In this document: piece by piece, positions 1-64,000 of the stretch
Layout of the letters: every line of letters starts with the position of its first letter
Position numbering within the stretch: position 1 is the first letter of the stretch
Assembly (NCBI GenBank): GCA_964633905.1
Contig: CAZWIT010000003.1
Coordinates: forward strand, 67,193 to 131,192
Direction: 5' to 3'
Origin: an uncultured Gammaproteobacteria bacterium
GTDB taxonomy: Bacteria > Patescibacteriota > Patescibacteriia > UBA1558 > GWA2-36-10
Length of the DNA stretch: 64,000 nt
The notes under the pieces: model-generated
What the model saw: only the letters and a program-made list of their open reading frames with translations
Databases searched by the model: none
Told to the model about the DNA's origin: nothing
Made by a program: the position numbers and the translations under genes

Positions 1-1
1 A

Positions 2-505
2 GTTTTAAATCAGACTGAGCTTGATAAATTTTTAAGATCACTAGAGAATAAAACTAGCCTACTTCAACAACGTGACCGTTTATTAATAGAAATTTTATAC
101 TATAGCGGCTTAAAAGTCAGTCATATTATTCAATTAAAGTTAAAAGATATCGATAGTGTCAAGAAAGAATTAAAAACAGCCACAAACACTATTAATATTG
201 ATCCAATTGTGTGGTCACATTTACAACAATATTTAATATTTAGACACGATACTAATCCTTATCTATTTATCAATCACGACCGCAGCCAAAAATCAGACAA
301 AGAGTATTTATCTGTTCGGTCAGTGGAGCGTATTATTGATAAATATGCTAAACAGTTAAAACCACCTTTAATTATTAGCCCCCAAATCTTACGACACACT
401 CTCGCTTGGCAAATAAAACACAATGGTGGTCAGGCTAAGGACTTACAAAAAAATTTAAATTTAAGTAGCCAAGCGGCCACTAAAAAATATTGGCAAACGC
501 TCTAA
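2..505 (+). CDS. Tyrosine site-specific recombinase (XerC/XerD / phage-integrase family), 5'-partial at window edge
   Basis: Frame is open from position 2 into track ORF 209..505. Motifs LLIEILYYSGLKVSH (Arg box I), ILRHT (HxxR) and the C-terminal SSQAATKKY region (catalytic Tyr) are typical of Xer-like recombinases. Confidence 0.75.
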   Translation, partial: VLNQTELDKFLRSLENKTSLLQQRDRLLIEILYYSGLKVSHIIQLKLKDIDSVKKELKTATNTINIDPIVWSHLQQYLIFRHDTNPYLFINHDRSQKSDKEYLSVRSVERIIDKYAKQLKPPLIISPQILRHTLAWQIKHNGGQAKDLQKNLNLSSQAATKKYWQTL

Positions 506-517
506 AAAATGGTAAAT

Positions 518-545
518 AAAAAATCCCCTCAATGGGGATTTTTTA
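518..545. terminator. Bidirectional intrinsic terminator hairpin AAATCCCC-tcaa-TGGGGATTTTTT between convergent genes
   Basis: Perfect 8-bp GC-containing stem flanked by an A-run and a T-run, directly after the stop of 209..505 and of 549..968. Confidence 0.6.
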
Positions 546-548
546 AAA

Positions 549-968
549 TTATTGTTTTAAATCACCAATATAGAACTCTGGTAATTTTTCTTTAGACTGC
601 TTCATGTGTTTGGTGTTAAAAAATTCGGTCATATCTTTACCACAACCATTCAAAATTTTCTCACCTCCTGGATGACTGGCAATAAAGCTAGTCACATTAT
701 AAACTTTATTACTAGCTACTAGCCAGCAATCACTAGCATTATTATGCACCGCTACTTCAGCTAAAGTGTATTGAGCGGCTACGCCTTCGACCGGTACCTG
801 CTCATTAGTGTTTTGATCATTAGCCATACTATTTGTATTTTGATTAATTAACTGTTCGTTACTATTTACCTGCTCATTAACAAGTGGCTGACTAGTATTA
901 GGTTTAGTACAGGCTGTTAACAAAAAACCTAAAGATAGGAAACTGATAAGAAAAAATATTTTTTTCAT
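549..968 (-). CDS. Lipoprotein with cytochrome b5-like heme/steroid-binding domain
   Basis: Lipobox signal (FLLTAC), then AEVAVHNNASDCWLVASNKVYNVTSFIASHPGG...GKDMTEFFNTKH, matching the cyt b5 HPGG fold. Paralogous to the N-terminus of 14908..16215. Confidence 0.65.
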   Translation of the reverse strand: MKKIFFLISFLSLGFLLTACTKPNTSQPLVNEQVNSNEQLINQNTNSMANDQNTNEQVPVEGVAAQYTLAEVAVHNNASDCWLVASNKVYNVTSFIASHPGGEKILNGCGKDMTEFFNTKHMKQSKEKLPEFYIGDLKQ

Positions 969-1255
969 AAAAAATAATAATTAATTATAAACAAGTAATA
1001 CCGAATATTACTTAGTTGAATTAGTATAGCAAAATTCAAAATCTCTGTCTATAATCCCCTAATAGTTAAGCCTTATAAAGATATAAATGAGTAGCAAAAA
1101 AGCCTTTAAAAGCTCACTTTTATTGACAAATAATACAATTAATGCTAATTTTATTATTAATAATAATTAAAAGTTGTTTAAAAGATCAAATATTATTAGA
1201 TTATAAAATATCAAGCAATATTTTATTCTAAAAACAACGTAAGAAGTCCAACAAG

Positions 1256-1432
1256 ATGTATCAAGATAAGAATTCGGGCCCAAGTCAAAAATTCCAAGGC
1301 AATTGGCAATGTTCTGACTGTGGCACTGCTATCACTGAACTGCCTTTTGAACCAGAAGGTGATCGCCCAATTCGCTGCCGTGACTGCCACCGCAAATGGG
1401 TGCAAAATCGGCCAAGGCGTCCAAGATTTTAA
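1256..1432 (+). CDS. Small zinc-ribbon protein (CxxC-x17-CxxC), 58 aa, not in the ORF track
   Basis: ATG at 1256, TAA at 1430-1432. Translation MYQDKNSGPSQKFQGNWQCSDCGTAITELPFEPEGDRPIRCRDCHRKWVQNRPRRPRF carries the W-C-x2-CG...PF-P...RP-x-C-x2-C pattern of stand-alone zinc-ribbon proteins. A terminator hairpin follows. Track ORF 1223..1405(-) is its antisense shadow. Confidence 0.55.
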   Translation: MYQDKNSGPSQKFQGNWQCSDCGTAITELPFEPEGDRPIRCRDCHRKWVQNRPRRPRF

Positions 1433-1446
1433 AAAAAAATAAAAAA

Positions 1447-1478
1447 CTACCCAACATTCAAAAGGGTAGTTTTTTATT
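1447..1478. terminator. Intrinsic terminator ACTACCC-aacattcaaaa-GGGTAGTTTTTTATTT
   Basis: 7-bp stem plus T-run directly after the stop of the 1256..1432 ORF. It abuts the stop of the convergent patatin gene. Confidence 0.55.
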
Positions 1479-2257
1479 TATCTCAATTTGGATAATATTT
1501 CTAAAATTTGTTTGGAGGCCGCCAATTCACCTTGTTTAATAATAGTTTGAAAATTCTTAGTCCTTTCCAAAAGCTTACGCTGATGTAGGTTTGGCTCAAT
1601 TAAAACTAAATTATCCTTAGGTATAAAAGCTAATTTTAAATAAGTAATCTCTGTTTGCATCATTTTTAATGAAGAGGCTAACACATCTACTAATTTTAAA
1701 TTATTTTTGGCACCCATTTTCTCAAAAGGAGAAGCATTAACTACTAAAAAATGCGTGGTATCGCTAGGCAAAATAGAATGCGGCACCTGATTTAAAATAC
1801 CACCATCAACAAAATGGTCTTTTCTTATTTTAGCTGGCACAAAAATACCTGGCACCGCAACACTAGCTCGAATAGCTGTTAAAATATCACCCTTACTAAA
1901 AATAACTTCCTTGCCTTGGGATAAATTAGTAGCATTAATAAACAATGGAATTTTTAATTGCCGAAAATTTTTCACTACTAGCCAAGCTGATAAAATTTTT
2001 TCTAAACTTTTACTATTACTTAAGCCTAAACTAGAAACTGATAAATTAAAAAGTTTATAGGTCTTTTGACTTAAAATAAAATCTTCAATTTCCTGCCCAC
2101 TTTTACCAGCTGCGTAACAAGCCCCTATGATGGCACCAATACTACAGCCCGCAATATAATCAATTTTAATATCTAATTGATCTAATACTTTTAAAACGCC
2201 AACGTGTGACAATCCTCTAGTGCCACCGCCAGATAAAACTAAGGCTACTTTTTTCAT
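1478..2257 (-). CDS. Patatin-like phospholipase (RssA-like)
   Basis: SGGGTRG oxyanion hole, GCSIG (GxSxG) nucleophile elbow, downstream DGG (FVDGGILNQVP). Confidence 0.8.
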   Translation of the reverse strand: MKKVALVLSGGGTRGLSHVGVLKVLDQLDIKIDYIAGCSIGAIIGACYAAGKSGQEIEDFILSQKTYKLFNLSVSSLGLSNSKSLEKILSAWLVVKNFRQLKIPLFINATNLSQGKEVIFSKGDILTAIRASVAVPGIFVPAKIRKDHFVDGGILNQVPHSILPSDTTHFLVVNASPFEKMGAKNNLKLVDVLASSLKMMQTEITYLKLAFIPKDNLVLIEPNLHQRKLLERTKNFQTIIKQGELAASKQILEILSKLR

Positions 2258-2375
2258 AATTTGAAATTTAAAATATATTACCTCACAACAAAACCATTAT
2301 AACATTTATTTTAAAAAACTAAATAGCCTCTCATTTTTTACATAAAATCACTATAATTTATCAAAAAAAATAAAA

Positions 2376-3044
2376 TTACTGCCTTTGTTTTTGTTCTTGG
2401 CGATAAACAATATAAGAATAAATAAGCGTGCCAAAAATAACAGCAAAAGTGCCAATCATAAATACAATAGTGCCTAAAGTTTTTGATAAATTAGGAGAGA
2501 TAATAATACAGACACCATATAAAATAAAAGCCCAACCACCAACACGATGAGTTTTATTCCAAACATTTTCAGAAGACAGAGTCCAAGGTGTCCTAATACC
2601 CATAAACCAATTGCGCTTTATTTTACCTAAATAATTACCAAGAACAATCATCAATAAACCGATTAACCAAGGCACCCAAAATTCAATTCGTACAGGGTAA
2701 CCAATATTATATAAACCAGAGATTAAATAAATTATAAAAAATAAAGTTATTAATATATTTTTAAATACCTGAAAAACTTTAGCAAATTCAGAGTAACGTT
2801 CTTTTCTAGGGTCGATTAATGGTAACAATAAAAATAACAAATACATACCTGGTATCATGGCCATGGTACCGAAAGCTGCTCCAGCTCGACTTGACCAGCC
2901 ATTAGGCTCACCCCTAAAGCCCCAGTGGGTCACTGCTCTTTCGGGAAAATGAGCATAAAAATAAAAACTTAAAATTAGTCCTGCTATAATTAGCAGAATA
3001 GACCAAATTTCGCTTTTCCAAGTTAATTTAATTGCCGATTTCAT
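2376..3044 (-). CDS. SdpI/YhfL-family membrane protein (DUF1648 + SdpI immunity-type domain)
   Basis: HWGFRGEPNGWSSR (DUF1648 motif) and NWFMGIRTPWTLSSENVWNKTHRVGGW (SdpI signature), multiple TM helices. Immediately downstream of an ArsR-type regulator, as in sdpRI. Confidence 0.7.
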   Translation of the reverse strand: MKSAIKLTWKSEIWSILLIIAGLILSFYFYAHFPERAVTHWGFRGEPNGWSSRAGAAFGTMAMIPGMYLLFLLLPLIDPRKERYSEFAKVFQVFKNILITLFFIIYLISGLYNIGYPVRIEFWVPWLIGLLMIVLGNYLGKIKRNWFMGIRTPWTLSSENVWNKTHRVGGWAFILYGVCIIISPNLSKTLGTIVFMIGTFAVIFGTLIYSYIVYRQEQKQRQ

Positions 3045-3052
3045 AAATTTAT

Positions 3053-3337
3053 TTACTTATTAATTTTATATTTTTTAACTGCCAAAAATTTGGCTATTTT
3101 TTCTGCTACTTCTTCTAAAATACTAAAATTTAAAGAATAAATTATCTGCTGACCCTGACGGCGACTAGAAATTAAGTCTGCCCTTTTTAAGATATCTAAA
3201 TGATGGGATAAAGTCGCTAGCGTAATATCTAAGCTTTTAGCAATCTCGCTTACTGGCAATTCACTCTGCTTTAATAAATCTAATATTTTCTGGCGATTTG
3301 GCTCAGATAAAGCCGCAAAAGTATTAGTTAGTGACAT
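3053..3337 (-). CDS. ArsR/SmtB-family transcriptional regulator (SdpR-like)
   Basis: ALSEPNRQKILDLL...LPVSEIAKSLDITLATLSHHLDILKRADLI is a winged HTH of the ArsR family. Its stop lies 9 bp upstream of the SdpI-like gene start. Confidence 0.75.
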   Translation of the reverse strand: MSLTNTFAALSEPNRQKILDLLKQSELPVSEIAKSLDITLATLSHHLDILKRADLISSRRQGQQIIYSLNFSILEEVAEKIAKFLAVKKYKINK

Positions 3338-3406
3338 AAGGTTTAATTAGATATTTAGATATATGTCTAATTATATCGCAAAAATAAAAAGCTGTCAAGA
3401 TATTCC

Positions 3407-4030
3407 TTATTTACGATGGGTCAATTTATGAATAAAATAATCCAAAGCTAAAACTACAAACATTATTAAAAAGACTGCTGCCCAAGCCAGCCACAATCTA
3501 TCCTCTACTAGCGCTTGCCAAGTTCCTTGGTAATCCGATACCAATGGTAACAAAATAAAAACAATGGTAAAAACTAGAATAACTCTAATCATTAATTTAT
3601 AACGATCCTTTTGCCATTCTTTAGTACCACTGATAAGCTCTAGTGGCTTTGGAGCATCTAACAAATTCTTAAATTGTTTTATTTGATCATCTACTTGATA
3701 ATTATTACTCTTTAAATCTTCCAAAAATACCCTAACGTCTTTTTGCCAAAATAATATAAACAATGGATCACAATTTTTAAAATCAAAACCCCTTATGTCA
3801 TTATATAATTTCACCCTAGTAAGGTAATGCATAACTTTACTAAAAAAGCTAAATGGCAAAACTAAGGAGTAATCCTCTGGTTTTATACCTAAAACTATAC
3901 GCCAGGGAAGACTATTGTTATTATGCTGAAAGTTAAAAAATACATAATCAATTTTTTTATCTTGTGGAATAACTAAAGAGAATAAAAAATATTTAAAAAT
4001 TATATTATCCCTGCTAACAATTGTTTTCAT
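3407..4030 (-). CDS. Hypothetical membrane protein (two C-terminal TM helices)
   Basis: Long ORF with C-terminal hydrophobic helices. No recognisable motif. Confidence 0.5.
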   Translation of the reverse strand: MKTIVSRDNIIFKYFLFSLVIPQDKKIDYVFFNFQHNNNSLPWRIVLGIKPEDYSLVLPFSFFSKVMHYLTRVKLYNDIRGFDFKNCDPLFILFWQKDVRVFLEDLKSNNYQVDDQIKQFKNLLDAPKPLELISGTKEWQKDRYKLMIRVILVFTIVFILLPLVSDYQGTWQALVEDRLWLAWAAVFLIMFVVLALDYFIHKLTHRK

Positions 4031-4061
4031 AAAATTTATTTTTGAATTAAAATACTAAATT

Positions 4062-4523
4062 CTAATAGTGATATTCTTTATTTTGATTAATAGTAGCAGC
4101 TCGATAAATTTGTTCAAGTAGTACTACTCTGGCCATTTCATGTGGCATAGTTAGTTGTGATAAAGAAATACTTTTAGTATATTTGAGTTTAATCTCCTCT
4201 GCCCAGCCCAAAGCACCGCCAATCACCAAAACTAACTCTGGCTTAGCTTTAATAAAATTAGCAAAGCCAAGAGAATCAAATTCTTGACCACGCTCTGCTA
4301 ACAAATAAACATTTTGTTTATCATATTTAGCCAAAATATTTAACAATCTTTCATTTTCCTTAATGCGAGCTGATTGTTTATTATGAGCGCGAAAAGATTC
4401 AGCTTGTACTTCTACTAGATCTAAAACGGCATAAGGCTTTAGTCTTTTTTGGTATTCCTTAATAGCTTCTTGCCAAAATTTTTCTTTGATTTTACCAACA
4501 GTAATAATGGTGATTTTAAACAT
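4062..4523 (-). CDS. rlmH: 23S rRNA (pseudouridine1915-N3)-methyltransferase RlmH (SPOUT)
   Basis: Full-length similarity to RlmH: MFKITIITVGK...LVLVIGGALGW...LSLSQLTMPHEMARVVLLEQIYRA. Confidence 0.8.
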   Translation of the reverse strand: MFKITIITVGKIKEKFWQEAIKEYQKRLKPYAVLDLVEVQAESFRAHNKQSARIKENERLLNILAKYDKQNVYLLAERGQEFDSLGFANFIKAKPELVLVIGGALGWAEEIKLKYTKSISLSQLTMPHEMARVVLLEQIYRAATINQNKEYHY

Positions 4524-4575
4524 AATATTTAAGTAAAAATCATCCAGCTCTTCGTGAAAGACTGGATGATTTTAA

Positions 4576-5811
4576 TTATTGATAATATTCTTTTATTTGA
4601 TTAATTACTTCTTTTAAACTAAGTTCTTGTTTTTTATGATCCTGACGATGCACTAATTCTAAAGTTTCTTTTCTATCATTATGGATTAACTGTAAACAAA
4701 TACCGATTAGATCTGTATCCTTTAATTTTTTACCAGCCGAAATATCACGATCATCATACAGAACATCAATATTATTTTTAACTAATTCATCATAAATTTT
4801 ATCTGCCTTTTTAGTATCCTTACCTAAATCAAGCAAATGCACCTGATAAGGGCTAGTGTTCTTAGTCCAGATAATACCATTATCATCATGATTAGCCTCT
4901 ACAATGGTGCCCATAGCTCTACCCAAACCAATACCATAACAACCCATAATCACATTTTTTTGCTTACCATCAGCATCGGTAAATTTCAAGCCCATCTTAG
5001 CAGAATATTCAGTACCTAAATTAAATATGTTACCAGCTTCAACGGTTTTTTCTGCCTGCAAAATATGACCACACTTAGGACATTTGTCTCCAGCTTTTAC
5101 TTTGGCAATTTCTGTGTTTTGTGCCCAGCCACATTTAGTACATAAAATAGTTAAATCTTCACCAGCCGGATTAATGACCATAAACTCATGTGAAAATTTT
5201 TCACTAATAGCTCCACCTGAGGCCTCTACTGAAAAAGCTTCTAAACCTAAACGCTTAAAAATCCTAATATAAGCGTCATGAGCCTTTTGATAATACTCGT
5301 CTAAATCAGCTTCATTAGTATGAAAACTATATAAATCTTTCATGACAAATTCACGACCGCGCAATAAGCCAGATTTAGCTCTTTTTTCATCACGAAATTT
5401 AGTCTGAATCTGATAAAGAGCCAAGGGCAAGTCTTTATAAGATACAATATGTTTTTTGACAATGTCAGTAACTACTTCTTCATGGGTTGTACCTAGGCCA
5501 ATTTCACTACCATGGTGATCTTTAAATTGATACATGATAGATTCAACACTAGCCCAACGACCAGTCTGTTGCCACAATTCTTTAGATTGCAAAACTGGCA
5601 TCAAAATTTCTTGACCACCAATAGCATTAATTTCTTCTCTAATAATATTTTCAATCTTACGAAAAGTCCTAAGGCCTAAAGGCAAATAATTATAAACTCC
5701 GGCCATTTGTTTTTCAACAAAGCCAGCCCGAGTAAGTAAATCGGCATTAATACTCTTTTCATCTTGACTAATGTCTTTTCTGGTTTTACCAAATAATCTA
5801 GATTGTCTCAT
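4576..5811 (-). CDS. proS: Prolyl-tRNA synthetase, short form lacking editing domain, with inserted CxxC...CxxC zinc ribbon
   Basis: Class II motif 2 (FRDEKRAKSGLLRGREFVMKDLYSF), motif 3 region, C-terminal anticodon-binding domain. Insertion CTKCGW...CPKCGH. Confidence 0.8.
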   Translation of the reverse strand: MRQSRLFGKTRKDISQDEKSINADLLTRAGFVEKQMAGVYNYLPLGLRTFRKIENIIREEINAIGGQEILMPVLQSKELWQQTGRWASVESIMYQFKDHHGSEIGLGTTHEEVVTDIVKKHIVSYKDLPLALYQIQTKFRDEKRAKSGLLRGREFVMKDLYSFHTNEADLDEYYQKAHDAYIRIFKRLGLEAFSVEASGGAISEKFSHEFMVINPAGEDLTILCTKCGWAQNTEIAKVKAGDKCPKCGHILQAEKTVEAGNIFNLGTEYSAKMGLKFTDADGKQKNVIMGCYGIGLGRAMGTIVEANHDDNGIIWTKNTSPYQVHLLDLGKDTKKADKIYDELVKNNIDVLYDDRDISAGKKLKDTDLIGICLQLIHNDRKETLELVHRQDHKKQELSLKEVINQIKEYYQ

Positions 5812-5866
5812 AAATTTTAATAAATTATATAAGCAGTATAACGAAAAAGCTAATGTCTGGCAATGT

Positions 5867-6178
5867 TTATTTTAAAATCACTAAAACAATAAATAATAAG
5901 GCTGAGGCAACAAATAAAATACTTAATTTATAAAATATTAATTTTATTGCTTCTACTTTCTGCCCCTCTAAATACCAAAGAATTGATCGACCAAAAATAG
6001 TCACGCCCATAAAAGCTACCGAAAAAACTAAAAGCAACAGCATCAATATTGGCATCACGATATTATCTTCTTTGCCAAAAAAACGATTACCATTGCTTAA
6101 TAATAAGACTATAGCAATAACATAGGCTACTGCTAGTCCAGTCTCTAATAAACTGTGCTTAATAATTTTGTTAGACAT
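5867..6178 (-). CDS. Small membrane protein (3 TM), hypothetical
   Basis: Hydrophobic 103-aa ORF. Confidence 0.45.
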   Translation of the reverse strand: MSNKIIKHSLLETGLAVAYVIAIVLLLSNGNRFFGKEDNIVMPILMLLLLVFSVAFMGVTIFGRSILWYLEGQKVEAIKLIFYKLSILFVASALLFIVLVILK

Positions 6179-6188
6179 AAAATTATAA

Positions 6189-6890
6189 TTAATTATTTTT
6201 TAATAAACTCATAGGATCTAACCAGTCCTGTAATTGCTCTATTTCCTCCACATAGCCACGGATATTAATCTCTGAGCCTAAATGGATAGATAAATGTAAA
6301 TGCTTTCTTTCGCCATCAGTCTCTGTACTAAAACCCTTACCTAATAAGGCAATTATTTGACCAGCTTTAATATTATCACCAATTGCTAAATTTACGCTAG
6401 CTAAACTAAGATGCCCATAAACAACTGTAGCGGCCCGTCCATTGAGCTGACAACTTTGCACAAGCACTCCGCCGTAGCCACTAGCTTGTCTTTTTAGTAA
6501 TAGCTTACCATCACAAATTGCCTTAATCGCGATTTCGCTACTTGCTTCAGCTAGCAAAACTTCAAAATCTACGCCAGTGTGATAACCGGAAAATTTTTCT
6601 GGCATAACTGGTGAATCTTGAGGCGATATTTTAATACCAAAAGGTTTTTTTGTTATTCGCTCTAAAGCATTATCAATGGGCAAACTAATCACTTGTTTTA
6701 ACTCTGATTGAGTGGTACTTGCGCTAACATTAATAGCCTCACTATTTACTATTTGGTTTACAAAATTATCTGTGGGTAAAACAGGAGCAATAACTTTTTT
6801 ACTAAAAAATAAATAAGTAGCCAAAAAAACTAAGCAAATAAAAATAATTATCCAATATTTTTTACGCATATATCTATTAATTAAATACAC
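6189..6890 (-). CDS. M23-family metallopeptidase with N-terminal membrane anchor
   Basis: GYHTGVDFEV...(H)LHLSIHLG zinc-binding motifs (HxxxD / HxH) of LytM/M23 peptidases. Confidence 0.75.
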   Translation of the reverse strand: MYLINRYMRKKYWIIIFICLVFLATYLFFSKKVIAPVLPTDNFVNQIVNSEAINVSASTTQSELKQVISLPIDNALERITKKPFGIKISPQDSPVMPEKFSGYHTGVDFEVLLAEASSEIAIKAICDGKLLLKRQASGYGGVLVQSCQLNGRAATVVYGHLSLASVNLAIGDNIKAGQIIALLGKGFSTETDGERKHLHLSIHLGSEINIRGYVEEIEQLQDWLDPMSLLKNN

Positions 6891-7018
6891 CTTAGAAATT
6901 ACTTTTTAAGTATAACAAAAAATCACCTAACAGGCGATTTTATAGTTAATAACAAAAACACTCCGGAGACAGAGTGTTTTTGAGGGGTGAACTATGAAAA
7001 ATTTTATATTTTTACCAA

Positions 7019-7453
7019 TTAGTTATTGCTTGGAGCTTCGGCTTTAGGTCCCATGCCTTGACCCATGCCTCTACCACCCATATGACCCATTGGTCCAAAC
7101 ATACCTAATTCATCAAATATAGCTTTGGCCTCATCTCTCTTGCCATCTTGCATTAACTGATGAGCTTGCGTTAACTTATTGAAAGTATCCTGGTTAATTT
7201 TAGCTTCCAAATCTGTGGCTTGCTGGCGCATCTCACTAACTCTAGTAGTCATAGCCTGTTGCCAAGCGCTATAATCGTTGTTAGTAATAGATTGTTGGAC
7301 TGCTTCTACTTGTTGACGCTTAGCGTCGTTATCACCACTATTTATACCCGCTCCCATACCTCTACCGCCAAAAGCAAAAGTAGTGGCACTAACTGCAGCT
7401 GTGGTCAAAATCAGACCTAAAACTGCTACTAGTAAATATTGTTTTTTGTTCAT
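7019..7453 (-). CDS. Periplasmic Spy/CpxP/ZraP-family protein with Gly/Met-rich tail
   Basis: Signal peptide, helical LTQAHQLMQ/ATDLEAKINQ segments, C-terminal GPMGHMGGRGMGQGMGP repeats as in ZraP. Confidence 0.5.
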   Translation of the reverse strand: MNKKQYLLVAVLGLILTTAAVSATTFAFGGRGMGAGINSGDNDAKRQQVEAVQQSITNNDYSAWQQAMTTRVSEMRQQATDLEAKINQDTFNKLTQAHQLMQDGKRDEAKAIFDELGMFGPMGHMGGRGMGQGMGPKAEAPSNN

Positions 7454-7543
7454 AAATTATTTGCTTAATAATTAATTGGAATTGGCCTAACTCCTTCTAC
7501 ACTAAGTAATACGCTGACTTATAAAAAATTATTTCAAAATAAA

Positions 7544-8251
7544 CTAGGGTTGTAAAAACATGGGTCGGGACTTAGGCATACCCTGTGGCTTTAACCATGG
7601 CTGGATACTTTCGCAAATAAAGTCATCTTCACTCATCTGACCAATCAAAATTACCCGTTGACCAATATGAAATTGATCAGTGCTAGTATTAATTTGCCAC
7701 AACTGCCCTCGAAAATCTTCGACTGTAATAAAATCATCCTCTACCGACATGATCATGCCGGCTAAGTGACCTCTGTCAGGTTCTACAAACATACGACCAC
7801 CTTGTCTAAATACTTGTCGATAAAAAGGCACACGCCTAAAAAAAACATCTTCTAATTTTTCACCTAAGCCAGCTAAATAAATACCTAACCCTAAAATAAT
7901 ACTAACAACTACTGAAAGTAATACTATCAAAAAAGGATGATATTTATAGCCGCGTTTAGTACTTTTAAAATCATACCAAGCCAAAATAGAAAATAAGGCA
8001 AGGCTTACTAACCAAAATAAAGGCAAATCAATTAATAATCTTTTTAAGGGATGAAAATTAGGAACATTACTTGCCCAAGCAGCGTGTTTAAACATAAAAA
8101 TAGTAACCGAACTAGCTAAGCTTCCTAAAATAATAGCTAAGCTAAAAAATACCCACCGTACATAATCCTTAAACAAAAACTCCCAACGCTTTTTAGGTTG
8201 AATGCCTTGTTCTTTTATTTTATCTAAAATTTCTTGGCCAGTATTATTCAT
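7544..8251 (-). CDS. Membrane protein, putative anti-sigma factor partner of upstream ECF sigma
   Basis: Starts 4 bp after the sigma-factor stop. Four TM helices plus a C-terminal soluble domain. Confidence 0.45.
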   Translation of the reverse strand: MNNTGQEILDKIKEQGIQPKKRWEFLFKDYVRWVFFSLAIILGSLASSVTIFMFKHAAWASNVPNFHPLKRLLIDLPLFWLVSLALFSILAWYDFKSTKRGYKYHPFLIVLLSVVVSIILGLGIYLAGLGEKLEDVFFRRVPFYRQVFRQGGRMFVEPDRGHLAGMIMSVEDDFITVEDFRGQLWQINTSTDQFHIGQRVILIGQMSEDDFICESIQPWLKPQGMPKSRPMFLQP

Positions 8252-8255
8252 ATAT

Positions 8256-8825
8256 TTACTTTTTTAACTCTTTTTCCAAAGCTTTTTTACCACGTCTTAA
8301 TAAAGTGCCAACCGTGCTTAATGGTTTTTTAATAATATCAGAAATTTCTTCATAACTTTTATCTTCTAAATACTTTAAGATTATTACTTCCTGATATTTA
8401 AGGTCAATATTTTTTAAAGCTTTAATAATTTTTTCCCTCAAAATACTTTGATCAATATTTTGATTAATATCAAAATCGCTAGTCAGCTCTTCACATGACT
8501 CTAAATCTAATTCAAATAAAGATAATTGGGGACGACTTTTATTTTTACGATAATTACTAATAACCTGATTATGAACTATCCGATATGCCCAGGAAGAAAA
8601 TTTTAAATGCTGGTCAAAGTCATTAAGATTTTGATAAATTTTGATAAAAGATTCCTGTAATAAATCCTGAGCATCATCATTATCTAAGCCGGAAATTCTT
8701 TGAATAAAACGTAATAATTTTTTTTCATAACGATTAACCAAATACAAAAAATTCTCTTGATCAGACAAGGCAAGTTGTACTAACTCTAAATCACTTTTAT
8801 CATCTAAAGTCTGATTCACCACCAT
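8256..8825 (-). CDS. ECF-type RNA polymerase sigma-70 factor
   Basis: Region 2 (FIKIYQNLNDFD...FSSWAYRIVHNQVISNYRK) and region 4 HTH (YEEISDIIKKPLSTVGTLLRRGKKAL). Confidence 0.8.
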   Translation of the reverse strand: MVVNQTLDDKSDLELVQLALSDQENFLYLVNRYEKKLLRFIQRISGLDNDDAQDLLQESFIKIYQNLNDFDQHLKFSSWAYRIVHNQVISNYRKNKSRPQLSLFELDLESCEELTSDFDINQNIDQSILREKIIKALKNIDLKYQEVIILKYLEDKSYEEISDIIKKPLSTVGTLLRRGKKALEKELKK

Positions 8826-8918
8826 ATGTTTTAATACGCAGATATTAACGACTTTATTTCATCTTAACAAAAAATACCCCTAAAGCAAATGGGGTATCAA
8901 CTAAAATAAAAACTGGCG

Positions 8919-9848
8919 CTAAAGCCACTTTTTCTTATAAAAAATAAAGAGAAAAACACCGACTGCTACTACTGATATGCCCAAGACATAAACAAAAGCT
9001 AAGCTGTGATTAGCCAGAGGCAAGGACACATTCATGCCAAATAAACTAGCAATAATAGTCGGAATAGTCATGATAATCGTAAAAGCAGTTAAAAACTGGA
9101 TGACTTTATTTAATTTGTTGGTAAATAAAATTTGGTAAGAGTCCCTTAAACTCTTAATGCTCTTTAAATTGACTTGGCAAATCTCTACTGACTGCCTAAT
9201 ACTAATAATCATATCATTTAACAAATCCTGATCCTCTTCATAAAGCGGTAAATAGTTACCAGCCGCTATATTTTCAAAAACACTGCGCATTGGTATCAAG
9301 GCCGAAACATATTGATTAAGAATATCTTCAAATTTAATTAATTCGTTAATATCAGAGTCCTGAATGTTTTCTATTTTTTTCTTTTGGGAGGCAACTTGGT
9401 TATTTACTTCGCGTACCCTAGAAGTGAAACGTTGAGAAATTTTAAGCAAAATATAAACTAATAATTTAGCTTTTTGCGTAGTAGCAATTGATAGACTATT
9501 TTTAAGAATATCCTTGATTACTTTGTCTTCAAACAAGGCTAAGCTAATAAAATATTTTTCGGTAATAATAAAGGTCAAAGGCGTGGTATGAATAATGTCT
9601 TTATCGCTAATTTGCTCCCTCGGAATACGGACAAAGACTAACAAGGTTTTTTCTTGGCGTTCAGTGCGAGGCAATTCATGCAAATCCAAAACATCTTGTA
9701 AATCTAGTAAATCCAAATCGGCCATATTAGCCAATTTTTCTAAATCATCATGCTCAAGATGACTAGCATTAATCCAAGCGCCGTCACGAACCTGATCAAG
9801 CTGTTCGATGCGACTACCTTTAGCAGTTTTAAAATAGATATTTAACAT
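8919..9848 (-). CDS. corA: CorA-family Mg2+/Co2+ transporter
   Basis: C-terminal two TM helices with GMN motif (SLFGMNVSLP). Length and acidic N-domain are typical. Confidence 0.8.
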   Translation of the reverse strand: MLNIYFKTAKGSRIEQLDQVRDGAWINASHLEHDDLEKLANMADLDLLDLQDVLDLHELPRTERQEKTLLVFVRIPREQISDKDIIHTTPLTFIITEKYFISLALFEDKVIKDILKNSLSIATTQKAKLLVYILLKISQRFTSRVREVNNQVASQKKKIENIQDSDINELIKFEDILNQYVSALIPMRSVFENIAAGNYLPLYEEDQDLLNDMIISIRQSVEICQVNLKSIKSLRDSYQILFTNKLNKVIQFLTAFTIIMTIPTIIASLFGMNVSLPLANHSLAFVYVLGISVVAVGVFLFIFYKKKWL

Positions 9849-9900
9849 AGCTATATTATAACAAAAATTTAACTTATTAACGAGCCTATAAATTACCTAA

Positions 9901-10458
9901 CTAACTGTTTAGAAATTTTTCTTTTAGAAAACCTAAAAAATCATCCATTTCCTTTCTGGATTTTTCCAAAATTTCTGCTTGATTAATCATGTTTTGTTTT
10001 TCTTCTCGGCTCATATTATTATTTAATTGATTAGTTATTCTGAAGGCTCCAAAAATACCAATTGGTTCAATAACTATTCTATAAATTGAGTTTATCTCTC
10101 TATTTTTATAAAATTCCTCAAGTAAGGCTAGGATTTTTTCCTGATATTTTTCGTTGATATTTCGCCACTCTGCTTGTTTTTTTTCATCTTCTTCCCAACC
10201 CTCTGGCGCAGGAGCACATATGCCTACTCTAGGAAATAAAAATAATCTACCCTCTTCTTCGTTGGTCAAATGACCATAACAAGAGTCATCTGTTGGGAAA
10301 TCATAGGCCATAATGGTAGCAACACCATCTTTAATTCCTTCGTCAATTCCTAAACCTAAACCATCCCCTATTCCATCAACTTGCAATCGGAAGTCTTCCA
10401 GTTTTTTTTGTTTTTTATTTTTACCATCAATTTTAGGAATATTATTTTCAAAATCCAT
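9901..10458 (-). CDS. Hypothetical protein
   Basis: 185-aa ORF, no recognisable motif. Confidence 0.45.
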   Translation of the reverse strand: MDFENNIPKIDGKNKKQKKLEDFRLQVDGIGDGLGLGIDEGIKDGVATIMAYDFPTDDSCYGHLTNEEEGRLFLFPRVGICAPAPEGWEEDEKKQAEWRNINEKYQEKILALLEEFYKNREINSIYRIVIEPIGIFGAFRITNQLNNNMSREEKQNMINQAEILEKSRKEMDDFLGFLKEKFLNS

Positions 10459-10469
10459 ATGTTTATATT

Positions 10470-12002
10470 TTAAAATTTAAAAATTGTTTGGGCTCGATCT
10501 GGGCCGACTGAAATAATTTCTATTTTACCGCCGGTATACTGTTCTATAAAATTTACAATCGTTTTAATTGCCTCGGGCAAAGCCTCGTAGTCTTCAATAT
10601 TAGAAATGGCGGTTTGCCAACCAGGAAATTCTCGGTAAACTGGTTCACACTGATAAAGAATTTCTGAGAATCTAGGGAAAAAATCTATTTGCTGACCAGT
10701 TTTTAATTCCTTGCCAGCATAAAAAATATCAGGGCCTAAATATTTATAAGCTATGGCTAATTTAATTTTGGCAAACTTATCTAAAACATCTACCTTAGTA
10801 AGTACCAAACTATGGCCATTGTATTGCATAGCATATTTTAAGGCCACTAAATCCAACCAACCATTACGTCGCGTCCGACCAGTAGTAGCACCATATTCAT
10901 CGCCAATTAAGCGGACTGCAATGCCTAATTTAAATTGATCATCGCCTTTAATATATTCCTCAATCTTATTTAAATGCTCTGCTTTTTCTTGATTCTTGCT
11001 AATACCCTGTGAGCAATAATCTTCACTTAACTTAGCCCCAAATTCTGTAGGAAAAGGGCCGTTGCCAACTCTGGTCATATAAAAAGCTTTAGCAATACCA
11101 AAAACATGATCCACTTGATTTTCTCTTAAAGCTGCGCCTCTGGCTAAACCGTCTATTGTACAATCTGATGAAGTTTGAAATTTAGTGGTACCAAAATCAA
11201 TGGAAAGCAAACTTCCTTGTGCGCCTTCTAGTAAAATCTTTTTCTTGGCACTTAAAGACTCTTGGACGAAATTTTCTAGATCAATAATATAATTTTTAAG
11301 TTTAAAAGCGAATTCACCTGTGTATTTTTCAACAATGGCTTCAATATCCAAAATAGTTTCCTGATTAAAATATACTCCCCCGCCTAAATGTGGATGAGCT
11401 AAAATTTCCTTGGCAACTGTTTTGTCTAAACCAGCAAGAATACTTTGTTTAGTGGCTAGATATTTAGTTAATTTATCCCGAAATAAATCTTTATTAAAGA
11501 TATCATTTAAAAATAAAGAATGCCGAGCTGTATAGTCAGTATAAAGAGGCCCAATACCGCGACCAGTTGTGCCAATTTGCTGAGCCTTATCGCCAATCCG
11601 ATCTATCAAAATATGATAAGGCAAGACTAAAGGCGCCTGATGACTAATTTTTAAATTATTAATCTCAATGCCAGCGCTTTGCAAAATATTTAGTTCATCA
11701 ATTACTGCCTGTGGATCAAAGGCGACTCCTCTGCCGATAATATTAAGCTTGCCTTTGGCATCGTGTAAAATACCAGAAGGCAAAAGATGAAAAATATGCT
11801 TTTGTCCATTTACCACTATCGTGTGTCCGGCGTTAGCACCACCAGTGCCACGGATAATAATGTCAGCCCAAGTAGCCAGCAAATCCACAAACTTACCTTT
11901 GCCCGTATCACCCCACTGGTTACAAACAACTGCTACACAATTTTTATTCTCCAAAAATTTATTTAGTAAATCTTGACGCATAATATTTTTATCAATAATC
12001 AA
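10470..12002 (-). CDS. purA: Adenylosuccinate synthetase (long form with insertions)
   Basis: QWGDTGKGK P-loop, GHTIV, TTGRGIGP and the GWLD region. The track start is TTG at 12002; the ATG 21 nt downstream (MRQDLL...) is an alternative start. Confidence 0.85.
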   Translation of the reverse strand: MIIDKNIMRQDLLNKFLENKNCVAVVCNQWGDTGKGKFVDLLATWADIIIRGTGGANAGHTIVVNGQKHIFHLLPSGILHDAKGKLNIIGRGVAFDPQAVIDELNILQSAGIEINNLKISHQAPLVLPYHILIDRIGDKAQQIGTTGRGIGPLYTDYTARHSLFLNDIFNKDLFRDKLTKYLATKQSILAGLDKTVAKEILAHPHLGGGVYFNQETILDIEAIVEKYTGEFAFKLKNYIIDLENFVQESLSAKKKILLEGAQGSLLSIDFGTTKFQTSSDCTIDGLARGAALRENQVDHVFGIAKAFYMTRVGNGPFPTEFGAKLSEDYCSQGISKNQEKAEHLNKIEEYIKGDDQFKLGIAVRLIGDEYGATTGRTRRNGWLDLVALKYAMQYNGHSLVLTKVDVLDKFAKIKLAIAYKYLGPDIFYAGKELKTGQQIDFFPRFSEILYQCEPVYREFPGWQTAISNIEDYEALPEAIKTIVNFIEQYTGGKIEIISVGPDRAQTIFKF

Positions 12003-12076
12003 CTTAAGTAGTATAACAAATAATTAAATAAAAAACAGCCCTAATTTTGCCTAAGAAACATTATCCACAAGCTACC

Positions 12077-12105
12077 TTGGCTCTTTTTTAAGTTTGCGCT
12101 ATAAT
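12077..12105 (+). promoter_or_regulatory. Near-consensus sigma70 promoter TTGGCT-17-TATAAT driving a short terminated transcript
   Basis: -35 at 12077-12082, -10 at 12100-12105 with a 17-nt spacer. No upstream plus-strand gene. Confidence 0.45.
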
Positions 12106-12146
12106 ATTTAAGATGTATAAAAAAATACGACATAGTCGCTTGCATC

Positions 12147-12228
12147 AAAAGCCTAATACTGGGCTTTTATTTTTTAAAAATCTATTTTACATTCTCACCC
12201 GCCAGTAGCGGGTTATTTTTTAATTTTT
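12147..12228 (+). terminator. Two tandem intrinsic terminators (AAAGCC-taatact-GGGCTTTTATTTTTT and ACCCGC-cagta-GCGGGTTATTTTTTAATTTTTT)
   Basis: Two GC stems each followed by T-runs, 30-110 nt downstream of the 12077 promoter and upstream of the SD+GTG of ORF 12268. Confidence 0.5.
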
Positions 12229-12267
12229 TATTAAAGTCACATAAACCCAAACAAAGGAGCTAAAGTC

Positions 12268-12483
12268 GTGAAACAAGTCGTTCTTTTCACTCGCCAAGTA
12301 ACTTTAGGTAATTTTATCTTTAAAGCCGGCCAAAGCTATACCTTTATCATTATCCGTCGACGCCGCAACCAGTGGCTCTGCTACCAAGGAAATCTACTGA
12401 TTACTCTCAGCTATTTCGCTACTATGTTTACTGATCAAAAATATGCCCAGTGGATCGACGATGACAATGCTCAAGTTGCCTAA
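12268..12483 (+). CDS. Hypothetical small protein (71 aa) with AAGGAG SD and GTG start; coding status uncertain
   Basis: SD AAGGAGctaaagtcGTG. The ORF is GC-enriched relative to its surroundings and is followed by a terminator hairpin (12487-12520). The RRRRNQW low-complexity stretch makes a structured RNA a possible alternative. Confidence 0.3.
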   Translation: MKQVVLFTRQVTLGNFIFKAGQSYTFIIIRRRRNQWLCYQGNLLITLSYFATMFTDQKYAQWIDDDNAQVA

Positions 12484-12521
12484 AGCACCACAGGCCACCA
12501 AATTCGGCGGCCTGTTTTCTA

Positions 12522-12719
12522 TTAATACAACCCCGAAGCAGTTAAGGCGCTCCAAAGACTAGGGAAGACAAAAATCAAGCTTAATAAAGGTAGCACAAAA
12601 AACACTAAACTTAAAATAAAAGTCCACATAAAATACTTACGCATCTTTTCAACTGACTTATACATTAAATCTATTTTAATTTCTTGTTCTTGAAGCTTTT
12701 TTAAAATTTCTGGATCCAT
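12522..12719 (-). CDS. Small membrane protein (tail-anchored)
   Basis: 65-aa ORF with a hydrophobic C-terminus. Confidence 0.4.
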   Translation of the reverse strand: MDPEILKKLQEQEIKIDLMYKSVEKMRKYFMWTFILSLVFFVLPLLSLIFVFPSLWSALTASGLY

Positions 12720-12729
12720 TTTTTTACTA

Positions 12730-13125
12730 TTATATTTTTAAAATAAAATCAAAGACAATACCTATCAACAAAGCCAGCCCAGAGGAAATAAAAATAACAT
12801 AATTATTCCACTTTTCTTTGGAAGTAACTAGAGTTTCCAAAATATAAGCTAAAGCCTGATGATCTGATTCATTTAAATTTTCAGGATGATCAAGCTTTTC
12901 CCGTAAACGATGCTCCACAATGACACGGGAACGTTTTTTGGCAATATCAAAACGATGAATATAATAAATGATAAAGCAGATTGTGCCTAAATACCAAGAA
13001 AATTTAACCCAAATATTACTATAAAAATTTAATACTATAATAGCTCGATAAGCTAGAGTAGCAGTAATCCCAATCCAAAAATAAAGGAGCCTAACTGCTT
13101 TAGAATGTGTTTTTAAATTTTCCAT
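12730..13125 (-). CDS. Membrane protein, hypothetical (3 TM)
   Basis: 131-aa ORF with TM helices. Confidence 0.45.
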   Translation of the reverse strand: MENLKTHSKAVRLLYFWIGITATLAYRAIIVLNFYSNIWVKFSWYLGTICFIIYYIHRFDIAKKRSRVIVEHRLREKLDHPENLNESDHQALAYILETLVTSKEKWNNYVIFISSGLALLIGIVFDFILKI

Positions 13126-13224
13126 ATATAAATAATTTTAAATTAATTAGTCTGCTATAAGTATATCAAAAAACCACTCCTTTGGGGAATGATTTTACTA
13201 AGATAATAAATACCAATATAATCT

Positions 13225-13341
13225 TTATTTATGCTTTTTTTTAGCCTTAGCTTCAAGCATTAATCTCTTTATTTCTAATCTCTTTTTAGTTTTATGAGAA
13301 TGTGATTTTTTCCTTGGACCAACTGAAAGTCTTTTTGCCAT
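13225..13341 (-). CDS. Small basic protein (38 aa), possibly ribosomal (bL32/bL34-like); not in the ORF track
   Basis: ATG at 13341 (minus), TAA at 13225-13227. MAKRLSVGPRKKSHSHKTKKRLEIKRLMLEAKAKKKHK is extremely Lys/Arg-rich and lies in an otherwise empty 340-bp gap. Confidence 0.35.
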   Translation of the reverse strand: MAKRLSVGPRKKSHSHKTKKRLEIKRLMLEAKAKKKHK

Positions 13342-13470
13342 ATAGATATATTAATTAATATCCGTTATTATAACTTATTTTTAGAATAAAATCAATACTA
13401 AATTAAAATTAAGCAAAAAAACTAATTCTAGAAGCAACGCTGATAACTGCTATTAAAAATAATTATAAAA

Positions 13471-14250
13471 TTAATCACGATCACCTTCGTTATTATCACT
13501 GCGACCTGATCTTCTTTCTTCAACTTTCTGTTTTGAGCGCTCATTTCTTTTTTTACCATTATCTCGCATTTCCTGTTTGACCTCCCTTTCTAGTTCCTCA
13601 TTATATTGGCGAATTTTTTCTTTTGCCTCATCAACCTTAGCTGACACTTTTTGATCTTCATCTTTGGTAATCTCTTCAATATGCTCCAAATATTTAATCA
13701 TTTCTTCATTTTGTTGCTTAATTTTTTGCTTAGCTTCTTTGGCTTTATCTTTATTTTCTATTTTTTTAGAAGTTTTGACAGCTGAATCAACATTATCTAC
13801 AGCTGCATTAATAGTCTCCTGGATATTATTACTAATCACTGCGCTATCTTGATTAACTTTATTTTCGATATTATCTTGAGCTAAATTAATAGCCTCTTTT
13901 AAGCGACGTTCTGATAATTTATTCAAAGTATCGACTTGCGATTTTTTAGTAAAGGATAATTGTTGCTCAACATTTTCAATTGTTTTCTTTAAGGGGTAAA
14001 AAGTGTCCCCAGTAGTAATATGATCATTACTAGCAGCATAAACAGCTGTGCTACCCAATACTACCAATATCAATAGGGACACGTAAGAAATCCTAGCTAG
14101 TAGAGAGTGCGGGTGAAAAAGTGCCTGCTTTGATTTTTGTAATCTGCTTAAAAATAAAAAACGATAGATTTTAAATTTAATTTTAAAATCAGCCTGACGA
14201 CTTAATTTGGCTTTGGGTAGATTAAATAAATCTTTTTCTAAATTATCCAT
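13471..14250 (-). CDS. Membrane-anchored coiled-coil protein, putative anti-sigma factor
   Basis: Overlaps the upstream ECF sigma by 8 bp. Single TM (ISYVSLLILVVLGSTAVYAA) then a K/E-rich coiled coil. Confidence 0.5.
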   Translation of the reverse strand: MDNLEKDLFNLPKAKLSRQADFKIKFKIYRFLFLSRLQKSKQALFHPHSLLARISYVSLLILVVLGSTAVYAASNDHITTGDTFYPLKKTIENVEQQLSFTKKSQVDTLNKLSERRLKEAINLAQDNIENKVNQDSAVISNNIQETINAAVDNVDSAVKTSKKIENKDKAKEAKQKIKQQNEEMIKYLEHIEEITKDEDQKVSAKVDEAKEKIRQYNEELEREVKQEMRDNGKKRNERSKQKVEERRSGRSDNNEGDRD

Positions 14251-14752
14251 ATTTTTTATCTAACATTGATCTTAATTTGGCTAAACTACGACTCATTTTA
14301 GTACGAATTGCACCTTCTTCTTTGGCTAGTAGTTGTGCTATTTCTGAATTAGAGAGCTCATCTACAAAACGTAAAAGCAATATTTCCCTGTCACTCTGCT
14401 CCATTTGATTTATAATCTTCATTACTAGCTCTAACTCATAATTTATCTCTACCTTATGAGTATCCACTTGCGTGAGATACTGTTCTTCAAATAATTGAGT
14501 TTCTCTACCAGCAATGCGATAATGATTAACTAGATGATTATGAGCGATAGCAAATATCCATGACTGAAAAGACTTAGTTTCATCAAAACTATCAAAATTT
14601 TTTAAAGCTTTCAAAAATACCTCCGAAGTTAAGTCTTCAGCCAATTCACGGTTAAAATTTACTCTATACAAAAAATAAACAAAAATCTTATTCTTAAATT
14701 TGTCATAATAGCCTAAAAAATTGTCTTTATGATCACTCATAATAATATACAA
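14243..14752 (-). CDS. ECF-type RNA polymerase sigma-70 factor
   Basis: Region 2 (EVFLKALKNFDSFDETKSFQSWIFAIAHNHLVNHYR) and region 4 (LSNSEIAQLLAKEEGAIRTKMSRSLAKLR). Confidence 0.8.
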   Translation of the reverse strand: MYIIMSDHKDNFLGYYDKFKNKIFVYFLYRVNFNRELAEDLTSEVFLKALKNFDSFDETKSFQSWIFAIAHNHLVNHYRIAGRETQLFEEQYLTQVDTHKVEINYELELVMKIINQMEQSDREILLLRFVDELSNSEIAQLLAKEEGAIRTKMSRSLAKLRSMLDKKYG

Positions 14753-14907
14753 ACATTTGGCAATAATGTGTCAGCGATAAAGGCTATTATAGCAAAATGC
14801 CTTATTTTGTCTACTAATAATATACACTAAAATGGACTATTTGTAACAAAATTTAGCTTGCTTTGTATTAATTTTATAGACAAGCTAATTATTAAAAACA
14901 AAAGCTT

Positions 14908-16215
14908 ATGAAAAAAATATCAACTATATTAACAATCTTAAGTATATCAATACTTTCGATATTTTTGAGCAATAGCGCCAAAGCTAGCAGCTATACCCTT
15001 AGCCAGGTACAAAGCCATAACACGAGCACAGACTGTTGGACAATAGTAAATAACAAAGTCTACAATCTAACTAATTTTATTGCTCTGCACCCAGGCGGAT
15101 CTAGCGCTATTATCTCTTTATGTGGTACTGACGGCACAGCTGCTTTCACTACTCAACATTCAGGCAATACTACTGCTAATAATACTTTAGCTGATTTTTA
15201 TATTGGTGATCTAGCAGACACCACTATACCAACAACGCCTACTAATTTAAGCGCTACTCCCGTATCAGCTTCTCAAATAAACTTAAGCTGGTCAACTTCA
15301 ACTGATAATATTGCTGTTACTGGCTATGCTATTTTTAGAGATGGCTCTGAACTAGCCACTACCACTAATAATAATTTTAGTAATACCGGCTTAAACGCTT
15401 CTACCACTTATAGCTATACCGTCAAAGCTTTTGATGCGGCTGGTAATCGATCGGCTAGCTCTACTGCCGTGAGTGCTACTACTTTTGCTAGCTCTAGTGA
15501 TACAACTGCACCATCAACTCCAACTAATTTAAATGCTAATGTAATTTCCGCTACTCAAATAAACCTAAACTGGTCTACTTCGACTGATAATATTGCTGTT
15601 ACTGGTTATGCTGTTTTCCGTAATGGCACTGAAATTGCTAGTGTAACAACTAATAGCTTTAATAACGTTGGTCTAAGTGCATCCACAACTTATAGCTATA
15701 CTGTCAAAGCTTTTGATGCGGCTGGTAATCGATCCAATAATTCGAATACTGTTTCGGCCACTACTTTGTCCGCCCCCAGTAATGGCGATACTATTGCCCC
15801 TAGTGCCCCCACAAAATTAAAAGCCCATGTTGTTTCTTACCAACACGTTAATCTAAAATGGAAAAAATCTAAAGACAATGTCAAAGTAAAGGGTTACGCC
15901 ATATTTATGAATGGAAAACAAATTGCTACTGTAAAAAAAGACCATTATAACGTTATTCGTTTAACACCTGGCACTAACTACAGCTTTACCATCAGAGCCT
16001 TTGATGCGGCTGGCAATATGTCTGCTGACTCTAACACTATCACTGTTACTACCAAAATTAAAAAAGTAAAAGAAGTAAAGCTAGAGCACCGAGATTCTGA
16101 TGATAATCGTAATGAAAAAATATCAAAAATAAATGAATTAAAAAATAAAATTAATAATCAACTATCAAATATGAAAGTTGATCAAAAGAAAGACAAAAAA
16201 TCAAATAAAAAATAA
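14908..16215 (+). CDS. Secreted multidomain protein: cytochrome b5-like domain + three fibronectin type III repeats + Lys-rich tail
   Basis: Signal peptide, then SHNTSTDCWTIVNNKVYNLTNFIALHPGG (cyt b5 fold). Three ~90-aa repeats (LSWSTSTDNIAVTGYAIFRDG...YSYTVKAFDAAGNRS) are also visible as DNA-level tandem repeats. Confidence 0.7.
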   Translation: MKKISTILTILSISILSIFLSNSAKASSYTLSQVQSHNTSTDCWTIVNNKVYNLTNFIALHPGGSSAIISLCGTDGTAAFTTQHSGNTTANNTLADFYIGDLADTTIPTTPTNLSATPVSASQINLSWSTSTDNIAVTGYAIFRDGSELATTTNNNFSNTGLNASTTYSYTVKAFDAAGNRSASSTAVSATTFASSSDTTAPSTPTNLNANVISATQINLNWSTSTDNIAVTGYAVFRNGTEIASVTTNSFNNVGLSASTTYSYTVKAFDAAGNRSNNSNTVSATTLSAPSNGDTIAPSAPTKLKAHVVSYQHVNLKWKKSKDNVKVKGYAIFMNGKQIATVKKDHYNVIRLTPGTNYSFTIRAFDAAGNMSADSNTITVTTKIKKVKEVKLEHRDSDDNRNEKISKINELKNKINNQLSNMKVDQKKDKKSNKK

Positions 16216-16286
16216 AACTTAATATTACTCAAACTTATCCCCTAAAAAATCTCTCCTATTAAGGAGAGATTTTTATAAATTAAAAA

Positions 16287-16532
16287 TTAAAACCAACCAC
16301 TTTTATCAGCTGCTCTTTTATAGAGCCAATAATTATTATCTGTTTTATACAATAAAGTATAATTCTGCCCTTTGGCATCTTCGAATTCAGCTGAGCCTCT
16401 TGCTTTGGCTTGATCAAAAAAAACTTTAGCTTCTTTTTCCTGAATATCATATTCTAAATAATTAATGCCTGCTTCGGCATCATCCTCGTAAAATACCTTA
16501 TATCCGTCTAATTCTTTATTTTTCATAGACAT
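16287..16532 (-). CDS. Hypothetical small protein
   Basis: 81-aa ORF, no motif. Confidence 0.4.
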   Translation of the reverse strand: MSMKNKELDGYKVFYEDDAEAGINYLEYDIQEKEAKVFFDQAKARGSAEFEDAKGQNYTLLYKTDNNYWLYKRAADKSGWF

Positions 16533-16702
16533 AATATTAATAATTTAATATAGCAAATTAATTATACCAAAAAAACGCTTGCTTGCAGATAATACCTAGA
16601 TAGCCTCCTACCCTACTCAAAATCCAAGCAATAGTGTAAAATACAAAATACTAAAATTGAATAGTCCTTTATTCAATAAAGAATATTAATAATATTATAT
16701 AT

Positions 16703-18049
16703 ATGGAAGAAAATAATTTAATCAGCAAACCAATTCCTGCCTTGATTAGGCAAATTGCAATCCCTGCCAGCATTGGCTTCTTTTTTAATACCATGTATAA
16801 CGTGGTAGACACCTACTATGGCTCCATGATATCAACTCAAGCTGTAGCTGCTATGTCTTTATCCTTCCCTGTATTTTTTGTGATTATCGCTATTGGTTCA
16901 GGAATTTCTACTGGCGCCAGCGCTTTAATTTCTCATGCCCTAGGAGCTGGACAAAGAGAAGAAGCTAAAAAATATTTGAGTCAATCTATTTTATTTACCA
17001 TTGCTTTATCAATTATTCTAACTATTTTAGGTTGGTTAAGCGGCCCTTGGTTATTTACTCTATTAGGTGCTTCTGGCGAATATTTACAAATGGCCTTAAG
17101 CTATACCAATGTAATATTTGGCGGCGTTATTTTATTTGCTTTATCTTTTGTACTCAATGCTAGTCTCACTTCTCAGGGTGATACCAAAACTTTTCGTAAT
17201 TTTTTAATTTTTGGATTTTTCTTAAACTTACTTTTAGATCCTTGGTTTATGTTTGGTGGCTTTGGTATACCAAGCCTAGGTTTAGCTGGTTTAGCTTGGG
17301 CTACCTTATTTGTCCAATTATGCAGTGTGTCTTATATGGCCTACAAATCTATTAAAAGTGGCATTTTATGCAAAAACTGCTGGCACATGTTTAAGCCTGA
17401 AAAAAAATATCTATTTGACATAAGCAAGCAAGCATTTCCCGCTTCTCTTAACATGATGACTATGGCTTTGGGAATTTTTATTATCACTTATTTTATTTCC
17501 TCATTTGGCAAAACAGCCGTAGCTGCCTACGGAATTGCCACCAGAATTGATCAAATATTTCTACTACCAACCATTGGCTTGAATATAGCCAGTCTTACCT
17601 TGATTGGACAAAATAATGGTGCTAAAAAATACGACCGCGTCCAATTGGCATATAAAACAAATTTAAAATATGGCTTTTGGACAGTTTTAATAGGTATGAT
17701 TTTAGTATTATTATTGCCCAAATATTTAATGCAATTTTTTTCAAATGACAGCGAAGTAATTAATACCGGCGTTACTTATTTAAAAATTTCGGCTATCACC
17801 TATTTTACCTATATGATCTTGTCTATCTCTGTGTCTGCTTTACAAGGATTAAAAAAACCAAACTATGCGGTTTGGATTGGCCTGTATCGCCAACTCATTG
17901 CTCCTAGCATGATATTTTGGCTTTTAGCTAAAGAGCTAGGCTGGGGCTTAAATGGTATTTGGTGGGGTATATTTATAATCAATTGGTCAGCAGCGATTTT
18001 TACTTTTTTCTACACCAAACACTACTTAAAACACAAAATTAATTCCTAA
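16703..18049 (+). CDS. MATE-family multidrug/oligosaccharidyl-lipid/polysaccharide efflux transporter
   Basis: 12 TM helices, N-terminal IPASIGFFFNTMYNVVDTYYG motif typical of MATE (NorM-like). Confidence 0.8.
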   Translation: MEENNLISKPIPALIRQIAIPASIGFFFNTMYNVVDTYYGSMISTQAVAAMSLSFPVFFVIIAIGSGISTGASALISHALGAGQREEAKKYLSQSILFTIALSIILTILGWLSGPWLFTLLGASGEYLQMALSYTNVIFGGVILFALSFVLNASLTSQGDTKTFRNFLIFGFFLNLLLDPWFMFGGFGIPSLGLAGLAWATLFVQLCSVSYMAYKSIKSGILCKNCWHMFKPEKKYLFDISKQAFPASLNMMTMALGIFIITYFISSFGKTAVAAYGIATRIDQIFLLPTIGLNIASLTLIGQNNGAKKYDRVQLAYKTNLKYGFWTVLIGMILVLLLPKYLMQFFSNDSEVINTGVTYLKISAITYFTYMILSISVSALQGLKKPNYAVWIGLYRQLIAPSMIFWLLAKELGWGLNGIWWGIFIINWSAAIFTFFYTKHYLKHKINS

Positions 18050-18171
18050 AATATCTAAACAAAAACAGCCTCAAATTATTACCAGGCTGTTTTTGTTAAT
18101 TGTTAATCAAGGATAAATAATCTACATCTGCAAAAAGACCATTAGTTTATAAACTAAGTAGACATCAGTTA

Positions 18172-18603
18172 CTACCCCTTAAATTTTTTGCTAAACCAAA
18201 TAATATAAAATATAAACCCCCCAAAGCTAATAAAACGCGCCCAAGGCAGATCATAGATAGTTGATATAGCTAAAAAAACAAATATTAATAATCCCCCTAA
18301 AATTATTAAAAAAACGGATTTAGTATCTCCATCCCTATATTTTTTACTTAACATCTTGTTAATTTTAGGAAAAAATAAAAAATAAAAAATACTACCTATT
18401 AATCCCACAAAAAATAAAACGATACCCAATATACCTAGAAACCCCTCCCTGTCTGAACCTAATAAAATTCCTAAACCTACTATTAAAAAAATAGGCCCAA
18501 ATATTATTGGCAATAGATTATACAAAAACAACATAAACCAAGGAATATTTCTTCTATTCCCTTGTTCAATAATTTCTTCAATATTTTGTTCCATAATATT
18601 CAA
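18172..18603 (-). CDS. Membrane protein, hypothetical (4 TM)
   Basis: 143-aa hydrophobic ORF. Confidence 0.5.
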   Translation of the reverse strand: MNIMEQNIEEIIEQGNRRNIPWFMLFLYNLLPIIFGPIFLIVGLGILLGSDREGFLGILGIVLFFVGLIGSIFYFLFFPKINKMLSKKYRDGDTKSVFLIILGGLLIFVFLAISTIYDLPWARFISFGGFIFYIIWFSKKFKG

Positions 18604-18619
18604 TTTAATAATACCTCTA

Positions 18620-18705
18620 TTATATCAAAAAACCACCCATTCGAATATACTCAGGGTGATTTTCTGTTGGGATCCTCTGTGGGATGAATTCCGAACCCTA
18701 GATTG
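18620..18705. repeat. Intergenic repeat family copy (terminator hairpin + TTTTTTGATATA + GATTTTCTGTTGGGATCCTCTGTGGGATGAATTCCGAACC core)
   Basis: Shares a ~45-nt core with 23431-23478 and shorter related segments at 13158, 19771, 20800, 22093 and 25397. Confidence 0.6.
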
Positions 18706-18744
18706 GAATAAATTATAATATAATATTCCTATATTAATTAAAAA

Positions 18745-19746
18745 TTAGGGTAAATCTATTTCTAAAACTTCTGAAAATTTCTTCTCCGCTTCTCCAGGCG
18801 TACCATCCTCATACTTTTCTATTATTCTACCCTCTAATATCAGTCTTCTATCTTCTGTTATTTCTTTTATTCTGTAGTCTATCTTCTCATTATCTACCAA
18901 AATGATTTCTTTATTATCACTAATTCGTTTAAATACAGCCTTACCAAAAACAAATATATTGCCTGGAGCTGGGGGGTCTATGGGGTAATATGATTTAGTT
19001 GATTCTAAATAAACAACACTATCTCCATTATCTGTAAAAACTGCTTTAGCAGTTGCTAGATCTAAAATTTCTTTAGTTTGTACATTCAGAGTGGCATAAT
19101 AATGCCATAGAATAGTGCCTGGATTCCATTGAAATGCATAATACTGCCCTTCTATAACTAAATCAGTGCCTGAAATTGACTCTAAAATAATCAAATTATT
19201 ATCATTTGACCATTTAACTGGTAAGTGAATGCCCCAACCACCATTCCAGCCAGCTTTAGAAGTTGACACAATTTTATTTAAAAACTTTTGAAAAAATGAT
19301 AAATCATCATCAGGTTTATTATCAAATACGGTTTCCACTAACCCCGTCTCTAAATCTTTAATTTTTATTTTATAATGTAACGAACATTCTTCTTCACAAG
19401 ACGGATGTCTAGTATATTTATTCAATTCTGCATAAGCTAATTTTTTACCATCATTTGATAATACAGAATTAATAAATATGTAACCATCTTCTAAAACTAC
19501 TTCCTCTTTTTTGTCGTCAAACCTAAACTCATCTGGTAATTCTTTTAAAGTGATTTCCTCTGTTTTTGTGCCTTCTGTTATTCCTTCATTATCTTTAATT
19601 AAGCTATATAAATTATTTATAGTATTTTGCTTATCTATCTCCTGCCAGACAAAAACTCCTACTATAAATATGGAGCCAATTATAGCGGTAATAAATATAG
19701 CCACAATGACATCAGAAAATCCTTTTTGATTTTTAAATACTTTCAT
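18745..19746 (-). CDS. Membrane-anchored hypothetical protein (N-terminal TM, large extracytoplasmic domain)
   Basis: 333-aa ORF with a single N-terminal TM. Confidence 0.55.
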   Translation of the reverse strand: MKVFKNQKGFSDVIVAIFITAIIGSIFIVGVFVWQEIDKQNTINNLYSLIKDNEGITEGTKTEEITLKELPDEFRFDDKKEEVVLEDGYIFINSVLSNDGKKLAYAELNKYTRHPSCEEECSLHYKIKIKDLETGLVETVFDNKPDDDLSFFQKFLNKIVSTSKAGWNGGWGIHLPVKWSNDNNLIILESISGTDLVIEGQYYAFQWNPGTILWHYYATLNVQTKEILDLATAKAVFTDNGDSVVYLESTKSYYPIDPPAPGNIFVFGKAVFKRISDNKEIILVDNEKIDYRIKEITEDRRLILEGRIIEKYEDGTPGEAEKKFSEVLEIDLP

Positions 19747-19770
19747 AATTTTATTTAAATTTTATAACTT

Positions 19771-19885
19771 CATTATATCAAAAAACCCCGCCAGAGGCGA
19801 GGTAAACATTCCAAGAGGAATGATTATTTGAACCGTCTCGACCCGCAAGACTCGCCGATGCGAGGCGGGTGGGATCCTCTGCAAG
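19771..19885. repeat. Intergenic repeat family copy, highly structured (nested stems CCCGCC...GGCGGG, GGCGAG...CTCGCC, CATTCC...GGAATG) ending GGGATCCTCTGCAAG
   Basis: Shares the tatatcaaaaaacc start and the GGGATCCTCTG core with the other copies. Confidence 0.5.
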
Positions 19886-19895
19886 AAATTTTTTA

Positions 19896-20771
19896 CTACT
19901 TATTGCTATTTATCACGCCCTCTAAACACTGCCTATCATCTAATAAATAATCACATATGGTATCATCCCCTTTAATGCGGGCCAATGTACTGAAACATTC
20001 ATTTATATTCATCAGACTAACCTTTTTACAATATTCTTCATTCAAAGTGGTTTTTGCATGGGCTATATAACAAGTACTTTTAAAAGGAGCAGCTTCATTT
20101 TCACATTTTTCAACTTGTAAATAAGACAAATCTACTGCCGAAGGTTTTTCTTTAAAACAGAAACATTCGTTAGTACTCTTAACAAACATTGGGCTACTTT
20201 CACAAATTTCTCTACAACCATCCAAACTTTTCGCTGTTCCATCAGCGGGATGCATCCATCCATAACCATTAATTTTCCAAACTCCATTATCTTTTATCAG
20301 ATAAATATACTGCGGTTTTTTTTGACGATTATTTTTTATAGCCATTACCTTTAATACTGCCACATCATTTTTTATATCTACATTATCTATTGTGTATTCT
20401 AAGCCATTAAATTGACTTAAAAACATATTTTCTAAACTAAGCTCCTTAATCTCAGGATATAGCGCCGCCGTTTCTTTTGCTGATTTTAAAAAACTTTCTG
20501 ATGAATATATATAAGAAAAATATTTATCAACATCAACATTTTTAGCAGCAGTCATTGCTTCCGCAAAAACCTCTTCTGGGGTCGAATTATTGATATCAAC
20601 TTCTAAAAGTTTATCGCTATCAGTAATTTTGCCTTCAATATTATTAACATTTAAATCCGTTAGGATATTTGCCTTACCATCGCTAATATTTTGCTGACTA
20701 GCTTTTTTAGGGATTAAGGTGCACCCGGTAATAATGACTGGAAATAAAATTAATAAAATAAATCTTTTCAT
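19896..20771 (-). CDS. Lipoprotein with Cys-rich C-terminal domain, hypothetical
   Basis: Lipobox (IITGCTL). The C-terminal third contains 13 Cys. Confidence 0.55.
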   Translation of the reverse strand: MKRFILLILFPVIITGCTLIPKKASQQNISDGKANILTDLNVNNIEGKITDSDKLLEVDINNSTPEEVFAEAMTAAKNVDVDKYFSYIYSSESFLKSAKETAALYPEIKELSLENMFLSQFNGLEYTIDNVDIKNDVAVLKVMAIKNNRQKKPQYIYLIKDNGVWKINGYGWMHPADGTAKSLDGCREICESSPMFVKSTNECFCFKEKPSAVDLSYLQVEKCENEAAPFKSTCYIAHAKTTLNEEYCKKVSLMNINECFSTLARIKGDDTICDYLLDDRQCLEGVINSNK

Positions 20772-20870
20772 AATTTAAATTTAATATTAAACATTATAAG
20801 TATATCAAAAAACCACCTCTTAGCGAAGTGAATACTAAAAACTAAATCAATATTAAGATTAAAATTTTAT

Positions 20871-22019
20871 TTATTTTTTCAAAATATTTTTATACAGATC
20901 TACCATATTATCCATTAAACGATCTGCCTGAAAATTTTGTGCTGTCTTTATGGCTTGTTGAGATAATTGAAAACGCAGATCGTCATTATTGAGTAATAAG
21001 TTTATCTTTTCAATAGACTCTTCTAAACTATTTACCGCAAAACCATTTTCATAATCACGTATAACTTCTGGCACTACACCAACCGGATAAGCAACTGGTA
21101 CTAAGCCTTGCGACATGGCTTCTATCAGGCTTAAAGAAAACCCCTCATAACGAGATGGCATAAATAAAATAGCACCACGATATTGAGCTAAAATACTTGG
21201 AATATTTCTCTTAACTGCATTAACAAATAAAACATGATTATTAATCTGTTGACGCAACCAAGATAATAGTGGTTTATTACGAGACATTACTATAGATACT
21301 TTTTGTATATCTGGAAATTGATTAAAAACACTAATTAGACGATTGACACCTTTTAATTTTAAAGTAAAAGCATCCTCACCAATACGACCCAAAAAAACAA
21401 TAGCGCGACTATTAGTTTCTATAGAGGCTGTGCTTTTTTGCTCTTCAAACCAATAATCTTCCACAGCATTATGCAAAATTTTTATTTTGTCTGACTGAAC
21501 TCCTACAGAAATAAGATCATTTTTTACAATACTAGACGTAGCCATAATATGATCGACTCTTTCAGCTGCATACTGTTCAATAACAGCAATATCATTGAGT
21601 GGTCTCCTGGTCTTGATATCTAATTCCTTAATGGCTCCGTCTTTTTTTAATCTATAAAAAATACGTCTACAATCATCTTCTAGAGCGCTAGCCTTTGGCA
21701 CGGACCTCAAAAAACCGATAGTAGTTGATCCAAAATGAGAAACTATCGGTTTAGAAAAACGCAAAAAAGCTAATGGCGTATAAGTAGTACCTTGAATAAT
21801 ATCATGCCGCAAAATTTGATCACGTTTTTCTAACAAAGAATAAAAATAAAGAATATTATTAATACCCTTAAAATGAGTTGGAGTATCCTTTAAAGTAAAA
21901 CTTGGATAAAAATTATTTACCTCAATTCCTCGCTCGCGCAATTTACAACTAATCAGATCATTTATAAAATGAGCGCCTGTTCCTATTTTTTTATCACTAT
22001 GAATCAAGGCAATTTTCAT
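20871..22019 (-). CDS. Glycosyltransferase family 4 (GT-B fold)
   Basis: C-terminal EX7E-type motif region: SRYEGFSLSLIEAMSQGLVPVAYPVGVVPEVIRDYENGFAV. Confidence 0.75.
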   Translation of the reverse strand: MKIALIHSDKKIGTGAHFINDLISCKLRERGIEVNNFYPSFTLKDTPTHFKGINNILYFYSLLEKRDQILRHDIIQGTTYTPLAFLRFSKPIVSHFGSTTIGFLRSVPKASALEDDCRRIFYRLKKDGAIKELDIKTRRPLNDIAVIEQYAAERVDHIMATSSIVKNDLISVGVQSDKIKILHNAVEDYWFEEQKSTASIETNSRAIVFLGRIGEDAFTLKLKGVNRLISVFNQFPDIQKVSIVMSRNKPLLSWLRQQINNHVLFVNAVKRNIPSILAQYRGAILFMPSRYEGFSLSLIEAMSQGLVPVAYPVGVVPEVIRDYENGFAVNSLEESIEKINLLLNNDDLRFQLSQQAIKTAQNFQADRLMDNMVDLYKNILKK

Positions 22020-22092
22020 TTATTTACATTAAAATAATTTTAAGTCACACTTTTTTAATAGTAATAAAATTTTTTCTATACGTCAATAAATA

Positions 22093-22226
22093 ACAAATAT
22101 CAAAAAACTACCCATTCGACTACGCTCTCTTCGAGTCTGAGTGGCGAGGCCACTAGACCTCAGAGCCGAAAGCAGGGTAATCTTCTGTTGGAACCCAATA
22201 AAAACGATTCTTATAAACTAGCCTTG
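22093..22226. repeat. Intergenic repeat family copy (tatcaaaaaactacccattcga... stems ...gggtaatcttctgttggaaccc)
   Basis: Related to the 18620 copy (acccattcga start; cttctgttgg core). Confidence 0.45.
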
Positions 22227-22973
22227 CTACTCCTTAATAATCTCTAAAGATAAACTTTCCAGTGGCAAACCCTGGTATTGTTTTTTACTAATTTCTTTAT
22301 TCTCACCTAAAATATTCACCTGCAAACCAGCTTGTTTTACTTTGGCAATATAATTATCTTTCAAAAGTGCTCCACCCACACAGCCAGCTATCAAATCTTC
22401 GTTATTCCTCTGCTCTTCAGATAAATCCTCTAATAACACAATATCAGAAATACACATTTTCCCGCCTTGCTTTAAAACACGATAAGCTTCTTGAAAAACT
22501 TTTAATTTGTCAGGAGCTAAATTGATAACGCAGTTGCTAATAATAATATCAATAGAATTATCCTCTATTGGTAAATTCTCAATTTCCCCTAATTTAAATT
22601 CGACATTATTATATTTATATTTATTAGCTAAAATAGTAGCTTTGACAATCATCTCCTGAGTCATGTCTACGCCAATAACTTTACCAGTCTCACCAACTTT
22701 TTTAGCTGCCAAAAAAGCATCAAAGCCAGCCCCAGAGCCAAGATCCAAAACAACATCACCGACTTTAATTTTACTGATAGTAATTGGATTGCCACAACCT
22801 AAGCCCATATTAGCCTCGGGTACTACAATCATCTCTTCATCAGAGTAGCCAATACTTTTAGAAATTGACTGGCTAGTATCCGAACCACAGCTACACTTGC
22901 AGCCACAGCCAGATTGCTTAGCTAATTTAGCATAATTATCTTTTACTACTTTTTTTACTTCTTCGGCTTGCAT
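22227..22973 (-). CDS. SAM-dependent methyltransferase, arsenite methyltransferase (ArsM)-like with Cys-rich N-terminus
   Basis: VLDLGSGAGFDAFLAAKKVGETGKVIGVDMTQEM (class I SAM motif I/II). N-terminal CGCKCSCGSD and conserved Cys as in ArsM/UbiE-like enzymes. Confidence 0.65.
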   Translation of the reverse strand: MQAEEVKKVVKDNYAKLAKQSGCGCKCSCGSDTSQSISKSIGYSDEEMIVVPEANMGLGCGNPITISKIKVGDVVLDLGSGAGFDAFLAAKKVGETGKVIGVDMTQEMIVKATILANKYKYNNVEFKLGEIENLPIEDNSIDIIISNCVINLAPDKLKVFQEAYRVLKQGGKMCISDIVLLEDLSEEQRNNEDLIAGCVGGALLKDNYIAKVKQAGLQVNILGENKEISKKQYQGLPLESLSLEIIKE

Positions 22974-23035
22974 AAATTAATCTATTTTTTTATTTAATAA
23001 CTTTTTTATTATATCACACAAAAGAAAAAACTTTT

Positions 23036-23398
23036 TCATATTTTGCTAATTATATAACCAGCAAAAATAAAGCTCAAAATTATTATTATATAAACGATAA
23101 TATTATCAATTATGGCGTAAATCTTAAAAGACCTGGTACCATTATTGCGAACAAACATATGATAGTAATAATAACGATGCCAATGATAACTTGTATAATA
23201 TAAGAATATTAAAAAAATAATAAAAAATAAAAATAATAATATGAAAGTGACTATCTTATTTACTCCTTCACTAGTATTTAAAAATGTGCAAAACAGAATA
23301 ACTTCTAGCACCGCAGACAAAATTAAATAAGGAATCTTTTGATAAAGTTGATTTTTGTAATACTCTTTATTTTTTTTCTGTAAACTAAATAACCACAT
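23036..23398 (-). CDS. Membrane protein, hypothetical
   Basis: 120-aa hydrophobic ORF. Confidence 0.4.
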   Translation of the reverse strand: MWLFSLQKKNKEYYKNQLYQKIPYLILSAVLEVILFCTFLNTSEGVNKIVTFILLFLFFIIFLIFLYYTSYHWHRYYYYHMFVRNNGTRSFKIYAIIDNIIVYIIIILSFIFAGYIISKI

Positions 23399-23520
23399 AT
23401 TGATAGTATATCAAAAAACCATTCCGTTTGGAATGATTTTCTGTTGGGGTCCGTTGTGGGATGAATTCAGAACCTTTTATAATAAGTATAGCGGTGACGA
23501 TTTACGAAGATTAAGCTATT
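23399..23520. repeat. Intergenic repeat family copy (gtatatcaaaaaacc-CATTCCgtttGGAATG-GATTTTCTGTTGGGGTCCGTTGTGGGATGAATTCAGAACC)
   Basis: Near-identical core to 18656-18700. Confidence 0.6.
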
Positions 23521-23522
23521 TA

Positions 23523-24257
23523 TTAAATATTGGCTAAATCTTTCTCTATTTTTTCCTTTAACCATTTTTTAAACTCCTCGAAATCAATGTAGCCATACTT
23601 GCGATCTTCATCATTTGGATTAGAACTCGTATATTCAAATCTCTCTTGAATATCTGTAAAAAAATCTTCATGTTTCTCGGTTAAATCACCATCTTTTACT
23701 TTAGTGACAAAATAAGTATAGAAATCTTCCTCAAATTTATTATAATCTGATTTGCCCGCAGTTGCTTCCGATAATTTATCTAATAAGTATTTAAAAAGTA
23801 CGGTTCTCTTTAATCTTTGATCTTTTTCTTTATCCAAAAAATCTTGCAAAATTTTATAAACATCTTTATAAGATGTTTCTCGTAATTCATCTTGAAAGAA
23901 AAATAATGAATTAGCTAATATATCCCTTTCATTGAATTTCCCATTAAACATAAGGCCCAGATACCTATCTCTAAATTTAGGATAATAGTTATATAACCTA
24001 GCATTTGATGTGACAACCCAACCGCCATACCCAGAATCATTCCAATACTTTAATGCATCAAATAAAATTGACGGTACTCTATCATCATTATCAATAAAAC
24101 TCAAAAGTATGGCGGCTGTACATTTATTACGAGCATCTTCGTATTTATTATAAAAACCAATGAGCTCTTCTGTGTGAGCTTTGGTTAATTTATTTTTATT
24201 ATTTAGGTCCCAATATTTTTTGAACTCCTTGGACTCTTTTTTAAATTTATTTTTCAT
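23523..24257 (-). CDS. Hypothetical protein
   Basis: 244-aa ORF, no motif. Confidence 0.5.
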   Translation of the reverse strand: MKNKFKKESKEFKKYWDLNNKNKLTKAHTEELIGFYNKYEDARNKCTAAILLSFIDNDDRVPSILFDALKYWNDSGYGGWVVTSNARLYNYYPKFRDRYLGLMFNGKFNERDILANSLFFFQDELRETSYKDVYKILQDFLDKEKDQRLKRTVLFKYLLDKLSEATAGKSDYNKFEEDFYTYFVTKVKDGDLTEKHEDFFTDIQERFEYTSSNPNDEDRKYGYIDFEEFKKWLKEKIEKDLANI

Positions 24258-24273
24258 TTTTAGAGACTTAGGA

Positions 24274-25338
24274 TTAAAAATATAATTTCTTCCTATTTTG
24301 TATAAAAACTATAAGTAATGCTAGTGCAAAAAAATTCACTTTTATTAACAAAGATATATTATCTAAATCTAAAGTCGAACCAAATGGAATACTAATCATC
24401 TGGCTAAAATCTAATATAATATTATTAAACCCTAAAATCACCGCTTGTAGAGCAGACCAAATAATACCAATTATTATGCCCGCTTTCTTTTTTTGAAATA
24501 AAAATATAGACCCAATTACCCCAAGTATAGATACTGGCATACCAAACATTATAAAATTTGAATTAAACAAGATAACTAAATAATTTATTAATTGACCTAA
24601 GCTCATAACAAGCATTAACCATTTCATAACCCCCATCATCTTGCTAAGATGTTTCCTTTTACTTTCTTCTTGTTTATTTTCTTGTTCTGTCGGCTTATTT
24701 ATAGGAAAACTATCTTCTGGCTTATAGTACTTGAATAACCTATCAATATATATTTCTAACTCTTCTTTTTTTACTTTTCCCAAAATTTTATCAGCCCTCC
24801 TATCCAAATTAATTATAAAATTATCAGCGTCATTAGGAAAACTATATGTAAAATTATAAGAATCAATAATAAAATCTTCTTTCTGTTCCTCTTTTAATTT
24901 TAAATAATAGTCGTTAAGTTTTCCCATTCCTTGAATAATGTTCTCGATAACAATTTTTACCTTATTGAATTCTGCCTTATCGCTCTTTAAACTATTTGCT
25001 ATGTCACTTCCTTTTCTAACATTGGTAATAAAATTAGCCCCAACAAAAGGATTCATATTTTCTAAAAACTCTTTAGCCTCCTCTATTGAATATCCGTACC
25101 AATTATCATCTGATAACTTTTTAGCTAGATCATCAAAACTATAATATTCTTTTAAGAAATATATACCATCACGAGTAATGTCTGATTCTCCAGTATGAAT
25201 TTCGTCCAATATATAAGCTAATTTATCAAAATCAATAAAGTCCTTAACATAAAAAGGACCAGAACCACTTTGATATAAAGTAAATGCTAAAACTTTTCCC
25301 TTATACTTTTCCTCAATTTTTGATTTATCATTTTCCAT
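24274..25338 (-). CDS. Hypothetical protein with C-terminal 4-TM domain
   Basis: 354-aa ORF: soluble N-domain then TM helices. Confidence 0.5.
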   Translation of the reverse strand: MENDKSKIEEKYKGKVLAFTLYQSGSGPFYVKDFIDFDKLAYILDEIHTGESDITRDGIYFLKEYYSFDDLAKKLSDDNWYGYSIEEAKEFLENMNPFVGANFITNVRKGSDIANSLKSDKAEFNKVKIVIENIIQGMGKLNDYYLKLKEEQKEDFIIDSYNFTYSFPNDADNFIINLDRRADKILGKVKKEELEIYIDRLFKYYKPEDSFPINKPTEQENKQEESKRKHLSKMMGVMKWLMLVMSLGQLINYLVILFNSNFIMFGMPVSILGVIGSIFLFQKKKAGIIIGIIWSALQAVILGFNNIILDFSQMISIPFGSTLDLDNISLLIKVNFFALALLIVFIQNRKKLYF

Positions 25339-25436
25339 ATATAAATCATACCAAAAATTATTAATAAAAACTACTTAAAGTTCTATAGCCATTCTGGGTG
25401 TATCAAAAAATTAGCTAAGATTAGCTAACTTTTTGG

Positions 25437-25512
25437 TGGGGTGCCTAAAGGGAATTGAACCCTTATCAGCGGTGCCACAAACCGCTGTGTTAACCGTTAC
25501 ACCATAGGCACC
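25437..25512 (-). tRNA. tRNA-His (anticodon GTG) with encoded G-1 and CCA
   Basis: Minus-strand read GGTGCCTATGGTGTAACGGTTAACACAGCGGTTTGTGGCACCGCTGATAAGGGTTCAATTCCCTTTAGGCACCCCA. Cloverleaf with extra 5' G, discriminator C. The anticodon loop read TTGTGGC gives GTG. Confidence 0.8.
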
Positions 25513-25528
25513 ATATAAAAAATTTACG

Positions 25529-25605
25529 TGGTGTCCCCAGCACGGCTCGAACGTGCAACCTACAGCTTAGAAGGCTGTTGCTCTATCCAATTGAGCTATG
25601 AGGAC
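25529..25605 (-). tRNA. tRNA-Arg (anticodon TCT) with encoded CCA
   Basis: Minus-strand read GTCCTCATAGCTCAATTGGATAGAGCAACAGCCTTCTAAGCTGTAGGTTGCACGTTCGAGCCGTGCTGGGGACACCA. All four stems pair; anticodon loop CTTCTAA. Confidence 0.8.
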
Positions 25606-25810
25606 TTATTAAAAAATAGATAAGCTGCCTACATTATAAATGTAAATAAACATTTTGTTTATCACTACTTGTCCCGAGCGTAGCCGAAGGAAGCTATGAG
25701 GACTTAAAAAAATGAACAAATTAACTAATGATTATTAATAATCATCGCTGAGTATAACAGTAATAGCCTATTTAGTCAATCCCATAATTAGTTTTAATTA
25801 GAGCTAAAAT

Positions 25811-26296
25811 ATGGTATATTTAAGAAGTTATCATAAACTTATGAGCTTAAAAAATAAAAATCCACAATTAATTTATTTAGCCGCTGATCACGCTGGTTTA
25901 AAATTAAAAAACCTAATTAAAAATTACCTAAGCGAGCAAGGTATTGCCTACAAAGATTTTGGCGCTGACAAACTAGAATCAACTGATGACTACCCTGATT
26001 ACGCTAAAAAATTAACTAAAGAATTAAGTAAAAATTCTCACAACTTTGGCATTTTGATTTGTGGCTCTGGCCAAGGCATGGTGATTGCTGCTAATCGCCA
26101 AAAAAAGGTTCGCGCTATCTTGGGCTATTCTGCTCATGCTGTTATGGTAGCGAGACTTGATAACGATGCCAATGCCCTGTGTCTAGCTGGACGCTTTATC
26201 TCTCCAACAACTGCTATTCATATTGTTGATTTATTTATTCATAGTCCTTTTTCTAAAGAAGAACGGCACCAAAGAAGAATCAAAAAACTAGGATGA
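25811..26296 (+). CDS. rpiB: Ribose-5-phosphate isomerase B (RpiB/LacAB family)
   Basis: LIYLAADHAGLKLK...GILICGSGQGMVIAANR...ILGYSAHAVMVARLDNDANALCLAGR. Confidence 0.85.
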   Translation: MVYLRSYHKLMSLKNKNPQLIYLAADHAGLKLKNLIKNYLSEQGIAYKDFGADKLESTDDYPDYAKKLTKELSKNSHNFGILICGSGQGMVIAANRQKKVRAILGYSAHAVMVARLDNDANALCLAGRFISPTTAIHIVDLFIHSPFSKEERHQRRIKKLG

Positions 26297-26955
26297 AAAC
26301 AATTCAAATTATCCCAGCAGTCCTTGCCTCTGATTTAAAACATTTTAAAAAACAGTGGCAGCAGGTAGCTAGCCTTAGCAAAACTATCCAAATAGACATT
26401 ATGGATGGTGTTTTAGTTACTACTAAAAATAACATTAATCCAAATACCATTAAAAATTTGACTAATAAACACCAGCTAGAAATCCATCTCATGGTCAAAG
26501 ACTTAAGTAACTATATGTCCAGCTGGTCCAAGTTAAAAAATGTCAAAAAAATTATCTGGCATTTTAGCGCTGAAACAAATACGCAAGCTATTTTGTGCTT
26601 AAATGATTATTTAAAAAAAAAAAAAATAAAAACTGGCCTATGTTTAGATCTTAAAACCAAACCCCAACAAATAGCTAAATTAGTTCCTTATTTTGACACT
26701 ATCCAAGTGATGGGAATCGTAGCTGGCAAGCAAGGCCAAAAATTTCAAGCTAAAGTTATTAGTAAAATAAAAACCTTAAGAAAAAAATACCCCGAAAAAA
26801 ATATTGAAATAGATGGTGGCGTAAACGACAAAAATTTTAAAACTATTCTTCAAGCTGGCGCTAATATATTTGTCCTAGGCAGTAGTTTACAAAACGCTCC
26901 TAATCCCAAAAAGGCTTATCAATACTTTAAAAATCTTAACCAAAAAACTCCTTAG
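26293..26955 (+). CDS. rpe: Ribulose-phosphate 3-epimerase
   Basis: IIPAVLASD...IQIDIMDG...GLCLDLKT...IQVMGIVAG...IEIDGGVN. Overlaps rpiB by 4 bp (operon). Confidence 0.8.
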   Translation: MKTIQIIPAVLASDLKHFKKQWQQVASLSKTIQIDIMDGVLVTTKNNINPNTIKNLTNKHQLEIHLMVKDLSNYMSSWSKLKNVKKIIWHFSAETNTQAILCLNDYLKKKKIKTGLCLDLKTKPQQIAKLVPYFDTIQVMGIVAGKQGQKFQAKVISKIKTLRKKYPEKNIEIDGGVNDKNFKTILQAGANIFVLGSSLQNAPNPKKAYQYFKNLNQKTP

Positions 26956-26992
26956 TAATATAAGGAGTTTTTTAATTAAAAATTTAAGTAAA

Positions 26993-29593
26993 TTAAACTT
27001 GGGGATTATTTTGATTATCTACAGGAGTAGAATTTTCCACCAAAGCTTCTTCAGCAATCTTGCGACTACGTCTTAATAATAAGATGATGCCGATAATAAA
27101 GATTAAAATAAATACCGCTCCCCCTACATAATAAATATTAAATGGTAATTTTTCCCAGAATTTTTTGCTCTCTACTTTTGCTGGACTAGTTGGCTCCTTA
27201 CTTACAACTGGTTCTCTAGTAATATTAGTAACTTCAAAACTAATAGCACTTGATTGCTTTAATAAATTACCATTACTATCATTGCTAGCAACATAAACCT
27301 TATGCAAACCTTCGCTTAAAGTTTGATCCAATCTATAATTCCAAGATCCGCTAGCATCTGTTTTAGTTGCTAAAACTAAAGGCAAGGAACTATACAAATA
27401 AATATTAACCCAAGTATTTGGATCAGCTGTACCGCTCAAACTTAAGCCCGCTGTTTCTGTTTCTACTTGTTTTAATTGCCAAATCGGATCAATAAGCAAA
27501 GAAGCGTCATGGGGTTGTTCTAAACTGAGTTTAGCTAATATGACTTGATCTAAGGCATTACGCTCGACTCCTAATTTACCGTCGCCAATTGGATTATAGC
27601 CATTTCTTATTTCCTCACCATCTAAATAGCTATCACCATCGGAATCTGGATTAGCGCTATCAGTACCGTAATAAGCTTCTAGATCATCTGGCAATAAATC
27701 TGCATCCCGATCAAGCAATATGGCTGCCGGATTATTTAATAACAATTGCTCAGTGCTAGCTAAAACAGCAGTTGACTTAGCTTTGGCTACTAAAATATTA
27801 GTGTCCATTTTAAGCAAAGGTAAATTCCAAGTTGCTTCTTCGCCGACTGATAACTCTTGTAGCAAATCTTTTAACTTTATAGTTTTAGCAGCTTGATTTT
27901 CTGTCAAAGTTTCTATTTTTTTACTTTCAATTTGAGATAAAGATAAGCGGTATAAATATTTTTGACGCAAAATATTTTGACATTCCTCAGCCGTAGCTAA
28001 TTTACAATCCACTTTAGATAAATATTGACTAGCTAAATAATCCTGACATTGACTTAATTCTGCCAACCCTTGCTCCTGGCAAACAGCTTGTAATTTATTA
28101 TCTCGTAAATAATTTTCACAAGCTATTGAATCAAAAATATTTTGATCCAAACAAGCAAGTGGTATCTGCCCAGATATTTCTGCTTGATATTTACTACATA
28201 TTTGTTGATCAGTAATGCCGGATTTTATACAATTAATATTATTTGTTTCTGTATTATTGTCCGTAAGCAATGGGTCCGTTAAATTATCCGAGCTCGTAGC
28301 CAAATTTTCTGTACTAGTACTTGATTCACCTATCAAAATTTCATTATAAATAGAAATAATCTTAGCTTCACTAGTCACCATGGTGTCTCCTACCAAAGAC
28401 TGCACTAATACATAATAGTTGCCGTTTTCTAATTGCGTGGTATCAAATAAATAAATATATTGCTGACCACCACCAGCATTAGAGCTCTGCAAGACTCCCT
28501 CTGCCTGTAATACTTCTGCTCTGGCTAGACTATCTTGAAAAACAAATTGTAAATTATTTAAATTTTTATCACTATTTGCTTTGAGGGTCACTAGTCCTGA
28601 TAAATTATTACCTGGATTAAAAAGACTCAAGTTAACATCACTGGCTTTTAAAATGGTTGGCAAAACTAAAGCTAAATCAAATGAATCATCAACTGTTATT
28701 TCGCTATCCTCTACTTTGGCTGTGACTAGCAATTTATAATTACCAGCAATAAATGTTTCGTCTAAATTAATAGTTGTATTCCAGCTAAGACCATCTAATT
28801 TATCAATGCCAAGGTCGCCAGTTGATATGGCTGTACTATCAACATTTATTAATTCTATATTTAGATTATCAGCCGCAAAATTAGTAGTTAATTTTAAAGC
28901 TAATTGCGAAGTGCCAAATAAATTATTATTACTTGGCACGGTCAAATTAAAACTTGATAAGCTTATTGTCCTGGTAGTTGTAGTAGGGACAGTTACTTCT
29001 GCGACTGGAACATCGGCAACCAAATTAATGGTGCTGGTCGTGCTGGTGGTAGCATGCTCATCCAAAACTAAGCCTTGATTTTGATCAACTTGGCTAATTA
29101 CTAGCTCTTGATTTTCTGCTTCACTGGCTACAGCTGATGTTAGTTCTGAATCAATATCTAGCAGTTGAACTAAATTAATATCGGAGTTTAAAGTATCTAA
29201 TAAAACACCATTTTTATCAAAAATATTAGCCACCGCTGATAATTGATAAATACCCGCTGGCCAATTTTCAGTATTCCAAGAATTATTCGACTGCCATGAA
29301 CCATCTGACTGCCTACTGGCTTCAAAATTTAATTTAATATTTTTTTCTGGGCTGGCCACTACTAGATAAACTACCGCCTTATTGTCTATTTTTTCATCAT
29401 TTAACTGGATTTGTAAATTTATTTGCTCACCAATTTGATGGCTACTCTGAGCCAAAGGGTTAATTAGGACTGCCTTAAAGTCATAGTCTTGGACAGGGTT
29501 TGCTTTACTAACTACAAAAATTAAACCTTGCACTAAAACTAAAATAGCGAAAAAGAAAAAGGTAAAATGATGATGAATTTTTTGCCAAAGCAT
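26993..29593 (-). CDS. Large surface-anchored protein (signal/TM N-terminus, Cys-rich module, TSP3-like Ca-binding DxDxDG motif, C-terminal TM anchor)
   Basis: 866 aa. Contains NPDSDGDSYLDGEE, a Cys-rich stretch at CIKSGITDQQIC...CQNILRQ, and a C-terminal hydrophobic anchor + RRSRK. Confidence 0.6.
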   Translation of the reverse strand: MLWQKIHHHFTFFFFAILVLVQGLIFVVSKANPVQDYDFKAVLINPLAQSSHQIGEQINLQIQLNDEKIDNKAVVYLVVASPEKNIKLNFEASRQSDGSWQSNNSWNTENWPAGIYQLSAVANIFDKNGVLLDTLNSDINLVQLLDIDSELTSAVASEAENQELVISQVDQNQGLVLDEHATTSTTSTINLVADVPVAEVTVPTTTTRTISLSSFNLTVPSNNNLFGTSQLALKLTTNFAADNLNIELINVDSTAISTGDLGIDKLDGLSWNTTINLDETFIAGNYKLLVTAKVEDSEITVDDSFDLALVLPTILKASDVNLSLFNPGNNLSGLVTLKANSDKNLNNLQFVFQDSLARAEVLQAEGVLQSSNAGGGQQYIYLFDTTQLENGNYYVLVQSLVGDTMVTSEAKIISIYNEILIGESSTSTENLATSSDNLTDPLLTDNNTETNNINCIKSGITDQQICSKYQAEISGQIPLACLDQNIFDSIACENYLRDNKLQAVCQEQGLAELSQCQDYLASQYLSKVDCKLATAEECQNILRQKYLYRLSLSQIESKKIETLTENQAAKTIKLKDLLQELSVGEEATWNLPLLKMDTNILVAKAKSTAVLASTEQLLLNNPAAILLDRDADLLPDDLEAYYGTDSANPDSDGDSYLDGEEIRNGYNPIGDGKLGVERNALDQVILAKLSLEQPHDASLLIDPIWQLKQVETETAGLSLSGTADPNTWVNIYLYSSLPLVLATKTDASGSWNYRLDQTLSEGLHKVYVASNDSNGNLLKQSSAISFEVTNITREPVVSKEPTSPAKVESKKFWEKLPFNIYYVGGAVFILIFIIGIILLLRRSRKIAEEALVENSTPVDNQNNPQV

Positions 29594-29649
29594 AAATTAG
29601 ATAGTAAATTTTAATGGCTTTATTATAGCATAATTAAACTAAAATAAAA

Positions 29650-29745
29650 AAACCGCCCATTTCATTGTCATTGCGAGGGTTTTAAGCCGAAGCAATCTAT
29701 AAGCTGGTAGATTGCCACGCCCTTTGGGCTCGCAATAACGTTTAA
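29650..29745. other. Structured intergenic element with nested inverted repeats (ATTGCGAGG...CTCGCAAT around GCAATCT-ataagctggt-AGATTGC)
   Basis: GC-enriched ~95-nt segment between the pilin gene and the surface-protein gene, preceded by a run of As on the plus strand. Likely a minus-strand terminator/RNA element. Confidence 0.4.
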
Positions 29746-29769
29746 AGACGATTTTTTAAAATTTATATT

Positions 29770-30546
29770 CTATTGACAGGGACAAACGGCAATTGCTCCG
29801 GAGACTTGAGCACAATTAATTGTGCTAGTAGTATAGCTACAAGTATCATCATCTGCCCAGGCTGGTGGATATTCATCAGCGCCTACGCTACATTCCCCAC
29901 AACTATAAGGATCATTAAATACATCATTCAAAATACATAAAGAATCCTGCTTATAACTAACGCCATTAGGGCAAACTTTATTATTAGCAGCACAAACCGT
30001 ATCGCAACTTTCCGACCAAGCTTCAGTGCCATACCAACAATAACCACCAGCATAAGTTGCACAAGCATCTACTAATCTAGCCTGGTATTCTACTGCTGCC
30101 ACACTATAGCTACAAGAACCAAAAACAATATTATTATTAGCATCGGCTAAAATATAATAACCAGTATCTACCTCGCTACTTTTATCAGGATCAATTGGTA
30201 ATCTGCCTAAATATTTATCAAAAAAATCTTGGTCACTAATCGCTAAACAATACTCAGTACTAGCACCACAAGTAAGTTGAGTGCCTGATTGAGTAGAGCA
30301 CAAAACTTTTTTGCTGCTATTTACCTGCCCTAAAATAGGCAAAGCGCCTTTATGATCGCGCGCATAACTCGTAAAAGCATTAGCAATATTCAAAATATCA
30401 TTTTGACGCCTTTTGTCTTCGGCTTTGCCAACTTGAGCAACTGGATCAACCCAATAAAATACCGCCGTTCCTAAAATCATTAACACGCCTAATACTATTA
30501 ATAACTCAAGTAAAGAAAAACCTTTTTGATCTTTTATTATTTTCAT
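29770..30546 (-). CDS. Type IV pilin-like protein (prepilin-type N-terminal cleavage/methylation domain) with Cys-rich C-terminal domain
   Basis: N-terminus KGFSLLELLIVLGVLMILGTAVF is a class III signal (G^FSLLE with Glu+5). Confidence 0.75.
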   Translation of the reverse strand: MKIIKDQKGFSLLELLIVLGVLMILGTAVFYWVDPVAQVGKAEDKRRQNDILNIANAFTSYARDHKGALPILGQVNSSKKVLCSTQSGTQLTCGASTEYCLAISDQDFFDKYLGRLPIDPDKSSEVDTGYYILADANNNIVFGSCSYSVAAVEYQARLVDACATYAGGYCWYGTEAWSESCDTVCAANNKVCPNGVSYKQDSLCILNDVFNDPYSCGECSVGADEYPPAWADDDTCSYTTSTINCAQVSGAIAVCPCQ

Positions 30547-30550
30547 ATTA

Positions 30551-31411
30551 TTAGCTAAATTCTTCTAATAATTTATCAATATTTCTAACTAGCATTGGCC
30601 GCTTCACTAAAGCTTTACCACTTAGCTGCGGTAATTTACTCGCATAGTGCTCTTTGGGTGCTTGATAAAAAATACCATAAGGAATTTTATCACCCCAAAG
30701 CAAACTGCTCTCTAGGGCTAACTTACGATCTTGTTTATTATAATCTTTTTGTTCATCTAAATTATACAAACGATCATAAAACCACTTAAAGGTATTGATT
30801 TTATTAAAAGTAACACAAGGTTGAAAGACATCGACTAAAGCAAAACCCGGATAAGAAATAGCACTTTTAAATAATTCTTTTAGATGCTGAGCTTGGCCAG
30901 AAAAACCACGTGCCACAAAGCCAATGTTTTGAGCCAGAGATAAAGCAATAGGATTAACAGCTTCATCAATCACCCCTTGAGGAGTTGATTTTGTTTTAAA
31001 ACCTTGATCAGAAGTAGGTGCCGTTTGACCAGTAGTCAAACCATAAACCTTATTATCATGAGTAATATAAGTAGTATTAACATTACCCCTAACAGCATGC
31101 AGAAAATGCCCCAAGCCCTCGCCATAACCATCGCCATCACCACCCATAGCAATAACCGTCAAATCTTGATTAGCTAGTTTTGCTCCCACAGCTGTAGGTA
31201 GCGTGCGTCCATGCAGAGAATGCCAAACATAAGTTTTGGTAAAATTATTATTATTACCAGAGCAACCAATACCATAAACTATTAATACCTGTTCGGGATT
31301 TAAATTAAGCTCAGCTAAAGCTTGCCGCAAAGCAATCCAAATACCAAAATTTCCACAACCTGGACACCAAGTGGGCTGATGCGGTGTTAAAAAATCTTTA
31401 TCCGTCAACAT
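30551..31411 (-). CDS. korB: 2-oxoacid:ferredoxin oxidoreductase, beta (TPP-binding) subunit
   Basis: TWCPGCGNFG, IGCSGNNNN and GGDGDGYGEG TPP/Mg-binding motifs. Confidence 0.85.
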   Translation of the reverse strand: MLTDKDFLTPHQPTWCPGCGNFGIWIALRQALAELNLNPEQVLIVYGIGCSGNNNNFTKTYVWHSLHGRTLPTAVGAKLANQDLTVIAMGGDGDGYGEGLGHFLHAVRGNVNTTYITHDNKVYGLTTGQTAPTSDQGFKTKSTPQGVIDEAVNPIALSLAQNIGFVARGFSGQAQHLKELFKSAISYPGFALVDVFQPCVTFNKINTFKWFYDRLYNLDEQKDYNKQDRKLALESSLLWGDKIPYGIFYQAPKEHYASKLPQLSGKALVKRPMLVRNIDKLLEEFS

Positions 31412-31413
31412 AT

Positions 31414-33150
31414 TTATATTTTATTTAAAGCCGCCACTAATTCTTCTCTAAAAAATGGTCGACCATCATATTTTAATAATTTATTTTTAATCAACACGCC
31501 AGTTTCCTGAGCAATTAATTGTCCTAATTGCGCATTGCTATTATTTTCTACTAATAAAATTTGTTTAGATGATTTTAAAATATTGTTTACAAAATCCTTT
31601 GGAAAAGGCCAGATATATTGTAATTGCATCAGCCTAATTTTACTTTGTTGTTTACTAGCTAACTGATTATAAGCATCCAATATTGGTCCTTTAGTTGAAC
31701 CCCAAAAGACCACTGTCTTTTTGGCCCTAGGGTTACCATAGATAATTGGCATTGGCATTTTAGCAGCAAAGGTATTTAATTTTTGCTGACGTTTATCTAC
31801 TTGCGCTTTACGATTAGCACTTGATTCATCAGTATAACCATAGGCATCATGCTCATCGCTATTAGCATTAAACAAACCACCCGGCATGCCTGGTATGGTG
31901 CGCGGTGAAATACCGTCAGCTGTTAAACGATAACGTTGATAATTCTTTATTTTTTTAAGTTGGGCTAAATCTAATAATTTGCCTCGATTGATTTTTATTT
32001 TTTTAACATTAAATCTAGGCACTGTGCTATCACCCTCTGAAATAAATTTATCTAACAAAATAATAACTGGCAACTGATAAATATCAGCTAAATTCAAAGC
32101 CTCAGCCGCCAAATAAAAAGCTTCGCTAGCGTCAGCTGGTGCTAAAATAATTCTGGGAAAATCACCTTGAGCAGCTCGCAATACAAATTGTAAATCTCCC
32201 TGCTCTGTCCAAGTAGGCAGTCCCGTGGCTGGACCTGGTCTTTGTGCATTAACTACTACTAAAGGCGTTTCTGTAATACCGGCCAAGCCCAAAGCTTCTA
32301 CCATTAAAGAAAAACCACCGCCAGAAGTTGCTATCATTGCTCGAGCACCCACAACGGAAGCACCTAAGGCCATATTAATAACAGAAATTTCATCTTCAGC
32401 GTGCTTTACAACAAGGCCAGTCTCTTCGGCAACTTGAGCTAAATAATGTAAAATAGAAGATGAAGGGGTCATGGGATAGCCAGCGTAAAAATTAAGACCC
32501 CCAGCCAAAGCTCCTAAAGCAGTGGCCTCATTAGCACTAATTAAAATATTAGTATTAACTTTGTAGCTGACTAACTGACAATAAAATTGTTGCTGATAAA
32601 CAGTCTGCAATTCCTTAAAACCTAAGGCCAAGGCTTTTAAATTACTACTTACCAACTCTTTGCCTTTACCTTTAAAATTTTCTTTAACTACCTGATTAGC
32701 AATCGTTAAGTCTTGTCCAACTAAAGCAAGCGTTGCCCCTAAAGCAACAACATTGCGCATAATATCTCCACCCGCCAATTTAGCAATCGTGGTTAATGGC
32801 AAGGGAATAAAATTAATTTTAGGGTTATATTTTTTTATTTTTAGATTTATTTTATCTTCATCATAAATTACTACTCCACCCGCAACTAATTCTTCATGAT
32901 GTAAATTAATAGTCTCTTGATTTAAGGCTACCAGTACATCAATTTGGGCATTAACGCTATTGGTTTCTTTGATATCAATAGTTAATTGAAATGTATTATG
33001 CCCACCTCGAATCAAAGAAGGATATTCGGTGTAATCAAATACTTCATAACCTGCTTTCATAAAAATTTTAGCCAAGATCATACCAGCTGATTTAATACCA
33101 AAACCAGCTTCACCACCAATTTTCCAGTTAAGATTATTTTTACTAATCAT
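31414..33150 (-). CDS. korA: 2-oxoacid:ferredoxin oxidoreductase, alpha subunit (fused gamma/alpha-type)
   Basis: 578 aa. GYPMTPSS and other POR/KOR alpha motifs. Its stop is 3 bp before the beta-subunit start. Confidence 0.85.
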   Translation of the reverse strand: MISKNNLNWKIGGEAGFGIKSAGMILAKIFMKAGYEVFDYTEYPSLIRGGHNTFQLTIDIKETNSVNAQIDVLVALNQETINLHHEELVAGGVVIYDEDKINLKIKKYNPKINFIPLPLTTIAKLAGGDIMRNVVALGATLALVGQDLTIANQVVKENFKGKGKELVSSNLKALALGFKELQTVYQQQFYCQLVSYKVNTNILISANEATALGALAGGLNFYAGYPMTPSSSILHYLAQVAEETGLVVKHAEDEISVINMALGASVVGARAMIATSGGGFSLMVEALGLAGITETPLVVVNAQRPGPATGLPTWTEQGDLQFVLRAAQGDFPRIILAPADASEAFYLAAEALNLADIYQLPVIILLDKFISEGDSTVPRFNVKKIKINRGKLLDLAQLKKIKNYQRYRLTADGISPRTIPGMPGGLFNANSDEHDAYGYTDESSANRKAQVDKRQQKLNTFAAKMPMPIIYGNPRAKKTVVFWGSTKGPILDAYNQLASKQQSKIRLMQLQYIWPFPKDFVNNILKSSKQILLVENNSNAQLGQLIAQETGVLIKNKLLKYDGRPFFREELVAALNKI

Positions 33151-33264
33151 AAATATAGTTTCTAATTTCTAAACATTCACCCCGTGGAATACCACCAAAA
33201 TTTAACAAATAAATTTTAATTGCTATTTAAATATTTTTATAATAACAATTCAAAATTATAAAAC

Positions 33265-33308
33265 TAAAGCTGGTGGTAGTTTCCGCTTACAGCGGAAACT
33301 ATTCCACT
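33265..33308. other. Long imperfect hairpin (~17 bp stem: CTGGTGGTAGTTTCCGC-ttaca-GCGGAAACTAttCCACtGGG) in the korA upstream region
   Basis: Direct reading; 8 bp perfect core GTTTCCGC/GCGGAAAC. Confidence 0.4.
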
Positions 33309-33342
33309 GGGTAAATTATAACAGAAAGCTCAATTATTTTCT

Positions 33343-33379
33343 AATTAAAACAAAACCCAGCCCTTTACAGAGGGGCTGG
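33343..33379 (-). terminator. Intrinsic terminator CCAGCCCC-tctgtaaa-GGGCTGGG + TTTTGTTTTAATT (minus strand)
   Basis: 8-bp GC stem followed by a T-rich tract on the minus strand, downstream of the small ORFs at 33543-33856. Confidence 0.55.
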
Positions 33380-33542
33380 ATCGGTAGGCCTTAGAGCAAA
33401 CCTTAAAAAAATATTAGTCAGGGGGGCATTTTATTAAATTTTAATAATTAAGCATAGCTGGCATAAGCTGCCCAACTAAACAAAAGTAAAATGTGCATTG
33501 AATAGCTACTTAGATAAAATTTATTTATCATATGTTTTATAA

Positions 33543-33683
33543 TTATATCCAGGTTGATGCCCAGACAAAATAACTTAACACTATCAGGGATAAAATAGCC
33601 CAATTTTCATGACTAGCAACTTCGGGCGAGCAATAAAAATCGCTTTTACGCCAAGAAGTTACCTTGCATTGTGGTGTTTCCAT
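33543..33683 (-). CDS. Small tail-anchored membrane peptide (46 aa), candidate; not in the ORF track
   Basis: METPQCKVTSWRKSDFYCSPEVASHENWAILSLIVLSYFVWASTWI. Immediately follows the 33713..33856 ORF in the same promoter-terminator unit. Confidence 0.3.
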   Translation of the reverse strand: METPQCKVTSWRKSDFYCSPEVASHENWAILSLIVLSYFVWASTWI

Positions 33684-33712
33684 AATTTTATTTTTATTTA
33701 ATTATAATTAAC

Positions 33713-33856
33713 TTAAACTGTTTGACTCATCATTACTATTAAAGTAATAGACCCTACTAAACATAGTAAGATAATTGCCCAATAATCACCGGATCGCAAT
33801 TTGGCATCACCGGGGCGTACTACTAATCTAAAAGATTTAATTTGACCATCATTCAT
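33713..33856 (-). CDS. Small tail-anchored membrane peptide (47 aa), candidate; not in the ORF track
   Basis: MNDGQIKSFRLVVRPGDAKLRSGDYWAIILLCLVGSITLIVMMSQTV. Lies downstream of the consensus promoter and of a leader hairpin ending in a U-run. Confidence 0.35.
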   Translation of the reverse strand: MNDGQIKSFRLVVRPGDAKLRSGDYWAIILLCLVGSITLIVMMSQTV

Positions 33857-33927
33857 ATATTTTATAGATAAATAAAAAATTGGCCGCAAGAGACAGTTCT
33901 CTTAAGCCAATTTTAAACTACATATAC

Positions 33928-33956
33928 ATGATAGCATAAAAAAATGCTTTTGTCAA
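33928..33956 (-). promoter_or_regulatory. Consensus sigma70 promoter TTGACA-17-TATCAT (minus strand), followed by leader hairpin AATTGGC-ttAAGAGAactgTCTCTTgc-GGCCAATTTTTT (33870-33912)
   Basis: -35 at 33951-33956, -10 at 33928-33933. The nested stem-loop plus U-run sits immediately before the ATG of the 33713..33856 ORF. Confidence 0.5.
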
Positions 33957-33984
33957 TCAAAACAAATATTTTTTATTAAAAAAT

Positions 33985-34022
33985 CCCGCCTAACGCCTGT
34001 AATAACGTTTCAGCGGGAAAAA
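33985..34022 (-). terminator. Intrinsic terminator TCCCGC-(22 nt loop)-GCGGGA + TTTTTTAAT
   Basis: Directly after the stop (34023) of the 57-aa membrane protein gene. Confidence 0.5.
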
Positions 34023-34196
34023 TCATTTTGAAGAAAAAACTTCTTCTCGAAAATCACCCTCGCTGGTATATACTTCTAATTCACTGGCAGTATCCTCTGA
34101 TTCACTTGCAAACATTTTAAATACATAGACTAATAAACATATCAGACCAAAACCTAGACCCAACAAACAAAGAATGATAATAAGGACGATTTTCAT
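34023..34196 (-). CDS. Small membrane-anchored acidic protein (57 aa from the internal ATG with SD GGAGGGG)
   Basis: The track ORF 34023..34226 starts at TTG. A stronger start is the ATG at 34196 (GAAGGAGGGGAAAAG-ATG), giving MKIVLIIILCLLGLGFGLICLLVYVFKMFASESEDTASELEVYTSEGDFREEVFSSK. Own promoter TTGCAA-17-TAGTAT and terminator. Confidence 0.5.
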   Translation of the reverse strand: MKIVLIIILCLLGLGFGLICLLVYVFKMFASESEDTASELEVYTSEGDFREEVFSSK

Positions 34197-34282
34197 CTTT
34201 TCCCCTCCTTCAAGGATAAAGGACAAGCTAGGTCACTCCTATTACTTTAATATACTAAACAAATTATGCTGATTTTGCAATA

Positions 34283-34318
34283 TATAAAAATAAAACCCAC
34301 CGCGTCAGACACGGTGAG
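34283..34318 (-). terminator. Weak intrinsic terminator CACCG-tgtctgacg-CGGTG + GGTTTTATTTTTAT
   Basis: After the stop of the 73-aa zinc-ribbon ORF. Confidence 0.4.
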
Positions 34319-34342
34319 CTAAAAATAACTCACAAGTTTATA

Positions 34343-34564
34343 TTAACTTGATAATACGAATACGAATTTCTCTTTGAGATCATAAGTATCTATGGCTCTT
34401 ACCCCACAAAGCGGACAACCATACACTCTATCAGTATAAGGATTTAGTTGAGCATTAACATTGCAGGTCTTACATTTGTAAGAATTTATTTCTCTCCACT
34501 TACCGCCAGAGCCAACCGCTAAATCAAGAATATCTTCATGCCTTTTACAACTAGGAATAGGCAC
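34343..34564 (-). CDS. Small zinc-ribbon protein (C6, CKTC, CPLC), hypothetical
   Basis: Track ORF. SD AGGAGG about 8 nt upstream (34571-34576). Own promoter TTGACA-17-TATGCT (34609-34637). Start codon assignment is uncertain: my reading of bases 34559-34564 (agcaca) would encode Ala-Cys rather than the Met-Pro shown in the track, which may be a misread on my part. Confidence 0.5.
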   Translation of the reverse strand: MPIPSCKRHEDILDLAVGSGGKWREINSYKCKTCNVNAQLNPYTDRVYGCPLCGVRAIDTYDLKEKFVFVLSS

Positions 34565-34608
34565 AATCCTACCTCCTGTGAGCTAGTTAACAATGATCGG
34601 GACAAAAA

Positions 34609-34637
34609 TAGCATAAGTGAAAACAACAACATTGTCA
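34609..34637 (-). promoter_or_regulatory. Consensus sigma70 promoter TTGACA-17-TATGCT (minus strand) for the zinc-ribbon gene
   Basis: -35 at 34632-34637, -10 at 34609-34614, 17-nt spacer. Confidence 0.5.
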
Positions 34638-34640
34638 ATT

Positions 34641-34696
34641 TAAGAAAAAGAAAAGGCCTGCTACGATCTTGCTAGATAAGCAAGGAGCAGGCCTTT
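34641..34696 (-). terminator. Strong intrinsic terminator AAAGGCCTGCT-(24 nt)-AGCAGGCCTTT + TCTTTTTCTT
   Basis: 11-bp GC stem followed by a T-tract immediately after the stop of the GC-rich 355-aa gene. Confidence 0.65.
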
Positions 34697-34723
34697 GAAT
34701 ACGAGTCTTGACACTAGCCTGGG

Positions 34724-35791
34724 CTAGCCACGACGCAGACTGCGCCAGTTGATCGGCTGAGGAGCCACTTGCTGACGCAAACTCTGGCAACGCTCCAGGC
34801 CGAAGCAGTGGAAGGGGCACTCTTGCCCCAAGCACTGCTTGGTTTCCCGGCAGTGCTCATGGGGCAGGTGGTCCGAGCGCACGCCCAGAATAGCAGCGGC
34901 CACAATGACCTCAAACGACAGCTGAGTGACCGGCACGTCCGGATGACTCAAGCTACCATTGAGAAACATCTGGCCGGCTTTCTGGTAGTGCCACTCTTCG
35001 GCACCTTCTACCTTGCCTTCTTGGGCAAGGGTCTCGGCATCCAAGGACTCTTCCAAGCCCTTGGTGGAGCGTTCGCCAACGCGGAGAATGCGCGCCACGT
35101 CTTCCAGTCGCCAGTTCTGCCTGTTGCAGAAAATCTGGACATGCCCAGAAGAACGCTGCACAATCACCACGTCAGCCGCCAGACCGCCGTCCTCGACAGA
35201 GGCACGCGCCATGTTCACAGACATGGTATTGTCGGTCTTGAGCACTGCCAGACGGCAGGCCTTCTGACCGACGACCAGGTCGTGAATTTCGGAATCAGCC
35301 AGCTCGACGCGCGCCGCCTGCCCTCGCTCTTGCTCGGCGTACTTGGCATCAAGTGCCATAATAGCCCAGATAAGAGCATGTTCAGGATCTTTGACGTAGT
35401 GGAACATCAGCTTGGTCAGGGAGAACAAGTCAAAAGGCTGACTGCCTCCGCGTGTGTCGATCCGATGTGTGAATGCCAAAATCTTGGCCAGCGCCGGATC
35501 AGAATCAATCCCTAAGTCCTTGGCTACCAAAGTAGCCGCACACTCAGGACTGGCCTGACCGTTGCGATGTTCGTCAAAACGACCACCGCCAACGCCGATC
35601 AGCAGACAGCCGTCTGCTTCCCACTCTTCTGCCGAGCGATTGTCCGGCGACTTACCACCAGACCAATACTCGACAACAGCCTGATCCACGCCAGGGTATT
35701 TCTTGCTACCCCAGCGCCAGAGCATCCAGATAGCCACGATCTCGTCGAGATGTGGCTTCAGATGCGTCACGATCCTGCGAATATTAGGCAT
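34724..35791 (-). CDS. GC-rich foreign-looking gene: putative metal-dependent hydrolase, MYG1/UPF0160-like N-terminal motifs
   Basis: About 58% GC with CTG/GCG/CGT-rich codons in a one-third-GC genome. Strong SD AAGGAG 6 nt before the ATG. Motifs VTHLKPHLDEIVAIWML and LIGVGGGRFDEH resemble MYG1 THxGxFHxDEALA and DVGGxYD..DHHQ. Many overlapping alternative-frame ORFs are GC artefacts. Confidence 0.6.
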   Translation of the reverse strand: MPNIRRIVTHLKPHLDEIVAIWMLWRWGSKKYPGVDQAVVEYWSGGKSPDNRSAEEWEADGCLLIGVGGGRFDEHRNGQASPECAATLVAKDLGIDSDPALAKILAFTHRIDTRGGSQPFDLFSLTKLMFHYVKDPEHALIWAIMALDAKYAEQERGQAARVELADSEIHDLVVGQKACRLAVLKTDNTMSVNMARASVEDGGLAADVVIVQRSSGHVQIFCNRQNWRLEDVARILRVGERSTKGLEESLDAETLAQEGKVEGAEEWHYQKAGQMFLNGSLSHPDVPVTQLSFEVIVAAAILGVRSDHLPHEHCRETKQCLGQECPFHCFGLERCQSLRQQVAPQPINWRSLRRG

Positions 35792-35962
35792 GAGCCTCTC
35801 CTTCTGCTGCTACTTGCAGCTAGTAATCAAGACTAGGTTGACAATGAACAATCATAGTATTATATCATATATATTAGATTTTGTCAATATTATAAAATTG
35901 ACTGTTTAGCCTATTTTCATTATTATTAATATACTTAAAAAGCTTTAATAAATACTTTATAT

Positions 35963-36178
35963 ATGAGAATAGAAGTAGATAGAGAATTATGCATTAGCGT
36001 AGCCTCTTGCGTAGCGGTTGCCCCTAATACCTTTGAGCTTGACGATGAGGGCATTGCTGTTATCAAAAACCCCACAGGTGATGACGAAAAAACTATTTTA
36101 CAGGCTGCCCAAAGCTGCCCAGTAAATGCTATACGAATTTTTGATGATGCTGGTAAACAAATTCATCCACCTCAATAA
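35963..36178 (+). CDS. Ferredoxin (single-cluster, Cys-x5-Cys...CP type)
   Basis: MRIEVDRELCISVASCVAVAP...AAQSCPVNAI matches small monocluster ferredoxins. A likely partner of korAB. Confidence 0.7.
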   Translation: MRIEVDRELCISVASCVAVAPNTFELDDEGIAVIKNPTGDDEKTILQAAQSCPVNAIRIFDDAGKQIHPPQ

Positions 36179-36186
36179 TAAAAATT

Positions 36187-36642
36187 ATGACCACTCAAGA
36201 TAAAAATAAATTGGTGCTCGGCCAGCAGGCACCGCTTTTTGTCTTAAAAACTCAAAGTGGCCAAAAAATAAATTTAGCTGACTTCAAAGGCAAGAAAAAT
36301 GTCTTGCTCGTTTTCTATCCTGGCGATAACACCCCTGGTTGTACTCGCCAACTCTGCGCTTTGCGTGATGATTATCATCAATTCCAAAATAAAGATACTG
36401 CTATTTTTGGTATTAATCACGCCGATGCTCAATCTCATCAAAAATTTATTGACCATTACCAGTTTCCTTTTGATCTATTGATAGATAATGATAAAAAAGT
36501 TTCCCTGGAATATGGTGCTATCAAATTATTTTTCAATAAAACTATTATCAAGCGAACGGTAGTCTTAATAGACAAAGAAGGAAAAATTATTTATCTAAAA
36601 CGCGGTCTACCAGCTAACGAAGAAATATTAAAAAAATTGTAA
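36187..36642 (+). CDS. Thiol peroxidase / peroxiredoxin, Bcp-type (thioredoxin fold)
   Basis: FYPGDNTPGCTRQLCAL active-site region. AhpC/TSA family. Confidence 0.75.
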   Translation: MTTQDKNKLVLGQQAPLFVLKTQSGQKINLADFKGKKNVLLVFYPGDNTPGCTRQLCALRDDYHQFQNKDTAIFGINHADAQSHQKFIDHYQFPFDLLIDNDKKVSLEYGAIKLFFNKTIIKRTVVLIDKEGKIIYLKRGLPANEEILKKL

Positions 36643-36653
36643 GATCTTTATTT

Positions 36654-37919
36654 ATGAAAAAAAATATCAAAGAAAATATATATTTAGACCATGCTGCCAC
36701 CACTCCTACTGATCCCGAAGTAGTAGCTGCGATGGCACCATATTGGACAGAAAAATTTGGCAATCCTTCTAGCCTTTATGCCCTAGGTTTAGAAGCTAAA
36801 AATGCTATAGACGCTGCTCGCCTTAACATTGCTAAGTTTTTAAACTGCAAAGAAAATGAAATTATTTTTACTGGCGGTGGCACTGAAAGCATTAATTTAG
36901 CCATCAAGGGTTTATGCTATAACTATTTAAATGCTGAAAAAAAACCACATTTAATCATTTCTAGTATTGAGCATCACGCTGTTTTTGCGGCTGCCGAAAG
37001 ATTGGTTAAACAAGGCTTTTCTGTATCAGTAATACCAGTCGATGCTGATGGTCTAATCATAATGTCAGAATTAGAAAAAGCTGTTCAAGATAACACTCTG
37101 CTAATCAGCATCATGCTGGCCAACAATGAAGTTGGCACCATACAACCTATTCAAAAAATTGGTAACTGGCTAAGTAAATTAAATCAAGATAGAAGCAAAA
37201 ATAATTTAAATAAAATTTATCTACACACTGATGCTTGCCAAGCAGCTGGTAGCTTGGACCTGGATGTAAATAAATTACACGTTGATTTGCTTACTTTAAA
37301 TGGCAGCAAAATATACGGACCAAAAGGCATTGGTGTTTTGTATATTAAATCTGGGACTAATTTAGTTCCCTTAATAGATGGTGGTGGCCAAGAAAGAAAT
37401 TTACGCTCTGGAACTGAAAATATTCCCGCTATCATTGGTCTAGCTAAAGCTTTGAATCTAGCTCAAAATACAAAAGAAGCCGAAAATAAAAGATTGATCG
37501 ATTTACGCGACTGGCTAATCAAGGAATTATTAACTAAAATTCCTAAAACTATTTTAAATGGCCATGCAGAAGAACGCTTAGCTAACAATGTAAATATTTC
37601 CTTTTTAGATGTTGAAGGCGAAGCCCTGTTATTATACTTAGACGAAGTCGGCATCCAAGCTTCTACTGGCTCAGCTTGCACTTCTACTACCCTAGAACCT
37701 TCCCATGTTATTCGCGCTTTAGGTAGACCTTATGAAGCTGCGCATGGTTCTTTACGCTTTACTTTAGGAAAACAGACCACTAAAAAAGACCTAGAATATT
37801 TAATAGAAAAATTATCTATCATAGTTGATAAACTACGCAAAGCTTCACCGGTAATAGTAGATATGGATGAACTTGAACGCGCTATCCAAGAAGCACCAAA
37901 AAAAATTATTAACTTATAA
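36654..37919 (+). CDS. Cysteine desulfurase (NifS/IscS class V aminotransferase)
   Basis: HTDACQAAG, LNGSKIYGPKGIG (PLP-Lys region) and SGSACTS catalytic Cys loop. Confidence 0.85.
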   Translation: MKKNIKENIYLDHAATTPTDPEVVAAMAPYWTEKFGNPSSLYALGLEAKNAIDAARLNIAKFLNCKENEIIFTGGGTESINLAIKGLCYNYLNAEKKPHLIISSIEHHAVFAAAERLVKQGFSVSVIPVDADGLIIMSELEKAVQDNTLLISIMLANNEVGTIQPIQKIGNWLSKLNQDRSKNNLNKIYLHTDACQAAGSLDLDVNKLHVDLLTLNGSKIYGPKGIGVLYIKSGTNLVPLIDGGGQERNLRSGTENIPAIIGLAKALNLAQNTKEAENKRLIDLRDWLIKELLTKIPKTILNGHAEERLANNVNISFLDVEGEALLLYLDEVGIQASTGSACTSTTLEPSHVIRALGRPYEAAHGSLRFTLGKQTTKKDLEYLIEKLSIIVDKLRKASPVIVDMDELERAIQEAPKKIINL

Positions 37920-37944
37920 ATTACAAAATAACTAAATTACATAT

Positions 37945-38625
37945 ATGTCTCAACAAAATAAAACAACTACGCTTACCAGCGCTAGCGAAATGGACATTGT
38001 ACCAAAAGCCGGCCAAGAATCTTGGCTTTATTCTGATATTGTTAAAGAACATTTCTTTAACCCTAAAAATCTGATTTCTGATGCCAGTCAAATGCAAAAT
38101 TACGACGGCCTAGGCATGGTAGGATCTCCTGCCTGCGGTGATATGATGAAAATCTGGATTTGGGTTGATAAAGACAAAGACACTATTAAAGATATGAAAT
38201 GGCAAACTTTTGGTTGTGCTTCAGCTATCGGCGCTACCTCGATGTTGTCTGTCATGGTTACTGAAAATGGCGGTATGAAAATTGATCAAGCTTTAAAAAT
38301 TCAAGCTCAAGATATTACCGCTCGTTTAGGTGGATTGCCTACTCGCAAAATTCACTGTTCTGTTTTAGGTGACAAGGCTTTACGTTCGGCTATAAATAAT
38401 TATTTTTTCAAAAGCAATCAAAAAGATCGCATTGTCGAAGAAAAAGCCCGCATCATCGACAAGGTAGCACAAGTAACTGACCACGATATCGAAGAAGCTG
38501 TCTTAGAAGGAGCTATCACTTTAGAAGCTGTACAGAAAAAAACTAAAGTTGGCGTTGGTCAACCAGAAGTTATTCCTGAAGTAGAACAATTAATCAGATT
38601 TTACCAAGAAAAATATTTTGGCTAA
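37945..38625 (+). CDS. NifU/IscU-type Fe-S cluster scaffold with C-terminal extension
   Basis: GSPACGDMMKIW, GCASAIG and HCSVLG (three conserved Cys + His of IscU). Confidence 0.8.
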   Translation: MSQQNKTTTLTSASEMDIVPKAGQESWLYSDIVKEHFFNPKNLISDASQMQNYDGLGMVGSPACGDMMKIWIWVDKDKDTIKDMKWQTFGCASAIGATSMLSVMVTENGGMKIDQALKIQAQDITARLGGLPTRKIHCSVLGDKALRSAINNYFFKSNQKDRIVEEKARIIDKVAQVTDHDIEEAVLEGAITLEAVQKKTKVGVGQPEVIPEVEQLIRFYQEKYFG

Positions 38626-38738
38626 AAATGTCATGCCGAACTTGTTTCAGCATCTCCGGACTTATTATAAATATTTAGAGACCCTGAATCCGCCGGCTGG
38701 CGGATCAGGGTGACAATTATTAACTAACACAAAAAAAT

Positions 38739-39359
38739 ATGAACAAACAATTTATTACGCCCGACTTAAGCTATACTTATGACGCGCTAGAACCATATAT
38801 TGATAAAGAAACCATGATGGTTCACCACGACAAACATCATGTTACTTATACTACTAATCTAAATAAGGCTTTGGAAAAATATCCAGAATGGTTTGACAAA
38901 AGCATTGAAGAAATTTTAAGCAACTTAAATGCCGTACCAGAAGACATAAGATTAGCTGTCAAAAATCATGGCGGCGGACATTTACATCACAATATTTTTT
39001 GGGCGACCATGAGGCCAGCTCAAGAAAATAATTTACCGGGTGCTAAGTTACTGGCTGCTATTGAAAAAGATTTTGGCAGTTTCGATAAATTTAAAGAAGA
39101 TTTAAATGCTGCGGCTAGCACTGTTTTTGGCGCAGGCTGGGCTTGGCTATCATTTGCCGACAATAAGTTAATCATCGAAAAAACTGCCAACCAAGATAGT
39201 CCTTGTAGCCTTGGACATACTCCTCTATTGGGCATTGATGTTTGGGAGCATGCTTATTATCTCAAATATCAAAATCGTCGCGTGGAATATATCCAAAATT
39301 TTTGGCCAATTATTAATTGGGCAGCAGTAGAGGCTAGATTTTTAGAAGTACAAAAATAA
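38739..39359 (+). CDS. sodA: Fe/Mn superoxide dismutase
   Basis: HHDKHH, NHGGGHLNH-like region, [15 protein letters not shown]. Confidence 0.85.
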
Positions 39360-39361
39360 TT

Positions 39362-40252
39362 ATGGAAAACACAGAGCGAGATATTATAGTAATTTCTGAA
39401 GGCGGTAGTATTCGCGGTATTTTTAGTGCCGGTGTATTTTCTGCTTTACAAAAAGCTAACATCTACCCCCGCCTACATTCAGTCTACGCCGTATCTTGTG
39501 GCGCCCATAATGCCGCCTATTTTTTAGCTGAAGACACTGATAAAGGTGTAATAGTCTACTTAGACTATTTAGGTCGTAAAAATATTTTCTTACGTAACTT
39601 GTCATTTTTAATGATGGCTAAACAATTTTTTCGCATGCTACTGTTTAAAAAGAATTTTGATGTTATTGACTTGGACTATTTAGAAAATATTGAAACCGAT
39701 GTTTTCCCGCTCAATGTCCAAAAAATCAAAGAATCGCCAGTTAATTTCTACGTAAAAGTCTTGGATCCAAAATCTTTGGAAATAAAATATTTAGATGCCA
39801 AAGAAGATACTTTGTCCCGCATTATCCAATCATCAAATATGCCTCTTTATGCCAACTCCCTACGCAAAGAAGATGCCTATGTAGACGGTGGTATTATGCC
39901 GACTGATGACTTTATCAAAAATGTTGTTGAAAAAAATTTAGATAAGCAAATTATCTATATTCTAAATGAAAAAAAGACAAAATTTTCTGTAACCAAATCT
40001 TTATGGTATGATCTACTAGATATTGCTATGAAGACTCGTTACTTTGGTATTAAATATGGACGCAAGCATCTCCGCAATATCATGAATTATCCTTATGCTC
40101 ACAATTTGAAAAAATATCCGCACGTACATTTAATTTATGATGATACCAAAAATTATAAATTACGAGTTGACCAAGAAAAAGCTTTAAAGTCTTATAAATA
40201 CGGCCAGGATAAGGGCAATGAAATTTTAAGAAAATTAAATATAATTAAATAA
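39362..40252 (+). CDS. Patatin-like phospholipase family protein
   Basis: EGGSIRGIFSAGV (GGxRG), AVSCGA (GxSxG), DGG (YVDGGIMP). Confidence 0.65.
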   Translation: MENTERDIIVISEGGSIRGIFSAGVFSALQKANIYPRLHSVYAVSCGAHNAAYFLAEDTDKGVIVYLDYLGRKNIFLRNLSFLMMAKQFFRMLLFKKNFDVIDLDYLENIETDVFPLNVQKIKESPVNFYVKVLDPKSLEIKYLDAKEDTLSRIIQSSNMPLYANSLRKEDAYVDGGIMPTDDFIKNVVEKNLDKQIIYILNEKKTKFSVTKSLWYDLLDIAMKTRYFGIKYGRKHLRNIMNYPYAHNLKKYPHVHLIYDDTKNYKLRVDQEKALKSYKYGQDKGNEILRKLNIIK

Positions 40253-40272
40253 TTATTAAAATAATAAAAAAT

Positions 40273-40911
40273 ATGCACGATAATAATTGTTGCAATTCAG
40301 ATGAAACTTGCGGTGGCGATTGCTGCCAAGACACTTGCTGGAATTGCACTCCCAAAATTGGCAAACTAGCCCCTCAATTTCAAGCTGAGGTCTATCACCA
40401 AGAAGAAATTAAAAAAATCAGTTTAAAGGATTACAAAGGTAAGTGGGTAATATTATGTTTTTATCCAGCTGACTTTACCTTTGTCTGTCCCACAGAACTC
40501 GAAGATCTGGCTAATCATTATGATGAAATCAAAAAGCTCAATGCCGAAGTTTTATCAGTCTCTACTGACACTGTCTTTACTCACAAAGCCTGGCACGATA
40601 CTTCTGAAGCCATTAAGAAAATAAAATTCCCAATGGTCGCTGATCCTACTGGCAATATTACCCGTGCTTATGGCATCTATATCGAAGAAGAAGGTTTAGC
40701 TTTACGTGGCACCTTTATTATTGACCCTGAAGGTAATGTCAAAACTATGGAAGTACACGATAATGGCATTGGCCGATCAAGTAAAGAGCTACTACGTAAA
40801 TTACAAGCAGCTCAATTTGTTTCTAAATATGGTGACCAAGTTTGTCCAGCTAACTGGGAACCAGGTAAAGATACTTTAAAACCCGGCTTAGACTTAGTTG
40901 GTAAAATATAA
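40273..40911 (+). CDS. Typical 2-Cys peroxiredoxin (AhpC/Prx1-type) with N-terminal Cys-rich (metallothionein-like) extension
   Basis: FYPADFTFVCPTE peroxidatic Cys motif and resolving-Cys region. First 25 aa are MHDNNCCNSDETCGGDCCQDTCWNC. Confidence 0.8.
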   Translation: MHDNNCCNSDETCGGDCCQDTCWNCTPKIGKLAPQFQAEVYHQEEIKKISLKDYKGKWVILCFYPADFTFVCPTELEDLANHYDEIKKLNAEVLSVSTDTVFTHKAWHDTSEAIKKIKFPMVADPTGNITRAYGIYIEEEGLALRGTFIIDPEGNVKTMEVHDNGIGRSSKELLRKLQAAQFVSKYGDQVCPANWEPGKDTLKPGLDLVGKI

Positions 40912-40916
40912 GAACA

Positions 40917-40990
40917 CCCCCTCTTTTTCTCCCCCTAATTTAGGGGGAGATGTCCAATAGGACAGAGGGGGTATTTTTATTGACAAAAAT
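40917..40990 (+). terminator. Compound intrinsic terminator (outer ACCCCCTCT...AGAGGGGGT around palindrome CTCCCCC-taattta-GGGGGAG, then ATTTTTATT)
   Basis: Directly after the peroxiredoxin stop. Confidence 0.6.
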
Positions 40991-41058
40991 AGCATAACCA
41001 TAGTATTCTACTAAACTATCGCGTTCTTCAAGTCACTCCCAACAACGAAAGGTCTAAA

Positions 41059-41199
41059 ATGCTTAAGATGCTTCACAAAGAACTTTGGCAGAATGAATCA
41101 AGACTAACTAAAATCACTATCGTGGTAGTACTGGCTATTATTATTGCTTCCGAGCTTGGCCTACTAGCCATTCATATTATTACAAAAGATTGGCATTAA
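41059..41199 (+). CDS. Small membrane protein (46 aa), candidate; not in the ORF track
   Basis: ATG at 41059 with upstream GAAAGG. MLKMLHKELWQNESRLTKITIVVVLAIIIASELGLLAIHIITKDWH. Followed by the hairpin AGAG-CTGCA-tac-TGCAG-CTCT + T7. Confidence 0.35.
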   Translation: MLKMLHKELWQNESRLTKITIVVVLAIIIASELGLLAIHIITKDWH

Positions 41200-41261
41200 A
41201 ACTGTTTGGAGTTAAGCCTAAAAGAGCCTGCATACTGCAGACTCTTTTTTTGTTTAAAATT

Positions 41262-43010
41262 TTACCAACTGCCACCACCGCCACCGCCAAAGCCACCGCC
41301 CGAAAAACCACCGCCACCGCCAAAGCCACCTGCACCACTGTGAGTAGGTGTAGCTAAACTATGGATAGAATTATTGGAAAAACTATGGAGAGAGCTAACA
41401 AATAAAATTGAATTAAAATTAGACAAGCTTGGGTCGCTATACCAATTTGGAGGCGTCTTATAAATATCTTTAAACTTTTCTGCCCATTGCTCCTCTACGC
41501 CAAAAACAATGGCATAAGGCAAAAGTTTTTCAAAGGTTTGCGGATCTTTGTCTGGTGCGTTATGAAACTTAAGGCGATCTTTTTCAGCTACAGTCAAGTA
41601 CTCTTTAAGACCCAATAAATATTCTTTAGTTAAAACTCCACTTTGAGTTTTTTGAGGCATCCAGCGAGAAAACATCACTACAATCAAGCCTGATAAAATA
41701 ATAGAGCCTGTTCCCCAAGCACCAAATACAGCAAACAAAGGAAAAGATAAGCCCATAATACCCAAGCCTAAAATTAATAATAATATTTTCTGACCTTGGC
41801 CGGTGTTACTATAATATTTTTCAGTTTTAAGTAAAGCCCAAACTTCTTTTTTCCATTTTTCTAAATGCGTATAAAAATCATCTTTTAAATCTGATATTTT
41901 TACTTGCTGTTTGTCATCTACCTCGCTAAATAAAAAGGTCAACAATTCGCTTTGATAATTTTTTAAAGCCTTATCGCTATCTTTTACTTTTTCTAAAATA
42001 AAATCTTCTTTGCTAAACATGCCAGTTTTGGGCTGACGAATAATTTTTAAATAACCATGCGCTGCTAAGTATATTATTTCGGCTGTTAAAAAACTATTAT
42101 TAAAATTTTCATAAACAATTGCCCCTGTTTCTGCTGGGCGTAAATCACTAGGCACATCATATTCAGCAATAATATTGCCCCTACCTTTGGGATCACGACC
42201 CTTTTTTGACCACCAATAATACATTAAAACAAAAACCAAAATAGGCCAGCATAAAAACCAAGGACTGCCCCACATTTTCTTAATCAAAGCTGCCTCTTTG
42301 GCTTGGGCTAAATTTTTAGCCGCGGTCTCATCTAATAATCCCTTGGGCAACTGGGCTAAAATAGTCAAAGCCTGGCCTGCTTGTAAATTAGATTGCTTAA
42401 GTTTTAAACCTGTTATGCCTTGGGTATTACTATCTAAATTTAAGCTTTGACAAGGAGTATTCAAACCACGAGCTCCACTCCAACACTTAAAAACTGATTG
42501 CGTACTACTAGCGACTGCTGGCAAACTTAAATTAACTTGCGCTTGTTCAACTGCCACTAACCAATCAGCACCAATGGCATTCCAATACAATTCATCATAA
42601 TTATCAAAAAATAAAATTGCTCCCTGGACCTGATAATTAATCAAATAAGTTTTTTGACCACTAACATATTGCTTGGCATCACCAATTTTTAAAACTAAAT
42701 AATCCCCTTCTTGATAACTAGTATAGTTATATTCCCTACCTTGATTATCAGTCACGCTAATATTATCAATATCAGTAGAAAAATTTTGACCTTCGCCTTT
42801 ATAAAAAATCGGTATTTGCCTAAAAATACCGTGTCGAGATTCAGACCCAAAATCATAATCAATTTTTTCACTGACTAATAAATTAGCTTCTTTATCAAGC
42901 TGGATATCAACTTGATAATTACTAATTTTTTCCTGCGCATAAACAGTGCTGCCAAAAAATAAAACACCCAAGAAAAAGGTGCTAGCTAAAACTAAGTTTA
43001 ATTTCTTCAT
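41262..43010 (-). CDS. DUF2207-family membrane protein with Gly-rich C-terminal tail
   Basis: Signal peptide, large extracytoplasmic domain, TM segments, C-terminal GGFGGGGGFSGGGFGGGGGGSW typical of DUF2207 proteins. Confidence 0.65.
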   Translation of the reverse strand: MKKLNLVLASTFFLGVLFFGSTVYAQEKISNYQVDIQLDKEANLLVSEKIDYDFGSESRHGIFRQIPIFYKGEGQNFSTDIDNISVTDNQGREYNYTSYQEGDYLVLKIGDAKQYVSGQKTYLINYQVQGAILFFDNYDELYWNAIGADWLVAVEQAQVNLSLPAVASSTQSVFKCWSGARGLNTPCQSLNLDSNTQGITGLKLKQSNLQAGQALTILAQLPKGLLDETAAKNLAQAKEAALIKKMWGSPWFLCWPILVFVLMYYWWSKKGRDPKGRGNIIAEYDVPSDLRPAETGAIVYENFNNSFLTAEIIYLAAHGYLKIIRQPKTGMFSKEDFILEKVKDSDKALKNYQSELLTFLFSEVDDKQQVKISDLKDDFYTHLEKWKKEVWALLKTEKYYSNTGQGQKILLLILGLGIMGLSFPLFAVFGAWGTGSIILSGLIVVMFSRWMPQKTQSGVLTKEYLLGLKEYLTVAEKDRLKFHNAPDKDPQTFEKLLPYAIVFGVEEQWAEKFKDIYKTPPNWYSDPSLSNFNSILFVSSLHSFSNNSIHSLATPTHSGAGGFGGGGGFSGGGFGGGGGGSW

Positions 43011-43278
43011 AATTGTAAATTAGTGATTAACTAAATTCTATCATAAGCCCTAAAAAAATGGTATAATTGACTTAAGTAAGCATAAATACATGTCTAGCCC
43101 AGAACAAATACCTAATCAAGGACTATCATCTGCTCAAAGGGATTTGCAAAATATGCAAAGACTACTAAGAGCTAGATTAGCAAGTCACTTTGATGAATTT
43201 ACTAATTCTAATGAGCGAGTTGAACAAATCATAAACAATTTTGGCGACATTATTGATCGCTAAGAAAATAAAGATGAA

Positions 43279-43776
43279 ATGTTGGCTCAACTCAACGAAC
43301 TACGAGCAGTAGAAGAAAAAGAAATTTTCTGTGAACAAGCCTATATAATTTTAGAGCCACTACATCAATGGCGCCAAGAACACTTAGCCGAATTTGAAGA
43401 AATACGCCGTAAATCATTTAATGAACAAGGTGGTTTTATTGAGCTAAACCAGATGCTATCCTACGGCATTCATGGCAAAAATATTCATCTCCATGTACCG
43501 CCTAACATGTCTACTCCTACGCCCGACAAGCTCCGCTTAATTAGAGAAGGCCTAAGTGCTTTAGTTCCTATTTTAGAAGCTAATCCTGAGATAGAAACAA
43601 TTACTGGCACCTCCTGGATAGTAGCTGCTCACCCTGATATTTTAGAAAAAAAATTACATTTTACAGTTACCGGTCCTATTAGCGAAGAACAAAGAGCTCA
43701 ACATTTTAGTTATGACCATAGACCCATAGCCGAAGCCTATATATCTAGAGAAGATTTAATTAAATATTATTCTTAA
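43279..43776 (+). CDS. Hypothetical protein
   Basis: 165-aa ORF. Confidence 0.45.
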   Translation: MLAQLNELRAVEEKEIFCEQAYIILEPLHQWRQEHLAEFEEIRRKSFNEQGGFIELNQMLSYGIHGKNIHLHVPPNMSTPTPDKLRLIREGLSALVPILEANPEIETITGTSWIVAAHPDILEKKLHFTVTGPISEEQRAQHFSYDHRPIAEAYISREDLIKYYS

Positions 43777-43786
43777 ATAAAAAATT

Positions 43787-44482
43787 ATGTTACCAACTAT
43801 GCATCACGATCTAGAACCCCAAAAAAGTAAGGGACGGGGCGCAATGATCCTATTACTAATCATTATTTTAATGGCTGCCGTCGGCGGTGGCGTATATTAT
43901 TGGCAGAAAATAGAAGCAAAAAAATTAGCTAGCACTACTGAAGAAAAAGTGCGTAATGAAATGCAAGCCAAGCTTGATGCTAGTAATAACCAAACTACTG
44001 ACTTTGACCAAAAATTATCAGAATCTGAAAAGAAAATTGCTGAATTAGAAAATAATATTAATAAAGCTAATCAAATGATTAGCGGTATGGTTGCTGACCC
44101 TAGTTCTTTAAATTTTTCTATCCAAGTCCCCAGTGATTGGCATATTGATATACAAAGAAGCAGTACTGAAGAAATAGTATTTAATATTGATGGCAAAGAG
44201 GGTGAAAGTAGAGAAGCTATAAAATATATAAGCACTACCCAAGATTTAAATGGTTATAAAGATGAATTCCTTAAACAATTTGATACTAATATTATTGAAG
44301 AAATTAAAACTATCAAAATTGGTACTGACAAAACTTCAGCTTATCATATCAGTACCACTGAATTTGGCATGCAATATATCCTGGTTAAATATCCAAAACG
44401 TATTTATGTCTTTACTACCCAAGGAGCAATGTTAAATGATGGAATTTTAGATACATTTAAACCAATTTATATTTCTCAATAA
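43787..44482 (+). CDS. Membrane-anchored coiled-coil protein, hypothetical
   Basis: N-terminal TM followed by a coiled coil. Confidence 0.5.
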   Translation: MLPTMHHDLEPQKSKGRGAMILLLIIILMAAVGGGVYYWQKIEAKKLASTTEEKVRNEMQAKLDASNNQTTDFDQKLSESEKKIAELENNINKANQMISGMVADPSSLNFSIQVPSDWHIDIQRSSTEEIVFNIDGKEGESREAIKYISTTQDLNGYKDEFLKQFDTNIIEEIKTIKIGTDKTSAYHISTTEFGMQYILVKYPKRIYVFTTQGAMLNDGILDTFKPIYISQ

Positions 44483-44489
44483 TAAAATA

Positions 44490-45848
44490 ATGCCTAAAAT
44501 CACCCTTACATCTTACGGTGCCGCCCAAGAAGTAACCGGCTCCTGCCACTTACTCAAAGTTGATAATTTTAAAATCCTGATTGACTGCGGTTGGTGGCAA
44601 GGCGACCAAAAAAACTATTTCCGCAACTGGGAAACTTTTGGCTTTGATGCCAAAAGTCTTAATGCAGTTATTTTAACTCATGCTCATCTTGATCATTGCG
44701 GGCGCCTACCTTTACTCTATGCTCGCGGCTACAAAGGCGAAATTTATTCAACCAAAGCTACTCAGAGTTTAGCTCAAATTGTCCTTGAGGATAGTTTTAA
44801 TATCATGCTAGAAAAAGCTAGCCAGCACTCCCTAGGTCCAGCCTACAAAAAAACTGACCTAGATAAACTTAATCAGCACTGGACCAATCTTGATTACTAC
44901 AAAACTACTAATCTCAATGACGATGTTAAAATCACTCTTCATAATGCTGGCCATATTTTAGGCTCCAGTTTAGTAGAGATAAAAGCCGGCCCCTATACCA
45001 TAGTATTTACTGGTGATATGGGTGCTGAAAACATGCCTTTAGTCAAAAATATTGATTACTTAAAAAGCGCCGATGCTATTGTCATGGAAAGCACTTATGG
45101 CGATCGTAATCATGAAGCCGTTAAGGATCGCAATGCTAAACTCTTGGAAGCAGTGCAAAGAGTAACCAAAAACGGCTCTACCTTAATAATTTCCGTTTTT
45201 GCTGTCGAACGTGCCCAGAATATTTTAAAAGTATTAAATGACTATTACGAAAATCATTTAGACTTTCGCGTACCAGTATTTTTAGACAGTCCCATGGCTG
45301 CTGAAGTTACCAAAGTCTATCGTCAAAATAGTAACTACTTAAATCACCTAGCTCAAGACGAGCTCAAACATGATCGAGATATTTTTTCCTTCCCTCATCT
45401 AAAAGTTACCAATACAGTTGAGCAATCAAAAAAAATAAACACCAGTCCTAACCCCAAAATTATTTTAGCAGGCTCAGGCATGGCTGATGGTGGTCGTATT
45501 TTACACCACTTAGCTAACTTTGCCCCTGATCCCAAAAATCATATTTTATTTATGGGCTTTCAGGTACCAGGCACTTTAGGCTATAAATTGACTAATGGCG
45601 CTTTTGATTTTAGATATTTTGATCGACAAGTGACAATTAGAGCTGGCGTTGATAAAATAGATGCCTTTTCCGCTCACGCTGACCAAAGTGCACTACTTAA
45701 ATGGCTAAGAGCATTTAAAAATAAGCCAAAAATATTTTTAGCACACGGTGACCCAAGCGCCTCCCAAGTGTTTGCTAATAAGATAAAAGCTGAATTACAA
45801 CTTAGCGCTGAAATACTTAAAAACCAAAACACAATTAATTTAAACTAA
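44490..45848 (+). CDS. MBL-fold metallo-hydrolase, beta-CASP RNA-metabolising family (RNase J/CPSF-like)
   Basis: HAHLDHCG motif II, downstream His/Asp motifs, C-terminal beta-CASP region. Confidence 0.75.
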   Translation: MPKITLTSYGAAQEVTGSCHLLKVDNFKILIDCGWWQGDQKNYFRNWETFGFDAKSLNAVILTHAHLDHCGRLPLLYARGYKGEIYSTKATQSLAQIVLEDSFNIMLEKASQHSLGPAYKKTDLDKLNQHWTNLDYYKTTNLNDDVKITLHNAGHILGSSLVEIKAGPYTIVFTGDMGAENMPLVKNIDYLKSADAIVMESTYGDRNHEAVKDRNAKLLEAVQRVTKNGSTLIISVFAVERAQNILKVLNDYYENHLDFRVPVFLDSPMAAEVTKVYRQNSNYLNHLAQDELKHDRDIFSFPHLKVTNTVEQSKKINTSPNPKIILAGSGMADGGRILHHLANFAPDPKNHILFMGFQVPGTLGYKLTNGAFDFRYFDRQVTIRAGVDKIDAFSAHADQSALLKWLRAFKNKPKIFLAHGDPSASQVFANKIKAELQLSAEILKNQNTINLN

Positions 45849-45881
45849 AAATACAGCCCTTCGCGAAGGGCTGTATTAATT

Positions 45882-46406
45882 TTATTTGAGTAATCCAGTT
45901 TTCTCTTGTATCCAATTCCAAGGATGCATTTCTCTAACGTGTAAAATATATTCTTGTGCTAGTTTAGGAATAAGTAAAATAATAAATACAATAGTTAAAC
46001 GTTTTGGTGTTAATTGCCAGTTAGCAAAATAACGATTGCGAGCGGCCCAAAATAAAAACCAATTTTCAAACATATTTGGAAAAATAAAAAGCAAAATTCG
46101 TAACTGTGTAACTTCAAATAAGATAACCCCCAACAGACGATAAATAAATAAAATAATGCTAGTATTTTTGGCTAACTTTTCTTGCCAGGCTAAGCTGACA
46201 ATTAAAGCAAAGGATAGATAATAAACATCTAATAATTTATCAACTTGGGCATAGTTAGTAAAATCACCTAGCTTAATAACATCAATCAAAATTACATCCA
46301 CCGCATCCAGTACTAAACAAGCGACTGTTCCCCACAAAGGCCAGCGTCTAATAGAAACCGGCACCACTAATCGTAAAATAATAACTAAAATTGGGCCTAA
46401 AGCCAT
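45882..46406 (-). CDS. Membrane protein, hypothetical
   Basis: 174 aa, 5 predicted TM helices. Confidence 0.5.
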   Translation of the reverse strand: MALGPILVIILRLVVPVSIRRWPLWGTVACLVLDAVDVILIDVIKLGDFTNYAQVDKLLDVYYLSFALIVSLAWQEKLAKNTSIILFIYRLLGVILFEVTQLRILLFIFPNMFENWFLFWAARNRYFANWQLTPKRLTIVFIILLIPKLAQEYILHVREMHPWNWIQEKTGLLK

Positions 46407-46421
46407 AATTTTATATTTACT

Positions 46422-46637
46422 TTATCTTTTATTTAAAGGATTTTCAACATCAAATTCCTGCTCTTCTTTTTTATCTCGAGCTAAAAAGGGATATTTGACT
46501 GCGTCTAAATCACCAATATAAGTAATAGGGTCAACTAAATCTTTATCGCTAGTTTTTGGCCGTGCTAAAACTGGGCTTTTTTTAATATTGGCCCGCGGCT
46601 GGCGTTTAGCTTTATTTTTATTAAAAAAGGCTACCAT
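46422..46637 (-). CDS. Hypothetical small basic protein
   Basis: 71-aa ORF. Confidence 0.4.
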   Translation of the reverse strand: MVAFFNKNKAKRQPRANIKKSPVLARPKTSDKDLVDPITYIGDLDAVKYPFLARDKKEEQEFDVENPLNKR

Positions 46638-46897
46638 ATAGTTTAATTTTACCCCGTTAAATAATTCTCGCTTGAAAAGCGAGAATTAGCGCTAATTTAT
46701 CAATATTTAATTATCCTAAACTTAACTACCAATAATAAAGATTATAAGCGACCTAAGTTTAAGATAGCGCTATTTAACAGGGTGAATCATAACAAAAAGC
46801 TAAGGATTTAGCAAACTAACAATAGTTATACACAGCTTGGTTTTTTTAATATATTAGTTTATAATATTTTAGCTAAATTAAGCTAAAAGACTCTAGT

Positions 46898-46951
46898 TTG
46901 GCAACACAATATCTTGTGTGCTATAATTATTTTAAACACTATATATTGTGT
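46898..46951 (+). promoter_or_regulatory. nrdJ promoter (TTGGCA-18-TATAAT) overlapped by two NrdR boxes: ACACAATATCTTGTGT (46904-46919) and ACACTATATATTGTGT (46936-46951)
   Basis: Two 16-bp palindromes matching the NrdR-box consensus acaCwAtATaTwGtgt, spaced 32 bp centre to centre, 70-120 bp upstream of the RNR start. Confidence 0.7.
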
Positions 46952-47022
46952 TTTTCGGGATAAGGAGCGATTTTTTTATCTCCCTAAAATAAATAATTAA
47001 AAAATACTTAAATAAAAATCCT

Positions 47023-49995
47023 ATGCTACGCCAAGTCAAAAAACGTTCGGGCCAAGTTGAAAGCTTTGATCAAGCTAAAATCATCTTTTCTTTAAAAAAT
47101 GTCCTTGTCCACGCTGGTCTGCCGGACAACCCTTTGACTGATAAATTTACCCAGCAAGTTGTCAAATACATTGATAATATTTATGGCGACGAAGAAGTGA
47201 TTACCAGCGACGATGTGCGTAGCGCTGTAAATATTGTCCTACTAGAAAATAACCTTCCCCAAATTGCTAAAGCCTATTTTCAAACTCGCAATACTAAACT
47301 TGACGGTCAGCAAAAAATATTTTCTAATATTACTAAAATTCGTAAACGCGACGGCACCATTGTTGATTTTGACCGCACCAAAGTCTTTAATGCTATTTAT
47401 AAAGCAGGACAGGCTAGCCAAGAATTTGATGAAATTGAAGCTAAAAAACTAGGCGATATTGTAAATTCTATTTTAGAGCACAAATATGACGGCCACACTA
47501 TTCCTAGTGTTGAGCAAATCCAAGATATTATTGAAATCATCTTGATCCAGTCAAACTGGGCTAAAACTGCTAAAGCTTTTATCCTCTATCGTGAAGAGCG
47601 TAAAAAAATCCGTTTAGAGCAAGGCAAAGAAGTTACTAGCCCTGAAGTCAAAGCTTTAGAAGAACGCGGTATTGCTTTAAGCAAACAAGCCAGGCACATT
47701 TTAAACAACTCTATTAACTTTGATGAATTGGGCCGTATTATTTTCTTAGACCGTTATTCTATCAAAGATAAGAAAGAAGACATTGCTGTTGGCGACCTGG
47801 TTATTGTCATTTCCAAAGAAGACCGCAAATATCCTAAAAAGGATTTAGGTATTATCAAGCACATGCTAACTGGCGATCGAGTTGTCTTGCACATGCTCAC
47901 TGGCATGTATGCTGAAAGTGCCAATAATTTTGAATTTGAACAAGACTTATATAAATGCGATAAACCACGCGAATCAATTGACGATGCTCATCGCCGTATT
48001 GCCAAAGCCGTAGCTTCTGTGGAAACTACTCCAGAAAATCGCACTAAATACTTTGAAGCTTTTTTTGAAGAATTAAATAATAAACGCATTCAACCCGGCG
48101 GCCGTATTATGACTGGTGCTAATGTTGATACTCATGGCAACTACACCTCTAATTTAACTTTATTCAACTGCTATGTTTTACCTTCCCCGCGCGATTCTCG
48201 TAAAGCTATTATTGCCGAGACTCTGTACCAGATGACTGAAGTCATGTCGCGCGGCGGCGGCGTTGGTTTGTCTTTATCAACTCTCAGACCACGCTACGCC
48301 TATGTCAAAGGTGTTCACGGCAAATCCTCAGGCTCTGTTTCTTGGGGCGGACTATTTTCCTATGTTACTGGACTTATAGAACAAGGCGGTTCTAGACGCG
48401 GCGCGCTGATGTTGATGCAGTGGGATTGGCATCCAGATGTTTTAGAATTTATTTCTTCTAAAACTAAAGCTGGCCAAATTGAAAACGCCAATATCTCCGT
48501 CATGGTGTCTGACTCTTTTATGAAGGCAGTTAAAAATGACGAATACTGGAATCTAGAATTTCCTGATTATGAAAATCCGGCTTACAAAGATATCTATGAC
48601 AACATTTGGGACGGCGATTTACTAGCTTGGAAAGCAGCTGGCTATCCAGTCCGAGTTTATAAAACTATCAAAGCTAGAGAACTTTGGAATAAAATTATTG
48701 AATCTGCCCATGCTAGCGCTGAACCAGGCATCGTATTTATGGAACGCTACAATAAGCTTTCCAACTCTCATTATTTTAATAAAGTAATTGCTACTAATCC
48801 TTGTGGTGAACAGGGTTTACCAGGCTGGGGTGTATGTAACTTGGGTCATCTCTACCTTGCTTCTTTTGCCAAAGAAGTCGGCGCCGATGATTTAGGTCCA
48901 CTCTATCAAATGGATTGGGAAACCTTGAAAAAATCTGCCCGCACCTTAACTCGCTTTTTAGATAATGTTATTGATCTGACTCCTTATCATTTTAAAGAAA
49001 ATGAAACTAACCAAAAAAACGAACGTCGTATTGGCGGCGGCACTTTAGGCTTAGGCGAATTACTGATCAAATTGCGCTTGCGTTATGGCTCTGAAGAAGC
49101 TAGTGAATTTATCAATCGCATTTATCAAGCCATTACTACTGAAATGTACAAAGAGTCTACAAATCTTGCTAAAGAAAAAGGTCCTTTCCCTAAATTTGAA
49201 AGTGAAAAATTCTTAAATTCTGGCTTTATCCAAACCTTGCCAATTGATATCCAAAACGCCATTAAAGAAAATGGTATTCGCAATGTGACCTTGACTACTC
49301 AAGCTCCCACTGGCACAGTCGGCTCCATGCTTGGTACTTCTACTGGCATTGAACCATATTATGCTTTTAAATTCTTTAGACAATCTCGCTTAGGTTTTCA
49401 TGAAGTCTTTATACCCTTAGCTGAAAAATACCAAAGCACTGATGGTAAACTGCCAGAATTCTTTGTCTCAGCTATGGATCTTTCTCCTACTGACCACATC
49501 AAGGTCCAAGCTGTAGTCCAAAAATGGACTGATTCCTCTATCAGTAAAACTGCCAATGCTCCGGCTAACTTTACAGTTGAACAAACTGCTCAACTTTATG
49601 AACAAGCCTACGAACTAGGTTGCAAAGGCGTCACTATTTACCGTGACTCTAGCCGTACGGAACAAGTTTTATCTTTAGACAAAGATACAGAAAAGAAAAA
49701 CTTAGCCTACAATGGTGAAAAAACTGAAGTAAAAATAGAAACTACTGAAATAGAAGTTAGCATTCCTAATGATGTTTTAGAAATTATGGAAATCCAAAAT
49801 CCAAGCCCCAGCACTAAAACTGCGCCAACGCCAATTAGCCATATAATCGAAGAACTAGAAGAGTTAGATGAACGCTATGGCACGGCTGTTGGCAAAATCT
49901 GCCCTCAGTGTAAACAAGGCGTAATGGTTAAGATGGGTGGCTGTACTGAATGCTCCAAACAGTGCGGTTTCAAGGGCTCCTGCGACATGAAATAA
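47023..49995 (+). CDS. nrdJ: Ribonucleoside-triphosphate/diphosphate reductase, class II (adenosylcobalamin-dependent), with two N-terminal ATP-cones and C-terminal zinc ribbon
   Basis: ATP-cone signatures (VKKRSGQVESFD; IRKRDGTIVDFD), the catalytic region (NPCGEQ, SRRGALM), and a C-terminal CPQC...C..C zinc ribbon typical of monomeric class II RNRs. Confidence 0.8.
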   Translation: MLRQVKKRSGQVESFDQAKIIFSLKNVLVHAGLPDNPLTDKFTQQVVKYIDNIYGDEEVITSDDVRSAVNIVLLENNLPQIAKAYFQTRNTKLDGQQKIFSNITKIRKRDGTIVDFDRTKVFNAIYKAGQASQEFDEIEAKKLGDIVNSILEHKYDGHTIPSVEQIQDIIEIILIQSNWAKTAKAFILYREERKKIRLEQGKEVTSPEVKALEERGIALSKQARHILNNSINFDELGRIIFLDRYSIKDKKEDIAVGDLVIVISKEDRKYPKKDLGIIKHMLTGDRVVLHMLTGMYAESANNFEFEQDLYKCDKPRESIDDAHRRIAKAVASVETTPENRTKYFEAFFEELNNKRIQPGGRIMTGANVDTHGNYTSNLTLFNCYVLPSPRDSRKAIIAETLYQMTEVMSRGGGVGLSLSTLRPRYAYVKGVHGKSSGSVSWGGLFSYVTGLIEQGGSRRGALMLMQWDWHPDVLEFISSKTKAGQIENANISVMVSDSFMKAVKNDEYWNLEFPDYENPAYKDIYDNIWDGDLLAWKAAGYPVRVYKTIKARELWNKIIESAHASAEPGIVFMERYNKLSNSHYFNKVIATNPCGEQGLPGWGVCNLGHLYLASFAKEVGADDLGPLYQMDWETLKKSARTLTRFLDNVIDLTPYHFKENETNQKNERRIGGGTLGLGELLIKLRLRYGSEEASEFINRIYQAITTEMYKESTNLAKEKGPFPKFESEKFLNSGFIQTLPIDIQNAIKENGIRNVTLTTQAPTGTVGSMLGTSTGIEPYYAFKFFRQSRLGFHEVFIPLAEKYQSTDGKLPEFFVSAMDLSPTDHIKVQAVVQKWTDSSISKTANAPANFTVEQTAQLYEQAYELGCKGVTIYRDSSRTEQVLSLDKDTEKKNLAYNGEKTEVKIETTEIEVSIPNDVLEIMEIQNPSPSTKTAPTPISHIIEELEELDERYGTAVGKICPQCKQGVMVKMGGCTECSKQCGFKGSCDMK

Positions 49996-50127
49996 TAATA
50001 AAAAATAAACCCCTACTCCGTAAATAATTAAATATCGATTAACCCGCATCTCGCCGAATCCGCCAGCCGGCGGAGAAGGCGGAAAGGGTTCCTGCGACAT
50101 GAAATAAATAATTTATTATAATAAATT

Positions 50128-50520
50128 ATGAAAACAGAATATTTAGAACTTATCAAAAAAGCCACTGAACTTGCTAAACCAATTGAACACAATCGTTATT
50201 GCAAAAGTGGTCATGTGGCTAGCGCCCTAATAGATGATAATGACAAAGTCTACACTGGCGTTAATATTGATACTGATTGTGGTCTAGGCTTTTGTGCTGA
50301 ACATAGTGCTATTGCCCAAATGACAGCAACCCGAGCTAGTAAAATAAAAGCCATCGTAGCTGTAAATCATAATGGCAAGATCCTACCACCTTGTGGCCGT
50401 TGTCGTGAACTAATGTATCAAATAAATTTAGCTAACCTAAAAACGGAAATCATTATCTCTGAAACAGAAATATTACTACTAGAAGATCTATTAAATCATC
50501 GTTGGCAAGAAGCTTGGTAA
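50128..50520 (+). CDS. cdd: Cytidine deaminase
   Basis: CAEHSA (zinc ligand + catalytic Glu) and PCGRCRELM motifs. Confidence 0.8.
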   Translation: MKTEYLELIKKATELAKPIEHNRYCKSGHVASALIDDNDKVYTGVNIDTDCGLGFCAEHSAIAQMTATRASKIKAIVAVNHNGKILPPCGRCRELMYQINLANLKTEIIISETEILLLEDLLNHRWQEAW

Positions 50521-50533
50521 AATATAAAAGTAT

Positions 50534-51331
50534 ATGAAATTAACACCAGAAACAATCAAATTCGCCCCAGCTGATAGCAGTGAAGGCAGTGGACTGGAAG
50601 CAGAAAAATATCAACCTGAACTTAGTTTTAATATTAATCCAGACTATGATAAAACTATGTGCCTGATGTTCTGGCGCAATCATGTTACTGTCCACCCCAA
50701 GCTAGCATATTTACTAGATATCAAAGACGAAGCTCTAGCTAAAGCAGAAATCACTAAATTTGTCGATGAATTTTACCAAAGCCACCAGTCAGAAATTGAA
50801 CAACAAGTACAAAAGGGTCAAGCTGATTGGGCAGAAGTAGAAACTTCCTTTTTTGCTAAAGTTGAAGAAATGTTTCACTCTTATCCTTGGCCACCCAGTT
50901 TACCTGAAAACCAAAATCACTATCAAGCCATGGGCTCTATCTGGAATCATTTTCCTCGTAACATCAAGCACCAACGTTTTAGCATTCCCGCTAATCCAGA
51001 ATTCACTAGACTGGGTGCTAACAATGTGATTGCTCACGAAATGCTACATTTCATCACCTATGACTATTTAGAAAAAAAGTACGGCCTGCAGCCCAGTGAA
51101 TTCCGTGATCCCAAAAATCCAGACAATCCTGATTATGATAATACCTTTTGGCAGTTCACTGAAAATTTAAATGCCTTAATTGAAGATGATCCTGTCTGGG
51201 CCGAATTTATGGATGGTAAAAAAGCTCACATCAAACCCGAGTGCAAACCCTTATATGATAAAATGAAAGTAATTTGGGATCAAAATAAGGATATTGATAA
51301 TCTAGTGCGTCAAATATTTAATTTAACTTAA
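50534..51331 (+). CDS. Hypothetical protein with HExxH motif (putative zinc metallopeptidase)
   Basis: NVIAHEMLHFITYDY. The rest of the protein has no recognisable similarity. Confidence 0.45.
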   Translation: MKLTPETIKFAPADSSEGSGLEAEKYQPELSFNINPDYDKTMCLMFWRNHVTVHPKLAYLLDIKDEALAKAEITKFVDEFYQSHQSEIEQQVQKGQADWAEVETSFFAKVEEMFHSYPWPPSLPENQNHYQAMGSIWNHFPRNIKHQRFSIPANPEFTRLGANNVIAHEMLHFITYDYLEKKYGLQPSEFRDPKNPDNPDYDNTFWQFTENLNALIEDDPVWAEFMDGKKAHIKPECKPLYDKMKVIWDQNKDIDNLVRQIFNLT

Positions 51332-51465
51332 TTTAAACCCCTGCCGCGAGGTAGGGGTTTAGTGTATAGAACATATACACACTGTTAGGTGAAATACATT
51401 TTTTCTTTTCGTGCTAAAATAAGCTATAATTTAAACAATACAAATTTGATTTTTTAAATAAACAT

Positions 51466-51912
51466 ATGACCTTAACACAAGAACAATTAGATTTATTAGG
51501 ACAACGAGCCGTTGAAACAACGCAAGTATGTGGGCAGTCTACATCTTATGCGGTGTCTGAAACGAACTGGACAAACTTGCTGACATTAATTTTAGCCTTA
51601 ATTGTCATTTTGCTATCACTTTTTATATTAGCAAAGAATAATCGTCAAAAAATAAAAGAGTTCTTTACTGACAAAGAAAAATCAAACTATCGATGGCTAT
51701 CAATTTTAATATTAGCGCTTATTTTCATAATAATGTACTTTTTATTTAATTCAACGACAAATTTTAAAAATAACATAGGATCAGCCAATTTTGACTTCCT
51801 ACATAAACGCATGACTATCCATAAATATGGCAATTTTGAAGACGAAGATTCACTAGAAGAATGTTATAAAAAAATTGACGATAAATATAGAGATTTACGA
51901 AACAGTAATTAA
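51466..51912 (+). CDS. Membrane protein, hypothetical (2 TM)
   Basis: 148-aa ORF. Confidence 0.45.
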   Translation: MTLTQEQLDLLGQRAVETTQVCGQSTSYAVSETNWTNLLTLILALIVILLSLFILAKNNRQKIKEFFTDKEKSNYRWLSILILALIFIIMYFLFNSTTNFKNNIGSANFDFLHKRMTIHKYGNFEDEDSLEECYKKIDDKYRDLRNSN

Positions 51913-52016
51913 CTAAAAAATCAAATCCTACTTCTAAAGAAGCCTTACGAAAATTCAAGAAAAAATGTATATCATCTATCACCGCGTATGCGCGGTTTCA
52001 CTGAATAAATAAAATT

Positions 52017-52592
52017 ATGCAAATACTTAAAAAAATTGATAAATTAAACTCGAAACAAGCATTTTACTCTGGTATTATGGTAGGAATATCAATTTTTTGT
52101 TTTGCTGGTTTAATAATTTTACTTAATATAAAATATGAAAATCCCTTCAATGGTTTAACCACCCCTATTCTTGGCATAATGACAGCTTACATTGCATACC
52201 AACAATATAGAATATCACGACATCAATTAAAGCTAGACTTATATAACAAACGGTTTGAAGTTTTTGAATGCATTAGAGATTTATTAATAGAGATACAAAC
52301 AGAAGCCCAGTCTAAGGATAAAAATAAATATTATGACTTTATAATAAAAGCTGATAATTCAAAATTTTTATTTGACCAAGATATAATAAGTTATACAGAA
52401 GATATTAGACAAAAAATTAGCAGGCTTAAATATATTAATATTAGATTAAACGACCAACGTTTATGTATTAGTGAAGAAAGTGAATCTCTAGCAAATGAAA
52501 ATACAGATATACTAGAATGGTTTAATAATGAATTATATGGTGGTATCCATAATAAATTTGCCAAATATATAAATGTAAATACAATTGCATAA
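52017..52592 (+). CDS. Membrane protein with cytoplasmic C-terminal domain, hypothetical
   Basis: 191-aa ORF with 2 N-terminal TM helices. Confidence 0.5.
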   Translation: MQILKKIDKLNSKQAFYSGIMVGISIFCFAGLIILLNIKYENPFNGLTTPILGIMTAYIAYQQYRISRHQLKLDLYNKRFEVFECIRDLLIEIQTEAQSKDKNKYYDFIIKADNSKFLFDQDIISYTEDIRQKISRLKYINIRLNDQRLCISEESESLANENTDILEWFNNELYGGIHNKFAKYINVNTIA

Positions 52593-52710
52593 TTTTATTC
52601 TTAACGTCCGCTCGCCCAAATAATTCTTTAAACTGATAAAATTACTGATTTGAAATAAATTCAGGGTGACAATGACTCGGACAAAAAAGTTGATATAAAA
52701 ATAGTTATTT

Positions 52711-52750
52711 AAAATAAAAAAGCCGTGGCAGGATAAGTCCCTACCACGAC
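52711..52750 (-). terminator. Intrinsic terminator CGTGGTAGGG-acttat-CCTGCCACGG + CTTTTTTATTTT (minus strand)
   Basis: Follows the stop (52762) of the GC-rich 107-aa gene. Confidence 0.6.
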
Positions 52751-52761
52751 CGAACAACTTG

Positions 52762-53085
52762 CTAGACATCGATAACGATAATATGGTCGGCCGTACCGTT
52801 ACGCCAGCGCGGGTTAAACCTGGGCTGGTAAAAAGTATCCCGATAGAGCGGCGATAGATCATCGTCACACTGGTGACACTCGCTGTCCTCTGTCAGCACG
52901 ACCAGAGATGCCGACGAGCCAAAGCCAGCGCTCAGGGCTAGCTGATAGGCATCCTCCGGCGACAAAGGCCAACGCGCTTTGATTAGATCAGATAGTATCT
53001 GAGCATTATAACCGTCGCTACCAGTTACCACCTTCATTACCACCTGACCACCCGAACGCACCGTTATCAAGCCTTGTGTAGCCAT
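52762..53085 (-). CDS. GC-rich foreign-looking small protein (107 aa), unknown function
   Basis: About 55% GC coding sequence. SD GGAGGT 9 nt before the ATG. Own promoter TTGACT-17-TATTAT and terminator. MATQGLITVRSGGQVVMKVVTGSDGYNAQILSDLIKARWPLSPEDAYQLALSAGFGSS... Confidence 0.55.
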   Translation of the reverse strand: MATQGLITVRSGGQVVMKVVTGSDGYNAQILSDLIKARWPLSPEDAYQLALSAGFGSSASLVVLTEDSECHQCDDDLSPLYRDTFYQPRFNPRWRNGTADHIIVIDV

Positions 53086-53188
53086 CTTTTACTCACCTCC
53101 CTAAAGAACGTGCCCTAGTTGACAGAAAACAAAATATAATAACATAATTAATATAAAAAGTCAATAGTAAACAATATAACAAAACTAT

Positions 53189-53635
53189 ATGGAAATAACC
53201 AGACATTTTACAGCTACTACTATTATTGTTAATAAAAATAGAGCCCTATTACATTTACACAAAAAACTCGGTATCTGGATTCCAGTTGGTGGGCATATTG
53301 ATCGTGATGAGTTGCCAGAAGAAGCAGCAATAAGAGAAGCTAAAGAAGAATCTGGTTTAGTAATTGCTTTATATAATCCTGACAAACAAATTCCTATGGC
53401 TAAGGTCAAACAATTGTTTCGCCCTATGCATATTTTGCTAGAAGATATTAACCAGTTTCACCAACACATTGATCTGGTTTATTATGCCTACTCTGACATT
53501 GATAGTTTACAACCTGAAGCTGGCGAAACTACTGAACTAAAATGGTTTACAGCCAGTGAAATAAACGAGCTAAAAGGCGCGCCAGAAAATGTCAAAGCGC
53601 TTGCCTTAGAGGCTATTAATTTGTTGGGTAAATAA
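53189..53635 (+). CDS. NUDIX hydrolase
   Basis: Nudix box GGHIDRDELPEEAAIREAKEESGL. Confidence 0.8.
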   Translation: MEITRHFTATTIIVNKNRALLHLHKKLGIWIPVGGHIDRDELPEEAAIREAKEESGLVIALYNPDKQIPMAKVKQLFRPMHILLEDINQFHQHIDLVYYAYSDIDSLQPEAGETTELKWFTASEINELKGAPENVKALALEAINLLGK

Positions 53636-53638
53636 TAT

Positions 53639-54163
53639 ATGATTACTCCTTGGCAAAAATTAAAAGAGGAACCCTTTGCAGCTGGCTGGCGCAAACTAGT
53701 GAAAAAAACTTTCCAAATGCCGGATGGCAAAATAAGTGATTTTGATATTAAGGCTGAAAATCAAGCTGTCTGTGTTTTAGCTCTGACCACTGACAAGCAA
53801 GTTATCTTAGCTAAACAATTTCGGCCTGGACCAGAAAAAATACTTTTAGAAATGCCCGGCGGAGTAATTGATAAAAATGAAACTGCCGAAGCTGCTATCA
53901 AAAGAGAGCTACTTGAAGAAACTGGCTACACGGGTAATTTTCAATTTGTTGGCACAAGTTTAGACTGTGCCTACTCTACTTTAATCAGACATAATTTTGT
54001 AGCTACTGATTGTCATAAAATACAAGAGCAAAAATTAGAAGCTAATGAGTTTATAGAAATAGTCACTATGTCTTTGACGGATTTTAGAAAACATTTACAA
54101 AGTGGCGAGTTGACTGATATTGAATCTGGCTATTTAGGATTAGATTATTTAAAATTATTATAA
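53639..54163 (+). CDS. NUDIX hydrolase (ADP-ribose pyrophosphatase-like)
   Basis: Nudix box GGVIDKNETAEAAIKRELLEETGY. Confidence 0.8.
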   Translation: MITPWQKLKEEPFAAGWRKLVKKTFQMPDGKISDFDIKAENQAVCVLALTTDKQVILAKQFRPGPEKILLEMPGGVIDKNETAEAAIKRELLEETGYTGNFQFVGTSLDCAYSTLIRHNFVATDCHKIQEQKLEANEFIEIVTMSLTDFRKHLQSGELTDIESGYLGLDYLKLL

Positions 54164-54165
54164 AT

Positions 54166-54621
54166 ATGAAAATATCCAGTCCTGCTTTTAAGCATAATCA
54201 ATCCATACCTGAAAACTACACTTGCGATGGCGCTAATATTAATCCTCCTTTACAAATTAGTGAGGCGCCTAAGCAAGCTAAAAGTTTGGTTTTAATTATG
54301 GATGATCCTGATGTGCCGAAATTTGTCAGAGAAGATGGCTTGTGGGTACACTGGCTAGTATGGAATATTGATCCTAAAACTACCCTGATACCAGAAAACA
54401 CTCCGGCTATTGGCGTAGTAGGAATAAACACTCGTGGTCTTAATGCTTATGGTGGCCCTTGCCCACCTGATCAAGAGCACCGTTATTTTTTTAAGCTCTA
54501 TGCCTTAGATATAGTTTTAAAGCTTGATAGTTCCAGCGACAAAAATCAACTAGAGCAAGCCATGTTAGGGCACATTATCGAACAAACTGAATTAATTGGT
54601 TTATATAATAGAAAAAAATAA
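54166..54621 (+). CDS. YbhB/YbcL-family phosphatidylethanolamine-binding protein (PEBP)
   Basis: DPDVP, HWLVWNI and RYFFKLYALD motifs. Confidence 0.8.
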   Translation: MKISSPAFKHNQSIPENYTCDGANINPPLQISEAPKQAKSLVLIMDDPDVPKFVREDGLWVHWLVWNIDPKTTLIPENTPAIGVVGINTRGLNAYGGPCPPDQEHRYFFKLYALDIVLKLDSSSDKNQLEQAMLGHIIEQTELIGLYNRKK

Positions 54622-54636
54622 AAATTTAATAAGATC

Positions 54637-55269
54637 ATGATTGATTTAGAAACATTAGAAAAAGGTTTGGCTGTCGATATTGATGAGACTCTGTCTTGGA
54701 CAATCGGACACTTGATTGAAAAAATGCAAGAAAATTTTGGTAATCCGGAAAATCTCTCTGTCAAAGAAATGGCCGAAAAATATCGCTATACCCAAAATAT
54801 CCCCTATTGGCAATCGACTGAGGCACTACAATGGCTTGATGAAAAAATACACTCCAACGAAATGCAAGAAGAGCTGCCTTTGATTGCTGATGCTAACATA
54901 CATCTAAATCATATTGCCAAAATAATCCCAATCTCAGCTTATATTACGGTGAGACCAGAATCCATAGAAGCTGGCACCAAAAAATGGCTGGCCAAACACA
55001 ATTTTCCTCAAGCGCCGATTATCTTTAGACCAAAAGAAATTAAGCATCAAGACGGAAACAAATGGAAAGCTGGTATTTTAAAAACTTTATACCCCAAAGT
55101 ACTGGGTATTATTGATGACAATGCTAAATTATTAGAATTTTTAGATCAAGATTACCCCGGCACTATTTTTTTGTATGACCACGAAAGTGCTAACAGTACT
55201 GCACACGTTATACCCTGTAAAAATTGGCTTAGAGTTTTCGCTGAAGTAAAAAAACATTTTAATAAATAA
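54637..55269 (+). CDS. HAD-superfamily hydrolase-like protein (possible 5'-nucleotidase)
   Basis: N-terminal LAVDIDETL (DxDxT motif I). Confidence 0.5.
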   Translation: MIDLETLEKGLAVDIDETLSWTIGHLIEKMQENFGNPENLSVKEMAEKYRYTQNIPYWQSTEALQWLDEKIHSNEMQEELPLIADANIHLNHIAKIIPISAYITVRPESIEAGTKKWLAKHNFPQAPIIFRPKEIKHQDGNKWKAGILKTLYPKVLGIIDDNAKLLEFLDQDYPGTIFLYDHESANSTAHVIPCKNWLRVFAEVKKHFNK

Positions 55270-55378
55270 AAATTTGAAAATTTTAAGATTGTCCTTTATA
55301 ATATCATACCAGCAGTTATTGAATAAAAAATTATCATACTACCTGCTACTTTATTAAAAAGCCTAATCATAGAAACAC

Positions 55379-55813
55379 ATGATCAGTTTTAAAACCAACC
55401 AACCCGAAGCCGAACAAATTTATACCCAGCGCCCTGGCGCCTATGGCATCCTAGCCAACGACCGTAATCTACTGGCTATAGTCAAAACTAGTCGCGGCTA
55501 TTTTTTACCTGGTGGCGGCATCGAAGCCAACGAATCAGAAGAAGAATGCTTAATCAGAGAATTTATAGAAGAAATTGGTATTAAAATAAAAATAAAAGAA
55601 AAAATCTGCAGTGGTGATTGTTATTTTTATGCCACTACTTCTAATAAATATATCGAAAGTTTGGGACAATTTTACAAGTGCGAAATTGAAGAAATATTAA
55701 ATGTAGCCACTGAAGTTGATCACGAATTAGTTTGGCTAGATCCTAATGAAGCCATCCAACTATTATATTTAGATAACCAAAAAAGAGCTGTCCAAATATT
55801 TTTAGAAAATTAA
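55379..55813 (+). CDS. NUDIX hydrolase
   Basis: Nudix box GGGIEANESEEECLIREFIEEIGI. Confidence 0.75.
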   Translation: MISFKTNQPEAEQIYTQRPGAYGILANDRNLLAIVKTSRGYFLPGGGIEANESEEECLIREFIEEIGIKIKIKEKICSGDCYFYATTSNKYIESLGQFYKCEIEEILNVATEVDHELVWLDPNEAIQLLYLDNQKRAVQIFLEN

Positions 55814-55866
55814 AAAGGATTCTGCCAAAAAAGCAGAACCCAAAATATTGTCACTTTAGCTACTGA

Positions 55867-56148
55867 TTAAAAATTATTTCTCTCTGCCAACCATTTTCTG
55901 GAACGATCACGATCAATCCGCACTTGGAATCTACTGACGCCAACCCTTTTATAAAAAGTGCCGCTATGCCGCGGAAATTCCAGCTCTACTGTAGTTGATA
56001 AGCAGCTAAAAACAAATGACTTCATAAAATGACGAAACAGTTCTCTGGCTGCACCAAAAGAAATACCATGCTCTTTAGAGAGAATTTCCAAATAATCATG
56101 ATAAAGTGCAATATATTCATCAACTGTAAAAGTACGACGTTTATCCAC
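55867..56148 (-). CDS. Hypothetical protein (GTG start), moderately GC-enriched
   Basis: 93-aa ORF with upstream AAAGGGG. Downstream terminator GGGTTCTGC-tttttt-GGCAGAATCC + TTTTTAATTTT. Confidence 0.45.
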   Translation of the reverse strand: MDKRRTFTVDEYIALYHDYLEILSKEHGISFGAARELFRHFMKSFVFSCLSTTVELEFPRHSGTFYKRVGVSRFQVRIDRDRSRKWLAERNNF

Positions 56149-56225
56149 GCTAATTGCCCCTTTCTAACCTGAGGTCAAAACCTAAGCGGGATTTAACTAC
56201 TATAGACTAGACCAAAAAAATAATA

Positions 56226-56561
56226 TTGACAAGTAAAATAATTAAAATAATATTTATGTCTTTTGAAGAAATACCAATGGAGGGCAATATTAGCCAAGCT
56301 CAATTTCTAGTTAAGGTCGCTAACATAAAGCCAGAAGATATTGAAACTTTTAAAGCTAAGTTAGGCGACATTGAAAAAGATATGCTGGAAATAATGCCTT
56401 TTGAAGAAAAACAAATTGTCGTTGCCATGGATAGTTTAAACGATGAAGAATTAGATCGTCTACTGGCTTATAAAAAAAGATTAATCGGTGTCCATGATTT
56501 AAATGGCTATCTTGGGACAATATATGCCCTCACCCAAAATTCCCGTTATCAAAATCGCTAA
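56226..56561 (+). CDS. Hypothetical protein
   Basis: 111-aa ORF. The internal start MSFEE... is an alternative. Confidence 0.45.
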   Translation: MTSKIIKIIFMSFEEIPMEGNISQAQFLVKVANIKPEDIETFKAKLGDIEKDMLEIMPFEEKQIVVAMDSLNDEELDRLLAYKKRLIGVHDLNGYLGTIYALTQNSRYQNR

Positions 56562-56605
56562 AATAAAAACCCGTTGCCTGTGCTAATAGCAAACAGTCAA
56601 CGGGC
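56559..56605 (-). terminator. Intrinsic terminator CCCGTTG-(21 nt)-CAACGGG + TTTTTATTTT (minus strand)
   Basis: About 30 nt downstream of the stop of small ORF 56635..56757. Confidence 0.55.
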
Positions 56606-56634
56606 CGATAGTCTCTGAAAGGTCATCTTGCCTC

Positions 56635-56757
56635 TCAACTTTTGTCCTTCAAGGGTGCTTGGGGGGTAGGCAAACTACCTAATACGCAGACAGCTCTGAC
56701 AGTGAATAAAACAAAGGCTACCAACAAGGTAGTGATTACCGTTAACAAGACAGTCAT
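56635..56757 (-). CDS. Small hydrophobic peptide (40 aa), type I toxin-like; not in the ORF track
   Basis: Perfect SD GGAGGGAGC + ATG at 56757. MTVLLTVITTLLVAFVLFTVRAVCVLGSLPTPQAPLKDKS has a single TM then a polar tail. Leader hairpin GTCTT-tggtcc-AAGAC abuts the SD. Own terminator. Track ORF 56642..56842(+) is its antisense. Confidence 0.45.
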   Translation of the reverse strand: MTVLLTVITTLLVAFVLFTVRAVCVLGSLPTPQAPLKDKS

Positions 56758-56906
56758 ATGCTCCCTCCTTTGTCTTGGACCAAAGACTAGTTTAAATCAA
56801 AACCAGAAACTACAAAAAATGAAATTGTTATCAAACTACTAGTCTGAAAACTAGGCTCCTAATTAAAAGTACACATAGACTACAATCAAATTTAAGCATA
56901 TAAATG

Positions 56907-56939
56907 ACAAAAATAAAAGAGGCGGTCTTAGACCACCTC
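56907..56939 (-). terminator. Intrinsic terminator GAGGtGGTCTaAGACCgCCTC + TTTTATTTTTGTC (minus strand)
   Basis: About 35 nt downstream of the stop of small ORF 56973..57107. Confidence 0.6.
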
Positions 56940-56972
56940 AAAGTAAATAAGATATAAAGAACTATTTGTTAG

Positions 56973-57107
56973 CTAGCCCCAGCGATAAGCCGCAACAGCC
57001 AAGAGTGCCGATGCCAGCAAAAACAAGAGGATATTACGCGCCCGACAACGCAGCTGACGATCGCGTCTGTGCTCCTGGAACTCCATTTGCCTGTCGTAGA
57101 TCTTCAT
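56973..57107 (-). CDS. Small peptide (44 aa) with charged N-terminus and C-terminal TM, type I toxin-like; not in the ORF track
   Basis: GC-rich. SD AGGAGGCAGAAA-ATG. MKIYDRQMEFQEHRRDRQLRCRARNILLFLLASALLAVAAYRWG. Consensus promoter TTGACA-17-TATATT (57167-57195) and a structured 55-nt leader. Confidence 0.45.
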   Translation of the reverse strand: MKIYDRQMEFQEHRRDRQLRCRARNILLFLLASALLAVAAYRWG

Positions 57108-57166
57108 TTTCTGCCTCCTAGCTAAGGGTTTAGCAGGCTCTAGCGGGAACGTTCAAACTGCCCTAT

Positions 57167-57195
57167 AATATAAGCCAAACTAAAAACCTTGTCAA
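57167..57195 (-). promoter_or_regulatory. Consensus sigma70 promoter TTGACA-17-TATATT (minus strand) for small ORF 56973..57107
   Basis: -35 at 57190-57195, -10 at 57167-57172, 17-nt spacer. Confidence 0.5.
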
Positions 57196-57232
57196 TTATT
57201 GTTTTATTAAAAAACTAAGCTTTTAAGCAACT

Positions 57233-57814
57233 ATGCCCAAAACTATTAACCACGATTTATGTTTACAATGTAGCCAGTATCGACAGACTTGTTGTAATTT
57301 TACTGATCATTATATACCGCTCTTAATAGAAGATATGCAAAAAATTCTTGCCCTAGGCTACAAAGTACAAGATTTTATGGTAGCGTCTGAATTTGAAGAA
57401 GATGACTTAAGCGAAGAAGAAGATTGGTGGAAACAAAGTTTAGTCAAAATAGCAGATAAATATTATCAGATCAGTATTTTGTCCAAAGGTGAAGCCGGTT
57501 GCTTATTTTTAAAAAATGGACAAGGATGCACCTTAGGAAAACAAAGACCTGCTATTTGCCGACTTTACCCATTTTGGTTTGACAAAAATAAACAACTTAA
57601 GTATCAAGATGATTTTTGCGAAGCCTACAAACAAAAAATATCTTTTGAGGACTGTATGAAAATCATGGGAGAAAAAGAAGAAGACATCAAAGAATACTAT
57701 GCTAAAATAAGAACTGATTTTATTCAAAAAAAACCTAAATACGAACAATTAACTAAATTACTGCTTGATAAAAAATATGATGATTTGGAAAAAATTATAA
57801 AAAGTGAAAATTAA
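57233..57814 (+). CDS. YkgJ-family (UPF0153, CxxCxxCC putative Fe-S/zinc-binding) protein
   Basis: N-terminal CLQCSQYRQTCC and a second Cys cluster GCLFLKNGQGCTLGKQRPAICRLYPF. Confidence 0.65.
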   Translation: MPKTINHDLCLQCSQYRQTCCNFTDHYIPLLIEDMQKILALGYKVQDFMVASEFEEDDLSEEEDWWKQSLVKIADKYYQISILSKGEAGCLFLKNGQGCTLGKQRPAICRLYPFWFDKNKQLKYQDDFCEAYKQKISFEDCMKIMGEKEEDIKEYYAKIRTDFIQKKPKYEQLTKLLLDKKYDDLEKIIKSEN

Positions 57815-57825
57815 ACCCCTAAAAT

Positions 57826-58383
57826 ATGTCTGAGCAACAAAAAAATAAATGGCCAGGACAAATTCAGGTTTATACTGGTAATAGCAAAGGTAAAACGACT
57901 GCTGCTTTGGGTCTTGCTATCCGCGCTTTGGGCTATGGTCTAAAAGTTGGCATTATCTTTTTTGATAAAGGTGGTGATTATTATCACGAAAGGAAAACTT
58001 TAAAGCAGTTAAATCATCCTAATCTAGATTTTCAAGCCTTTGGCCTGCCTCGCATGACTGGTGGTCGCTTCCGTTTTGATAATTTACCAGGCGATATTAG
58101 CGAAGCTGAAGCAGCTCTGCAAACTGCTGAAAATTGGTTTAAAGATAATAGTTTTGACTTAATAATTTTAGACGAAATCAACACTACTATAGCTACTGAC
58201 TTGCTAAAATTAGACAGTATTGTAAACTTGATTAAGTCAAAGCCTCAAGCCTTAGAATTAGTTCTAACTGGACGCTATTGCCCCGAAGAAATTATTAAAC
58301 TAGCTGACTTAGTAACTGAAATGAACCCAATTAAACATTATATGGATAAAGGCTTAGACGCCCGTCCTGGCATTGAATATTAA
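57826..58383 (+). CDS. cobO: Cob(I)alamin/cob(I)yrinic acid a,c-diamide adenosyltransferase (CobO/BtuR family)
   Basis: P-loop YTGNSKGKTTAA. The C-terminal ...VTEMNPIKHYMDKGLDARPGIEY closely parallels the BtuR C-terminus. Confidence 0.8.
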   Translation: MSEQQKNKWPGQIQVYTGNSKGKTTAALGLAIRALGYGLKVGIIFFDKGGDYYHERKTLKQLNHPNLDFQAFGLPRMTGGRFRFDNLPGDISEAEAALQTAENWFKDNSFDLIILDEINTTIATDLLKLDSIVNLIKSKPQALELVLTGRYCPEEIIKLADLVTEMNPIKHYMDKGLDARPGIEY

Positions 58384-58392
58384 CTTATACCT

Positions 58393-58833
58393 ATGTTAAA
58401 AAAAACAAACTTAATTATATTTATTTTATTGTTAATTGCCGTTATTGGTTTATGGCAAAGCACTTATCAAAGTAAAAAAACCCAACCCAGCAATGAACAG
58501 TTAACTGGGCAAACTCAGGGCAACATTAATGTTAAATTTTCCTTTTCTGAAAACGAAATTGTCAGCCTCTCTCATCCTTATGCCGAAAATATCTCTGCTA
58601 ACTTAGTTACTATCACCCAAAGCCTAACTCAGCAACAAACCTGGGAATTTGAATCAAAAGATTATGGTGAAATGGGCGTCTTGGTCACAAAAATTGGTAA
58701 CAAGAGCAATGGTCAAGAACAAAAATACTGGCAATTTTATGTTAATGGCGAACAACCAATGATGTCAGCTGATAAATTCTCCCCAAAAAATGGCGACCAA
58801 ATAGAATGGCGCTTTGCGGAATCAAAATTTTAA
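58393..58833 (+). CDS. DUF4430-family secreted protein (transcobalamin-like, putative cobalamin-binding)
   Basis: Signal/TM N-terminus. C-terminal YWQFYVNGEQPMMSADKFSPKNGDQIEWRF is typical of DUF4430. Sits between cobO and a small polytopic membrane protein. Confidence 0.5.
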   Translation: MLKKTNLIIFILLLIAVIGLWQSTYQSKKTQPSNEQLTGQTQGNINVKFSFSENEIVSLSHPYAENISANLVTITQSLTQQQTWEFESKDYGEMGVLVTKIGNKSNGQEQKYWQFYVNGEQPMMSADKFSPKNGDQIEWRFAESKF

Positions 58834-58851
58834 TTTTTACCAATAATAGAT

Positions 58852-59370
58852 ATGAATAATAAAAATCTTTGGCTAATAATAACCTTAAGCATTCTAGCCC
58901 TACTCGCGCGTCTAATTTGGCATTTGCCAAACTTCTCGCCCTTGGCTAGCTTGATCTTATTTGCTGGCTACTACACACCAAAAAAATATTGGCCCTTACC
59001 ATTTATTAGTTTATTTATTTCTGATTTAATTATTGGTTTTTACGCTTGGCCAGTAATGTTATCGGTTTATATTGCTTCTGCTTTTAATTTATACCTAGGT
59101 CGTTTACTACAAAAAAATAGTAATGCCATAAATATTGCCAGCAGCACTCTAGCATCTGCCTTGATATTTTTCTTGATTACCAACTTGGCTGTTTGGGCTA
59201 GTGGCGATTGGTATGCTCACAACCTAAACGGACTATACCTCTGCTTTGCCTTAGCAATACCATTTTTTAAAACTACTTTGCTCAGCAATATTTTATACAC
59301 TGGCCTGATATTTACCCCTATTAAATTGATTGAAACTATCCGCCATAAACAAGCCTTGACTAACAAATAA
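58852..59370 (+). CDS. Small polytopic membrane protein, possible ECF-type S component (cobalamin?)
   Basis: 172 aa, 5-6 TM. Genomic context with cobO and DUF4430. Confidence 0.45.
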   Translation: MNNKNLWLIITLSILALLARLIWHLPNFSPLASLILFAGYYTPKKYWPLPFISLFISDLIIGFYAWPVMLSVYIASAFNLYLGRLLQKNSNAINIASSTLASALIFFLITNLAVWASGDWYAHNLNGLYLCFALAIPFFKTTLLSNILYTGLIFTPIKLIETIRHKQALTNK

Positions 59371-59480
59371 CTTTTACAAAATCAAATAACTCAAACCGCC
59401 TAAAAAGCGGTTTTTTTATTATTGATAAATATGTTATAATATAAATAAGCGATAATAAAAATAAAATTAACTAAAGCAAG

Positions 59481-60515
59481 ATGTTAAACATCAATAATCT
59501 TTTTAAACTAGCCACCAAAAATAAAGCTTCCGACTTGCATATTATTGTCGGCAAACCTCCGATTGTTCGTATTGATGGTGAGCTAAAAATGCTACCTGAC
59601 ACCGAAGTTATCACTCGCGATAGTGCTGAAAAAATGATTTTCGGCATTCTGACTGAACGTCAACAAAAAAAATATTTGGAAGAAAGAGAGTTAGATATTT
59701 CTTATGAAATTCCAGAATATTCTCGTTATCGTGTTAATTTACACTGGGAAAAAGATAACCCTGGATTAGTGGCTCGTGTTATTGCAAGCGAAATACCGCA
59801 ACTTGAAAATCTAGGCATGCCTGAAATTGCCAATCAGCTACTTTCTAGAACTAGTGGCTTGATTCTGATAACTGGCCCAACTGGTTGCGGTAAGTCCACT
59901 ACTCTTGCGGCTATGATTGAAAAAATCAATCAAAACCGAACAGCCCATATTATTACTCTAGAAGACCCGATTGAATTTGTGCATCAACCTAAAAAAAGTA
60001 TTATTAAACAACGTCAATTAGGCACTGACATGTTAAGCTTTGACGATGCTTTAAAGCACGTTTTACGTCAAGATCCAAACGTCATTATGGTCGGCGAAAT
60101 GCGCGACCTAGAAACCATGGCTACTACTATTACCCTAGCCGAAACTGGACACTTGGTTCTTGCAACCTTGCATACTCATAGCGCTGCCCAAACCATTGAT
60201 CGTATCATTGATGTCTTTCCTCCTCACCAACAATCCCAAGTGCGTTTACAATTATCAATCTCCTTAAGTGGCATTATCACTCAACAATTGGTACCTAAAA
60301 TCGGTGGCGGTCGAGTAGCTGTGCGGGAAATTTTAGTAAATACACCAGCTATTGCTAACATTATCCGCGAAAATAAAATTCCTCAAATCAAAAGCGTCAT
60401 CCAGACTAGCGCCGAAGAAGGCATGTTTAGTATGGAACAAAATATCAAAGAATTATTAGACAATAATCTTATTGAAGAAACCACGGCTGTGGCTTATCTT
60501 GGACACCAAAGCTAA
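59481..60515 (+). CDS. pilT: Type IV pilus retraction ATPase PilT (twitching motility)
   Basis: Walker A GPTGCGKSTT, Asp box, Walker B and His box (LVLATLHTHSAAQTIDRI). N-terminal MLNINNLFKLATKNKASDLHI is typical of PilT. Confidence 0.85.
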   Translation: MLNINNLFKLATKNKASDLHIIVGKPPIVRIDGELKMLPDTEVITRDSAEKMIFGILTERQQKKYLEERELDISYEIPEYSRYRVNLHWEKDNPGLVARVIASEIPQLENLGMPEIANQLLSRTSGLILITGPTGCGKSTTLAAMIEKINQNRTAHIITLEDPIEFVHQPKKSIIKQRQLGTDMLSFDDALKHVLRQDPNVIMVGEMRDLETMATTITLAETGHLVLATLHTHSAAQTIDRIIDVFPPHQQSQVRLQLSISLSGIITQQLVPKIGGGRVAVREILVNTPAIANIIRENKIPQIKSVIQTSAEEGMFSMEQNIKELLDNNLIEETTAVAYLGHQS

Positions 60516-60517
60516 AA

Positions 60518-61471
60518 ATGGCAAAATTTAATCTAGCCAATATCAGTTTGTTTAAACAACTAGACAAGGCAGAACTTGCTTTACTAGAAAAATTTTGTTT
60601 AGCCAAAAATTACCAAGCTAACCAATATATCTTTGGTCAAAATAAGATTCAAGACCGACTTATTATTATTAAATCTGGTCAGGCTGAGCTTGTTAGCCAA
60701 ATTGATGACGAACAACAAACAATTGCCCTATTTAATACGAATGACTTTTTGGGAGAAATGTCTTTAATAGATCGCCAACAAAAATATGAACATGATTTAA
60801 GAGCCAAAACAGATTTAGAAACATTAGAAATACACCAAAGACATTGGCCGAGCTTAATCAAGCAATCAAATAGACTAAAAGACAAAATTTATAAACAAAC
60901 TGCCAGCATCTTAAACCAACGCTTAAATCATGCTGATAATAAATTACTAGCTTTATTTGCCTTTAGCCAATTTATCGGTAAAGAAAATAGCCTAGAAAAA
61001 ATTAGCGAAAAACTACTAAATATTATTTTAGAAATCATCCCCTCTCAATGCGCAGCTATTGCTAGCTATTCCCATACTACAAACAAATTACACGTTTATC
61101 AAAATAAAAACTACCCTGTTTGGAAAAATGGGCAATATTATTCTATTGAGCACTGGCCTTTATTAAAAAATATTCTAAGGCAGCAACAAAGCCTAATCTT
61201 TCAAATTAATGATTGGCCCCAAAGTAAACAATTGTTGCCTGGCTTAGTACAAAATACTAATATTATCATCCCTATCCGCTTACCAAAAAAAGTTTTGGGC
61301 TTTATTATTTTAGGAAACAAGCATGACCAAGAAGAATATAGTAGCAATAATCAAATATTGCTCGAGGCTCTAGCCATGGAGTTTGCGGCTGTTATTCAAC
61401 AAACACATTTAAATGAATACGAAGAAGCTGCCAGTGAAGTAAAACATATTTTTATTGAACCTCGTGCTTAA
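60518..61471 (+). CDS. Regulatory protein with cNMP-binding-like domain and C-terminal GAF-like domain
   Basis: FGEMSLIDRQ in a CAP-type beta-barrel region. C-terminal part has a GAF-like pattern. Starts 3 bp after pilT. Confidence 0.55.
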   Translation: MAKFNLANISLFKQLDKAELALLEKFCLAKNYQANQYIFGQNKIQDRLIIIKSGQAELVSQIDDEQQTIALFNTNDFLGEMSLIDRQQKYEHDLRAKTDLETLEIHQRHWPSLIKQSNRLKDKIYKQTASILNQRLNHADNKLLALFAFSQFIGKENSLEKISEKLLNIILEIIPSQCAAIASYSHTTNKLHVYQNKNYPVWKNGQYYSIEHWPLLKNILRQQQSLIFQINDWPQSKQLLPGLVQNTNIIIPIRLPKKVLGFIILGNKHDQEEYSSNNQILLEALAMEFAAVIQQTHLNEYEEAASEVKHIFIEPRA

Positions 61472-61548
61472 ATATCAGCCTTGATTTTTTCTTTGCTTTA
61501 TACTATAATATCGACAAATCATAGCTTTTCATGCTATTTTTTTATTAA

Positions 61549-61624
61549 GCGGTTGTAGCTCAATGGATAGAGCACTTGGCTTCGGACCAAGGGGTTGCGG
61601 GTTCGACTCCTGCCGGCCGCACCA
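61549..61624 (+). tRNA. tRNA-Arg (anticodon TCG) with encoded CCA
   Basis: GCGGTTGTAGCTCAATGGATAGAGCACTTGGCTTCGGACCAAGGGGTTGCGGGTTCGACTCCTGCCGGCCGCACCA. All stems pair; anticodon loop CTTCGGA. Confidence 0.8.
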
Positions 61625-61643
61625 AAAAATTATCAAAATAATG

Positions 61644-61718
61644 CCCCTATAGCTCAGCTGGTAGAGCAGTTGCCTCTTAAGCAAACGGTCGTAGGTTCGA
61701 ATCCTGCTGGGGGCACCA
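61644..61718 (+). tRNA. tRNA-Lys (anticodon CTT) with encoded CCA
   Basis: GCCCCTATAGCTCAGCTGGTAGAGCAGTTGCCTCTTAAGCAAACGGTCGTAGGTTCGAATCCTGCTGGGGGCACCA. Anticodon loop CTCTTAA; 27:43 G-A mismatch. Confidence 0.75.
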
Positions 61719-61724
61719 GAAAAT

Positions 61725-61760
61725 CAAGTACAACGTGCTTGTTTTTTATTTTTAAAAATA
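61725..61760 (+). terminator. Terminator-like hairpin CAAGTAC-aac-GTGCTTG + TTTTTTATTTTT after the tRNA pair
   Basis: Stem with one mismatch followed by a T-run. Confidence 0.45.
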
Positions 61761-61854
61761 TAATTTACAGCCTTGCTTTTTGCTGTTAAAATTGCTAATA
61801 TACAGTTTCGTTTTGCCCTTTATTATTCACCCTTGCCTAAGAAAGGACTGCCAC

Positions 61855-62061
61855 ATGTTCAAGCCTGGCGACCATGTCCGGGTCATCCCGGCCTACAGCG
61901 GACCGCTGCAGACGGCCCATGTGCGTATTACCGTAAACCACGGCTTTGGCCCCTTCCGGGTCATCGGGGTGCATCCTCAGGACAGAGGCGGACAGGTCCT
62001 CTGTCTGCAGGTCGGTAACCATCAGACAACCGTCGATTCCCGCATCTTCCAGCCGGCCTAG
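61855..62061 (+). CDS. GC-rich foreign-looking small protein (68 aa), SH3/KOW-like beta-rich, unknown function
   Basis: About 65% GC with very high GC3. SD AAGAAAGGA 7 nt before the ATG at 61855. The track's TTG-start extension (61780) is an AT-rich leader. MFKPGDHVRVIPAYSGPLQTAHVRITVNHGFGPFRVIGVHPQDRGGQVLCLQVGNHQTTVDSRIFQPA. Confidence 0.5.
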   Translation: MFKPGDHVRVIPAYSGPLQTAHVRITVNHGFGPFRVIGVHPQDRGGQVLCLQVGNHQTTVDSRIFQPA

Positions 62062-62082
62062 CTATCCTGAAGGCGATTTAAG

Positions 62083-62119
62083 CCACAAAGGGCGCGCACA
62101 CCAGTGCGTCGCCCTTTCT
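62083..62119 (+). terminator. Strong intrinsic terminator AAAGGGCGCGCAC-acca-GTGCGTCGCCCTTT + CTTTT
   Basis: 13-bp GC-rich stem plus T-run, 20 nt after the stop of the 68-aa ORF. Confidence 0.65.
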
Positions 62120-62149
62120 TTTAAATCAATTATTTGTTAAATTTAAGCT

Positions 62150-63067
62150 ATGAAATTTACTTACCAACAAACAAATAAAGAACGTTTGGATAAATACCTC
62201 CAAACACAGCTCAATATCAGCCGTAGCCAAATAAAAAAAATTATTTTGGATGGTCAGGTTAAAGTTAACCAAGAAATATCTAGCGTTCATCATTGGCTTA
62301 AAGCTAATGATTTGATTGAATATAAGGCTAAAGAAGTTGACCAAAATAATCCAATTGCCAAAAAAAATAACAAAATAATCAAACCCCGCATTATCAAACA
62401 AACTGATGATTATTTAATTATCAATAAACCACATGGCCTACTAGTACACCCTACTGACAAAAAAGAAACTAATACTCTAGCTAATTGGCTACTGGAAAAA
62501 TTTCCTGATTTAATCCATGTTGGCGATGATCCTAGGCGCCCTGGCATTGTCCATCGTTTAGACCGAGAAGTCTCGGGACTAATGATTATTGCTTTAAATC
62601 AAAAATTTTTTGAAATTATCAAAAAACAATTTCAAGAAAGAACCATTATTAAAGAATATACCGCCCTAGCTCATGGTAATATTATCAATAACGAAGGTGA
62701 GGTCATCACACCTTTAGAGAGAGATAATGAAACTGGGCTCATGAAAGCCTTACCGGCAGGCGAAGGCTTAAATGCTCATACTACTTATGAAGTTATAAAA
62801 CGTTATCCTAATTATACTTTAATCAAAGTCCAAATTAAGACTGGAAGAATGCACCAAATTCGTGCCCACCTTTATAGCATTGGCCATTCTATAGTTGGTG
62901 ATAAACTTTATCAAACTAAAGATTTGCGTAAAAAGAAAAAAATTGTTAACTTGCGCATTTTCCTTCACGCTAGTTCCCTAAAATTTCAAGATGCTCGAGG
63001 CCAGTGGCAATCCTATCAATCAAAATTACCAATTGAGTTAGAAAAATTTTTAGCTGAATTAAAATAA
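62150..63067 (+). CDS. rluD: RluA-family 23S rRNA pseudouridine synthase (RluD-like, N-terminal S4 domain)
   Basis: S4 domain (RLDKYLQTQLNISRSQIKKIILDGQVKVN), catalytic HRLDREVSGLMIIA, and the KEYTALAHG / GRMHQIRAHL motifs. Confidence 0.8.
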   Translation: MKFTYQQTNKERLDKYLQTQLNISRSQIKKIILDGQVKVNQEISSVHHWLKANDLIEYKAKEVDQNNPIAKKNNKIIKPRIIKQTDDYLIINKPHGLLVHPTDKKETNTLANWLLEKFPDLIHVGDDPRRPGIVHRLDREVSGLMIIALNQKFFEIIKKQFQERTIIKEYTALAHGNIINNEGEVITPLERDNETGLMKALPAGEGLNAHTTYEVIKRYPNYTLIKVQIKTGRMHQIRAHLYSIGHSIVGDKLYQTKDLRKKKKIVNLRIFLHASSLKFQDARGQWQSYQSKLPIELEKFLAELK

Positions 63068-63072
63068 ATTAT

Positions 63073-63645
63073 ATGAAAAGCATTATTAGTATTTCCGGCA
63101 CAGCCGGCAGTGGTAAAAGTACTATTGCTAAAATATTAGCAGAAAAATTAAATGCTGAAAGAATCTACGTCGGAGGCTTACGTAGACAACTAGCCTTAGA
63201 TAAAGGCATGAGTCTAGCTCAATTAAATGAATATGCTCTTAGCCACCCTGAAACTGATATTGATGTAGATAAAGCCGCAGCTTTACAAGCTCGTCAAATG
63301 GCCCAAAAAAATATCGTAATCATTGAAGGGCGCACCCAGTTTCACTTTTTACCTGAATCTATAAAACTATATATCAAAGTTGATCCCAAAGTTGGTGCTA
63401 AAAGAATCTGGCAAGACCTACAAAAAGACAATCAACGAAATGAAGGTAAGTTTAATAACCTAGCCGAATTAGAAACTTATCAACAAACTAGACAAGCGAG
63501 TGATCTGGCTCGTTACAAAAAATATTACGACCTAGATCATACTGACGAAAAGCAATATGATTTTATTCTTGATACTAGCAATATCTCCGCTCAAACTGCT
63601 GCTGAAAAAGTCTTAGAATTTATCCAAAAAACCCTAAATAAATAG
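63073..63645 (+). CDS. cmk: Cytidylate kinase-like P-loop nucleotide kinase
   Basis: ISISGTAGSGKSTIAK P-loop. Overall length and pattern of (d)CMP kinase family. Confidence 0.65.
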   Translation: MKSIISISGTAGSGKSTIAKILAEKLNAERIYVGGLRRQLALDKGMSLAQLNEYALSHPETDIDVDKAAALQARQMAQKNIVIIEGRTQFHFLPESIKLYIKVDPKVGAKRIWQDLQKDNQRNEGKFNNLAELETYQQTRQASDLARYKKYYDLDHTDEKQYDFILDTSNISAQTAAEKVLEFIQKTLNK

Positions 63646-63846
63646 CATTGACCCGCCTGCATCTCTCGCTTAAGCGAGAGACTACGACGGACAAGATGAA
63701 GATTTTAAATATTTATTAAGATAATTAACCATTTTTTCAACAATAAAGCCCCTCTTATCATTATTGACAAAATCTAAAATTTAGGCTAAAATATTGTAGT
63801 TATTATCAAATAACTACTATTTATCAATAATTAACTAAGTATTGTT

Positions 63847-64000
63847 ATGTCCGCTGTCAAAGCATCAAACCCAGAACAAAATACAACTCTTACCATTAAA
63901 CCTGGTATGACTGTAAGGGTCCATGAAAAAATTAAAGAAAAAAACGCCAAGGGTGTTGAAAAAGAAAGAATTCAAATTTTTGAAGGTATTGTTTTAGCCA
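63847..64000 (+). CDS. rplS: 50S ribosomal protein L19, 3'-partial at window edge
   Basis: MSAVKASNPEQNTTLTIKPGMTVRVHEKIKEKNAKGVEKERIQIFEGIVLA matches the bL19 N-terminus (KPGDTVRV...KERIQxFEGVVI). Confidence 0.8.
   Translation, partial: MSAVKASNPEQNTTLTIKPGMTVRVHEKIKEKNAKGVEKERIQIFEGIVLA

What the first reader, a model, noticed from the sequence alone, without database searches (positions are those of the whole stretch)
56559..57195. Tandem pair of small hydrophobic peptides resembling type I toxin loci
Two minus-strand ORFs of 40 and 44 aa (56635..56757 and 56973..57107) are missing from the track because they are under 60 aa. Each has a perfect SD (GGAGGGAGC-ATG; AGGAGGCAGAAA-ATG) and its own intrinsic terminator. 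The second has a consensus promoter TTGACA-17-TATATT. Both have folded leaders that can occlude the SD (GTCTT-tggtcc-AAGAC abutting the SD; CTAA-accc-TTAG in the other). Each peptide is one TM helix plus a charged tail: MTVLLTVITTLLVAFVLFTVRAVCVLGSLPTPQAPLKDKS and MKIYDRQMEFQEHRRDRQLRCRARNILLFLLASALLAVAAYRWG. This architecture matches Hok/Ldr/Ibs/Fst-type membrane toxins whose translation is controlled by antisense RNA. The loci sit in a GC-enriched segment. A plus-strand ORF in the track (56642..56842) is antisense to the first peptide, which fits an antitoxin RNA region.
Basis: partly seen in the sequence, partly recalled or inferred. Interest (0 to 1): 0.75.

Follow-up and report, generated by a model that had tools for sequence, protein, structure and literature searches.

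The report
Two unannotated conserved small membrane-protein genes
The two tiny ORFs are real, conserved genes for small membrane proteins of unknown families that gene callers missed, but every testable hallmark of an antisense-RNA-controlled type I toxin locus is absent.

Summary
The sequence features are real. Two minus-strand ORFs (40 aa, 56635..56757; 44 aa, 56973..57107) each have a strong SD and an intrinsic terminator. The 44-aa gene has an 11/12 sigma-70 promoter that is invariant in six related loci. Comparison with five other lineages shows both ORFs are protein-coding (dN/dS 0.15-0.39; only the sense frame is clean). Each has one TM helix. Both families are orphans: no hit in Pfam, NCBIfam, PADLOC, PDB, plasmids or phages, and only one orthologue among 1.84 billion representatives.

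The type I toxin reading fails every feature I could test:
- no antisense promoter or structured antisense RNA;
- the leader folds less well than shuffled controls and has no conserved SD-occluding structure;
- the two units are unrelated, not a tandem duplication;
- there are no paralogues.

New points:
- The 40-aa gene is ancestrally the second cistron of a two-gene operon with a 56-aa two-TM protein, which this strain has lost.
- That cassette has a phylogeny discordant with its flanks, which indicates exchange between lineages.
- The 44-aa gene probably shares a bidirectional promoter with a cobalamin-related operon.
- Both small genes keep an unusually high GC3.

Toxicity itself could not be tested. 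Interest is moderate to low.

The parts
57167..57195 (-). Promoter P2 of the 44-aa gene: -35 TTGACA (57195..57190), 17-nt spacer, -10 TATATT (57172..57167).
   Evidence: 11/12 match. Both hexamers and the following ATAGGGCRG are invariant or nearly so in six loci.
57164..57172 (+). Plus-strand -10-like elements overlapping P2's -10 box: TATAAT (57164..57169) and TAATAT (57166..57171). Inferred divergent half of a bidirectional promoter for the CxxCxxCC-btuR operon, whose ATG is at 57233.
   Evidence: Read directly from the sequence. It recurs as the only conserved plus-strand promoter-like site in L002, L005 and L006. The architecture is described in doi 10.1101/2020.01.31.928960. No TSS data, so this is inferred.
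57108..57160 (-). 5' leader of the 44-aa gene, about 53 nt with the TSS inferred. It contains the conserved block GTTCCCGCTAGAGCC (57150..57136) and the SD AGGAGG (57120..57115).
   Evidence: The block is 15/15 identical in L004 and L006 and 13/15 in L002. No conserved structure. It folds worse than shuffles. No convincing second copy in the window. On the plus strand it covers the -35 position of the TATAAT at 57164.
56973..57107 (-). p44: a 44-aa protein with a basic 25-residue N-terminal head and a C-terminal TM (residues 26-41). Predicted N-in and C-tail-anchored.
   Evidence: Orthologues in L002, L003/L004, L005 and L006. dN/dS 0.15-0.39. The sense frame is the only clean frame. Hydropathy and flank charge +4/+5. 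Invariant M1 K2 Y4 Q11 D16 L19 R20 N25 L35 L36 A37.
56909..56939 (-). Intrinsic terminator of the p44 unit: GAGGTGGTC-TAA-GACCGCCTC followed by TTTTATTTTT.
   Evidence: Conserved with a shifted wobble pair in L002. It is a local folding minimum.
56884..56898 (-). Invariant block TGnTTAAATTTnATT: probable extended -10-type promoter P1 of unit 1.
   Evidence: Identical in the window, L002, L005 and L006 at the same position downstream of terminator 2. The promoter role is inferred. It was not reported by the consensus scan.
56758..56870 (-). Degraded remnant of the ancestral first cistron p56 (a 56-aa two-TM protein). The SD is reduced to AGGAGCC (56860..56854), the ATG is lost and about 75 nt are deleted.
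   Evidence: Alignments. p56 is intact in L002, L005 and L006 with dN/dS 0.26-0.30. No significant translated remnant in the window.
56635..56770 (-). p40 with its SD AAGGAGG (56770..56764): a 40-aa protein with an N-terminal TM and a Pro-rich basic C-terminal tail. Predicted N-out and C-in.
   Evidence: Orthologues of 37-39 aa in L005, L002 and L006, overlapping the p56 stop by ATGA. dN/dS 0.20 against L005. Invariant G27 P30 P32 P35 K39. C-flank charge +2 to +6.
56560..56604 (-). Intrinsic terminator of unit 1: 12-nt arms at 56604..56593 and 56581..56570, followed by TTTTTATTTT. It is convergent with the end of the 111-aa plus-strand gene (stop at 56561).
   Evidence: Conserved in L002 and L006. 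L005 has a different but complementary stem (CCCGTCGC/GCGACGGG). It is a local folding minimum.

Best explanation
The interval holds two independent transcription units for bona fide small inner-membrane proteins from previously undescribed families. It is not a type I toxin-antitoxin pair.

**Unit 2.** This is a monocistronic gene that looks strongly expressed. It has a near-consensus sigma-70 promoter, an unstructured ~53-nt leader, a strong SD, a 44-codon ORF and an intrinsic terminator. The product, p44, is predicted to be C-tail-anchored. A basic 25-residue head stays in the cytoplasm (positive-inside rule) and residues 26-41 span the membrane. Its promoter most likely forms one bidirectional promoter, through overlapping -10 boxes, with the divergent CxxCxxCC - BtuR/CobO - DUF4430 - DUF6580 operon, so the two would be co-controlled at initiation.

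**Unit 2, inferred function.** p44 acts as a small membrane-embedded accessory or modulator of a larger membrane or membrane-proximal protein.

**Unit 1.** This is what remains of a two-cistron operon, p56 (two TM) followed by p40 (one TM with a Pro-rich basic cytoplasmic tail). In relatives the two are translationally coupled through an ATGA overlap. In this strain p56 has been deleted. The promoter block, p40's own SD, its ORF and the terminator remain. The p56-p40 cassette has been exchanged between lineages and exists in at least two allelic types.

**Shown:** coding status, membrane character, expression signals, synteny, loss of p56, and cassette discordance.

**Inferred:** topology, bidirectional promoter use, high expression, and the accessory-subunit role.
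For: - **Coding:** the ORFs are kept open with the same start position in 4-5 lineages. dN/dS is 0.15-0.39 for p44, 0.09-0.31 within p40 subtypes and 0.26-0.30 for p56. Third-position changes dominate. The p44 sense frame is unique in having zero stops and a median omega of 0.24. ATG/GTG start-codon interchange occurs with the rest of the gene conserved.
- **Membrane character:** Kyte-Doolittle 15-residue maxima of 2.8-3.4 and consistent flank charges.
- **Expression signals:** an 11/12 promoter that is invariant in six loci; strong SDs; terminators with compensatory changes; an open initiation region.
- **Not a structured RNA:** no Rfam hit at E<=1; fold z-scores of 0.0 and -1.5.
- **Ancestral operon and loss of p56:**
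- **Cassette exchange:** L002 vs L006 is 78-90% identical across unit 1 but 52-75% across p44 and CxxCxxCC. The window vs L002 is 20-62% across unit 1 but 74-88% in the flanks.
- **Bidirectional promoter:** plus-strand TATAAT/TAATAT overlaps the minus-strand -10 box. It is the only recurrent plus-strand site and fits doi 10.1101/2020.01.31.928960.
- **Against a toxin locus:**
Against: - There are no expression, localisation or interaction data. The 'accessory subunit' role is an inference from analogy and base rates.
- Small size, one TM and a polar C-terminal tail (p40) also fit the loose protein-level criteria for type I toxins (PMC2887945).
- Cassette exchange and loss of p56 suggest a dispensable, possibly conflict-related module, not a housekeeping subunit.
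- Antitoxin sRNAs can have weak promoters or act in trans from elsewhere in the genome. Neither would be seen here.
- The conserved leader block (57136-57150) and the persistently high GC3 (0.41-0.74 against 0.20-0.25 in the neighbouring gene) are not explained.
- Only 4-6 lineages are available, and all were retrieved through the neighbouring gene, so the synteny is partly an effect of how the loci were found.
- The plus-strand -35 is poor (2/6).
Confidence: 0.6

Rival explanations
1. Type I toxin-antitoxin loci. p40 and/or p44 would be membrane-depolarising toxins whose translation is repressed by a cis-antisense or trans-acting small RNA.
For: Both are under 70 aa with one TM. p40 has a polar, charged C-terminal tail, and three p44 orthologues end in the aromatic/basic YRWG. 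These match the protein-level criteria in PMC2887945. The genes sit alone in a 670-nt intergenic gap and gene callers miss them. The unit 2 leader carries a conserved block of unknown function that could be an RNA target.
Against: - No antisense promoter at the tool's threshold, and none recurring in relatives.
- No plus-strand terminator.
- No structured antisense RNA by local folding minima.
- The leaders are less folded than shuffles and have no conserved SD sequestration.
- A near-consensus promoter plus a strong SD would be lethal for an unrepressed toxin.
- The two units are not homologous and there are no paralogues.
- No toxin family HMM matches, and there are no relatives on plasmids or phages.
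- p40 is normally the second cistron of a translationally coupled operon.
Confidence: 0.12
2. Unit 1 (p56 + p40) is an exchangeable two-protein membrane conflict module, for example a small membrane-active peptide with its two-TM immunity or partner protein, or a holin/antiholin-like pair. In this strain it is decaying after losing one component. p44 would be unrelated to it.
For: The cassette phylogeny is discordant with the flanks, with sharp boundaries at the conserved promoter block and the terminators. There are two allelic p40 types. p56 has been lost in the window. The two membrane peptides are tightly coupled translationally.
Against: - All three ORFs are under purifying, not diversifying, selection within each type.
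- There is no secretion leader, processing site, transporter or phage context nearby.
- No PADLOC or Pfam hit.
- Only four cassettes have been sampled, so the discordance could reflect a single recombination event with no functional meaning.
Confidence: 0.12
3. The GC-rich segments are non-coding RNA genes (small RNAs, or a leader or riboswitch for the adjacent cobalamin-related operon), and the ORFs are incidental.
For: The segments are GC-enriched islands in an AT-rich genome, with a promoter and terminators. GC3 stays high despite near-saturated synonymous divergence, which hints at a constraint beyond the protein. The neighbouring operon is cobalamin-related.
Against: - No Rfam family, including the cobalamin riboswitches, at E<=1 on either strand.
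- Fold z-scores of 0.0 and -1.5.
- No covarying structure.
- There is a clear protein-coding substitution pattern, with the frame, length, SD and start codon preserved.
- The transcription signals point away from the cobalamin operon.
Confidence: 0.04

Closest known systems
Type I toxins (Hok/Gef, Ldr, Fst, Ibs, TisB, ShoB, ZorO) with antisense sRNA antitoxins
   Same: Both are very small proteins with a single TM helix. Both are encoded alone in intergenic DNA with their own promoter and terminator, and gene callers miss them. p40 has a polar, charged C-terminal tail.
   Different: There is no detectable antisense RNA gene, no structured or SD-sequestering leader and no tandem homologous copies. 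There is no sequence or HMM similarity and no link to plasmids or prophages. p44's polar domain is N-terminal and long (25 aa). p40 is ancestrally the distal cistron of a coupled two-gene operon. The expression signals look constitutive and strong.
Bacterial small membrane accessory or regulatory proteins (for example AcrZ, KdpF, CydX, MgtS, MgrB; named from general knowledge, not tested here)
   Same: They are 30-55 aa single-pass inner-membrane proteins translated from their own SD. They are conserved under purifying selection within a clade and are usually unannotated.
   Different: Those examples have known partners and are often encoded in or next to the partner's operon. Here no partner is known. 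p44 is monocistronic and divergent from a cobalamin-related operon, and p40's only evident partner is p56. The families are unrelated in sequence.
C-tail-anchored inner-membrane proteins of the ElaB/YqjD/YgaM type (general knowledge)
   Same: p44 has the same overall layout: a charged, probably helical cytoplasmic N-terminal part and a single TM at the extreme C-terminus.
   Different: Those proteins are about 100 aa and carry a DUF883 domain. p44 is 44-54 aa and has no Pfam hit at E<=1; three of its orthologues have none meaningful at E<=10.
Bidirectional promoters arising from -10 element symmetry (doi 10.1101/2020.01.31.928960)
   Same: -10-like hexamers overlap on opposite strands (minus TATATT at 57172..57167; plus TAATAT at 57166..57171 and TATAAT at 57164..57169). 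This gives predicted divergent start sites about 16-18 bp apart, between two divergent genes.
   Different: No TSS mapping is available. The plus-strand -35 is poor (2/6), although the DNA at that position is a conserved block.

Membership tests
Type I toxin-antitoxin locus | Toxin under about 70 aa with a predicted transmembrane helix | tested here: met
   p40 and p44 each have a 15-residue segment with mean Kyte-Doolittle 2.8-3.4. The criterion is from PMC2887945.
Type I toxin-antitoxin locus | [quoted passage not shown] | tested here: inconclusive
   p40 meets it (…PTPQAPLKDKS; RKPRPRPPVRGKF in L002). In p44 the polar domain is N-terminal, and the C-terminus is YRWG in three lineages but an acidic, Pro-rich extension in two.
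Type I toxin-antitoxin locus | An antisense (cis) or partly complementary (trans) small RNA antitoxin gene with its own promoter, typically stably folded | tested here: not met
   No plus-strand promoter-like site lies within 56559-57195. None recurs in relatives except the mirror image of P2's -10 box, which points away from the gene. There is no plus-strand terminator. Local folding minima occur only at the two terminators. A trans-encoded sRNA elsewhere in the genome cannot be excluded.
Type I toxin-antitoxin locus | Toxin mRNA with a structured 5' region that limits ribosome access to the SD | tested here: not met
The leader plus initiation region gives z = +2.2, +1.0, +1.4, +0.85 and -0.9 against shuffles. 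The consensus structure is -1.4 kcal/mol.
Type I toxin-antitoxin locus | Frequent tandem duplication of homologous toxin units, or paralogous copies | tested here: not met
   p40 against p44 gives no BLASTP alignment at E<=100. Only trivial A-rich DNA repeats are shared. There are no paralogues in the 64-kb window.
Type I toxin-antitoxin locus | Sequence membership in a described toxin family (Hok/Gef, Ldr, Fst, Ibs, TisB and others) | tested here: not met
   No Pfam or NCBIfam hit at E<=1 for the window peptides. Nothing meaningful at E<=10 for the orthologues. No PADLOC hit. That Pfam contains these toxin families is from my own knowledge.
Type I toxin-antitoxin locus | Growth arrest or membrane damage on overexpression, relieved by the RNA antitoxin | not testable with these tools
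   This needs an experiment.
Bacterial small membrane proteins (accessory/regulatory class) | A translated ORF of about 50 aa or less, with a single TM, its own SD, and conservation under purifying selection | tested here: met
   Translation itself is inferred, not observed.
Bacterial small membrane proteins (accessory/regulatory class) | A physical or functional partner (transporter, kinase, oxidase and so on) | not testable with these tools
   There are only contextual hints: p40 is coupled to p56 in relatives, and p44 is always divergent from the CxxCxxCC-BtuR-DUF4430-DUF6580 operon in the six loci. Those loci were retrieved through that operon.
Structured non-coding RNA (any Rfam family, including cobalamin riboswitches) | A match to a covariance model, or a thermodynamically or covariation-supported structure | tested here: not met
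   No match at E<=1 in 55500-58500 on either strand. Fold z-scores are 0.0 and -1.5. No supported consensus structure.
Bidirectional promoter (-10 symmetry type) | Overlapping -10 elements on opposite strands, with divergent TSSs about 18 bp apart | tested here: inconclusive
   The sequence arrangement is present and conserved. No TSS data are available, and the plus-strand -35 is poor.

The most novel reading that the evidence does not exclude
The locus encodes a new kind of small-membrane-peptide conflict or addiction system that works without an antisense RNA. The p56-p40 cassette would be an exchangeable peptide and partner (toxin/immunity-like) module. p44 would be a potentially harmful tail-anchored peptide whose output is set by RNA-polymerase competition at a bidirectional promoter shared with a cobalamin-salvage operon. 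The selectively maintained GC-rich synonymous sites would reflect a second, RNA-level function of these tiny mRNAs.
Probability: 0.08. Interest if true: 0.7.

Novelty: new member of a known kind. Interest (0 to 1): 0.35.

Why it matters
Small membrane proteins are systematically missed by gene callers. None of the pipelines behind L001 and L003-L006 called p44 or p40, although an ENA pipeline did call the L002-type p44 and p56. Here three orphan families (p44, p40, p56) gain comparative support as real genes in a poorly known, AT-rich uncultured lineage. This is useful for annotation, and it is a concrete example of why 'small + hydrophobic + intergenic' is not enough to call a type I toxin.

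Two features could repay follow-up. One is a compact cassette that has been swapped between lineages and is half lost in this strain. The other is a strong promoter that looks bidirectional with a vitamin B12-related operon. If p44 turned out to be an accessory factor of that uptake and salvage system, it would be a new component of it. None of this is very surprising to a specialist.

Tried and rejected
- **Structured RNA or riboswitch.** The GC-rich islands and the neighbouring cobalamin operon suggested this. Rfam at E<=1 and whole-window gathering thresholds found only four tRNAs. ARAGORN found no tmRNA. Fold z-scores were unremarkable. Rejected.
- **Exact-sequence look-ups of the two peptides:** not on record.
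- **Word-based homology search with p44:** no candidates.
- **Full HMMER scan of 1.84 billion representatives with p44:** only the L002 orthologue.
- **Profile search with p56:** only itself.
- **Metagenome scans** with the neighbouring gene and with p44, and a viral scan: nothing.
- **Plasmid and phage tblastn:** nothing.
- **Pfam, NCBIfam, PADLOC and PDB profile searches:** nothing significant.
- **Conserved leader structure or SD occlusion:** none.
- **Recurrence of the conserved leader block as a regulatory motif in the window:** only 3-mismatch matches, not convincing.
- **The antisense ORF 56642..56842 as a gene or antitoxin region.** It is a shadow frame that shares third positions with p40. 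Its length varies, it has no SD or promoter and there is no folding minimum.
- **High-expression codon bias as the cause of the high GC3.** I could not test this because the window holds no ribosomal-protein or other reference genes.
- **Structure prediction.** I did not run it on 40-44-aa single helices because the result would not discriminate between the hypotheses.
Full report
**What is in the sequence.**

The 672-nt gap between the plus-strand 111-aa gene (stop at 56561) and the plus-strand CxxCxxCC gene (ATG at 57233) holds two minus-strand units.

Unit 2:
- promoter TTGACA-17-TATATT at 57195..57167, 11 of 12 matches;
- a leader of about 53 nt;
- SD AGGAGG at 57120..57115;
- a 44-codon ORF at 57107..56973;
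- a terminator with a 9-bp GC-rich stem at 56939..56919 plus TTTTATTTTT.

Unit 2 is followed by a conserved block (56898..56884) and a stretch of about 110 nt with no ORF.

Unit 1:
- SD AAGGAGG at 56770..56764;
- a 40-codon ORF at 56757..56635;
- a long hairpin with arms at 56604..56593 and 56581..56570, plus TTTTTATTTT.

The segment is 45-57% GC in a 34% GC window.

**Is it RNA or protein?**

The plus-strand genes from 57233 onward are CxxCxxCC, BtuR/CobO, DUF4430 and DUF6580. Because of that, I first tested for a riboswitch or another structured RNA.
- Rfam found nothing at E<=1 on either strand in 55500-58500.
- Across the whole window it found only four tRNAs.
- Neither unit folds better than dinucleotide shuffles (z = 0.0 and -1.5).

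**Relatives.**

The peptides are absent from public protein collections as exact sequences, and p44 gave no word-based homologue. I reached relatives through the adjacent CxxCxxCC gene:
- L001, a near-identical assembly;
- L002, a GTDB MAG labelled 'uncultured Gammaproteobacteria', 76% identical in that gene;
- via homologues P0002-P0005, the contigs L003/L004 (81%), L005 (64%), L006 (57%) and L007 (65%).

Gene callers left the small ORFs uncalled in L001 and L003-L006 (L007 has a called minus-strand ORF upstream). An ENA pipeline did call the L002-type p44 and p56 (P0006, P0007).

**p44 is a real gene.**

An ORF beginning M/V-K-T/I-Y sits 123-142 nt from the CxxCxxCC start in the window, L002, L003/L004, L005 and L006. 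It is 44 aa in three lineages and 54 aa in two.
- Pairwise dN/dS is 0.15-0.39, and third-position differences dominate.
- Of the six frames, only the annotated one has zero stops together with low omega (median 0.24).
- The start codon alternates between ATG and GTG while the SD is kept.
- Invariant residues are M1 K2 Y4 Q11 D16 L19 R20 N25 L35 L36 A37.
- The hydrophobic segment is always residues 26-40. The N-terminal flank carries +4 to +5 net charge, and the C-terminal flank +1 to -2. By the positive-inside rule (established knowledge), this predicts an N-in, C-tail-anchored protein.

**p40 is also a real gene, but it is half of an older operon.**

In L002, L005 and L006 the equivalent 37-39-aa ORF is preceded by an SD-led 56-aa ORF with two hydrophobic segments. 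The stop of that ORF overlaps the short ORF's start (ATGA).
- p56 has dN/dS of 0.26-0.30.
- The p40 family has dN/dS of 0.09-0.31 within subtypes, and 0.20 for the window against L005.
- p40 invariants are G27 P30 P32 P35 K39, and the C-flank charge is +2 to +6. This predicts an N-out, C-in topology.

In the window, and in L001, the p56 SD is reduced to AGGAGCC, the ATG is gone and about 75 nt are missing. No translated remnant is detectable. By parsimony across the CxxCxxCC identities, p56 was ancestral and was lost in this lineage.

At the same position, relatives have p56 coding sequence and no such hairpin.

**Testing the type I toxin model.**

Fozo et al. 2010 (PMC2887945) list the working characteristics:
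- a protein under 70 aa with one TM and a polar or aromatic C-terminal cluster;
- frequent tandem repeats of homologous units;
- an antisense sRNA detectable as a local folding minimum.

The protein-level criteria are loosely met: p40 yes, p44 only partly. Everything else fails.
- There is no plus-strand promoter-like site inside the interval. With a relaxed rule applied to four lineages, the only recurring plus-strand site is the reverse complement of P2's own -10 box.
- There is no plus-strand terminator.
- A 100-nt sliding fold scan on both strands finds minima only at the two terminators.
- The p44 leader plus initiation region is less folded than shuffles in four of five lineages, and the alignment supports no structure.
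- The two units are unrelated and have no paralogues in the window.
- There is no match to Pfam, NCBIfam or PADLOC, to plasmids or phages or to PDB sequences.
- Across 1.84 billion representative proteins, the only p44 relative is the L002 orthologue. p56 found only itself.
- The plus-strand ORF 56642..56842 is a shadow frame whose third positions coincide with p40's. Its length is 76, 60, 36 and 46 codons in four lineages, and it has no SD.

**Promoter region.**

P2's two hexamers and the following ATAGGGCRG are invariant or nearly so in six loci. On the plus strand the same DNA reads TATAATATA. This gives TATAAT at 57164..57169 and TAATAT at 57166..57171. The latter is in the register where positions 2 and 6 of opposed -10 boxes pair, which is the commonest bidirectional-promoter geometry (18 bp between TSSs) described in doi 10.1101/2020.01.31.928960.

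The CxxCxxCC start is only 38 nt beyond P2's -35 box, so its promoter has to overlap P2. The 15-nt block GTTCCCGCTAGAGCC (57150..57136) is identical in L004 and L006 and is not explained by RNA structure. It lies exactly at the -35 position of that plus-strand promoter.

I therefore infer one bidirectional promoter serving p44 and the cobalamin-related operon. This is inference, with no TSS data behind it. A transcript from that promoter runs away from p44 and cannot act as its antisense.

**Cassette exchange.**

Identities are discordant between genes.
- L002 against L006: 59% in CxxCxxCC and 55% in p44, but 79% in p56 and 89% in p40.
- The window against L002: 76% and 73% in the flanking genes, but 30% in p40.
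- At the DNA level, L002/L006 identity is 78-90% across terminator 1, p40, p56 and the P1 block. It then drops to 52-75% from terminator 2 onward.
- Window/L002 identity is 74-88% in the flanks but 20-62% between 56599 and 56872.

Unit 1 has therefore moved between lineages, or exists as old alleles. The conserved promoter block and the terminators mark its boundaries.

**Composition.**
- GC3 is 0.66 for p44 and 0.50 for p40, against 0.28 +/- 0.09 for long ORFs in the window.
- It stays high in the orthologues (p44 0.41-0.74; p40 0.49-0.68), while the adjacent gene is at 0.20-0.25.
- This holds even though dS between lineages is 0.8 to more than 2.
- TTA makes up 51% of Leu codons in the window's ORFs, but only 1 of 35 in the p44 family.

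So synonymous composition is maintained by some force. It could be expression-linked codon bias, mRNA stability or an RNA-level role, and I could not tell which. Several other short GC-rich protein genes occur in the window.

**Verdict.**

The toxin-antitoxin interpretation lacks all of its testable defining features. The best-supported reading has three parts:
- an apparently strongly expressed, tail-anchored 44-aa membrane protein that shares a bidirectional promoter with a B12-related operon;
- the surviving distal cistron of an exchangeable two-peptide membrane cassette;
- membership of new orphan families within the known class of bacterial small membrane proteins.

The biochemical function remains inferred.

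Noticed in passing
window 57233-59370 (+): This is an operon-like run: a CxxCxxCC (PF03692) protein, BtuR/CobO corrinoid adenosyltransferase, a DUF4430 protein and a DUF6580 membrane protein. It looks like a cobalamin uptake and salvage cluster, yet no cobalamin riboswitch is detectable upstream at E<=1. The first gene has no recognisable SD in any of the six lineages.
   Followed up: partly
window 34626-35854; ORF 34724..35791 (-): A 355-aa ORF has GC3 of 0.66 (66% GC peak) in a 34% GC window, with a 218-aa shadow ORF on the opposite strand. Its composition looks foreign or otherwise atypical.
   Followed up: no
window 61781-62150; ORF about 61855..62061 (+): A 65% GC island lies immediately after tRNA-Arg and tRNA-Lys. 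It looked like a structured RNA, but there is no relevant Rfam hit and fold z is -1.5. It reads as a 68-aa protein gene (MFKPGDHVRVIPAYSG...) with an SD and a hairpin plus T-run terminator, and it is conserved in L002.
   Followed up: partly
window 52704-53135; ORF 52762..53085 (-): This is another GC-rich island (61% GC) encoding a 107-aa ORF (MATQGLITVRSGG...). Together with p44, p40 and the two items above, it shows that short GC-rich genes recur in this AT-rich genome.
   Followed up: no
window 34023..34196 (-): This is the only other ORF in the window that passes a 'small + strong SD + TM segment' filter. It is 57 aa (MKIVLIIILCLLGLGFGLICLLVYVFKMF... with an acidic tail), has normal GC3 (0.25), and lies next to the GC-rich 355-aa gene.
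   Followed up: no
L007 1-200 (-): The JGI contig's copy of p44 starts MKTYERQ and then leaves the family's reading frame. The TM-like segment (RKRTLKLLFLLLTIFSFLVNLLF*) is in another frame. This is a frameshifted pseudogene or an assembly error. JGI called a 65-aa ORF here that runs off the contig.
   Followed up: partly
L003 1-80: The ENA scaffold L003 diverges from its near-twin L004 inside the last codons of p44, switching to very GC-rich sequence. This is probably a chimeric assembly junction. L004 shows the intact 44-aa ORF.
   Followed up: partly
window 56718-56732 (-): A terminator-like site (CTACCTTGTTGGTAG followed by a T-rich run) lies inside the p40 ORF. It is not conserved in relatives and is most likely a chance match.
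   Followed up: partly
window 54166-54621 vs L001 907-1116: The otherwise 99.2%-identical assembly L001 has a shorter called PEBP-family gene (69 aa against 151 aa in the window). A position-by-position comparison also goes out of register from about 54360. This indicates an indel difference between the two assemblies.
   Followed up: no

Follow-up and report, generated by a model that had tools for sequence, protein, structure and literature searches.

Phage morons are autonomous units of promoter, gene and terminator, deviant in composition, that are inserted between genes. Genomic islands and integrative elements linked to tRNA genes occupy the site directly 3' of the tRNA gene. In SD-poor bacteria, a strong Shine-Dalgarno (SD) sequence is retained by a small share of the genes, for example rpsU in Bacteroidia. 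For about half of Parcubacteria, a published survey reports that no anti-SD motif could be detected (PMC9297842). The locus described here resembles each of these systems in part, and its protein product is compared below with the small SH3-like barrels.

The window, meaning the whole stretch of DNA that was analysed (64,000 nucleotides), has an overall GC content of 0.343. The interval between tRNA-Lys and an rluD-type pseudouridine synthase gene (61719-62149) contains no reading frame other than a 68-aa ORF and overlapping chance ORFs (Table 1). GC rises to 0.62-0.64 over the island occupied by this ORF and is ~0.30 on either side. Inspection of the interval recovered all the elements of the mini-cassette described in an earlier, sequence-only reading, namely a promoter-like site, an SD, the 68-aa ORF and a terminator lying between tRNA-Lys and rluD, with small coordinate corrections. 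The GC-rich character that it gave to the ORF was likewise reproduced (62% against 34% in the window), as was the 13-bp-stem terminator. The hairpin and T-run that follow tRNA-Lys have a counterpart 3' of tRNA-Lys in both L018 and L006, and on the other side of the interval rluD is followed by cmk and then by the start of rplS.

Table 1. Features of the tRNA-rluD locus and other GC-rich or GGAGG-led ORFs of the window.
Feature	Position	Strand	Evidence or remark
cNMP/GAF gene	60518-61471		upstream of the tRNA pair
Promoter-like site of the tRNA operon, TTGATT-17-TATAAT	61481-61509		motif scan
tRNA-Arg (anticodon TCG)	61549..61624	+	ARAGORN; Rfam tRNA, 67.1 bits
tRNA-Lys (anticodon CTT)	61643..61718	+	ARAGORN; Rfam tRNA, 68.1 bits
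Short hairpin and T-run, terminator-like, closing the tRNA transcription unit	61725..61750 (hairpin and T-run 61725-61741)	+	right after the tRNAs
Promoter-like site TTTACA-17-TAAAAT, overlapping alternative	61764-61792	+	scan, 10/12 matches
Promoter-like site TTGCTT-17-(TG-n)-TAATAT	61773..61801 (boxes 61773-61778 / 61796-61801)	+	sequence, scan
SD, AAGAAAGGA	61839..61847	+	sequence; 7 nt ahead of ATG
CDS, 68 aa	61855..62061	+	ATG 61855; TAG 62059-62061; GC 0.62, GC3 0.75
Intrinsic terminator: 13-bp G+C-rich stem, 4-nt loop, U-run	62087..62122 (stem 62087-62117)	+	-26.9 kcal/mol, z = -4.2
AT-rich 27-nt element before rluD, AAATCAATTATTTGTTAAATTTAAGCT	62123..62149	+	near-invariant between lineages
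rluD-type pseudouridine synthase gene	62150..63067	+	Pfam PseudoU_synth_2 4e-33 and S4 domain; synteny
Small GGAGG-led ORF	34023-34196	-	motif scan
355-aa GC-rich ORF	34724-35791	-	GC3 0.66; SD
107-aa GC-rich ORF	52762-53085	-	SD GGGAGGTGA
Small GGAGG-led ORF	56635-56757	-	motif scan
Small GGAGG-led ORF	56973-57107	-	motif scan

Taking the data together, we consider it likely that the cassette is a separately transcribed, SD-led gene for a small barrel protein, vertically inherited ahead of rluD in a narrow clade of bacteria, whose GC content has been selectively kept. The proposed unit would comprise a promoter resembling that of the tRNA operon, a leader of ~50 nt carrying the SD, the 68-codon CDS and the intrinsic terminator.

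The ORF by itself is not beyond chance. From base composition, the probability of an open 68-codon frame at 62% GC was estimated as ~0.13 per frame, and four ORFs longer than 60 aa overlap the GC-rich island; the decision therefore falls to the relatives. Comparison of the window ORF with its counterpart in L006 (86% protein identity) revealed nucleotide differences distributed as 10/7/33 over codon positions 1/2/3 (chi-square p = 5e-6); 28 codons had changed synonymously and 9 non-synonymously. The dN/dS estimated by NG86 was 0.056 against L006 and 0.23 against L001. An AGGA or GGAGGA motif lies 5-9 nt before the ATG in all family members, and both the SD and the terminator are conserved in five lineages. 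The codon-periodic substitutions, the low dN/dS and the conserved SD and terminator establish the ORF as a real protein gene and, judged from these alignments, one that is translated and under purifying selection. Coding on the opposite strand or in another frame was considered and rejected: several members lack stops in the -1 frame, but L015, L017 and L018 have them, and the substitutions fit only the + frame.

The family was searched for by a word-indexed search and an exhaustive HMMER profile search of a library built from about 15 billion proteins (1.84 billion representatives). Six other distinct proteins were recovered, P0001 at 93% and P0002 at 86% identity and P0006, P0007, P0009 and P0012 at 34-38%, so that the family counts seven distinct sequences with that of the window. 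Its members indicate a family confined to one narrow clade of Patescibacteria-like bacteria, whose genomes are AT-rich and tiny; the affiliation is indirect, through homologues of the 355-aa GC-rich gene (Table 1) that are labelled Patescibacteria. One metagenome match, L020 on a GC-rich 194-kb contig, is an intergenic stretch with in-frame stops and was discarded as spurious. Within the window, tblastn disclosed no paralogue of the 68-aa protein. Eleven residues are invariant in all seven members (F2, A21, G32, P33, G38, H40, P41, G46, Q47, V60 and I64), H29 is conserved, and the core motif of the family is GP(F/Y)-x-(V/I)-x-G-x-HP.

An AlphaFold2 model computed with the seven family sequences reached a pLDDT of 92.5 and a pTM of 0.76, replacing a run with three close sequences only, for which pLDDT was 45. 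Seven sequences make a shallow alignment, both for this model and for the invariant motif. The model predicts a compact five-stranded SH3-like beta-barrel with one inserted helix (beta1 at residues 7-10, the helix at 19-29, and beta2 to beta5 at 34-41, 47-53, 56-61 and 65-67). Foldseek searches of the PDB and BFVD returned only generic SH3-like barrels, with probabilities of 0.9-1.0 and TM scores of 0.43-0.70 and with none at E <= 0.001; the matches were NdhS/Ssl0352, Tudor, FeoA, the KOW domain of eS4, PetP, the KOW domains of RfaH/Spt5 and many uncharacterised phage proteins. The predicted structure and its SH3, Tudor and KOW matches thus uphold the fold class, a small SH3/KOW-type barrel, that had been guessed from the letters. 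The accompanying resemblance to DUF1918 or to nitrile hydratase beta was not borne out, as the 68-aa protein matches zero Pfam families even at E <= 10. NCBIfam gave nothing relevant to the protein, the family profile had no meaningful match among PDB chain sequences, and the PADLOC defence HMMs gave none at E <= 1. No PHROG was significant (best E 0.023), and scans of viral contigs disclosed no homologue of the small protein or of either of two further GC-rich ORFs.

A small module that binds protein or RNA is the likeliest role for the product, an assignment that we make with low confidence. The pI ranges from 4.8 to 10 across the family, which does not favour a conserved role in nucleic-acid binding. 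The fixed position ahead of rluD-cmk-rplS makes a possible link to the ribosome or to translation our best single guess; the variable pI and the terminator that intervenes before rluD weaken this link.

Synteny associates the small gene with rluD rather than with the tRNAs. The next gene is an AT-rich rluD in every locus that reaches downstream (L001-L006, L007-L011, L016/L018 and L017). Upstream, other lineages have different neighbours: L007/L008 have an acyltransferase there, L015 a membrane protein and L017 an overlapping ORF. Since rluD is constant while the upstream neighbour varies, the small ORF travels with rluD and not with the tRNAs. The most informative relative is L018, a 10.3-kb contig from a distant lineage in which RluD is 60% identical and the small protein 37%. 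Its gene order is that of the window: membrane protein, PilT, cNMP/GAF, tRNA-Arg(tcg), tRNA-Lys(ctt), small ORF, rluD, cmk and rplS. On this comparison the tRNA-adjacent arrangement is itself old, and the small gene appears to have been inherited vertically before rluD since before lineages with ~60% RluD identity split, rather than being recent cargo integrated at a tRNA. No presence/absence polymorphism of the small gene was seen among the relatives found, all of which carry it (L001-L019).

Composition is the most unusual property of the family. Its members have a GC content of 0.54-0.64, and in six of the seven lineages GC3 is 0.61-0.78, with C3 at ~0.5; GC3 of the adjacent rluD is 0.26-0.30. 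Codon choice follows the same pattern, TTC being used at 0.88 in the family and 0.11 in native genes, ATC at 0.84 and 0.28, and AAG at 0.71 and 0.11, respectively, with CTG or CTC for leucine where native genes take TTA. In the relatives L018 and L006, C3 of rplS is 0.16-0.17, like that of other native genes, so the codon usage of the family is not a local high-expression bias.

How this composition changes with time can be followed between the window and L006. The flanking genes of the two differ by 11-12%, with symmetric GC/AT exchanges and dS of 0.6-0.83, while the small ORF differs by 24% with dS of 1.94. From the window to L006, 36 sites of the small ORF go from G/C to A/T and 9 go the opposite way. 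This asymmetry, together with the GC-rich outgroups, assigns a rapid loss of GC to the L006 lineage, in which GC3 of the small ORF fell to 0.46 within a dS of ~0.7 (measured on the flanking genes). The speed of this decay and the high GC3 retained across ~40% RluD divergence suggest that the composition has been maintained elsewhere. We infer that the GC-rich codons are kept by selection, acting on the nucleotide sequence, the mRNA or expression, and are not a remnant of unfinished amelioration, the argument being drawn from one decaying lineage and saturated synonymous sites.

The 68-aa gene is not alone in combining GC-rich codons with an SD. A survey of gene starts listed 31, of which one (63848) was off register and was excluded. 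All 27 AT-rich genes (27/27) have A/T-only leaders devoid of GGAG, GAGG and AGGA, and an SD precedes each of the three GC-rich ORFs of the window (68-aa, 355-aa and 107-aa). The L018 contig holds a further GC-rich, SD-led ORF of 167 aa. Proteins of the 355-aa family are widespread in Patescibacteria at ~40% identity, and syntenic orthologues were found in L021 (66%) and L022 (49%). GC3 of these two orthologues is 0.56-0.64 compared with 0.28-0.41 for most flanking genes, L022 having one other GC-richer ORF, and the L021 copy has an SD. The persistence of GC-rich composition is thus seen, in these sequence comparisons, in a second and independent gene.

The small gene could also be read as an acquisition. 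It would then be an ancient, horizontally acquired moron-like cassette that has not yet ameliorated, with no selection on its GC content and a position before rluD that is a historical accident. Its codon usage does resemble what a GC-rich donor that uses SDs would have, this genome and those of relatives contain further scattered orphan cassettes that are GC-rich and SD-led, and the broad distribution of the 355-aa family in Patescibacteria indicates that genes of this kind can come from higher-GC relatives. The L006 copy, moreover, is ameliorating. However, no homologue of the small protein was found in any GC-rich genome among the 1.84 billion representatives. The L006 copy itself argues in the same direction, as a drop of GC3 to 0.46 within dS of ~0.7 means that neutral decay should long be complete in the other lineages, where GC3 is still 0.61-0.78 across ~40% RluD divergence. 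We therefore regard an origin as unameliorated cargo as unlikely, and favour a vertically inherited gene whose GC is selectively kept.

A broader proposal places the 68-aa gene in a class of its own, made up of SD-led genes with GC-rich, C/G-ending codons that selection maintains inside genomes whose other genes are for the most part AT-rich and without an SD, and representing a separate regime of translation or expression. The genomes holding such a class are possibly anti-SD-poor Parcubacteria. The class might be a regulon translated only by ribosomes in a state that exposes the anti-SD, or a set of mRNAs built to survive AU-specific RNases; most speculatively, its genes might be tuned for the expression machinery of a GC-rich host. 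Within such a regime, the small barrel might be a protein peculiar to this lineage that associates with the ribosome and is linked to RluD. A literature search returned no specific account of a Patescibacteria gene class that is both GC-rich and SD-led, and we would call the existence of a separate regime a distinctly doubtful proposition. The pattern could matter more than the gene, as a handful of SD-led, GC-rich genes of the window and its relatives persist beyond the expected neutral amelioration, while the genes around them, the ribosomal protein gene rplS included, are AT-rich and have no SD. If the dichotomy were genome-wide, it would offer a handle on partitioned translation initiation in Patescibacteria reported without an anti-SD (PMC9297842), and it would bear on base composition as a selected, gene-specific trait.

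The signals around the ORF are consistent with separate transcription of the small gene. Of the two overlapping promoter-like sites in the AT-rich leader, TTGCTT-17-TAATAT is the sigma-70-type candidate from which transcription may start; its TAATAT -10 box and AAAATT context are conserved in L015 and L018. The upstream part of this site is 79% identical to the tRNA-operon promoter region at 61469-61492 (repeat family D1), a likeness that hints at strong, stable-RNA-like expression of the small gene. At the other end, a hairpin and U-run are kept with different stem sequences in L006, L007, L017 and L018. The stem variants (AAAGGGCG...CGCCCUUU, and GGCUAGUCC...GGACUAGC in L007) preserve the pairing, and most transcripts of the small gene would stop at this hairpin. 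Between the terminator and rluD, the lineages share an AT-rich element (...TGTTAAATTTAAGCTATG) that is nearly invariant though RluD is only ~60% identical. An extended -10-like element of its own, TGTTAAATT, followed by 6 nt and the ATG, probably serves rluD. A crude test for leaderless genes, in which -10 boxes were sought at a constant spacing from native ATGs, gave no clear peak. With a terminator placed between the two genes, the adjacency of the small gene and rluD could be historical rather than functional.

The order of promoter, ORF, terminator and rluD, conserved in all lineages, together with the absence of an SD from rluD itself, could also suggest that the ORF is a translated leader or an attenuator, through whose translation terminator read-through into rluD would be controlled. 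The peptide, however, is under purifying selection and is confidently predicted to form a domain, unlike leader peptides. Its stop codon lies ~25 nt before the terminator stem in the window, a distance that, to judge from ribosome footprints in general, exceeds the reach of a terminating ribosome. Alternative antiterminator pairing was not seen in the folds, and the conserved AT-rich element with its extended -10-like sequence stands between the terminator and rluD. Attenuation is thus very improbable as an account of the locus, and a separately transcribed protein gene agrees better with these observations.

The idea that the island is mainly a structured non-coding or dual-function RNA, with the ORF incidental, deserves almost no credence: a structural RNA is often what a GC-rich island in an AT-rich genome encodes, this one folds at -110 kcal/mol (z = -2.1, and -1.7 for a second fold, unremarkable for GC-rich sequence) and some homologous ORFs have z-scores of -2 to -3.5, but the window ORF has z = -0.3, Rfam matched tRNAs only (61400-62300 in E-value mode at E <= 10, the whole window in gathering mode), RNAalifold on a codon-threaded alignment of seven homologues detected no conserved structure in the ORF (-6.5 kcal/mol, covariation term -0.41), and the codon-periodic substitutions, low dN/dS and conserved SD are those of a protein gene.

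What does vary at the tRNA-rluD junction is a different gene. In L006 and in L001-L004, an extra gene of 174 aa, with its own SD and its own terminator, lies between the tRNA terminator and the promoter of the small ORF. L006 also has a degenerate tRNA-Lys-like fragment at the same junction. From these arrangements, the variable unit is the 174-aa cassette and not the 68-aa gene, and it is on the side nearest the tRNAs that other cassettes are gained and lost.

The sequence-only reading had taken the 68-aa cassette for cargo of an integrative element inserted at the tRNAs. We consider a recent mobile-element origin at the tRNA-Lys gene extremely unlikely, even though the gene sits right after the tRNA pair with deviant GC and an autonomous cassette architecture, and relatives gained the 174-aa gene at the same spot, with the tRNA-Lys-like fragment in L006. 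Comparison of the tRNA-rluD interval in relatives disclosed the same gene filling it, including in the distant L018, so that the insertion claim has to be given up, and the gene keeps with rluD where tRNAs are not upstream. The interval 61719-62149 contains no integrase or recombinase, and the region 61400-62400 no direct, att-like repeat of the tRNA-Lys 3' end, the repeats there being AT-rich or promoter-like only. The small gene has no homologue in the viral contigs and no significant PHROG match.

Among known proteins, the closest in form are FeoA, NdhS/Ssl0352, PetP, Tudor and the KOW domains of eS4, Spt5 and RfaH, which share with the predicted 68-aa protein a size of ~60-80 aa and a five-stranded barrel; FeoA-type barrels have helical insertions too. 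They differ in that no sequence-profile relation to the family was detected (Pfam, NCBIfam, PDB), and the motif GP(F/Y)-x-(V/I)-x-G-x-HP matches none of the FeoA, NdhS, PetP, Tudor and KOW families. The genomic context is also unlike that of the FeoA, NdhS and KOW families, as the locus has no feoB, no NDH-1 and no ribosomal operon. By itself, then, the gene represents a further very small family that is limited to one clade and has a common fold, and its novelty is modest.

With respect to translation signals, the window resembles SD-poor Bacteroidia and Parcubacteria lacking an anti-SD (PMC9297842), since its native genes have no SD and a few genes have a clear one. A coupling of SD presence to GC-rich codon usage is not described in those systems, the 16S rRNA 3' end lies outside this window, and, in comparison with SD-poor Bacteroidia, the 68-aa gene has no known link to bS21.

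Like tRNA-linked genomic islands and integrative elements, the locus lies directly 3' of a tRNA gene, and its junction content is polymorphic in relatives. In contrast to them, it contains no integrase and no att repeats, and the small ORF is not the polymorphic part. This should serve as a caution for island-finding heuristics, as deviant GC beside a tRNA is here no recent insertion. The 68-aa cassette shares with phage morons a strongly deviant composition, its own terminator and, as suggested by its motifs, its own promoter-like site, and the second cassette (174 aa) stacked beside the small gene in relatives extends the likeness. Unlike morons, it is chromosomal, placed among housekeeping genes and without viral homologues, and it has been vertically conserved over deep divergence.

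To evaluate the use of Shine-Dalgarno (SD) motifs across the window, we listed 31 gene starts; the start at 63848 was listed off register and was excluded from the count. Native AT-rich genes account for 27 of the starts; all 27 lack an SD-like motif in the 25 nt upstream, and their leaders are nearly all A/T. SD motifs in the window occur only at GC-rich or small orphan ORFs. Those other than the 68-aa ORF are collected below, together with further features of the window and of relatives.

ORFs and related features in the window and in two relatives, the close L006 and the distant L018
Feature	Sequence	Position	Strand	Characteristics
58-aa treble-clef zinc-finger protein	window	1256-1432	+	Pfam zf_Tbcl_2, 1.4e-10
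57-aa ORF	window	34023-34196	-	very small
355-aa ORF	window	34724-35791	-	GC 0.58, GC3 0.66; SD GAAGGAGAG
107-aa ORF	window	52762-53085	-	GC-rich orphan; strong SD GGGAGGTGA
40-aa ORF	window	56635-56757	-	very small
44-aa ORF	window	56973-57107	-	very small
Degenerate tRNA-Lys-like fragment, GCCCCTAAGCTTAAGCTGGTAGA...CTCTTAAGCAAA	L006	4983-5050		contains inserted hairpin
174-aa gene	L006 (CAZHLU010000032.1)	5149-5900		own SD-like GGGGG and hairpin terminator; GC ~0.40-0.47
167-aa ORF	L018	4-507	-	GC ~0.64; SD GAAGGAGGAG

The 355-aa ORF, which a Pfam search left without a match, is flanked by a POR operon on one side and ferredoxin/NifS genes on the other. Relatives of its product are common across Patescibacteria at ~40% identity. 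In two contigs with syntenic orthologues (L021 and L022), the gene is likewise GC-rich compared with its own flanks, and an SD precedes the L021 copy. The 107-aa ORF lies within an island of GC 0.59 with AT-rich genes on both sides, and it has no match in Pfam, NCBIfam, PADLOC or viral contigs. The 40-, 44- and 57-aa ORFs encode hydrophobic products resembling transmembrane segments. A canonical GGAGG precedes the ATG of all three by 6-7 nt, and none of them matches Pfam. The 44-aa ORF is itself GC-rich (0.55) and is followed 3' by a hairpin and T-run. The zinc-finger gene, located in a moderately GC-rich patch and with a hairpin terminator downstream, is without an SD. Outside the window, the 167-aa ORF of L018 is a further member of this GC-rich, SD-led class; it sits at the contig end with AT-rich genes adjoining, and a Pfam search gave no match.

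Comparison of the tRNA-Lys junction disclosed the 174-aa gene, which matches no family, between tRNA-Lys and the promoter of the 68-aa small ORF in L006 and in four other close relatives (L001-L004). Parsimony points either to a loss of this gene on the branch leading to the window or to its gain in L006 and L001-L004. In L006, the tRNA-Lys-like fragment separates tRNA-Arg from the intact tRNA-Lys, and may be the scar of a rearrangement or integration at tRNA-Lys.

In its -35 region, the small-ORF promoter (61761-61784) shares 79% identity over 24 nt (..CAGCCTTGMTTTTT..) with the tRNA-operon promoter (61469-61492), and the spacing to the -10 box is 17 nt in both. Upstream of rluD, the sequence TGTTAAATTTAAGCTATG (62123-62152) is near-invariant although RluD itself is only ~60% identical between the lineages, and it resembles TGTTATAATATAGCTATG upstream of the gene at 8919-9848 (-). 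This conservation and likeness suggest that both are extended -10 promoters, positioned for putative leaderless transcripts starting at or near the ATG. A crude window-wide test for such leaderless-type placement gave no clear signal.

L006, the sole relative from the genome collection, bears the record title 'uncultured Gammaproteobacteria bacterium'. The genes it carries (type IV pilus PilT and pilins, POR, small AT-rich genes) point to a Patescibacteria/CPR-like organism, as do the Patescibacteria names given to homologues of the 355-aa gene, and the Gammaproteobacteria label of the L006 record is probably wrong. The window does not include the 16S rRNA; in Parcubacteria, the anti-SD motif has reportedly been lost in approximately half of members (PMC9297842).
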